Below are positions 1-28,218 of a stretch of DNA of 28,218 nucleotides, piece by piece. How positions within the stretch are numbered: position 1 is the first letter of the stretch; every line of letters begins with the position of its first letter. A model generated the notes under the pieces. That model was given only the letters and a program-made list of their open reading frames with translations. It was not told where the DNA came from and did no database searches. The position numbers and the translations under genes are program-made. The DNA comes from an uncultured Nitrososphaerota archaeon (GTDB lineage Archaea; Asgardarchaeota; Njordarchaeia; Njordarchaeales; Panguiarchaeaceae), in assembly GCA_964636085.1 (NCBI GenBank), contig CAZWPQ010000005.1, forward strand, positions 1 to 28,218, written 5' to 3'.

Positions 1-1
1 T

Positions 2-1834
2 TGTGTTGAATATTGTTCCATCCGCTGGATCGGATATGTCTAGTCTTGGTGGAACCGTGTCTGGCTCTAGGGGCAGGTCCCATAGGTCGTCGTTTATTTC
101 TTGTGTGTAGTAATGGAGGTTGTATCGCAATGTACTTGATGTATCATATATTTCTGATCTAATTCCGTAGTTTGCTTGTGCGGGGACAAAGTTGTATAGC
201 TCCATTTCGTATGTGTCCGTTGTTCTTCCAGTTACTGTATATGTGCTTGATGTGCCTATTAGTGTTTCTGATGCGGATCCTTCATAGTCTTCTATGTTTC
301 TTAGTTCTTTTCCTGATAGGTCTAGTGCATAGAGTTTTGTGTATATGCTTAGTCCAGAGCCACTGTCCTCGTCTATGTCCCAGTTTAGCTTTATGTATTC
401 GTAGTATCCGTTTCCATCATCATCTATTGCATCGACCATCCATATGTCATAGAAGTTTGTTGAGTATGGTGATGCTGCATATTTCCTAGCAAAGTCGTCC
501 CACATTGTTCTATAGGATGAATAGAAGCCATCTACCTTCGTATCCCAGCCATCGGAGCTTGTTGGAAAGTAAACCGATATTCCATGCGCATTTGGATAAT
601 CTCCACTATGATAATAATGAACCACCGCCTTATCTACCATCTGCATTACTTCCTGAGCCGCACTCCGTATCTCGGAATCAGAAATACTATTGTAGATATT
701 CTGTGCAAAGTGATATAGATCCCTTAGATAGCTATAATAGAACGATGTGGTACTACTCCTAGCATTATCTATTTCTGTAGCATATGTATTATATTTTCTT
801 AGCAGTAGATTTGCAAACTTGCTTACCGCTGGACCTAGGTCATAAAATGCCGCGGTTGCGTTAATTGCTGACTGTGTCTCTGCGGTATCGCCTAAATCTA
901 TATAATCCTTTATTGTCTCATATGCAATACAATCAGCAAAGTATTCTGCCGTAGGAACTGTTCCGCTTTGCAGTTTGTTTGTAATATTATTAAGTATTCT
1001 GTCATATTCATATCCATAAGCTCCCTCTGTTTCTTGGGAATGAACCACGAATTTTGCGTAGGGATATAGCGAATATTCCCAGAAGAATTCTCCCATTAGA
1101 CATGCATCAGCACCAATTACGTCGAATATTACTCCATATTGCTCATATATGTATTCGAGTGCATCTCTAACCTCATCTACATATAGGTGGTCACCATTGG
1201 TATCATCCCAACATACGCCCTCTTCTGCACCGCCATGATTCCATAGAATAAGTACATAGTGGTATGCTGAATAGTTATACAGTACATCCTCAATGAACTT
1301 TATCAGTATTTGAGGATCTCCCATGTTCTGTTCTCCCCAGTATTCGTCCGCCCAGGAATAATCGTCATTCCATGTATCGCCCTGTTCTATGTACCATAAT
1401 CCAACCTCATCTGGATTTCTCCTCTCATATTTGTCTATTAGTACAACTATTCTTAGGCCTATGCTTTCGTCCGAACCAACACTTCCCATTTCATTGAAGT
1501 CATATTCTGCATAAGTGTTCAAGTTGTTATCCCCATCCAAGTAAACAGCAAATGTCCAGTTTGCAGGATTTGGGAATACGGGGCCCGCCTTTATGCCATA
1601 TTTAGCAGCGATTTTTTCCCGTACTTCCTCAGGAGAGGGATTCGTCCATTTTATCATGGGAATGTTGGGAGAAACCTCAACCATTTTGTTTTCGTTCCAT
1701 GAAGTATTCTGCGCCAAGTCTATGGTCTTTACCTTTATGGTGCCTGGGTTTACATTATATAGAAGACCTGCTGTAGGCGCTATGAGAATCACTATTGATA
1801 GGAAAACTAGTATTCCCATCCTATCCAAACTCAT
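2..1834 (-). CDS. Secreted clostripain-family (peptidase C11) cysteine protease, 3'-truncated by window edge; not in supplied ORF track
   Basis: Manual translation of the minus strand from ATG 1834 (alternative in-frame ATG 1819). Hydrophobic signal MGILVFLSIVILIAPTAG, then NWTFAVYLDGDNNL, EQNMGDP, catalytic LILWNHGG (His at 1235-1237), DVIGADACLMG (Cys at 1100-1102), HSQETEG, NAHGISVYFP and WDDF. These are followed by DDDGNGYYEY and DTVPPRLDISDPADG (start of an Ig-like module). The same frame is still open at the left edge. Confidence 0.93.
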   Translation of the reverse strand, partial: MSLDRMGILVFLSIVILIAPTAGLLYNVNPGTIKVKTIDLAQNTSWNENKMVEVSPNIPMIKWTNPSPEEVREKIAAKYGIKAGPVFPNPANWTFAVYLDGDNNLNTYAEYDFNEMGSVGSDESIGLRIVVLIDKYERRNPDEVGLWYIEQGDTWNDDYSWADEYWGEQNMGDPQILIKFIEDVLYNYSAYHYVLILWNHGGAEEGVCWDDTNGDHLYVDEVRDALEYIYEQYGVIFDVIGADACLMGEFFWEYSLYPYAKFVVHSQETEGAYGYEYDRILNNITNKLQSGTVPTAEYFADCIAYETIKDYIDLGDTAETQSAINATAAFYDLGPAVSKFANLLLRKYNTYATEIDNARSSTTSFYYSYLRDLYHFAQNIYNSISDSEIRSAAQEVMQMVDKAVVHYYHSGDYPNAHGISVYFPTSSDGWDTKVDGFYSSYRTMWDDFARKYAASPYSTNFYDIWMVDAIDDDGNGYYEYIKLNWDIDEDSGSGLSIYTKLYALDLSGKELRNIEDYEGSASETLIGTSSTYTVTGRTTDTYEMELYNFVPAQANYGIRSEIYDTSSTLRYNLHYYTQEINDDLWDLPLEPDTVPPRLDISDPADGTIFNT

Positions 1835-1865
1835 ACACCTGTACGTGCGTCTAAATTTAGAATAC

Positions 1866-1884
1866 TTTAATATAATTTTTTTCA
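1866..1884 (-). promoter_or_regulatory. BRE/TATA promoter of clostripain gene
   Basis: Minus strand reads GAAAAAAA-TTATATTAAA about 35 nt upstream of ATG 1834. Confidence 0.55.
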
Positions 1885-1887
1885 ATA

Positions 1888-1911
1888 GTGTTCCTAAAAT
1901 CCTAAGAACAC
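1888..1911. promoter_or_regulatory. Imperfect inverted repeat, candidate operator
   Basis: GTGTTCCTA-AAATCC-TAAGAACAC (8/9 arm match), immediately upstream of the clostripain BRE/TATA. Confidence 0.45.
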
Positions 1912-2023
1912 CAATAAATGTCTTTTAGAATCCTATGTTTATCCTTTTATCTTATTCCATTTCCTATTGAAAATTTTGAAGATCAATTTTTGTTATTATG
2001 AAGTTTTTTAAAGAATTTTTTGG

Positions 2024-2045
2024 TACTTATAAATATGTATAAGTA
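2024..2045. promoter_or_regulatory. 22-bp near-perfect palindrome, candidate operator
   Basis: TACTTATAAAT|ATGTATAAGTA (10/11 pairs); contains TATA-like TTATAAAT; 75 nt upstream of the wHTH gene. Confidence 0.45.
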
Positions 2046-2120
2046 GACACCATTATCAACTATTTTTATTATAATTATTTTGGCTCTTCATTTCCGGGGT
2101 GTAGGTAGGGAATAGCTAAA

Positions 2121-3728
2121 ATGCTGATACTTTCGCCAGAGTTGATGGAGGTAATCCTCCATCTATATGATGCACATGATCCTGTCCTTAGGATTGATAG
2201 GAGAACCGCCGAGAAGCTTCGAGACAAGTTTTCTTGGAGAAGGTTATGTAGAAATTTAAAAAACTTAGAGGAGCTTGGATTCGTTCGTTTGGAGTATATT
2301 TCTCACAGAAAAATCTATGCTAGAATTTTTAACAACAATTTCTTTGATGAACTCCTGAGAATATTTGACAAAGCGACAAGAGTAGATTTTGAGCTCTCGG
2401 AGAAGGCTCTCAAGATATTACATACCGCTTCTGTGTCGCCGTATTATAAGGATGTATGTATGATTGCTACGGATCTTGGGTTGACGAGTAGGGGGGCAAA
2501 GAAAATTGTTGATAAGCTACAAAGACTTGGGCTGCTGGATGAAAATATGAATATCACCCGCCATGGTTCCAGACTTTTAACATCTTTTTATGATACCTAT
2601 CTCCGCGAGGCTTTTGAGCTTAAGGTTAATCCATTTTTAAATCTTAGATTGTTTGAAGGAAAAGTCGATAGATCCTTTATTGGCTATCTTAGCGATGTGA
2701 TCAAAAAAATTGTTGAGATAAATTCACGCAATGGTGTTAGACTGAGTAATATTCTTCTTGTAGGCATTGAGGCACATTATTCTCTGACTACACTCCTTAG
2801 GGAAGTCTGCAACAACCTTAGATTGTCTTGTCTTATACTCCCAATTATATTGCCGGAGCGAAAAATATATAGGCTCATAGCAACAGTAGGAAGAATATGG
2901 ACCGAATCTGCCCTTTCGAACCAATATGTTTGTTCGAAATTATCGGGAGAATTATCGGAAACTGAGCTACTGATAGATTTCTTGAAATTAGTATTGGCCA
3001 GAAAGGAAATCCTTGTTGTTGTTTTTGCACCACCCGCAATCTCTTATTTACTGCACTACATTGTTGGACAATGTTTTGAGGGGGAACATAGATTCATTGT
3101 ATTCGTACCGAGACTGGATAATAGCCTACGATTCTTAGAACATAACATAGATGTACTATTAGAAAGATCCAAAAAAATAATGGATGGTTTTATTGAGGCA
3201 ATTAATAGAAAAAGTAAAGTGATAATTTCTTGGAATATCCACTCTACGTACAGATCCTCTGTAACTATTGATTTCAGCCACATAACCCATGAAAAAAAAG
3301 GAGATATACGGAGTGAGGTCTTTATTGTGGAAGACGGTGTCTATCACGGCAAGCCATTCTATATACCCCCCGGCGAAATCCGAGTAAATCTCACAAAACT
3401 CACGCAACTCGGCGCAAGAATCAACGGAGACATCCTTGTGCTCAGTGAACCCATCATTGGACTTAAACCCCATGGGGAGGAGTGGACATCAGATACACCA
3501 ACCTATATCTCCGCTAAACTCAGAGTAGAAACTATGGAAGATGCCCCATCAATACACGTAGACTTCACGAATACACATTATTTGGAGCAACTAAACAATA
3601 CAATACTTGGGGAACTCCACATGGGTCTAAACGATATATCAATAAGAGAAGAACAAGGTGTTATTAGCCCTATACTCACAAGAACATCCCGCTATATTCA
3701 CTTCTGGATAATCGACAAAAAAAAATAA
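2121..3728 (+). CDS. Tandem winged-helix protein fused to degenerate M29 (AmpS/AmpT-like) aminopeptidase domain; probable transcription regulator; may extend to 3804 via frameshift
   Basis: wHTH1 SWRRLCRNLKNLEELGFVRLE and wHTH2 IATDLGLTSRGAKKIVDKLQRLGLLDENMNITRHG. The C-terminal part has M29-like YIPPGEI, INGDILV, LGELHMGLN and YIHF. SD GGTAGGG lies upstream of the ATG. Confidence 0.75.
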   Translation: MLILSPELMEVILHLYDAHDPVLRIDRRTAEKLRDKFSWRRLCRNLKNLEELGFVRLEYISHRKIYARIFNNNFFDELLRIFDKATRVDFELSEKALKILHTASVSPYYKDVCMIATDLGLTSRGAKKIVDKLQRLGLLDENMNITRHGSRLLTSFYDTYLREAFELKVNPFLNLRLFEGKVDRSFIGYLSDVIKKIVEINSRNGVRLSNILLVGIEAHYSLTTLLREVCNNLRLSCLILPIILPERKIYRLIATVGRIWTESALSNQYVCSKLSGELSETELLIDFLKLVLARKEILVVVFAPPAISYLLHYIVGQCFEGEHRFIVFVPRLDNSLRFLEHNIDVLLERSKKIMDGFIEAINRKSKVIISWNIHSTYRSSVTIDFSHITHEKKGDIRSEVFIVEDGVYHGKPFYIPPGEIRVNLTKLTQLGARINGDILVLSEPIIGLKPHGEEWTSDTPTYISAKLRVETMEDAPSIHVDFTNTHYLEQLNNTILGELHMGLNDISIREEQGVISPILTRTSRYIHFWIIDKKK

Positions 3729-3827
3729 TTCATACTACCAATTCATTGCCAAAAATGCTGAAATAAAAACACAAAACGGTATTATCTGGCGGACTACCAA
3801 ATAGCTTACAAAAAACAACACGACGAA

Positions 3828-4781
3828 TTAATACATATACCTCCACAGTGTTAATGGAGATGGTTTCTCGGGCATCGGCTCCAAGTCTCCTTTCTCCAGT
3901 CTTCTAAGAAGCATCGTCAAGGGCATGGCTGCTGTTACTATGGTTATCATAATAGCTGACAGGCCTCTCCAATTACCCCACCTCTTGGCAGAAAAATCTT
4001 CGACCTGTCTTTTTGTCCATACATAATCTCCAGGAGAATATACTGTTGGGAGAAGTCTCATAAACCATCTGTCTATGGGGAATTCATCATATTTTCGTAA
4101 GGCAATGACCCTAGCAAATCTCGCTGTATATTGTCCTATCCCCCTAATACTCTCTAGATCCTCAATTCTATTGCTTAAAAATGCCTTTGACGCGTTCACC
4201 AATGTGTTACTCCTATACCCAACACCAACAGCTCTGATTTTCTCCTTATTTTGAAGTATTCTTTCTGGGCTTGGAAAACAATAGGTAATTACATTATATT
4301 CCTTTATATGTATTACATCTCCTAGGGCCTTTCTAATATTCATAATCATTCTCCAGCCCTGCCTGAAGCTCGCATTTTGCTGACATACCCCTATTATGAG
4401 GCCCTCCCAAAGCGTCGGGACTGCACGCATGTGTAATCCCTGCAGTTTTTGTAGGACTATTTTGAGTAGTGGGTCGTCCCGTATTATTCTGTAATAATTA
4501 GCTATATCTTCTTCCATACCTAGGACATGGTTAGCTACCTTTAGTGATTCATCAATGACTGGTTCCCTGCTGGATTCGGAGAATATCTCTATGTTTATTT
4601 CGTTGTTCTGTCTAGAGGCAACTATGGCGACCCTCATTTTATCCGATGTATATGGGATAAATGCTCTCTCTCCATCAAAATCCCAACATGTAGCGTAGCA
4701 CGACGCTGTTAATTCGAAATTGTATGGCTCTCTTGGCTTTATTGTTGTTGAATATATCTTCTTTACCCTTATCCTCGACAT
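3828..4781 (-). CDS. HhH-GPD superfamily DNA glycosylase (AlkA/OGG-like)
   Basis: LWEGLIIGVCQQN, FPSPERI, GVGYRS, HhH LESIRGIGQYTA and catalytic FPID. Start placed at ATG 4781 behind a GTGGGGGGA SD. Confidence 0.9.
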   Translation of the reverse strand: MSRIRVKKIYSTTIKPREPYNFELTASCYATCWDFDGERAFIPYTSDKMRVAIVASRQNNEINIEIFSESSREPVIDESLKVANHVLGMEEDIANYYRIIRDDPLLKIVLQKLQGLHMRAVPTLWEGLIIGVCQQNASFRQGWRMIMNIRKALGDVIHIKEYNVITYCFPSPERILQNKEKIRAVGVGYRSNTLVNASKAFLSNRIEDLESIRGIGQYTARFARVIALRKYDEFPIDRWFMRLLPTVYSPGDYVWTKRQVEDFSAKRWGNWRGLSAIMITIVTAAMPLTMLLRRLEKGDLEPMPEKPSPLTLWRYMY

Positions 4782-4789
4782 TCCCCCCA

Positions 4790-5440
4790 CTATACCTGCT
4801 TTTGTACTATTGTTCCCCCAGCAGCTCTGACTATATGTTCTACCACCATTTTAAGACTTGAGGCCACGTATGTTCTATCTATTGTCCTAGGAGCATACAT
4901 CACTAATAGTATGTTGGATGTGGATTGTGTGACTTTTGCATGTTCTCCGTCACGGTACACGGTCGCTGAGAATACCCTATTATTGTTGTCTGTGAGTATT
5001 GGGAAACCCTCTGGAATTGTTATTTCTTTTCCACCTATAATTCTCATTTTTTCTGTCCCTTCCGCCGCTCTTAGATGTACGGGGAGCGATATTTTGTCTA
5101 GATCAAAGACGCTCATTACGATTCCGGTATATGCAGATATTATGTTCATTGTGTCTACGATGTTGTTTATTCTATATAATCCTTTTCCCCTCAGTATTCT
5201 CCGGATAAGGGCCTCGCTTGATGGTCTCTCTTTTGTTGGGTCTATTCCTATACTCCAGAAGAACTTCCTATATTCCCTTATTATTGGATCCTCAGGGATT
5301 GCGGATATATCATATTTTCTAGTTATTTTGTTCTCGAATTCTGATAGGAAGTCCGGTATGTCTAATGTTACGGCCACCCCCTCTATTATGGCCCCCATAA
5401 CCAATAATTCTGGATACTTATTTATGATTAGCTTATCCAT
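4790..5440 (-). CDS. Stand-alone B3/4 domain protein (PheRS beta editing-domain-like)
   Basis: YRKFFWSIGIDPTKERPSSEALIRR, INNIVDTMNIIS, SVFDLDKI. Confidence 0.9.
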   Translation of the reverse strand: MDKLIINKYPELLVMGAIIEGVAVTLDIPDFLSEFENKITRKYDISAIPEDPIIREYRKFFWSIGIDPTKERPSSEALIRRILRGKGLYRINNIVDTMNIISAYTGIVMSVFDLDKISLPVHLRAAEGTEKMRIIGGKEITIPEGFPILTDNNNRVFSATVYRDGEHAKVTQSTSNILLVMYAPRTIDRTYVASSLKMVVEHIVRAAGGTIVQKQV

Positions 5441-5471
5441 TAGTGACCCTAGAACTATTCGACGGATAATG

Positions 5472-5486
5472 AATATAAAAAAGGGA
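5472..5486 (-). terminator. T-tract after hppA stop, doubling as TATA box for B3/4 gene
   Basis: Minus strand TCCCTTTTTTATA directly after the TAG and about 34 nt upstream of ATG 5440. Confidence 0.4.
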
Positions 5487-7742
5487 CTATTCCTCCCACA
5501 CCTTCTTGCGTAGGTACCTAACTACAATCGCCATCAATATCCATATTACCAATATAATCCCAACATACATCACTCTGGTAACAATGGTATCTGCTGGAGG
5601 CAGTCCAATAGTTAGGCGCTTACCCCCGATTGAATAGAACAGTGGAACTAATGTTATGGCCAGGATATTCGATAACTTTATCAGTATGTGTAGAGATGGG
5701 CCCGCAGTATCCTTCAAGGGATCCCCAAATGTATCCCCTATTACGGTGGCAGCGTGAAGATCTGTTCCCTTCCTCCCCGATATCTCCACCAATTTTTTGG
5801 CATTATCTAGGGCACCCCCCGCATTGAATTGATATACCGCAAGAAGCGCCGATACTACCTTTAGAGCTATTAAGTAGGCCGCCAGCACTATAAGACCAAA
5901 AGCTATTCCAACTATTACCACCATAAATACACCCAGTAACGTTGGCATTATCATGTCAATTAGTGCAGCTTTTGTGGCTATATCTACGGCTTTTGCATAA
6001 TCTGGATACGCCTTTCCTTCTAGGATCTCTGGATTCTCATCGAATTGCCTCTTTACCTCCTTTACAACACCAAAAGCTCCTCTCTGTGCTCCTTTAATGG
6101 CCCACGCCGAAAAGAGAAACGGAACCCCCGCACCTAGCATTATTCCAAGTATGACTAGGGGGTCCAATATATTAATTTTGAGGACATCCATTAGGCTCTC
6201 AAAGCTTTCTACAACCTCTCCAGGAACAAACCGCATTACCTCCGCCACGTATGCGAATAAAACCGAGACACCAGTCAATAGTGCCGCGGCCATACCATAG
6301 GCCTTGGTTAATGCTTTTGTAGTATTACCTACGGAATCTAAGACCTCTAAGGATGTCCCAACCTCCTCCTCAAGGCCCGCCATTGTTGCTATACCATCCG
6401 CATTGTCTACTATAGGGCCAAAAGTATCGGATGTCTGAATTATCCCTGTCATTGATAATAACCCAAGAACCGCCATACTAGCGCCATATAGCCCCATAAT
6501 TGCAGATTTTACGTTATAGTGCCCCGTGCCTGCTCCTATGAAAAATGCCGTGACCATGACCAGTCCTATCACTACTACCTCAGGGAATGTGCTCTCCATT
6601 CCCAATGATGTACCAGCGAGGACATCCAGCGCTGCACCACCCTCTGCATGCTTGACTATTTCTTTTACTGGGCCTCTATTGAGACCAGTGTAGTATAGTA
6701 CTAAGAATACTGTTGACATACTCCCCAATAGTCCTAGCATAGCCGCTATGTATAGTCTCTCGGCTAGGAATTTCTCACCGAATTCAGATTCTAATGGTTC
6801 AATTATTATATGAGAAGCTAGATAGAATCCTATTGCTATTAATATTCCAGACACTATGTAGGACATCGCGACTGCCTTTGTTGGATCTTTAGACCTAGCA
6901 ACGAATAACCCCACAAGATTTGCAAGTAGCCCAATTGCTTGGAGAACTAATGGATATACTATAAATGCAATTATTGCGTCTGGATCCTTGGAATATACCT
7001 CAACGGCGATGAAGTAGCCTAGAATCATTATAGCTATGAGGTTATCGGAGAAACTTTCGAATAGATCACTTGCTCTACCAGCACAGTCTCCGACATTATC
7101 TCCTACGAGATCAGCAATCACCCCAGCATTTCTAGGATCATCCTCCGGTATTCTCTTCTCAACTTTTCCTACGAGATCTGCACCAATATCGGCGGACTTC
7201 GTATATATTCCTCCTCCCACCTGGGCAAATAGGGCTGCGAGGGATGCTCCGAAGCCAAATCCAACTATCAACGATGGTGTTTCGAATATCATATATAGTA
7301 TCCCAAGCCCCAATATTGAGAGCGATACTAGGGCTAGTCCTGTTACTGCCCCCCCTCTATACCCTAGGAGAAATGCTCTAACTGGGTCTTTTCTTCCAGC
7401 CTCGGTTGTCCTCACATTTGCATCGGTCGCCGTCTCCATACCTATGTATGCCATAATGAGGGACATAAATGATCCAACAATAAATCCAGCGGCTATTTCA
7501 TATTCTAGTGGGCCCCATGCGGCAAGTCCGCCCAATATTATGCTTATCGCTATTATGAAGTATATAACTGTCTGGAACTCCCTATACATGAAGGCCCTGG
7601 CTCCCTGTTTTATCCACTTGGATACTTCTAGGGCTTTTTCGTGCTCCACTGGTTGCTGTAATACCCATCTTCTTAGAAGGAACACTACTATGAGACCAAA
7701 TGCTCCTACTCCCACTGCGAATAATAGGTGTGGCTCATACAT
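5487..7742 (-). CDS. hppA: Membrane-bound H+-translocating pyrophosphatase, K+-independent type
   Basis: GGGIYTKSADIGADLVGKVE, IPEDDPRN, DLVGDNVGD, DTFGPIVDNADG, GNTTKA (Lys marks the K+-independent type), GGALDNAKK, GDTFGDPLKDTAGP. Start moved to ATG 7742 behind a GAGGTGG SD. Confidence 0.97.
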   Translation of the reverse strand: MYEPHLLFAVGVGAFGLIVVFLLRRWVLQQPVEHEKALEVSKWIKQGARAFMYREFQTVIYFIIAISIILGGLAAWGPLEYEIAAGFIVGSFMSLIMAYIGMETATDANVRTTEAGRKDPVRAFLLGYRGGAVTGLALVSLSILGLGILYMIFETPSLIVGFGFGASLAALFAQVGGGIYTKSADIGADLVGKVEKRIPEDDPRNAGVIADLVGDNVGDCAGRASDLFESFSDNLIAIMILGYFIAVEVYSKDPDAIIAFIVYPLVLQAIGLLANLVGLFVARSKDPTKAVAMSYIVSGILIAIGFYLASHIIIEPLESEFGEKFLAERLYIAAMLGLLGSMSTVFLVLYYTGLNRGPVKEIVKHAEGGAALDVLAGTSLGMESTFPEVVVIGLVMVTAFFIGAGTGHYNVKSAIMGLYGASMAVLGLLSMTGIIQTSDTFGPIVDNADGIATMAGLEEEVGTSLEVLDSVGNTTKALTKAYGMAAALLTGVSVLFAYVAEVMRFVPGEVVESFESLMDVLKINILDPLVILGIMLGAGVPFLFSAWAIKGAQRGAFGVVKEVKRQFDENPEILEGKAYPDYAKAVDIATKAALIDMIMPTLLGVFMVVIVGIAFGLIVLAAYLIALKVVSALLAVYQFNAGGALDNAKKLVEISGRKGTDLHAATVIGDTFGDPLKDTAGPSLHILIKLSNILAITLVPLFYSIGGKRLTIGLPPADTIVTRVMYVGIILVIWILMAIVVRYLRKKVWEE

Positions 7743-7981
7743 TATAACCACCTCGTCCTACGTGGTATTATCCACAAAAAACGCAATAAAACAATTAATT
7801 ATATTTTGATAATTCAGACAGCCGTGAGGCTATTACCCACTTTAGGTTTATTTTTTGTCTATATCGCATATCCTTAGGTAGATTTGTAATTTTGATAATA
7901 GGTATCTATATAGATTACCATATATATATGTATATAAACAAAAATAAGCAACAATACGAATTGCTATCTCGTTTATTCCTC

Positions 7982-8614
7982 TTAGCTTTCTTTGCTTTTG
8001 GATAGGATCGATATGGCGTCTAAAATCCTACCCGTAAGGCATAGTAGCACATATAGAAAACTGGCGCCTAGGATCAGGAATGTATAGATTGATATGTACA
8101 TGTATGACATCATTAGGACTATTATCCCCACTAGAATAAGAATGTCAATAGCTATGTCTATCAATAATATTTTTGATGAACATGTTATTAGGGATTCGTG
8201 GCTCTCTATTTCTCCCATTTTTGCTTTTTTGAGGATCGACTTAGCCCGGCCGATATCCCGTTGGGATCTTCCAACAATTATATAGTCAACGTCTTGTAGC
8301 TCTTTTTCCTCTAATGATGATTTTATAATGCATAAATCCTCCAATGTTTTCCTTTCCTTTACATACATCATAAGCGTCGCGGATAGAAAACAAATCATAC
8401 TAACTAGGATATTTGTATACCCTATGTAGAAAAGTGCGAATATTAATGCGGCAACCTCTAATAGGAGGAGAGTCACTATTGTATACATGCCTATTCTTTC
8501 GTGGTTTATCTTATCCTCGATATATAGTGCCTCTTCGATATTTATTATCACGAACTTATTGTTTCTTAAATCCAAAATCTTCTCTAGTAGATTCTCGCTA
8601 CTGTCTCCATCCAT
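7982..8614 (-). CDS. Hypothetical 4-TM membrane protein
   Basis: 210-aa ORF filling the gap; two hydrophobic hairpins separated by a charged loop. Confidence 0.7.
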   Translation of the reverse strand: MDGDSSENLLEKILDLRNNKFVIINIEEALYIEDKINHERIGMYTIVTLLLLEVAALIFALFYIGYTNILVSMICFLSATLMMYVKERKTLEDLCIIKSSLEEKELQDVDYIIVGRSQRDIGRAKSILKKAKMGEIESHESLITCSSKILLIDIAIDILILVGIIVLMMSYMYISIYTFLILGASFLYVLLCLTGRILDAISILSKSKES

Positions 8615-8668
8615 TAGTGTCCACTTTTATGGATAGTGTCTTCCCGCTCTATTCCCGTAGTTTATCTG

Positions 8669-9028
8669 CTATATTTCTATGTCTTCGTCGAACATAACCA
8701 CAGAGCGTCCTCTAACATAGTAGTCTATGAATAAACGTATCTTCTTTTTTGTGAAGCTTTGGCGAAGGTGAAACACATTTATTTTTATTGAAAATTTGGC
8801 CTTCGCGAGACATTGGATACAGAATACTTTGGCCTTGCTTGCCTTCATGTGAATCTTTAATAGGTTATTGGCTTGATCGATCTCTGGGAATACCTTTATG
8901 CTATGACAGGGGTCGGGTATGTTTACGCTTCCTTCTATTATTAACCATGCACCACTCTTAGTCACACTTACTCTTTCCTCAGTCCCACCACAACTAATCT
9001 CATATACCTTGAAGTCGTACTCCCGCAT
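8669..9028 (-). CDS. Small hypothetical beta-rich protein with four cysteines
   Basis: ATG 9028 behind an AGGGGAG SD; motifs ISCGG, EGSVNIPDPCH, FCIQCL. Confidence 0.75.
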   Translation of the reverse strand: MREYDFKVYEISCGGTEERVSVTKSGAWLIIEGSVNIPDPCHSIKVFPEIDQANNLLKIHMKASKAKVFCIQCLAKAKFSIKINVFHLRQSFTKKKIRLFIDYYVRGRSVVMFDEDIEI

Positions 9029-9084
9029 CGATACTCCCCTTAATAGCAAACACCATATAACATGAGCAAAAATTAATAAAAAAA

Positions 9085-10233
9085 TTACATGTCCAAGCTC
9101 AGTATGACATTTTCTACGAAATTCTTTACTAGTACAACGTCATCCAAATAAACAAACTCATTAATACCGTGGATATTAGTACCAACACGAAGGGCGCCAA
9201 ACTGTATTACTGGCATACGATCAATAAACCATATGCCGTCGGTCCCCCCAAGCTCCACACCAGTACGCACTTTATGCCCCAGTATGGATTCAAGAATCAT
9301 CCTGACTTTTTCAACGATCTCCATGTCTTTGGTTACCCATGCAGAAACTAGTGGTTTTGTCTCAACGTTAAGCTCTATATGTTTCTTTTTTGCGAATGTT
9401 TCTATGCTTTGCTTAAGTTCTTTCGCAACAATATAAATGTCTTCTTCTGGTATTGTTCTTCTATCCACAACTATCCTGCACTCTTGTGGAATTATATTCT
9501 CTGCAACGCCTGCTTCTATTTTTGTTACGCTTAGCCTCGCTGGTAGCCTATCATAATGGATAACAGCGGGATATTTAGACCGTATTTTCTTCTCGTAAGT
9601 ATTTGATAGCTTTATTAGATACTCCACAACTTTCATAGCATCATATATGGCATTCTTTCCTTCGAAGGGATACGCAGAATGACATTGCTTCCCATATACG
9701 GTAATATACGCCCTAACAACCCCACTAGCACCTATCGACAAAGCCTCTGGGCCAACATCAAGGATTATTGCCAAATCGCCTTCCAATTTTTTGAAGAAAT
9801 CGGAGCCTTCTCCCGTTTCTTCACCACCTGCAACGATAAGTATGGGGTTTACTTTGGGCTCCTTACCACTGTTTAAAACCTCATTAAATGCGACCAAAGC
9901 AGCTACTATACCGGATTTATCATCAGCCGCGCCCCTGCCATATAGCCTGCCCATTTCCTCAAATGGTTGGAAAGGGTCAAAATCCCATCCTTCCCCTGGT
10001 GGGACGACATCATAGTGTGTTACGAACAGAACTTTTTTCTTTCCTTCTTTTTCTTTGGGGAATCTGATTGTTACATGTGGTATATTTTTCTCGTCCTTCA
10101 TAATCTCGGCCAATAGGCCTAGGTTTTCTGCTTCATCCGCAATTAGCCTTGCCATTCTATCAAAATTTTTTCTGGTTGTCGATGTCGTATCCACGGATAC
10201 AAATTTCTTTAATAGTTCAATAATAATTTCCAT
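9085..10233 (-). CDS. M20 family metallopeptidase/deacylase (ArgE/DapE-like)
   Basis: THYDVVPPG, LYGRGAADDKSG, GEETG, GKQCHSAYP, GGTDG, NIHGINE. Confidence 0.95.
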   Translation of the reverse strand: MEIIIELLKKFVSVDTTSTTRKNFDRMARLIADEAENLGLLAEIMKDEKNIPHVTIRFPKEKEGKKKVLFVTHYDVVPPGEGWDFDPFQPFEEMGRLYGRGAADDKSGIVAALVAFNEVLNSGKEPKVNPILIVAGGEETGEGSDFFKKLEGDLAIILDVGPEALSIGASGVVRAYITVYGKQCHSAYPFEGKNAIYDAMKVVEYLIKLSNTYEKKIRSKYPAVIHYDRLPARLSVTKIEAGVAENIIPQECRIVVDRRTIPEEDIYIVAKELKQSIETFAKKKHIELNVETKPLVSAWVTKDMEIVEKVRMILESILGHKVRTGVELGGTDGIWFIDRMPVIQFGALRVGTNIHGINEFVYLDDVVLVKNFVENVILSLDM

Positions 10234-10294
10234 AACTACTGCACCCTGCTTTTTATACTAAAATTATTGGAAAAAATAATTTTTATTGGTTAAA

Positions 10295-10798
10295 ATGAGG
10301 GATTATAGAGAAGCAATCAAGCATTTTTTGGTTGGAGCTAAAAAGCTTGCTATATTGGCTTTAGGAAATAAACTCAGGGCCGATGATGGTGCCGCAATAC
10401 TGTTGGCTGAAGAGCTCATGAATAAAATAGATGCGGACATATTTATTGCCGAGACGGCACCAGAGAGTTATGCACTTAGGCTAATAGATGGACGATACAC
10501 ACACGTGATTATTATTGACGCCGCAATTAGCGACAAATATCCACCTGGGGCAATATTTATTGTCGACAAAAATAGTCTTAGCGAAACGACAATCACAACA
10601 CATTCAATCCCCATATCCCTAATCATCGAGATATTAGAGAGCAACGGAATTAGCGTGCTCATAGTAGGCATTAGGCCCAAAACAACAATGCTGAGTGGCG
10701 AGATATCTAAGCCTGTAAGAGACGCCATCAATAAACTCAGAGATATATTCATGAAATTATTACGAAAAAATAAAAGATCCAGAGCTACCCAACAATGA
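10295..10798 (+). CDS. hycI: [NiFe]-hydrogenase maturation protease (HycI-like, peptidase A31)
   Basis: LGNKLRADDG, ETAPE, IIIDA, TTHSIP, VGIRP, S-x-PV; ATG 10295 chosen as start. Confidence 0.92.
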   Translation: MRDYREAIKHFLVGAKKLAILALGNKLRADDGAAILLAEELMNKIDADIFIAETAPESYALRLIDGRYTHVIIIDAAISDKYPPGAIFIVDKNSLSETTITTHSIPISLIIEILESNGISVLIVGIRPKTTMLSGEISKPVRDAINKLRDIFMKLLRKNKRSRATQQ

Positions 10799-11090
10799 AT
10801 CATGGGGAGCCCATTCTTCAAATATCGAGCAAATAGTGATGAGGGAGCTCTCTCCAGCGGAAAAATAAGACTGCATACCACAAATAGTAGCATTCCCAAA
10901 CCGATACTATCGAAAAACATATCGTAATTACTCATGGTTGAATGTCAGATAAGACCAATATCATCACGATATCAGTGGTTCTGGGGCTCATCATCCAGAA
11001 ACAAGAAATAAATCTAACATATAAAAAAACGGAAACCACCTCAGCCAATTCCTATGTATAGATTTTTTCTTCCTGCTTACTGATTACCAT
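10790..11090 (-). pseudogene. Possible decayed membrane-protein gene (ABC-2 permease-like remnant)
   Basis: Strong SD GGGGGTGAG before ATG 11090, followed by a stop after 12 codons. A downstream frame gives LLFVVCSLIFPLERAPSSLFARYLKNGLPM. Confidence 0.3.
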
Positions 11091-11212
11091 CAGAATCTCA
11101 CCCCCTGATTCACATACCACTCTATCGTGACTTTATTTCTACTTAATTCCATAATAGTTTTGCTTTCTTATTTTCTTCCCAACCTAGATATCAGACAAAG
11201 AAATAGGAATTG

Positions 11213-11232
11213 AATCCTAAGAAAAAAGGATT
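11213..11232 (-). terminator. Terminator of nuoM-nuoN
   Basis: AATCCT-TTTTTCTT-AGGATT: a T-tract inside a 6-bp stem immediately after the nuoN stop. Confidence 0.5.
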
Positions 11233-12714
11233 TTATATGAGCTCCGTTGCAGCTATTGATGCATATTTCTCTATGATAAATGGATACACGCCTAGGCCTA
11301 TTATTGCTATTGTCAGTATCCACAATATAGCCATGAACAATGCAGGTATTTTTGCTTCTTTTATCTTTTCGCTTGGAGCCTCAAGGAACATTCTCTTTAC
11401 AACGAGGCCATAGTATCCTATGCTTATGGCGGAGTTTATAGCAAGAGCTATTGCTAGCCATAATATATCAGCCTTTAGCGCTGCTATGAAGAGATAGATC
11501 TTCCCAGCAAAACCCACAAATGGTGGTATTCCAACAAGGCTTAGGAGTCCGCACCCCAAGATTATCGCGACACCTGGATATTTACTTGCAAGACCGTTAT
11601 AGTCATCTATTGTATAGAGACCTATATATCTCATTATTACTCCTATCGCAATGAATACCGCCACCTCCATAATCGCAAATGCCAAGGCATAGAATATTGT
11701 TGCCGTAAGAGCAATATCTGCCACACTACTATTGACTACCGCTGCCACTAGGCCAATTACTATATAGCCCACTTGGGAGATACTTGAATAGGCCATCATT
11801 CTGTATACTCGCTCCTGTTTTAATGCAACAATATTGGCATAGGTCATTGTTAAAAACGATAATATTGCCAAGTACACTGATATGTCATACATGGCTATCG
11901 GGGCCAATACCATAAATACTCGAAGTGGCGCCGATAGTCTTATCGCCTTTATAGTACCAGATAAATAGGCCGTTATTGGAGGCATCGATCCTTCATATGT
12001 ATCTGGAGCCCACTGATGGAGCGGAACAAGAGTGATCTTGACACCAAAACCTCCAACAAGCCCGACAATAGCGATGCCCATTACTATGAGGCTAAATTGA
12101 TCCATCACTATTTCATTAAATCTATCTGGCAATAAATAGAGATTTGTTGTCCCCATTATTGCCCCCGTTAAGCCAATACCAAGGGCCAAAATTGCAGAAC
12201 TGGCTGTCCCCATTACATAATATTTAACAGCCCCCTCTGTGCTTCTAGACCAATTATGGGAATAAGCAACCATGGCATATAGGGGAACTGATAATAGTTC
12301 CCAGGCCACAAATATAGATAATAGATCCACGGCGGATGGCAATAATATTAATCCTATTGCTGTTCCAGTTATGAGGGAGTAGAATGCTGGGACTTCTGGT
12401 AGCTCAGTTGAGTAATATTTTACCGCTACTAGTATTGCTATTGTGACAAATATCGCGAATACTGAGAAGAACCTAGCAAAATTATCGAATACATAGAATG
12501 CCGATTTCTTATCTATAGAATCTAGCGGCATTATTATTAGGAGCGACTCTGTGATTATTAGAGCAATAAGAGCAACTATGAATGCTATAGTATTCTTCTT
12601 CTTGGATTCTGTACGCTCTATACCCAGATTAACTAGGGTCGCTATTACTAGTGTGAGTATTGATGTTGTCAGTGCTGGTCGTTGTTTAAAAATGCCAAAA
12701 ATTTCCTCGAACAT
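11233..12714 (-). CDS. nuoN: NuoN-like antiporter subunit (complex I / group 4 hydrogenase-like membrane arm)
   Basis: FVAWELLSVPLY, STEGAVKYYVMG, KITLVPLHQWAPDTYEG, RMMAYSSISQVGY, SLVGIPPFVGFAGK; about 14 TM. Confidence 0.93.
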   Translation of the reverse strand: MFEEIFGIFKQRPALTTSILTLVIATLVNLGIERTESKKKNTIAFIVALIALIITESLLIIMPLDSIDKKSAFYVFDNFARFFSVFAIFVTIAILVAVKYYSTELPEVPAFYSLITGTAIGLILLPSAVDLLSIFVAWELLSVPLYAMVAYSHNWSRSTEGAVKYYVMGTASSAILALGIGLTGAIMGTTNLYLLPDRFNEIVMDQFSLIVMGIAIVGLVGGFGVKITLVPLHQWAPDTYEGSMPPITAYLSGTIKAIRLSAPLRVFMVLAPIAMYDISVYLAILSFLTMTYANIVALKQERVYRMMAYSSISQVGYIVIGLVAAVVNSSVADIALTATIFYALAFAIMEVAVFIAIGVIMRYIGLYTIDDYNGLASKYPGVAIILGCGLLSLVGIPPFVGFAGKIYLFIAALKADILWLAIALAINSAISIGYYGLVVKRMFLEAPSEKIKEAKIPALFMAILWILTIAIIGLGVYPFIIEKYASIAATELI

Positions 12715-12720
12715 CCCGTC

Positions 12721-14268
12721 TCACGCCTGCCCTATGCGTAGATGCATATCAATAGCATGCTCCATGTATCTTGTTATTATGCTTGGATAAACGCCAAAGG
12801 CTATTATCGCAACACATAAAATTGCTAGAGGTATAATCTCGCCTATACTCAAGTCCTTGGCTTTTTCAGCTGCGGGCGTCGGCTCACTCATAATTACCCT
12901 CCTAATCATCCAGAGATATGTACATACTATTATCAGTGGGGCGGCCAACACAATTATGGGCCAATATAGCTTGCCAGCAAGCATAATATTAATCGTACCT
13001 ATGAATACCTGTATTTCTCCAGCAAACACAATCAATGGAGGGAATCCAAACACAGCCAAGCTTCCGAAGAATATCAATGCAGATATTCTTGGCGTGAATC
13101 TGCCCATCCCACCCAACTCACTTATGTGATAAGTACCAGCCTTTAATAGTAGGATACCAGCCATAAGGAACATTAACCCTATCGCTATACCATGCGCGAA
13201 CATCTCGAAAACACTACCCGCCAATGCAAGTCTAGCAGCGTTTTGATCCACATTCGAGATATTGAAGTACCATCCAGCCATCAGAGCGCCCAAGAAGACA
13301 TAGCTCATGTGATTAATGGACGTATATGCTACCATTCTTTTGAAATTATCTTGTCCCAAAGCCACTAGGCCCGAGTATAATGCGCTAACAACAGCTATTA
13401 CAATAAGTACCTTAAACAGGTATATGTATCCGCCCGGCAAGAGCCATACCATTCTTACGAATCCATAACCACCCATCTTCAGCAATAGTCCAGCCAATAG
13501 CACACTGACTGGTGCTGGCGCCTCGACATGGGCATCGGGGAGCCACGTATGGAATGGCACCAAAGGTAGCTTAACCGCGAGACCAAAGAAGATTAAGCCA
13601 AAAGCCATACCCTGTGTTTTATTCGATAGATCAACCACGGCATCCGAGATCCCAATCATGCTAAATGTTCCAGTTAATTTAAAGAGATAGATGAACCCAG
13701 CGAGCATTATTATTGATCCAGCGAACGTAAATATAAAGAACTTTATGGCCGCATGTCTTGCTGCCTCGGGGTGCGGCCCCCATTTTCCTATCAATAAGAA
13801 CATTGATGGTAGTACAAGTTCCCAGAATAGATAGAACATGATTAGGTTAATCGCGACGAATGTACCAACTATTCCCACTTCAAATAAGAGAAACACGACG
13901 AAGTATAGGGGCCTATTGTTTTCTGGGGGTATTTGGTGGAAGGATGTCCATGCAGCGATTAAACATACGAAACCTGTGAGGATTAATAGTACCATACTTA
14001 TACCATCGACCCCAACTTCATAGTATATCCCTGTCTTAGGCAACCATTCATATTTTTCTGTGAATTGAAACCCTTCTGCCCCGAAGTCAAATTTTAGTGC
14101 CATAAGAGTAATTATCGCCATCTCAAGTATTGTTATTAGAAACGCAAAGTATTCGGCCGCCTTGCCGCTCTTTTTCATTATTATCGCCGTTAATATGGCG
14201 CCGAGGGCTGGTGTGATAATTAATATTGATATTATATGTGAGTAAAAAGCGTCAACTATGCCGTTCAT
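12721..14268 (-). CDS. nuoM: NuoM-like antiporter subunit
   Basis: VGVDGIS, FYLFWE, AAIKFFIFT, VKLPLVPFHTWLPDAHVEAP, LAGLLLKMGGYG, KRMVAYTSINHM, AHG. Confidence 0.95.
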   Translation of the reverse strand: MNGIVDAFYSHIISILIITPALGAILTAIIMKKSGKAAEYFAFLITILEMAIITLMALKFDFGAEGFQFTEKYEWLPKTGIYYEVGVDGISMVLLILTGFVCLIAAWTSFHQIPPENNRPLYFVVFLLFEVGIVGTFVAINLIMFYLFWELVLPSMFLLIGKWGPHPEAARHAAIKFFIFTFAGSIIMLAGFIYLFKLTGTFSMIGISDAVVDLSNKTQGMAFGLIFFGLAVKLPLVPFHTWLPDAHVEAPAPVSVLLAGLLLKMGGYGFVRMVWLLPGGYIYLFKVLIVIAVVSALYSGLVALGQDNFKRMVAYTSINHMSYVFLGALMAGWYFNISNVDQNAARLALAGSVFEMFAHGIAIGLMFLMAGILLLKAGTYHISELGGMGRFTPRISALIFFGSLAVFGFPPLIVFAGEIQVFIGTINIMLAGKLYWPIIVLAAPLIIVCTYLWMIRRVIMSEPTPAAEKAKDLSIGEIIPLAILCVAIIAFGVYPSIITRYMEHAIDMHLRIGQA

Positions 14269-14556
14269 TTTTATCTCCGAGCGACCAAAAGTTTTATTAA
14301 AAAAAGGTTTAAATTATCGCGATAAATACACTAGTTGGGTGTATTATCTCTCTGTAGCGTTCCCTTATTTATCAATTTGTACATTGATGAATGCATATAA
14401 CTTTTTTGTGCAGAAAATAGAAAGATATTTTGCCATTTCACAAATTATCCTGTTTTATCCAGTTTTATTTATATATGATGTGTGTTTTATTTTTAAGAAT
14501 CAAAAAAATATTTATATATACGTAAGGCTTGGTGGTAAACGTTGGGCGGGGTATTT
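14269..14556. promoter_or_regulatory. Divergent promoter region nuoM / 7TM gene with several dyads
   Basis: BRE/TATA CAAAAAAATATTTATATATA at 14501-14520 (+). TTTAAA at about 14308-14313 (-). Palindromes at 14314-14325, 14325-14345 and 14371-14388. Tandem TTATCCWGTT at 14445-14468. Confidence 0.55.
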
Positions 14557-15300
14557 GTGGAGTCTATAACCACGGGCCTAATTATTAACGAGGTAACCAC
14601 ATGCATCGTAGCACTTCTGTTTTTCTTAGTTGCGATGATATATAAGTACTTAATGAATATAGCGCCAACAGAGACATCACAGCGGATATATCGCTACTTA
14701 TTTACTGCATGGATCTTCTTTACACTTACGTATGTGTTGCTTTTTATAAGAAACCTGATTATGGATGAGACTCTTAATATATGGATAAATAAGATAGATA
14801 CCGCACTTACTGCTATTGGTGCGCTTTTCCTTTACGTGTTCATGGGGGAGCTTTTTGGGACTTCCAAAGCAAAGAAGATTTTCACAATTCTCGGGATTGG
14901 AGAGGCCATTATTGCTACTGCTGTTTATGTGGGCTGGCCTAGTTTTACAACAGAGACATCTGATTATGGAGTTGAAGTAATTCCCCCACAGGAAGTATTG
15001 ATTATTGTGCTTGCTCTAATTCTCCTCATAATAGTACTGTTCGTTTTCACTGCTATATATCTTGGAATGAGAACAGAAAAACCAGAGCTTAAAAGAAGGA
15101 TAACATTGGTCAGTACTTGTTATAGTATATGGTGGGTATTCCAGTTGATTGAGGCTGGAGGAATACTAGTGACTATGCTTGGGGGTGTCGGTATGATAAT
15201 CACTAGGGCCATTTTGTCTATCCTTGCATTCGTAATAATTTATGTCTGGGCGGGCAGGACAAAGTTTGTTGAAGCATTGAAATCAATAATGCATTTATAG
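14557..15300 (+). CDS. Stand-alone seven-transmembrane receptor-like protein (HisKA_7TM/GPCR-like topology, no output domain)
   Basis: Seven hydrophobic segments; basic TM5-TM6 loop MRTEKPELKRR; acidic TM4-TM5 loop; short amphipathic tail KFVEALKSIM. GTG 14557 lies behind a GGCGGGG SD. Confidence 0.8.
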   Translation: MESITTGLIINEVTTCIVALLFFLVAMIYKYLMNIAPTETSQRIYRYLFTAWIFFTLTYVLLFIRNLIMDETLNIWINKIDTALTAIGALFLYVFMGELFGTSKAKKIFTILGIGEAIIATAVYVGWPSFTTETSDYGVEVIPPQEVLIIVLALILLIIVLFVFTAIYLGMRTEKPELKRRITLVSTCYSIWWVFQLIEAGGILVTMLGGVGMIITRAILSILAFVIIYVWAGRTKFVEALKSIMHL

Positions 15301-15312
15301 GGTCGAGACGCC

Positions 15313-16368
15313 ATGAGTACTAAAAAGCAAGAGATTCCAAATATAATTTTTTTGGTGCTTCATGAAAGCGGTATAATAGTTTATTCTTATCCTAACCTAG
15401 GAAAGGAGCAGTATTTACTTTCGTCGTTAATCAGCGCCACCATGGCGATTGGTGAGCAAATATCCAACAGGGAGGGAGAGATTGCAAGTGTTACAATTGG
15501 TGATAGAACAGTACTAGCTATTAGAGAGAATGATATCATATATGCCCTCATAACTACTAAGCACTATGCACAAATGAATAAACTTCTATTTTTGATGATT
15601 GAGGAGACAAAAAAGAATTTTCCAGCCAAAATCGTAGATGGGATAGTCAGATCAAAGGCCGACACCACCTTGTTAGATACACGCATAGAATCCCTCATAA
15701 CCATGCATTCAAAAGTGCTTGAACTGGAGAAAAGGAAACCAATTGAAACAGCAGAGATCCCATTAACTGATGTCCACAGGATTCTCGGTGAATATAAATT
15801 CGCAAAAATACTGCGTGGCCTCATCGCAGATAAAAACATAATTATCATGGGTTATGACCCTATAAGCATCGCCAAGATCATACACACAATTATTGGTTTA
15901 TTTCCCCGCCCAATTAGCTTCCTTACAATAGAGGAGACCGAACTAAATCGGCTTAACCAAGTCCACCCTCCCGCCGTAATCATCTGTAGGCGTGGGTTAG
16001 AAAAGAAAATAGTGGAAAAAATCGGAGATACTATTATACTAGATTTCGATAAGCCCATCAAGAAACTGAAGGGAGACAAACTATGCGATGTTTTAACACA
16101 GGCACTTAGACTGGAAAGGGAAGAGAGTAAAGTACTAATGGTAAAGAATGAACTCATGTCACTTATATCCATCGTAGATGACCTAAGGAGAATACTGAAA
16201 TCGGCGGGAAAGGAAGAAATCACAATTGATCAACTAAAGACGGAATTATACAAAAAGCACCCAGGCGAAAAAGTTGATTATATACTTAGGGTTCTACAGG
16301 AGGAAAAAAGCCATTTAATAGACTCGGTAAAGACCCCCGAGAAGGTATTGGATGAGATATTTTTCTAG
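15313..16368 (+). CDS. Longin (uDENN) + cDENN-like + helical dDENN-like protein
   Basis: Residues ~10-130 show the longin beta-beta-alpha-beta-beta-beta-alpha-alpha pattern (FLVLHESGIIVYSY, LLSSLISA, IASVTIG, VLAIRE, IYALIT). Residues ~149-247 follow the cDENN pattern (HRILG..FAKILRGLIADKNIIIMG..IHTIIGLFP, PPAVIIC, IILDFD). The C-terminus is helical. Confidence 0.78.
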   Translation: MSTKKQEIPNIIFLVLHESGIIVYSYPNLGKEQYLLSSLISATMAIGEQISNREGEIASVTIGDRTVLAIRENDIIYALITTKHYAQMNKLLFLMIEETKKNFPAKIVDGIVRSKADTTLLDTRIESLITMHSKVLELEKRKPIETAEIPLTDVHRILGEYKFAKILRGLIADKNIIIMGYDPISIAKIIHTIIGLFPRPISFLTIEETELNRLNQVHPPAVIICRRGLEKKIVEKIGDTIILDFDKPIKKLKGDKLCDVLTQALRLEREESKVLMVKNELMSLISIVDDLRRILKSAGKEEITIDQLKTELYKKHPGEKVDYILRVLQEEKSHLIDSVKTPEKVLDEIFF

Positions 16369-16447
16369 ACTCACAATTCTATTCCCTTTATAAATAAAAT
16401 TAGACTCTTCAAATCATATAATGCATAAATCGTGAGAGGCATTCAAA

Positions 16448-16822
16448 ATGGGCGAAAAAAATTTTGTCAAGATCGCCAGACTCAAACCCGCCAGACGAGG
16501 ACTCAATATAAGAGCCCTCGTTCTCGAAAAAGGAGACACAGTCCAAGGAGTCTCTAGAAAGACAGGCACCCAGTATAGATTAGCTGAGATTGTCATCGGC
16601 GATGACACAGGAATAGTCAAGGCAACACTTTGGGGCGACACAATAGAGTTGGTTAGTGCTAACAAAACATACGAGTTTTACAATGTCGATACAACACTCT
16701 TTAGGAATACTTTAAGGGTTAACATTAGTAATAAATCCAAGATCGTTGAGGCGACGGAGCCTATTAATAGGGATCATATAAATATATCTAATGACATGTC
16801 CAGACCTAGAAAAAGAAAATGA
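16448..16822 (+). CDS. Single OB-fold ssDNA-binding protein (crenarchaeal SSB/RPA-like)
   Basis: KIARLKP, LNIRALVLEKG, IVIGDDTGIVKATLWGD, FRNTLRVNI; TATA TTTATAAA near 16387. Confidence 0.9.
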   Translation: MGEKNFVKIARLKPARRGLNIRALVLEKGDTVQGVSRKTGTQYRLAEIVIGDDTGIVKATLWGDTIELVSANKTYEFYNVDTTLFRNTLRVNISNKSKIVEATEPINRDHINISNDMSRPRKRK

Positions 16823-16835
16823 ATCAACTGTTCAA

Positions 16836-18653
16836 TTATTTTACTTTATATTTTGTCCTTAGTTCCTCGAAGTATTCTTCTGCCTTGTAATGCAAGATCT
16901 TTATGATGTCCCTGAAGGATATTTCCCCTATCAGTTTCCCTGTCTTTTTGTCCACTACTGGTAGCTCTGGTAGCTCGTTTTTGAGCATCTTATAAAGGGC
17001 TATCAATACACTATCCTTTGGGTACACATATACAAATTTACATTGTATTATATCCCTAACCCTCATTTTTTCCCATTTGCTCGGCGGGATATACATTAGT
17101 TGCCCAACAGTTACTATCCCCAAATAATTCCCCTCATCGTCGACCACGGGAAGAGCCATCCTTTTTGTATCCGAGAATACCCTCTCCAGCTCTATTAGGC
17201 TCAGTTTTTCATTGGCAACATGTATATCAGGAACAGCTATATTTTCAACAATTAGACTACTTAAGAACTCCGCTACAAACTCTCTTTCATGTAATGGTGA
17301 ATGCATCCTAATATCTATTTGCTTCTCATATATCGTTTCATCACCTGATACAAAGTAAGCTACAATTGATGCAAGAAAAGCTGGTGCTAGTATATTGTAG
17401 TCCCATGTCATCTCTGCAACCATGACTATAGATGCTATCGGTACCTTTGCCGCAGCCGCAAAGAAGCATCCCATTCCGACTAGTATGTATGCGCCCAACT
17501 CTCCAGCGTATCCTGGAGCAACCTCATTGAGGAGGAATCCTACCACTCCCCCTAGGAACCCGCCAATCACCAAACTAGGGGCGAATAATCCACCAGATCC
17601 ACCACTTCCAACTGTTAGACTCGTAACTATCATCTTCATGAAGAGGATAATAATCAATATCTCTATTACGCCTACTCCTTGTGTCATACTGCTTTTTAGC
17701 ATTTCACTTTTCCCTAATATTACGTATTGTATCCAACCATAGCCCGTCTCCAAAACCTGTGGCAAAAAGAAGCCCACTATCCCAACCAATAGCCCTCCTA
17801 TGGCGGGTTTAATATATCGAGGACATTGCACTCTTTCGAATAATCTATGCGTGTTTGTATAGACCCTAACATACACTCTCGCCAAGAGACCAGCCAGTAT
17901 CCCTAACATCGCATAGAATAGAAGCTGCGGAGGCGTAAATGAGTATTCAGGAACCTTGAATATGGGTTCCCAACCCAAGAACAGGGAGAATACTATATAT
18001 GCAACGAAGGTAGAGAGTACCGCTGGAACCAAGGCATCAACTTCATAGTCCCTACGATATAATGTTTCTATTCCGAAAATGGATCCACCTAAAGGTGCCC
18101 TAAATATACTACCGATACCTGCAGCCATTCCTGCAACAATCATAATCTCCCTTTCTCTATCGGATAACCTAAGTTTTGTAGCGATCACAGATGCTGCTCC
18201 TGCACCTATATGGGAGATGGGGCCCTCCCTACCTGCCGATCCTCCTGATCCTATGAGTACTGCTGATGTTACAGCTTTAAGCGGAGGTATGCTGGGTTTT
18301 ATGTATCCCCTCTTATTATGGAACGCATCAATGGTCGCGTCTGTTCCATCCCCCTCCGCTTCTGGCGCATATTTATAAGTCACCACGCCACTTATTAGAC
18401 CCCCAAAGGCGGGCAATATTATTATTATATATCTGCTTAGACGCAGATCTATTTCCATGCTCAAAAGCTCTTTTGTCTCTCCAAAAGGCACTGGTGGAGA
18501 ATAGCCCGCCAATCCCAATAAGAATTTCGTGGATATTTGAAGCAGAGTAAGAAATAGTACGGATCCCATACCTGCGATTACACCCACAAAAATCGACAAA
18601 AATATCGTTTTTAATGAAAGTGAAAATCTCGGTATATCGACGCTTGACGCCAT
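16836..18653 (-). CDS. ClC family Cl-/H+ antiporter with C-terminal CBS pair
   Basis: GDGTD, GSAGREGP (gating Glu), FRAPLGGSIFGIE, GGSGGLFAP, TIYEKQ; CBS motifs ALPVVDD and ELPVVDK. Confidence 0.95.
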   Translation of the reverse strand: MASSVDIPRFSLSLKTIFLSIFVGVIAGMGSVLFLTLLQISTKFLLGLAGYSPPVPFGETKELLSMEIDLRLSRYIIIILPAFGGLISGVVTYKYAPEAEGDGTDATIDAFHNKRGYIKPSIPPLKAVTSAVLIGSGGSAGREGPISHIGAGAASVIATKLRLSDREREIMIVAGMAAGIGSIFRAPLGGSIFGIETLYRRDYEVDALVPAVLSTFVAYIVFSLFLGWEPIFKVPEYSFTPPQLLFYAMLGILAGLLARVYVRVYTNTHRLFERVQCPRYIKPAIGGLLVGIVGFFLPQVLETGYGWIQYVILGKSEMLKSSMTQGVGVIEILIIILFMKMIVTSLTVGSGGSGGLFAPSLVIGGFLGGVVGFLLNEVAPGYAGELGAYILVGMGCFFAAAAKVPIASIVMVAEMTWDYNILAPAFLASIVAYFVSGDETIYEKQIDIRMHSPLHEREFVAEFLSSLIVENIAVPDIHVANEKLSLIELERVFSDTKRMALPVVDDEGNYLGIVTVGQLMYIPPSKWEKMRVRDIIQCKFVYVYPKDSVLIALYKMLKNELPELPVVDKKTGKLIGEISFRDIIKILHYKAEEYFEELRTKYKVK

Positions 18654-18668
18654 TATGTATCCCCCCCA

Positions 18669-18879
18669 CTAAAACCAGGAAATATATGCGTGGGATCTCT
18701 CCAAAATTATAGACAAATCAACTCCATAAAGGAAAGATTTGCTATCGACCTTGTCTACACAAAATATTTTGGATGATACCCGCGATGCCACTACTGGGAG
18801 AGCTTTCCTACTATTTAATACTATTTCAATAGTGGTTGATAAATCGTAACCTATATTCACAAGTCGGCACCATTACCAT
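18669..18879 (-). pseudogene. Small ORF, possible degraded CBS-domain remnant
   Basis: VNIGYDLSTTIEIVLNSRKALPVV resembles a CBS half-repeat; the upstream MVMVPT (ATG near 18879) is in another frame. Confidence 0.3.
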
Positions 18880-18970
18880 TTTAAAACTCGCCGATCAGTA
18901 CTAATATCATGATTAAGTTTTCGAAATAAACCAACCGCTTATATACCTCTGGAGATCAAAAAAATAATTA

Positions 18971-21900
18971 CTATTTAGATAGAGACCCAGAATGTTCTCC
19001 CTCTCGAGTTTTTACCCGCTTGAATAGCCCAGATATTTTCTCTTTTATATGGACTCTTTTAAGGGGAGTATACTTATATGCTAGATAAATAATCGTCGCC
19101 GCCGTGGCGATCATCAGACCTATAGTTATTGGGCCAATAATATAAATTGTTGTCTTAGTCGTTTTCCACAAATATACCTCCTTGGAGGCACCAAACATCC
19201 CTACTTTGACCCTAACTTTGTATTTCCCTAAATCTATCCTCTCGTATGATCTAACAATACCCTGATAGAGTAGGGTTCTATAGTAGCCATCTTTGACTGT
19301 AGATTTGATTATTAATTCCTTACCCTCTATTGTTAGGTCTGCTGTTTTCGGCGTTCTGAAGTCATATCTTATATTTACTTCGAGTGTAAAGAGTACATGG
19401 ATTTCACCAAGGTCATACGCATCTAATGGATACTCAATGCTCGTATCTATTAGCCACAACTTTGCTTTGCCATCACTATACCCCGTAAATATTGTGGAAT
19501 TTATAACCGTGACATTAGCTATGAATCCGGCATATATGGTCCAGTCGTACACTTCCGAGTCTTTTATGATATATTCAGCAAATAACTGATCGTTGAATAT
19601 CCTAGTTGTACTTTCAGTATTGATTTTGGGAAAAACATTCCCATAGATATATCCCATAACCACACCAATTGTAGAATTCGAGGAATACAGCTTCGAACCA
19701 GTGCTCAATGATGCTAATCTCATCCAGCTCGAGTTCAGCACTATATCTACTGCGGCTATTGATAAGAATTGAATTACATCCGACTCTCTAGCGTATATCT
19801 CGGAACTATCCGCTATCATTATATCGCTGGAACAATTCTGGAACTGAACTACGGAGCCGCTAACAGTGATGTTTATGTTGGTAATATTTGTTTCACGTAG
19901 AATCAGATCCCAATAAACATTATTACTGGTGATCATATCTGAATCTAAATACTCGTAGTATCCCTCCCTCAGATCGAAAACTTTTATCATCACATTACTA
20001 ATGTTTACATTTAGACCCACAGTTGCATCCTCCAGTATTATCGTCCCCTTCCCTATATCTATGGATGAAACATTTACATTATCAGCCTGTACATGTGTGT
20101 TAAATCCAATAACACTTACGCTACCTATGCTTGAATTTGATATCGAGACAGTTGCGAATTCAGAAACTGTGAGATACCACGCCTTAATATCAACATCATT
20201 GAAGGTTCCATTAGCCATTATCGGTATTTCATCTGGAGATGCCGCTGAATCAACATGCATTGGTGATAATGAAGATATTGACATTCTTGTGAATGCAACA
20301 TATACGTTTACTCCTATGGCTGAATCCTCAACAGTAAATTCTGAAGCATATAGTAACATGTTTCCTATCTCAGATTTCTGCACTTTCACGCTACAACCAT
20401 ATGCAGATAGACCAGTTGAATTAGAGTTCTCTATCTCCACGGTTGAATCAATAGCTTGGATATTGTCGAGCGACGAATTATAGATCGTTATATTTGACGC
20501 CCTTACAAACATTGTTCCTATTTTGGAGCCATAAATCTTTATGACCGATCCATAAGCATCGATGTCCAGGCCCATAATGGTTACATTATGCAGATACACG
20601 TTTGGTATTATATATCCCGTAAAGTTCCATTCTATGCTATCGATCCCATCCAACTCTAAATTATCTATATTCATCACATAAACATACAGCATTGTTATCG
20701 AATCAAATATATTCACACTGGTCACGGAGCCCGAATCCATGTATACCAAAGTGTAGCCATATATGTATGTACGCCTCATAGTAAGAGAGGCATTGTAGGC
20801 TATTCCTATTGATAGCAATGCCGAATTCTCCACGCATATGTCAACATCGCCGTTGATTCCCACACCCATTATTGACCATGCATATAAAGAGGAATTAGTC
20901 GCATTTATCCTCGTATTTATATCACCCATAACATAGTCATCTAGACTGAAAGAATCGTAGTGTCCTGGCAACAGCTCCCGCACATATAGGGACCCAGACA
21001 TTATATAGAGCACTGGGCCTAGGAGAGAGCCTGTAGCGTCTATCTTTGAGTCATATATGTATAGGATAGGTAGTGTGGAGCTATCCACAGATACATTAGA
21101 TTTCCACACAAAACTGATTCCATACATATCGGAGTCCTTAATGGTTACATTTGATCCAAAAGCTACGAAGAATGATGATGTCTTTATACCATTTATTATA
21201 GCTTTAGAGTTTGAAACGTAGAGATCGACAAGCATAGAATCTTCCAATACTACGTCACACATATCAAAGTCAAATGCCCAAGATACCCAGGAATCATCAA
21301 TTCGTACCGACCAATCCAACGAAACACCTAGCGTATCTTGGGATTCCCATGATTCTATATAGTTTGGCCTATAGTTCTTTAGATGGATGTTCTTTCCCAC
21401 AAAAGCCATATATATTGTAGCTACGGATTCCCTAACGCTTATAGATACATTCTGTATAGCTGCGATGTATCCACCATAGGAATTGTTAATTGATATATGA
21501 GCATCAGTACCCATTCCTGCTAGGAATGCAAAACTGGATTTGGAGACAAAAGCCCTTGCGTAGCCCAATACGTACAGGGAATCGAGTAGAGAATCATGGA
21601 TATCCAAGATTGCTCTTCCCGACATGTATATTGAAGATATCAGTGAGCCATTAATCTCTACTGTTGAATTGTGAGTTGCCCTTAGAAGCATTACTGATGC
21701 TTCATTAATATCTATTGTGCTATTATAGTATGAGAATATCCAACCCAGCTCACAATCATGTATTCGCAGTTTCGAATTAAACAAAATTATATCCCATCCC
21801 ACCACAATTACATCATTAATGACAAGCCTCCAACCGTTTGTATTATTGATGGTTAAAACATCTATAGAACCAGGGTATATTCCCGATATATTCGCCTCGG

Positions 21901-24900
21901 TGTTATTATAGGTCAAACCAAACCATACCTCGCCCCCCTTAACTATGACTTCGACATGATCGTATATCCTTAACCAATAAATTACATCCGTATTATACAG
22001 CTCTGCATAGCATTCTTGTTTGCAGTCTAGTAATACCATACGAGAATCATTTATTTTGACCGAGGAGCGATCTCTCACAACAAATTCTACTACTTCACTT
22101 GCACAGATATCGGCCTGCGATCCCTCTTCTAGATATATCTGATATATGTATGACTCATTTACAACTATATCAACATTGACTCCATGGACTACAAATACCC
22201 GTGATTTGTTTATTTTAATTTCGCAATCAGCTATTCGGGCTAGGGTTATGTTGGATTCATCCATCGCCAAGTCTATGGCTCCATATATCATGGTGCTTGT
22301 GGATGAATTCATGTAGAGCTCTGTATTGCTCCCTTCGACCCTAACTATTGACGTGTTTACAGCTTGGATATTCGAGGAGTATGTCTCTATATTTGCAATC
22401 TTACTGGCTACTATTCTAATCTCGGCGCTACGTATATGTAGACTCCAATATATTACTTCTGTATTTACTAGGTCGATCGTGGAGTTAGATATAATCAATA
22501 AATATGATGTATAGTTTGATGGTTCGAGTTCGATATTCTCTGAAGAGTCCATAACGTACATCATTATTCCCATAGTTGAGTCTATAGATTCTATAGTTGA
22601 GTTATATATCGTGAGACTAGCGACTTTTGATGATACAATATATATCTCTGTCTTGTTTGCAACTACAATATCTATTGAGGAATTCGTTATGTTTAGTGCC
22701 GCACCCACGCACATAATTGAGAGCCCAGCATAACTGGTGTTTATTTCTCCTAGGATGCCCATTGTTGACAAGTTGTAATAGTCGATAAAACCACTATGCC
22801 AGTTATTTACTTCCTCTGTTATATTTATAAGCATAAGTTGAAGTGTTGAGTTATAGGCATTTATGTCTGAAGAGTTATCGTATACCATCACATTGTTGAT
22901 AATGCCGTCAGTTATGTTTAGCGTGGAATTTATTAGATCAACGATAATGGCTACCGATGAATTCCTTATATCCACCCTAGAATTATTTGTACACATACAG
23001 ATACCTATAACAATGCTGTTTTCAATGGTTATGTTGGAGGCCCATGCTGTTATATTATTCACCAATACTATGGAGTTCTTTACGAGTAAGGAACCATTAT
23101 TCATATATATATTCCCCCCGAAAACAATGGTCTTATTCTCGATCAAATATGTCTCGTTTTCTATGTTTAGGCTATCATAAAATTCGGCCCGTATTGGTTT
23201 TCGGGTGAATAGTGTGGGGTCTCCAAGCAAGTTGTATTCCGCCACAGTTTTCCAATCCAGATAATATCCAGCCAATGTATTCCTTATGCCATGCTTCGTG
23301 ATATACTCAGATATTGCCCTCGCCCATATAGCACCTAGGGTGGTATTGATTTTACTTGTGTGGTCAAAGTATGCCCTTATTGTTCTCCAGACCATCTCCC
23401 CCATTAGGCCACTTGTTACTAGTTCTCCTATATATCCCCAAGCAAGTCTTGATGATCCTAGGAAAGCTATTGCTCCGCCATTTGGATTCAATATTAGCGC
23501 TTCTCCTATTCCATCCACCTCTGCAAATCTACCTGCATCACACGACAATGCTACGAAAATTGGATAGATCTTATTTCTCTGGGATAATGCATCTCCTATG
23601 GAATATGTTTCTGAGAATGTAACCACGAGACTATCATGCGTGCCGTGACCGGTAAATGCGACTAATGAATACCCCTCATCCATCTCCTGTATGAACGTGG
23701 TTCTGGTAAGGTTGCCGAAGGTCTCATATATCCTTGTTATTGTAGCATTCCTAACAAATTTGCTGGAGTACTCTAATAGATATTCGCCTTCTGGATATCC
23801 TACCATAAATGTATCAGTGCCGACGAACAGTACTCTAGATTGTAATGAGTCTATCGGTCTATATCTGCTTATTTTATCTATATACATCATTGCCTCTGTA
23901 AGATTACTCACACTTATCCTACCCACCAATACGTCTGGCCATCCATCAACATTATCGTGCTCTAGGTCTCCCCAGTGTCCATCATTGTTGTCATCCCAAG
24001 TATTGTCTAGGTCGGCATAGTATAAATCTGTTTCAACGATATCACCGTCTATGTTCGGATTATTATCAAATGCACCATCAGGGATATATGCATACCTTAC
24101 TGGAACAACATCTGTGTCTCCTAGGATTATCACAAATTTTATTCCGAAATTCCTCCATGCATATTTTATATATTTTCTAATGCTCTCTTGTCTATCCCTC
24201 CCCTCGAATGCTATATTGTCGTATATATCCTCCACATACATGATCTTTATGCGAAATCCCTCTCTCTCCTTGATCCCCTGAAGCCTCTCTGCAGCTTGCT
24301 GTAATTTCTTTGAGGTTATTATGAGTACATCATATGTTACTTCCTTAATACCTAACTTAGGTGATCTTAAATATGTTACTTTTATTCTCATAGACACAAT
24401 ACGTTTTGCAACATTATCGTTTAGAGCTACATATGTCTGGGTCCTCATGATTAGAAATTTGTGTGGCTTCAATGTTAATGGATCTATGCCAGAACGGATA
24501 TCATATCTTATGTAGCCCAACAAATCCCTATCATGTACATCGATTATACCCCCCTGCTCCGCTGAAAGGTCAAGATTTTTGAACCGCATTGGCAAATTTA
24601 TGAGACGCGTCTCTATATCTAGAACACTAACATTTATTACCCATGAGTCATATGGTAGCTTTATAAGAGTTATATTCATCGGAGGCGGCGCCCTGCATCT
24701 TATTGGAGCTAAATTCCCACTAGGGACATCTATACCGACATAACATGGGGTGTCTGGATACATCAATGATCCGCCAAATCTTAGATCCACAATGAGCTCT
24801 TTTACTCCTGCACTGATCATTGGTTTCAAAAATTCTTTGTCTAGAAACCATCTAGTTGGAAGTCTTGGCAACGCTTTTGATGATTGATCACTATAAGTAT

Positions 24901-24997
24901 GGATAGGCCCTCTATTGTTGGAAATAACATAGTTTATTTGGCTTGGCCAAGTCGATAATATTATCACGAGTACTACCGCGATTGAACCCTTCCTCAA
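18971..24997 (-). CDS. Giant membrane-anchored gingipain-family (peptidase C25) protease with long beta-helical repeat region
   Basis: Signal peptide, then a prodomain-sized region. C25 domain at about 23216-24334 (YDVLIIT, VIILGD, TDLYYADLD, VGRI, FTGHG catalytic His, LSCDAG catalytic Cys, GGAIAFLGSSR, YNLLGDP). About 1250 aa of I-x-N/D-S-x-I repeats follow, then a C-terminal TM and basic tail. TTG start behind a GAGGGTGA SD. Confidence 0.93.
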   Translation of the reverse strand: MRKGSIAVVLVIILSTWPSQINYVISNNRGPIHTYSDQSSKALPRLPTRWFLDKEFLKPMISAGVKELIVDLRFGGSLMYPDTPCYVGIDVPSGNLAPIRCRAPPPMNITLIKLPYDSWVINVSVLDIETRLINLPMRFKNLDLSAEQGGIIDVHDRDLLGYIRYDIRSGIDPLTLKPHKFLIMRTQTYVALNDNVAKRIVSMRIKVTYLRSPKLGIKEVTYDVLIITSKKLQQAAERLQGIKEREGFRIKIMYVEDIYDNIAFEGRDRQESIRKYIKYAWRNFGIKFVIILGDTDVVPVRYAYIPDGAFDNNPNIDGDIVETDLYYADLDNTWDDNNDGHWGDLEHDNVDGWPDVLVGRISVSNLTEAMMYIDKISRYRPIDSLQSRVLFVGTDTFMVGYPEGEYLLEYSSKFVRNATITRIYETFGNLTRTTFIQEMDEGYSLVAFTGHGTHDSLVVTFSETYSIGDALSQRNKIYPIFVALSCDAGRFAEVDGIGEALILNPNGGAIAFLGSSRLAWGYIGELVTSGLMGEMVWRTIRAYFDHTSKINTTLGAIWARAISEYITKHGIRNTLAGYYLDWKTVAEYNLLGDPTLFTRKPIRAEFYDSLNIENETYLIENKTIVFGGNIYMNNGSLLVKNSIVLVNNITAWASNITIENSIVIGICMCTNNSRVDIRNSSVAIIVDLINSTLNITDGIINNVMVYDNSSDINAYNSTLQLMLINITEEVNNWHSGFIDYYNLSTMGILGEINTSYAGLSIMCVGAALNITNSSIDIVVANKTEIYIVSSKVASLTIYNSTIESIDSTMGIMMYVMDSSENIELEPSNYTSYLLIISNSTIDLVNTEVIYWSLHIRSAEIRIVASKIANIETYSSNIQAVNTSIVRVEGSNTELYMNSSTSTMIYGAIDLAMDESNITLARIADCEIKINKSRVFVVHGVNVDIVVNESYIYQIYLEEGSQADICASEVVEFVVRDRSSVKINDSRMVLLDCKQECYAELYNTDVIYWLRIYDHVEVIVKGGEVWFGLTYNNTEANISGIYPGSIDVLTINNTNGWRLVINDVIVVGWDIILFNSKLRIHDCELGWIFSYYNSTIDINEASVMLLRATHNSTVEINGSLISSIYMSGRAILDIHDSLLDSLYVLGYARAFVSKSSFAFLAGMGTDAHISINNSYGGYIAAIQNVSISVRESVATIYMAFVGKNIHLKNYRPNYIESWESQDTLGVSLDWSVRIDDSWVSWAFDFDMCDVVLEDSMLVDLYVSNSKAIINGIKTSSFFVAFGSNVTIKDSDMYGISFVWKSNVSVDSSTLPILYIYDSKIDATGSLLGPVLYIMSGSLYVRELLPGHYDSFSLDDYVMGDINTRINATNSSLYAWSIMGVGINGDVDICVENSALLSIGIAYNASLTMRRTYIYGYTLVYMDSGSVTSVNIFDSITMLYVYVMNIDNLELDGIDSIEWNFTGYIIPNVYLHNVTIMGLDIDAYGSVIKIYGSKIGTMFVRASNITIYNSSLDNIQAIDSTVEIENSNSTGLSAYGCSVKVQKSEIGNMLLYASEFTVEDSAIGVNVYVAFTRMSISSLSPMHVDSAASPDEIPIMANGTFNDVDIKAWYLTVSEFATVSISNSSIGSVSVIGFNTHVQADNVNVSSIDIGKGTIILEDATVGLNVNISNVMIKVFDLREGYYEYLDSDMITSNNVYWDLILRETNITNINITVSGSVVQFQNCSSDIMIADSSEIYARESDVIQFLSIAAVDIVLNSSWMRLASLSTGSKLYSSNSTIGVVMGYIYGNVFPKINTESTTRIFNDQLFAEYIIKDSEVYDWTIYAGFIANVTVINSTIFTGYSDGKAKLWLIDTSIEYPLDAYDLGEIHVLFTLEVNIRYDFRTPKTADLTIEGKELIIKSTVKDGYYRTLLYQGIVRSYERIDLGKYKVRVKVGMFGASKEVYLWKTTKTTIYIIGPITIGLMIATAATIIYLAYKYTPLKRVHIKEKISGLFKRVKTREGEHSGSLSK

Positions 24998-25887
24998 TTT
25001 TCATCACCCTCTACAGCTGAAGGTATTTTCTCTGGGGGATGCAATAGAGTTTGTATGTTTTTCCTTGCTTCGATCATCATTTTTCTTCCCGAACCAATCA
25101 TCATCATTCCTATAATGAATAGGAAAAACGAGATCATAGCAAAAGAGGGGATAAAAATACTTAATATGTCCAATACGCCACTTGCAATATACATTGATGC
25201 TCCACTTCTCATTTTTTTGAGCCCTTCCCACATTCTATTTGTCACCATTGCTCCCATATAACTACCAAACATAGATGCCTTGTCGCTCTCCACGCTGACC
25301 TGCTGGGCTATGACTGACTGTAAATCATATACTTCTTTTTCCAATTCAGCTACCGTTTTTCTTACGCTCAATCCTAAAAATATGAAGGCAAGACCAATAC
25401 TTACATTTATTATTATCCCGCCAGCAAATACAATGACTTGTACTCTTGTCATTATGTCATAGAGGCCTTCATTCAGCTCGTGAATAGAAAGAAGGGGAAA
25501 TTTCTTTACATAATCCATGAGTTGCGATCTAATATCCAGCGAGTATAATGACAATACAAGCTCTGCTATACCACTAGCTAGGAACATTACTCCAGATAGG
25601 ATATTATATTTTTCCTTTCTCTCGAAAATTAGCGTTGATATGAAAATATATACAGTTATTATGAACCAAAGAAACCCAGAAATTGCCTGAATTAGCAATA
25701 TTTTTGCTTGCATGGCTAGAAGGGTCCTATAGTAAAGTTTCTTTGCAACTTCATTTGATTTAGAATATATGGAGAAGGCGATGAAGTTCATAGCAAACGT
25801 CATAAACCATAAAAACAATATCGCAGATGATATGATTCGATGAATGTTTTTCTCTTCTGGCTCTCCAGTTAAGATGAATTGCATCAT
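24994..25887 (-). CDS. Hypothetical ~6-TM membrane protein (DUF973/DUF996-like C-terminal hairpin)
   Basis: Six hydrophobic segments with a helical soluble insert; stop overlaps the C25 start (TTGA). Confidence 0.75.
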   Translation of the reverse strand: MMQFILTGEPEEKNIHRIISSAILFLWFMTFAMNFIAFSIYSKSNEVAKKLYYRTLLAMQAKILLIQAISGFLWFIITVYIFISTLIFERKEKYNILSGVMFLASGIAELVLSLYSLDIRSQLMDYVKKFPLLSIHELNEGLYDIMTRVQVIVFAGGIIINVSIGLAFIFLGLSVRKTVAELEKEVYDLQSVIAQQVSVESDKASMFGSYMGAMVTNRMWEGLKKMRSGASMYIASGVLDILSIFIPSFAMISFFLFIIGMMMIGSGRKMMIEARKNIQTLLHPPEKIPSAVEGDEN

Positions 25888-25977
25888 AGGGTACCTGTTG
25901 ATGTTTTATATCTTTACAAAATATCTCAAAAGACATTAAAAATTACAAAGACATGATATGGGTATATAAAAAATGTG

Positions 25978-26829
25978 CTAGCCTAGTTGGAACGATGGAG
26001 TAGATAGCCTTACAATCCTACCATTTACGAACGTTTTTACCTCAATTGCATCAGTAAGTATGCTTGTATTTATTTTCTTCATCAATATTTCCTCCACCTG
26101 GAAAATGCCTGCTGGATCCACCATATCCACATCTATCCTCACGGGTTTTACATCGCCCCTCCTTATCTCAACTTCTCTAATACTTAGAGCCGATACGCTG
26201 TGTATATCGACCTTACCAATGTTATATGGCATCCTGCTTCTCCCAGCAGCCATGTCACAACCATCCGCAACTTTTACCGTTGATGCCTCTACTGTATAGG
26301 CAAAAACCTCATCATCATGCGAAAATATCGAGTTCATTATATGCGCATATATCAACCATCTTTTTCTTCTCGATTCTCCCTTCCAAAACTTATTAACATA
26401 CCTCCATACAATCCTATTCCCTACAACAACAGAGAATCCGTAGTGAAATGCTCTATGTACCATGTTACCCAGATCATGTATAAAAGCCGCCAATGCTACA
26501 ACAGCCGCAGCTTCGTCGAATGAGCCCACCTCATGTATCACCATATGTGGAGGATACTTATCCTTCAATAATATCAATATCTTAAGAGCGTTTCTAGCTG
26601 TTATTATTGCATGAGATCTACCATGATCATTATAATGGAGATACTTCACCATTAAATGATTATTCGCGAACTGTGCCGCGGAGATTTCTGGATCCCCCAA
26701 CATGAACTCTACCAATTCGGTCGTCTTTTCTAGCCCCTCTTTTTTTGGGATTTCCTTAAGTTCCTTTAGTATGTTCTTAATATACATCTTCTCTGGAACA
26801 GAGGTCTTTATCTCAAAATATTCGCTCAT
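25978..26829 (-). CDS. HD-superfamily metal-dependent phosphohydrolase (COG3294-like)
   Basis: YNDHGRSH, FIHDLGNMVHR, SHD, VKVADGCDM..GRSR, DIHSVSA, AGIFQVEE. Confidence 0.92.
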   Translation of the reverse strand: MSEYFEIKTSVPEKMYIKNILKELKEIPKKEGLEKTTELVEFMLGDPEISAAQFANNHLMVKYLHYNDHGRSHAIITARNALKILILLKDKYPPHMVIHEVGSFDEAAAVVALAAFIHDLGNMVHRAFHYGFSVVVGNRIVWRYVNKFWKGESRRKRWLIYAHIMNSIFSHDDEVFAYTVEASTVKVADGCDMAAGRSRMPYNIGKVDIHSVSALSIREVEIRRGDVKPVRIDVDMVDPAGIFQVEEILMKKINTSILTDAIEVKTFVNGRIVRLSTPSFQLG

Positions 26830-26915
26830 TCTTTGTCCCCTTCACAGCAAAGAATATATATTTATAATAACCCATTAAAAAAGAATTGAAAGCTGGTCTT
26901 AATCACGGGAATGTT

Positions 26916-28217
26916 TCAGATAGAATACCACTGTCTTTCTAATTCGTACGGATTCACTCCAAGCTTTCTCCTTATGGCCCTAGCAACCTTAACATTCATA
27001 TGAATAAGCCTTCTGTATACCTTTGATCTTATTTCTCTCACAAGGGAGACGACAGTATTCCTGTCCCCCTCTATAGTCAATTCCGAGATATAATACCATT
27101 CACGCGACATTAATTGTGAGATGGCGACAATCAAGAGAATGAGAAATAGTAGGGGGCCTATGACCGGAATTATTATCACGAAAAAGGACAGAAGGACGAG
27201 GACAATAAAGTCTCTAATTTTCTCATCCTCAGATTTTCCAGTCAATGGTTGAAGCGTCTCCATGACTGATAATTCTCCCCAGCAAGGATACTTCATCGTC
27301 CATGTTCTACCAATTTTTCTATAGATAATTCTCCTAAGAGCCTCCTTCTTAGTTAGTCTACATGCCGATTTATATGTCTGCGATATTAGTATGGCTTCCG
27401 ATATGTCACTAAGTTTAATTGATGATGGATATGCTGCTGTTTTGTATGATCTCAGTTTCCTCACAGTTGCATATAACTTCACTCTAATCTTTTCCCCTAG
27501 TAAAAGGGGTCTTGGCTTCTCTTCTACCGTGATATGTTGCACAGGCGGAGCTACAGGTGCTACTGGCTTCGAAACCTCAGTTCTAGGCACCATCCTTAAT
27601 GGGGCTTCTTTCGATTCTTCTAGGATTTCTTTTCCGAATCCTAGGAGATTTATTTGTCTAAAGAATTCCCGTATCCTAGCCGGATCCCTAGACCTTGCTA
27701 TGGATTCCTCATAGGCCCTCTTCGCCGCATTCTTGAGTATTCTCATCTGCTCATCTACTGGGAATATGTATAAGAGGCTGGAAATCTCTTTACTTAATAG
27801 TCCACTCAGAAGACCCCCCGTTTGTCCCTTGAGGACATCCGCCCATGAATCGTGGGGGAGCCTAAAGGAGTACCTAGGCGTTCTGGCCAAGTATCTACAC
27901 ACCTTGTCTAATGTATCACTTTGTAGCAATATCGCCCTAGATGGGGCATTTATACCCCTGATTTCGCGTGTGCATTCTACAAACACAGCGTTAAATAGAT
28001 CTTGATGCATTTCATATTCAGGCATGTTTCTCATTATCATTAACGTTAATAGGACTTCTTTTCTGTCCTCCTTATCTCCCAATACATTCCACAGGATCCT
28101 ATCCACGTATTCGAGCATGCCTTCTGGTATCCTCTTAGCAAAGTCAACATCTAGTTTGGTTTTTCTAGCGATGGTTAGATCTCTTATTACCTGCCAGATA
28201 TACACGGGCAAATTTTT
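26916..28217 (-). CDS. Hypothetical protein with Pro-rich linker and TM hairpin; probably 5'-truncated by window edge
   Basis: The frame stays open past TTG 28211 to the edge; helical N-terminal part, KPVAPVAPPVQ linker, hydrophobic FIVLVLLSFFVIIIPVIGPLLFLILLIVAI. Confidence 0.75.
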   Translation of the reverse strand, partial: KNLPVYIWQVIRDLTIARKTKLDVDFAKRIPEGMLEYVDRILWNVLGDKEDRKEVLLTLMIMRNMPEYEMHQDLFNAVFVECTREIRGINAPSRAILLQSDTLDKVCRYLARTPRYSFRLPHDSWADVLKGQTGGLLSGLLSKEISSLLYIFPVDEQMRILKNAAKRAYEESIARSRDPARIREFFRQINLLGFGKEILEESKEAPLRMVPRTEVSKPVAPVAPPVQHITVEEKPRPLLLGEKIRVKLYATVRKLRSYKTAAYPSSIKLSDISEAILISQTYKSACRLTKKEALRRIIYRKIGRTWTMKYPCWGELSVMETLQPLTGKSEDEKIRDFIVLVLLSFFVIIIPVIGPLLFLILLIVAISQLMSREWYYISELTIEGDRNTVVSLVREIRSKVYRRLIHMNVKVARAIRRKLGVNPYELERQWYSI

Positions 28218-28218
28218 T

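Follow-up and report, generated by a model that had tools for sequence, protein, structure and literature searches.

What does the protein encoded beside a clostripain-like protease at one end of this contig do, and is its resemblance to M29 aminopeptidases real? The window (the whole 28,218-nt stretch of DNA that was analysed) begins with two neighbouring genes, which the sequence-only reading took for a secreted protease and, divergent from it, a DNA-binding peptide sensor built on a dead aminopeptidase. The second product is hereafter called the regulator. The features needed to address its identity are the following:

2..1885, minus strand: 5′ part of a gene for a clostripain-family (C11) cysteine protease (628 aa as listed; Pfam Peptidase_C11)
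2121..3728, plus strand: regulator open reading frame, 535 aa
2121..2369, plus strand: winged helix 1 (residues 1–83), matching the CodY C-terminal DNA-binding domain with Z 8.5 (AF2 model)
2394..2612, plus strand: winged helix 2 (residues 92–164), MarR-type, matching MarR-family structures with Z 10–11 (AF2 model)
2658..3305, plus strand: N-terminal α/β sub-domain of the M29-type fold (residues ~180–395), from structure alignments
3306..3728, plus strand: C-terminal 'catalytic-type' sub-domain of the M29 fold (residues 396–535), from a domain model of the fragment P0007
3717..3725, plus strand: A9 homopolymer in which the regulator frame is lost, with a premature TAA at 3726–3728
3718..3804, plus strand: out-of-frame continuation KKNNSYYQFIAKNAEIKTQNGIIWRTTK* (translation), conserved in all relatives

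The AF2 model of the regulator, built without templates (pLDDT 86.7, pTM 0.86), shows two N-terminal winged helices fused to a complete two-domain M29 fold of the AmpS/AmpT/NicX/CgnB type. The body (residues 180–535) matches M29-fold proteins only, with Z scores of 9–14.7 over 243–276 residues, and the M29-like architecture first suggested by short motifs is upheld at the level of fold. Alignments to NicX, AmpT, AmpS and PepS begin at chain residues 2–6 and model residues 180–182. The M29 aminopeptidases AmpT (2ayi, Z 10.5), AmpS (1zjc, Z 10.1) and PepS (4icr/4ics, Z 10) share this two-domain fold over 265–274 residues, and CgnB and CgnE follow at Z 9–9.5. The structure closest to the body is the dioxygenase NicX (7cn3, Z 14.7, 276 residues aligned), not a peptidase. 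For the C-domain alone, as modelled in P0007, five M29-fold chains were the sole matches with Z ≥ 5 among 48,161 (NicX 11.4, AmpS 7.5, AmpT 7.2, CgnB 6.8, CgnE 6.5), the next match scoring 4.2.

According to the model, this relation is visible by fold only, because no sequence method detects M29. Pfam and NCBIfam searches of the regulator did not match M29, PF02073 matched none of the 21 family members at E ≤ 0.1 and nothing anywhere in the genome, and the regulator falls outside the sequence model of peptidase family M29 (PF02073; MEROPS M29). The comparison with AmpT and AmpS proposed earlier came out divided: Foldseek recovered the two-domain AmpS/AmpT fold in the predicted model (E 4e-5), whereas hhalign against 12 canonical archaeal M29 proteins did not detect the relation (probability 0.3–4%). 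The best probability reached by sequence profiles was 23.7%, and an hhalign alignment to divergent archaeal M29-like proteins spans residues 204–363.

The two winged helix-turn-helix (wHTH) motifs noted from the sequence were confirmed by fold matches of the model (Z 8.5–11). Winged helix 2 superimposes on MarR structures with an rmsd of 1.3–2.3 over 67–72 residues, and residues 92–164 contain both the recognition helix and the wing of MarR-type factors; the DNA-binding domain of CggR is also among the wHTH matches (Z 10.2). At the sequence level, a ZitR/AdcR-type MarR was matched by the family profile at E 0.007, Pfam wHTH-PRTase_assc weakly in 13 of the 21 family members, and MarR_2 at sub-threshold level only, in four of 21. 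The RRLxxNLxxLE helix of winged helix 1 is conserved, as is the G-x-T-x-[KR]-G-x-K-K-x-x-x-K-L pattern in the recognition helix of winged helix 2, a segment among the best conserved in the main clade and different in the paralogue clade. MarR dimerisation helices were not found beside the wHTH, which in the model is flanked by the second wHTH and the M29-type body. Pfam detected no kinase or receiver domain, and by the model and fold searches a DNA-binding output and a ligand-type input domain lie in one polypeptide, as in one-component regulators. The pair of predicted wHTH domains, one with a conserved recognition helix, points to DNA binding that is sequence-specific.

The gene pair assigned to positions 2–3804 is present, but the regulator frame breaks inside the A9 run, ending at 3728, and the stretch up to 3804 is translated in a different frame. 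The C-termini of all relatives match this continuation and run ~26 aa past the stop in the window. It provides the last three β-strands of the M29-type domain, modelled in P0007 as strands 184–191, 194–197 and 200–204 and aligned up to AmpS residue 411 of 413. P0007, a fragment from another assembly, is 100% identical to the window's regulator over 181 aa, fits A8 at this position and reads on. Because its frame is truncated in the A9 run, the window's copy may be defective. That it is a pseudogene inactivated by insertion of one A into an A8 tract would agree with the premature TAA, the continuation in another frame and the read-through in all relatives and in P0007; we nevertheless regard this as rather doubtful, given that there is a single lesion in a frame otherwise intact and identical to P0007, and that a tract length wavering between A8 and A9 is a typical product of misassembly or polymerase slippage. 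In any case, it bears on the state of one copy, not on the nature of the family.

The former active site retains part of its residues:

3375–3377 (E419), 3612–3614 (E498), 3618–3620 (H500) and 3699–3701 (H527), plus strand: degenerate metal site, from a column census and motif register

All of the motifs quoted in the sequence-only reading are present (PPGE 416–419, INGDILV 434–440, GELHMGLN 497–504, PILTRT 517–522, YIHFW 525–529). P-x-G-E, G-E-x-x-x-G-x-N and I-H occur in the same order and spacing as in M29 aminopeptidases, and hhalign to the divergent archaeal proteins pairs PPGE with PAGE and GELHMGLN with AELGVGTN. Unlike those aminopeptidases, which are matched by the family profile, the regulator carries TRT (520–522) in place of DEK, has a variable second Glu, lacks the Tyr loop, shows Y-Q-x or hydrophobic residues instead of H-x-D and bears two wHTH domains at its N-terminus. 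The substitution of DEK by PILTRT and the loss of H-x-D, both noted earlier from the window, are borne out by motif positions and by the alignment of relatives. An M29 enzyme needs every one of its six EEHYHD residues (PMC7023490). This E-E-H-Y-H-D set (AmpS E253, E319, H348, Y355, H381, D383) is not preserved in the regulator, and M29 peptidase activity appears unlikely since DEK, the Tyr and H-x-D are lost.

Calling the domain 'dead', however, was right for these losses and too strong for what remains: in the main clade E419 is conserved in 10/10 sequences, H500 and H527 each in 9/10 and R521/T522 in 10/10, alongside E404/D405, E443 and K449. The second Glu (E498) is kept in the window's protein but in only three of the ten. 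Its distance to H527 (29 residues) equals that between E319 and H348 of AmpS, and the VIA end-points of the alignment (531↔352) place H527 onto AmpS H348; E419 and H527 would be equivalent to the AmpS metal-1 ligands E253 and H348, judging by motif register and by where the alignments end. With E419, H527 and the new H500 conserved in 9–10 of the ten main-clade sequences, the site may still form a pocket for a ligand or a mononuclear metal, and judging by the alignment this pocket of the former site is still under selection in the main clade. The family is tiny: 1.8 billion proteins include only 19 representatives. In its second, paralogue clade all site residues are gone, the fold is kept and the genes do not lie beside peptidases. 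That the M29-type fold persists in this clade without any of the candidate ligands means that, for some of the family at least, its role is not a catalytic one.

The neighbouring gene proved to be of the clostripain family, as had been read: Peptidase_C11 matches the product of 2..1885 (minus strand) with E 2e-36 and 126.6 bits (cut-off 25.8), and the His/Cys dyad motifs are intact (HGG in WNHGGA, DAC in GADACLMG). The protein has an N-terminal hydrophobic segment (anchor), and its gene is cut off by the contig end. Full-length orthologues measure 1,330–1,346 aa and contain Big_7/fn3 Ig-like domains, and one of them ends in a transmembrane segment and a basic tail; the window's protease is accordingly predicted to be a giant, membrane-anchored cell-surface enzyme. 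Translation likely starts at the ATG at 1834 rather than at the TTG at 1885, and orthologue alignments to the listed protein start past residue 17–47. The intergenic region contains three further elements:

1866..1883, minus strand: A/T-rich TATA-like element of the protease promoter, AAAAAAATTATATTAAAG, directly downstream of the palindrome at 1889
1889..1910: candidate operator TGTTC-N12-GAACA, an exact palindrome preceding the ATG of the protease by ~55 nt
2024..2045: near-perfect 22-nt palindrome TACTTATAAAT/ATGTATAAGTA, 91% complementary

A regulator gene adjoins the orthologous C11 gene in all five assessable main-clade loci (the window, L031, L032, L033 and L034), a sample of five informative loci only, from closely related organisms. 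The expected linkage of homologues to peptidase genes thus holds in the main clade but not in the paralogue clade. Similarly, the head-to-head arrangement is genuine in the window but not conserved, the two genes being tandem in three loci and convergent in one. TGTTC-N12-GAACA occurs exactly once in the window, and its extended form TAGTGTTCC...AAGAACAC (1886–1913) abuts the TTG of the protease. L031, L032 and L033 each carry the exact palindrome once, at the same position 5′ of their C11 orthologue, a conservation that could partly stem from shared ancestry; in L034 the copy is degenerate and differently spaced. With up to one mismatch, it was not found in the fetched loci of six other C11 genes or of paralogues. 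The 2.41-Mb genome holds two exact sites, the other being intragenic, and there is no genome-wide enrichment (two sites versus four for a reversed control). The window and L033 share the palindrome despite regulators only 32% identical, their proteases being 88% identical; in total, four regulator types, mutually 30–37% identical, flank proteases 62–88% identical. AAAAAAATTATATTAAAG aligns with AAGATAAATAATATAG in L031–L033 and would act as a TATA-like promoter element of the protease. The conserved features of the locus are adjacency and the palindrome in the protease promoter, not head-to-head order. The palindrome TACTTATAAAT/ATGTATAAGTA precedes the ATG of the regulator by 75 nt, and no copy was seen in the listed upstream regions of other regulator genes.

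The reading that we favour, with a probability of roughly 0.6, is that the regulator is a lineage-specific one-component factor of Njordarchaeota-like Asgard archaea whose M29-fold effector pocket controls the C11 protease via the palindrome. The protein would no longer be an M29 aminopeptidase: the second metal site (H-x-D), the Tyr loop and DEK would have been given up, the first-site residues E419 and H527 together with the new H500 retained, and the former active-site pocket turned into an effector pocket. Presumably as a dimer, the regulator would bind TGTTC-N12-GAACA just 5′ of the C11 gene's TATA-like element and set protease expression, upwards or downwards, in response to a small ligand. 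The ligand would most plausibly be a peptide N-terminus or an amino acid, i.e. a product of proteolysis, with a metal ion as the alternative. The fuller version, a new transcription factor family whose inert M29 fold senses peptide N-termini or amino acids released by C11 and feeds back via the palindrome, is tentative, possible rather than probable.

Other explanations must be weighed against this one. M29 aminopeptidases are obligate elongated dimers (PMC7023490), and the body might likewise be a ligand-free dimerisation or scaffold module, with protease control constitutive or exerted by protein amount. This would fit the paralogue clade, where all pocket residues are missing, yet in a pure scaffold one would not expect (nearly) invariant E419, H500, R521, T522 and H527 at or beside the former active-site motifs, which makes the idea unlikely. 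Three of these residues could instead hold a single metal (E419/H500/H527) in a working hydrolase or NicX-like oxygenase, coupled through the wHTH domains to gene control. Bifunctional enzyme-regulators exist, BirA, PutA and NadR being examples, the best structural match of both the whole body and the C-domain (Z 14.7 and 11.4) is a mononuclear Fe(II) enzyme of the same fold, and the E-H-H set is conserved together with E404/D405, E443 and K449. However, the H-x-D pair of M29 enzymes is absent, the paralogue clade keeps the fold without any candidate ligand and there are no substrate-related genes nearby, and we hold this to be no more probable than a scaffold. Least probable is that the adjacency is not regulatory at all, the protein serving in chromatin or genome maintenance, as a folding or export partner or as part of a variable cassette, and the palindrome belonging to another factor. 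Cassette shuffling would also produce such dissimilar regulators beside similar proteases, and paralogues do have unrelated neighbours. Against this stand the case for sequence-specific DNA binding made above, an adjacency that outlives three rearrangements and a palindrome retained where the regulator is retained. A direct extracellular partnership with the protease is unlikely because the regulator sequence has neither a signal peptide nor a transmembrane segment.

The one-component reading has partial precedents. NicX retains and uses its H-x-D pair. It is a free-standing Fe(II) enzyme, whereas the regulator has an attached DNA-binding module and no H-x-D. NicX/Hpo 2,5-dihydroxypyridine dioxygenase (7cn3, 7cup) has a short connection after the strand equivalent to that of H348, as does the regulator, and is M29-derived without aminopeptidase activity (PMC3831237). 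CgnB and CgnE (6zsv, 6zsu) are M29-derived and bind peptides without peptidase activity, the Zn site of CgnE being disrupted (PMC10070186). These proteins of myxobacterial crocagin biosynthesis act as monomers, in a chaperone-like partnership with a RiPP-modifying enzyme, and have no DNA-binding domain, and the half-site disrupted in CgnE is Zn1, opposite to the half lost in the regulator. CggR/SorC, PurR (PRTase fold), BirA, NrtR and TrmB likewise join a wHTH to an enzyme-derived fold whose old site senses a metabolite; to our knowledge, none of them has an M29 fold. An aminopeptidase fold is also known in transcriptional control from E. coli PepA, an M17 leucyl aminopeptidase that is a DNA-binding regulator, although PepA is an active hexamer of a different clan and fold without an HTH. 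Literature searches pairing HTH with Peptidase_M29, and M29 aminopeptidase with winged helix, transcriptional regulator or pseudoenzyme, found no such fusion. The principle of a one-component regulator with an enzyme-derived sensor is therefore known, and what would be new here, if the model is right, is the M29 fold as the sensor.

Njordarchaeota and other Asgard archaea are uncultured, and their gene regulation is almost uncharted. Seven C11 proteases are encoded in the genome containing the window, alongside further giant surface proteins, a repertoire suggesting that this archaeon lives by digesting external protein. Its place beside a C11 gene with a conserved promoter palindrome makes the regulator a probable new type of switch for digesting protein outside the cell, and so compact a locus, with a single regulator, a single conserved palindrome and a single protease promoter, offers an entry point to the control of archaeal extracellular proteolysis. 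After NicX (a dioxygenase) and CgnB/E (peptide chaperones), an input domain of a DNA-binding protein would be the third independent reuse of the M29 fold, in a family missed entirely by sequence profiles and revealed by structure prediction alone. If true, the regulator would be the first M29 pseudo-peptidase serving as the sensor of a gene switch and the founding member of an undescribed Asgard-archaeal family.

We favour, at a probability of roughly 0.6, a reading of this locus in which the 535-aa protein acts as a one-component regulator of the neighbouring gene for a surface C11 (clostripain-family) protease. In this mechanism a degenerate M29 fold would serve as the input domain, and the regulator would act on the protease gene through the palindrome TGTTC-N12-GAACA. 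The features concerned are as follows.

2121-3728, plus strand: regulator ORF, 535 aa
2-1885, minus strand: C11 protease, first 628 codons, the rest beyond the contig end
1889-1910: candidate operator palindrome TGTTC-N12-GAACA, about 55 nt upstream of the likely protease ATG
3828-4790, minus strand: 320-aa protein (weak HhH match only), convergent to the regulator
4790-5440, minus strand: B3/4-domain protein, convergent to the regulator

The window covers the initial 28 kb of contig C5, part of a 2.4-Mb, 83%-complete MAG (G000). The regulator and protease genes lie head to head, separated by an A/T-rich gap of about 235-285 bp. The genes at 3828-4790 and 4790-5440 are syntenic in a same-genus relative, with 52% and 56% identity, whereas the regulator there is 34% identical and thus evolves much faster than its neighbours. 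Peptidase genes are plentiful in the window, and one for an M20/M28-type metallopeptidase (9085-10233, minus strand) lies 5 kb from the regulator locus. The window also holds a 2,008-aa ORF at 18971-24997.

An AlphaFold2 model of the regulator, built without templates from a 21-sequence alignment, had a mean pLDDT of 86.7 and a pTM of 0.86. In structure comparisons of this model, residues 1-83 resembled a CodY-type winged helix (wHTH; Z 8.5) and residues 92-164 MarR-type wHTH domains (Z 10-11), while the top PDB matches found by Foldseek were PepS, NicX, CgnB, AmpT and AmpS (E 4e-5 to 6e-3). Using VIA-align, residues 180-535 gave Z 14.7 with NicX (7cn3; 276 aligned residues, rmsd 4.1), 10.5 with AmpT (2ayi), 10.1 with AmpS (1zjc), 10.0 with PepS, and 9.5 and 9.0 with the crocagin proteins CgnB and CgnE, respectively. 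The architecture proposed in the sequence-only reading, two wHTH motifs followed by an M29-type body, is thus recovered in the model (wHTH, Z 8.5-11; M29 fold, Z 9.0-14.7), and the Foldseek comparison suggested there for the body returned M29-fold proteins as its best PDB matches. However, the nearest solved structure, NicX, is a dioxygenase and not a peptidase. The C-terminal domain was also modelled alone (pLDDT 85.2) from P0007, a 100% identical fragment from another assembly that keeps the natural C-terminus, and was searched, with no Foldseek pre-filter, against the full set of 48,161 representative chains. Only NicX (11.4), AmpS (7.5), AmpT (7.2), CgnB (6.8) and CgnE (6.5) reached Z>=5, the best score below this M29-fold set being 4.2, and residues 1-207 of the model superpose on AmpS chain residues 201-411.

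Judging from these models, the M29 relation is visible only by fold. Pfam and NCBIfam gave no match to the regulator beyond sub-threshold wHTH, Pfam Peptidase_M29 matched no family member, and the PF02073 model had zero matches across G000. Searches of PDB sequences with phmmer and a profile retrieved no M29 protein, only wHTH matches and FAU-1 at E 0.25, which we took as chance. Comparison by hhalign with 12 canonical archaeal M29 proteins (local, global and domain-only) detected no M29 relation; we regard its alignment of the GEPI block onto the M29 C-terminus as spurious. A search of the ESM Atlas with the regulator returned no usable match.

The regulator family is very small: a set of 5.8 billion clustered proteins contained one match, and another of 1.84 billion proteins yielded 19 representatives. 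In 400 genomes of the phylum, full-length matches were confined to the window's own genus, and three matches outside it span the wHTH alone. A narrower family alignment used as query yielded one genome locus and five metagenome loci with main-clade relatives. Three groups can be defined, namely, the main clade (30-54% identical to the regulator), a paralogue clade (about 20% identical) and a small group, P0017 and P0018, intermediate between the two. Paralogue-clade members (L002/L021, L027, L022 and L023) have about 570-585 aa and the same architecture; L002/L021 is a copy in the window's own genome (G000:C10:15305-16990). The family's best-conserved part in both clades is the block G-x-I-x-x-x-G-E-P-I-x-G-L-K-x(5)-W (residues 436-455, window 3426-3485), and none of the M29 signature motifs corresponds to it. 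A same-genus genome carries a more distant, third lineage (L029:350-2322, on G002:C41) in the form of two overlapping ORFs, 342 and 326 aa long, which may be a split or frameshifted gene. The second of these ORFs aligns with the C-terminal half of the family (hhalign probability 97.8%) and retains E/E/H/H-like residues.

M29 enzymes require an E-E-H-Y-H-D set (E253, E319, H348, Y355, H381 and D383 in AmpS), every single alanine mutant of which was inactive in a Listeria M29 enzyme (PMC7023490). The invariant blocks in 12 archaeal M29 sequences are N-x-P-x-G-E, G-E-x-x-x-G-x-N, D-E-K...H-x-A-x-G and S-x-x-H-x-D. Equivalences between regulator and AmpS residues were inferred from the hhalign register, the E-H spacing and the end-point of the structural alignment. 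A weak hhalign match to eight divergent archaeal M29-like proteins (probability 23.7%, E 8.5e-4, 234 columns) pairs YIPPGEIRV with NLPAGEACI, INGDILV with GEGVIVL and ILGELHMGLN with VAELGVGTN; E498 and H527 are 29 residues apart, as are E319 and H348 in AmpS; and H527 is placed on H348 because the structural alignment ends with regulator residue 531 on AmpS residue 352. Accepting this register, E419 (E253) is kept in 10/10 main-clade sequences and H527 (H348) in 9/10. E498 (E319) is present in the regulator, yet in only 3/10 of these sequences, and a new histidine two residues past it, H500, in 9/10. A conserved [TS]-R-T stands in place of DEK, the loop that carries the Tyr has been deleted (its two flanking strands lie about 12 residues apart, versus 33 in AmpS) and the H-x-D strand reads S-Y-Y-Q-F-I, in agreement with the earlier observation that D-E-K is replaced and the terminal H-x-D absent.

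The minus-strand gene matches Pfam Peptidase_C11 (126.6 bits, E 2e-36) with both its His motif (WNHGGA) and Cys motif (GADACLMG) intact, confirming the neighbour as a clostripain, and has a hydrophobic N-terminus. Full-length orthologues on metagenome contigs have 1,330-1,346 aa, with the C11 domain followed by many Big_7/fn3 Ig-like domains; one orthologue ends in a TM segment plus basic tail. The product is accordingly predicted to be a giant, membrane-anchored surface protease. The TTG listed as its start (1885) is probably wrong and the ATG at 1834 likelier, because orthologue alignments start later, GGTG precedes this ATG and the conserved palindrome abuts the TTG. G000 encodes seven C11 genes in total; the six others, with open frames of 552 to 1,715 aa, lie on contigs C3, C8, C12, C14, C15 and C19 (loci L038-L043), and neither of the two family members found in G000 adjoins any of them.

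Wherever both flanks are visible (the window, L031, L032, L033 and L034), an orthologous C11 gene adjoins the regulator. The head-to-head arrangement described initially holds for the window, but the pair is convergent in L034 and tandem in L031, L032 and L033, regulator then protease, with a 90-110-nt gap. L030 and L035 are cut at the regulator start; they carry the same downstream genes as the window, encoding a 316-aa HhH-like protein and the B3/4-domain protein. In the same-genus genomes, the C11 protease orthologue of G002 is cut by a contig end, and no close orthologue was found in G003, whose regulator contig begins at the regulator. Divergence of regulator and protease is uneven: compared with L033, their identities are 90% and 89% for L032, 71% and 72.5% for L031, 32% and 88% for the window, and 34% and 62% for L034. 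Upstream of the regulator, L032:1-615 encodes the C-terminus of a further Big_7/fn3 surface protein, so that genes for giant surface proteins may form arrays in which regulator-protease units are embedded.

The palindrome TGTTC-N12-GAACA has its sole exact match in the window at the candidate site, where a TATA-like element, AAAAAAATTATATTAAAG, follows it on the protease strand. It is not enriched genome-wide, having two exact matches in the 2.41-Mb genome; the second, on C15, lies inside an ORF and was taken as chance. L031, L032 and L033, which are mutually related loci, each contain one exact copy, which precedes the C11 start by 40-70 nt and is directly followed by a TATA-like element. The copy in L034 is degenerate and has a spacing of 11 nt. 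A search allowing up to one mismatch did not find the palindrome in the fetched loci around the six further C11 genes or around the paralogue regulators. The remaining intergenic DNA of the window is not alignable to the tandem loci, which makes the survival of the palindrome notable. The wHTH2 recognition helix, G-x-T-x-[KR]-G-x-K-K-x-x-x-K-L, is among the best-conserved main-clade stretches and differs in the paralogues, which would fit a shared operator. The candidate site would lie against the BRE or overlap it. An archaeal operator so placed is compatible with activation or repression, so the sign of regulation cannot be read from its position. A different, near-perfect 22-nt palindrome, TACTTATAAAT/ATGTATAAGTA, lies at 2024-2045, 75 nt upstream of the regulator ATG, and was not seen upstream of the other regulator genes compared.

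Other readings of the body are that it is a residual mononuclear enzyme or, conversely, a ligand-free scaffold. With DEK, the Tyr loop and H-x-D lost, M29-type aminopeptidase activity appears very unlikely, and the description of the domain as dead stands for peptidase chemistry. For the pocket it is too strong: conservation of E419, H527 and H500 suggests that selection in the main clade still maintains a metal-1 half-site, or a ligand pocket derived from it. In the paralogue clade all M29-site residues are lost, each inferred position (E419, H527, E498, H500 and others) carrying a non-liganding residue. An AmpS-like domain is found in NicX and Hpo without aminopeptidase activity (PMC3831237), and CgnB and CgnE lack peptidase activity and bind the precursor peptide, one Zn site being lost in CgnE (PMC10070186). 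Given these precedents, a peptide-binding M29 pseudo-enzyme is not far-fetched. For the ligand, the most attractive, albeit tentative, candidates are a peptide and an amino acid. No M29 fold joined to a DNA-binding domain was found in the literature searchable here.

The window copy might be in a pseudogene state, since the ORF ends as GAC-A9-TAA (3714-3728; A9 at 3717-3725) and this homopolymer truncates it, leaving the relatives' conserved C-terminus out of frame. With one A fewer, the frame reads KKNNSYYQFIAKNAEIKTQNGIIWRTTK up to a TAG at 3802-3804, and this continuation is the conserved C-terminus of all relatives and of P0007, which is consistent with A8 at the same place. In the model, this tail supplies the three terminal strands of the M29-type domain, and its alignment to AmpS extends to residue 411. 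The additional A may reflect a slippage site, a real inactivating insertion or an error of assembly. P0007 has a sense codon (Glu) at the position of the TAG and thus derives from a slightly different strain. It could also be that the protease is a non-regulatory neighbour. Proximity to peptidase genes, anticipated for homologues, holds in the main clade (5/5 loci with both flanks visible), but not in the paralogue clade, the neighbours of which are unrelated (DnaJ-like Zn finger, small membrane protein, AIM24, DUF998 and Thy1). Regulators of four mutually distant types are known, three of which adjoin the same protease in differing orientations, the fourth (L030/L035) having its upstream side cut off. 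Adjacency has therefore outlasted both rearrangement and replacement, which argues for a functional tie between regulator and protease.

Taken together, the initial interpretation is largely borne out as to the wHTH domains, the M29 fold and the adjacent protease, though not as to a dead pocket. As a one-component regulator, the protein would be the third case in which the M29 fold has been independently re-used, and through this locus gene regulation and proteolysis in Asgard archaea come within reach of testing.

Follow-up and report, generated by a model that had tools for sequence, protein, structure and literature searches.

Gene organization at the locus

The window analysed here, a 28,218-nucleotide stretch of contig CAZWPQ010000005.1 (assembly GCA_964636085.1), carries two closely spaced genes on its forward strand (Table 1). 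The downstream gene encodes P0001, a protein in which a longin domain is followed by a region of predicted DENN fold, and the upstream gene encodes a polytopic membrane protein (hereafter the 7TM protein). A sequence-only reading had proposed the P0001 reading frame, and the ORF proved to be real, on the + strand and with exactly the coordinates and length (351 aa) given there.

Table 1. Features of the 7TM/longin-DENN gene pair and of the encoded P0001 protein.
Feature	Position	Strand	Description and basis
Candidate archaeal promoter	14502..14520	+	A-run followed by TTTATATATA; predicted, from sequence reading
Polytopic (~7 TM) membrane protein gene	14542..15300	+	~250 aa, no Pfam family; directly upstream of the P0001 gene
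Longin-DENN protein gene (P0001)	15313..16368	+	intact ATG-to-TAG ORF, 351 aa
Longin (uDENN-equivalent) domain, residues 7-140	15331..15732	+	AlphaFold2 model, VIA matches
cDENN-like alpha/beta core, residues 148-268	15754..16116	+	model; aligns with FLCN 343-551, DENND10 148-357 and DENND1A
Helical C-terminal lobe (dDENN-equivalent, winged-helix-like end), residues 270-351	16120..16365	+	model

The stop codon of the 7TM gene lies 12 nt before the ATG of P0001. The 7TM gene begins with a TTG codon at 14542, and an alternative GTG start is present at 14557, where the corresponding Atlas record begins. In a crude hydropathy scan the protein shows about 7 hydrophobic segments, with basic loops at residues 32-50, 107-112 and 171-201. 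A TATA-like box (14511-14520) precedes TTG 14542 by about 25-30 nt. The 12-nt gap in front of 15313 has none, whereas the next gene downstream, at 16448, is preceded by a TATA-like box of its own, TTTATAAATAAAA. As far as promoters can be predicted by sequence reading, this pattern fits a single transcript that would carry both the 7TM and the DENN gene.

Domain architecture of P0001

An AlphaFold2 model of P0001, built on an alignment of 20 sequences, has a mean pLDDT of 82.6. Residues 11-140 of the model follow the canonical longin order beta-beta-alpha-beta-beta-beta-alpha-alpha, with strands at 11-17, 22-26, 57-62, 65-72 and 75-82, helices at 32-49, 89-101 and 119-140, and an extra hairpin at 105-114. 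In VIA-align this N-terminal domain matches longin proteins (TRAPP Trs23, sedlin, synbindin, VAMP7 and Sec22b) with Z-scores of 10-11.4, at an rmsd of 2.6-4.4 over 114-123 residues. The most conserved patch is the hairpin of the first two longin strands (LHESG...Y.YP), and H17, G20 and P27 of the longin domain are invariant in the 9 full-length members of the family. Thus, a longin domain stands directly before the segment that had been likened to the cDENN consensus, as the sequence-only reading had it. That segment is present in the protein as quoted, with IPLTD starting at residue 149, PPAVIIC at 219-225 and IILDFD at 241-246.

The segment falls within an alpha/beta core whose modelled strands (175-179, 202-206, 221-225 and 240-244) are parallel and alternate with helices; K174, Y181 and P198 of the core are invariant in the 9 full-length members. 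The C-terminal lobe is modelled as a long helix (270-298) followed by three shorter ones (305-313, 318-330 and 342-350). Alignments to DENND10 (to its residue 357) and DENND1A/B (to 360-367) cover residues 270-340 of the model, and on these alignments a dDENN-like helical lobe runs on from the core. Taken alone, the last three helices resemble the winged-helix-like WHB domains of cullins (Z 6.4-6.6), and sub-threshold sequence matches to AAA_assoc_C (in 8 of 20 family members) and to winged-helix families fall within the last 80 residues. The model therefore bears out the tripartite DENN-like module that had been read from the sequence. Its description as minimal was an overstatement: at 351 aa, P0001 comes close in length to the DENN modules of eukaryotes, such as the 357-residue DENND10 chain and the DENND1A/B GEF constructs of 343-381 residues.

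Structural searches with the whole chain and with the C-terminal half converge on the DENN family. Against the PDB, the top Foldseek match of the whole chain is DENND1B (3tw8, E 1.1e-8), followed by DENND1A, FLCN, C9orf72, DENND10, FNIP2 and SMCR8, with the near-complete chain aligned. Whole-chain TM-scores are low (about 0.33) because the angle between the lobes differs. VIA-align places FLCN first for the whole chain (Z 12.3, 293 residues aligned); for residues 148-340 it returns DENND10 (Z 11.1), the FLCN C-terminal domain and DENND1A/B, all at Z 10-11.1.

Residues 141-351 were also modelled separately (pLDDT 88.9, pTM 0.85), and this model was compared with 48,161 PDB representatives with no Foldseek pre-filter. 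Every one of the first six chains among the 48,161 belongs to the DENN family (Z 8.8-10.3, 170-192 residues aligned): the FLCN C-terminal domain (10.3, 170 aligned), DENND10 (10.3, 182), FLCN (10.0), DENND1A (9.9, 177), SMCR8 (9.1) and C9orf72 (8.8, 192). A second tier consists of P-loop folds of the STAND/AAA+ type, with Z of at most 8.2 over about 100 residues. Foldseek gives a similar picture for this half: DENND1B leads (E 2.9e-5, TM 0.52), and chains outside the DENN family begin at E 1.9e-3. The possibility that residues 149-250 are closer to an unrelated Rossmann-like family, raised beforehand as a way in which the DENN assignment could fail, is not borne out by these rankings. A shape search of the ESM Atlas returned eukaryotic DENND11 and DENND2D clusters as well as Asgard clusters. 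With the DENN family leading in three different searches, the predicted fold of P0001 is that of a longin domain followed by a DENN domain.

Sequence relationship to DENN families

In a Pfam scan P0001 itself gave sub-threshold matches only, led by Longin (E 0.023) and Fuz_longin_1 (E 0.097); an NCBIfam scan gave nothing, and no match to the Pfam DENN, uDENN, dDENN, Avl9 or Folliculin_C profiles was found up to E 10. P0001 alone matched none of the PDB chain sequences, and a profile of the 20-sequence family gave only chance-level matches to PDB sequences, with no DENN protein among them. When the 20 family members were each scanned against Pfam, three matched DENN (best E 0.0013), two Avl9 and one Folliculin_C, all under the curated cut-offs. 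Residues 76-144 of P0012 match positions 63-130 of the DENN profile (E 0.014) and its residues 100-147 match positions 6-53 of Folliculin_C (E 0.0046), while residues 163-220 of P0008 match Avl9 (E 0.013), all sub-threshold. These positions coincide with the segment quoted in the sequence-only reading. The same segment aligns in hhalign over 65 columns (E 1.7e-5, probability 79%) with a family of 294-aa, DENN-only proteins from other Asgard genomes; of three members of that family scanned, two have sub-threshold Folliculin_C matches. Together, the sub-threshold matches and the hhalign result place the resemblance to cDENN beyond chance. What assigns P0001 to the DENN superfamily is nevertheless its predicted fold and domain architecture rather than any significant match of sequence.

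The Pfam DENN model PF02141 found nothing in the host genome and nothing across 121 genomes of the phylum, where controls were equally silent, so that the result is uninformative on absence. A profilin search was likewise silent in phylum genomes and controls alike.

A narrow, fast-evolving family

Relatives of P0001 are few. A collection of 5.8 billion proteins contains three family members, P0001 included. When 1.84 billion cluster representatives were scanned exhaustively with HMMER, 20 representatives were identified, about 9 of them full-length and 30-58% identical. A word-seeded profile search added only two matches, both short and weak, and two single-protein searches of genome contigs yielded no confirmed relative. 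Three of the relatives (P0015, P0018 and P0019) have a different N-terminus and align with P0001 over residues ~121-351 only, which puts a domain boundary near residue 120-145. The family is thus narrow and fast-evolving, comprising one genus and a few metagenome relatives, and for this reason the earlier description of the architecture as ancestral-like is not favoured.

The host genome contains a single full-length member. A 248-aa protein on contig C8, encoded near a Ras-like GTPase gene, may be a second DENN-like protein (hmmsearch E 0.03, hhalign probability 6.5%); it has no Pfam match. Other longin proteins exist in the genome, and one paralogue-like protein (C6:86193-86876) has a longin domain joined to a wHTH.

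The host genome

The window belongs to a 2.41-Mb, 83%-complete genome. It encodes a full-length actin (PF00022, 363 bits, positions 3-407), 8 full-length Ras-family (Rab/Ras-like) GTPases (E 1e-31 to 1e-42) and 5 Gtr1/RagA-like matches. Eukaryote-type actin together with an expanded set of Ras-superfamily small GTPases is a mark of Asgard archaea, and on these genes the host genome is Asgard, as the sequence-only reading had supposed from the DENN-like protein. Two homologues are labelled 'Candidatus Korarchaeota archaeon' at NCBI; for Njordarchaeales, an order with a median genome size of 2.4 Mb, false attraction to Korarchaeota has been described (PMC10307638). The host is an Asgard archaeon and probably Njordarchaeales-like, and the Asgard part of this placement is based on gene evidence independent of P0001.

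Conserved pairing with the 7TM gene

The 7TM gene is the most conserved neighbour of the P0001 gene. Of 10 readable loci, 8 have it immediately upstream of their DENN-like gene: those of the window, of G002 and of G003, and five from metagenomes, which carry P0002, P0003, P0004, P0007 and P0009 (the paired 7TM homologues carry the locus labels L002, L012, L019, L021, L022, G003 and L009). The junction between the two genes varies over these 8 loci from an overlap of 4-8 nt to a gap of 8-12 nt. The 7TM homologues are 43-69% identical and share the motif FQLxEAGG (alignment A5); the DENN proteins of the paired loci are ~32-58% identical, that of G003 being 45% identical over the N-terminal half present on its contig. 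All other neighbours differ from locus to locus and include genes for a CLC channel, an SSB-like protein, PaREP1, Macro/POR, fumarase and AFOR. A ninth contig, that of P0008, has a 258-aa gene at the 7TM position and is not among the 10 readable loci. The sequence-only reading had drawn no link between the P0001 gene and the 7TM gene upstream of it.

Among 151 genomes sampled from the phylum, G000, G002 and G003 are the only ones with a member of the 7TM family, and they are the same three that have a full-length DENN member. Within the genus, both genes are found in the same 3 of 5 genomes, and the two genomes with neither gene are 78-81% complete. The pairing is not obligatory, since the family members at L014 and L035 have no 7TM neighbour and three independent assemblies of the P0002 lineage show a frameshift in the 7TM gene. 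The membrane protein that adjoins the family member at L035 is unrelated to the 7TM protein. The same genome encodes a membrane-longin fusion (C1:112410-113513), but neither BLAST nor hhalign (probability 0.3%) found a Rosetta-stone link between its membrane part and the 7TM protein. A Pfam scan of all ORFs of at least 100 aa in the 28-kb window detected no Ras, Arf, Gtr1 or Robl_LC7 domain, and no GTPase or Roadblock genes stand beside family members in the related loci.

Catalytic motifs

In longin-type GAPs (FLCN, SMCR8, NPRL2) a GP motif ends the beta1-beta2 loop, the catalytic pocket sits at beta1-beta2 and the longin domain supplies a catalytic arginine finger (PMC12290439). The 9 full-length members of the P0001 family have only the glycine of this motif: G20 is invariant, but the residue after it is I, V, N, T or D and in no case proline. 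None of the arginines in the longin domain is invariant among these members; R65 is an arginine in 7 of 12 distinct aligned members and a lysine in two more. The monomeric DENN GAPs Avl9, DENND6A and DENND11 carry the arginine finger in the loop between beta4 and beta5 of the longin domain (bioRxiv 10.64898/2026.01.05.697756). In P0001 the corresponding loop, between strands 65-72 and 75-82, is N73-D74 and contains no arginine. The basic residue closest to this loop is that at position 70, present in 11 of the 12 aligned members, mostly as lysine and in 3 of 12 as arginine.

Motifs of P-loop NTPases are absent as well. The turn after the first core strand, where a Walker A motif (GxxxxGK[ST]) would be expected, reads GYDPISIAK (residues 180-188; family consensus GYDxxLIxK), and P0001 has no Walker B motif. 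To our knowledge, DENND1-type Rab GEFs have no defining sequence motif and carry out exchange through the cDENN lobe. Judged from motifs, GEF, GAP and scaffold activities may therefore all be regarded as candidates for P0001, with the known GAP motifs absent.

Comparison with known longin-DENN systems

FLCN (6nzd_H, 8dhb_J, 3v42_B), together with SMCR8, C9orf72 and FNIP2, has the same layout as P0001, an N-terminal longin followed by a C-terminal DENN domain. By Z-score, FLCN ranks first for the whole chain and first, or level with DENND10, for the C-terminal half. Compared with this group, P0001 is only 9-14% identical, lacks the GP motif and the arginine finger, has no second longin-DENN subunit in its genome with which to form a heterodimer, and is not adjacent to Rag or Roadblock genes. 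The same three-lobe order is also seen in the DENND1A and DENND1B Rab35 GEF modules (6ekk, 3tw8) and in DENND10 (8p0v_M), which are similar to P0001 in size. DENND1A/B rank top with Foldseek, whether the whole chain or the C-terminal half alone is searched. Unlike these proteins, P0001 is missed by the Pfam DENN, uDENN and dDENN models, and its lobes are differently oriented, with a whole-chain rmsd above 15 A.

DENN-domain proteins have been reported from most Asgard lineages (Liu et al., bioRxiv 10.1101/2020.10.19.343400; Nature 2021). The same study described an Asgard operon of LAMTOR1-like, Rab-like GTPase and DENN genes as well as Heimdall proteins with the exact longin-DENN layout of folliculin, and a role as GTPase regulators was proposed for the Asgard DENN proteins (bioRxiv 10.1101/2020.10.19.343400). 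Folliculin/SMCR8-type longins with GP motif and arginine finger are known from Heimdallarchaeia (PMC12290439). Like the proteins of Liu et al., P0001 comes from an Asgard archaeon, has a predicted DENN fold and places a longin before the DENN domain. It differs from them in that a 7TM gene stands where the Roadblock and GTPase genes of the operon would be, and in its narrow family, which spans a single genus and a small number of metagenome relatives. P0001 is thus a diverged protein of restricted lineage distribution that belongs to an already published kind, and its fold as such is unsurprising in this host. What is new is the conserved pairing with a 7TM gene; we found no publication describing such a pairing for an Asgard DENN protein.

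A partial parallel to the pairing exists in eukaryotes. According to the summary in PMC12290439, a polytopic cationic amino-acid transporter of the lysosome recruits the C9orf72-SMCR8-WDR41 complex. There a multi-pass membrane protein is functionally combined with a longin-DENN regulator, as may be the case here. The comparison is offered as an analogy and claims no homology between the membrane proteins; the pairing described here is known from gene order only.

Possible function of the gene pair

In eukaryotes the longin-DENN fold occurs in DENND1-type Rab GEFs, Avl9-type GAPs, folliculin, C9orf72-SMCR8 and the GATOR1 GAP complexes. With a DENN fold predicted, an Asgard host, a conserved gene pair and no known GAP motif, we suggest that P0001 is probably a cytoplasmic longin-DENN protein that is co-transcribed with the 7TM protein and acts at the membrane as a docked regulator of small GTPases or as a platform for them. 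The two genes would be transcribed together, and the 7TM protein might dock or control the longin-DENN protein at the cell membrane. Held there, the DENN protein could bind one of the approximately 13 Rab-like or Rag-like GTPases of the cell and might change the nucleotide state or the location of its client. As to the direction of regulation, a GEF-like or scaffolding role is slightly favoured over a GAP role. An argument against a GTPase regulator is that no GTPase or Roadblock gene is present in the cassette or in the 28-kb window, in contrast to the published Asgard DENN operon.

By analogy with the lysosomal transporter, the two proteins may also form a receptor-regulator pair, in which sensing of a ligand or substrate by the 7TM protein would recruit or switch the GTPase regulator. 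We put this extension forward tentatively and regard it as possible rather than likely. If true, the recruitment of folliculin/C9orf72-type complexes by lysosomal membrane transporters would have a prokaryotic counterpart in this pair, and DENN-mediated wiring of membrane signals to GTPases would be older than eukaryotes.

Alternatively, P0001 might be a non-catalytic adaptor, a regulatory or structural subunit of a 7TM transporter, channel or sensor that involves no small GTPase. DENND10, a component of the Commander complex without a GEF role, shares first rank for the C-terminal half (Z 10.3, and Z 11.1 in VIA-align), the known GAP motifs and nearby GTPase genes are both missing, and the 7TM partner is better conserved than the DENN protein (43-69% versus ~32-58% identity), all of which is in keeping with an adaptor. 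However, contact with small GTPases is the rule, with few exceptions, among characterised longin-DENN proteins, such GTPases are numerous in the genome, and the longin beta1-beta2 hairpin, the site of the catalytic pocket in longin GAPs (PMC12290439), forms the most conserved surface of P0001. On balance we consider an adaptor of this kind rather unlikely.

More doubtful still is the proposal that P0001 is a longin-type or Avl9-type GAP, turning off a Rag-like or Arf/Rab-like GTPase either as a homodimer or together with another longin protein. FLCN gives the best whole-chain score (Z 12.3, 293 aligned). The FLCN sequence has an H-G-P loop. The beta1-beta2 loop of P0001, with its invariant H17 and G20, is reminiscent of that loop (PMC12290439). 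The basic residue that 11 of 12 aligned members share at position 70 and the other longin proteins of the genome would also be compatible with a GAP, but proline is missing after G20, no arginine is invariant, the beta4-beta5 loop has none, and with a single full-length family member in the genome there is no evident FNIP-like or NPRL3-like partner.

Finally, we reject as highly improbable the idea that the C-terminal half is a degenerate P-loop/AAA+ or STAND-like NTPase with lid and winged helix, convergent with DENN in shape and serving as a ligand sensor or DNA-binding regulator: in spite of the second-tier NB-ARC/AAA+ structures (Dark, Z 8.2; Apaf-1, 7.6; MCM7, E 1.9e-3), the sub-threshold AAA_assoc_C and winged-helix matches in the last 80 residues and the longin-wHTH protein C6:86193-86876, such matches span about 100 residues at lower scores as against 170-192 for DENN proteins, Walker A and B are absent, a longin followed by a DENN domain is the signature order of DENN proteins, and the weak sequence matches are to DENN, Avl9 and Folliculin_C, not to NTPases.

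Implications

On eukaryotic membranes, DENN/folliculin-type proteins set the place and time at which small GTPases act, and we know of no archaeal DENN protein with a known partner or activity. Standard Pfam annotation misses proteins such as P0001, PF02141 having found nothing in the 121 genomes of the phylum. The P0001 family, with its probable role as a membrane-docked regulator of small GTPases, offers a compact, well-modelled two-gene unit that is a reasonable target for experiments on membrane tethering and on the GTPase client. Asgard DENN proteins are part of the case that the machinery for GTPase control is older than the eukaryotic cell.

Variants of the longin-DENN family

In P0015, P0018 and P0019, 307-403 aa variants from metagenomes and NCBI MAGs in the family of P0001 (the 351-aa longin-DENN protein of the window), residues ~121-351 are kept, corresponding to the last longin helix and the DENN half, and the remaining longin domain is replaced by an unrelated N-terminal region of ~170 aa without a Pfam match. 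This is domain shuffling inside the longin-DENN family.

A separate longin domain is found at locus L035, where a 138-aa longin-only protein is encoded directly upstream of the full-length family member P0031 and shares 53% identity with its N-terminus. The pair may represent a longin-longin heterodimer arrangement. The downstream genes include ThiS-like and JAB ones; the 7TM partner (a ~250-aa membrane protein encoded directly upstream of the DENN gene in most loci) is absent from this locus.

In the lineage of the homologue P0002, the 7TM partner gene is broken into two frames, which correspond to positions 2-95 and 89-247 of the family profile. The split is common to three independent assemblies (ENA, JGI and Logan; loci L009, L010 and L011). 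It reflects a genuine frameshift or pseudogene, or else recoding at this site.

Longin-like proteins and gene neighbourhoods

Further longin-like proteins are encoded in the Asgard archaeal genome that holds the window (Table). In the membrane-longin fusion, the family profile hits residues 267-359 (E 1.2e-5); no similarity was detectable between its membrane part and the 7TM partner. A gene run on contig C8 of the same genome encodes a Ras-like GTPase (108 bits), a V4R-domain protein, split GT4 glycosyltransferase ORFs, and a 248-aa protein that may be a second DENN-like protein; its match to the DENN C-terminal half is weak (E 0.03; hhalign probability 6.5%). The window itself encodes two peptidase-family proteins, of which the 2008-aa protein also contains an extended stretch of repeats and an anchor at its C-terminus.

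Table. Coordinates of family variants, longin-like proteins and neighbouring features.
Feature	Position	Strand	Remarks
C11 (clostripain-family) protein	window 2-1885	(-)	incomplete, continues past window end
2008-aa protein	window 18971-24997	(-)	gingipain-type Peptidase_C25 domain, 205 bits
367-aa membrane-longin fusion	C1:112410-113513 (= L016:911-2014)	(-)	polytopic membrane region, C-terminal longin-like domain
227-aa longin-like protein	C6:86193-86876	(+)	C-terminal AsnC/TrmB-type winged helix-turn-helix
304-aa longin-like protein	C7:30659-31573	(-)	C-terminal half uncharacterised
Same-strand gene run	C8:48420-53626 (= L015)	(-)	
138-aa longin-only protein with P0031 (354 aa)	L035:3439-5065		
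Split 7TM partner gene	L009:670-1439		likewise in L010, L011
294-aa longin-less proteins	L029:291-1175; L031:1513-2397; L032:1516-2397		3 genomes, another genus of the phylum

Probable DENN proteins outside the family

The first 70 residues of the 294-aa longin-less proteins align with the cDENN start of the P0001 family, and two of the three give sub-threshold matches to Folliculin_C. They probably form a family within the wider set of Asgard DENN proteins. Among 121 sampled genomes of the phylum, Pfam DENN (PF02141) had no match at E 0.001 or better, despite the presence of DENN-fold proteins; such proteins will escape routine annotation.
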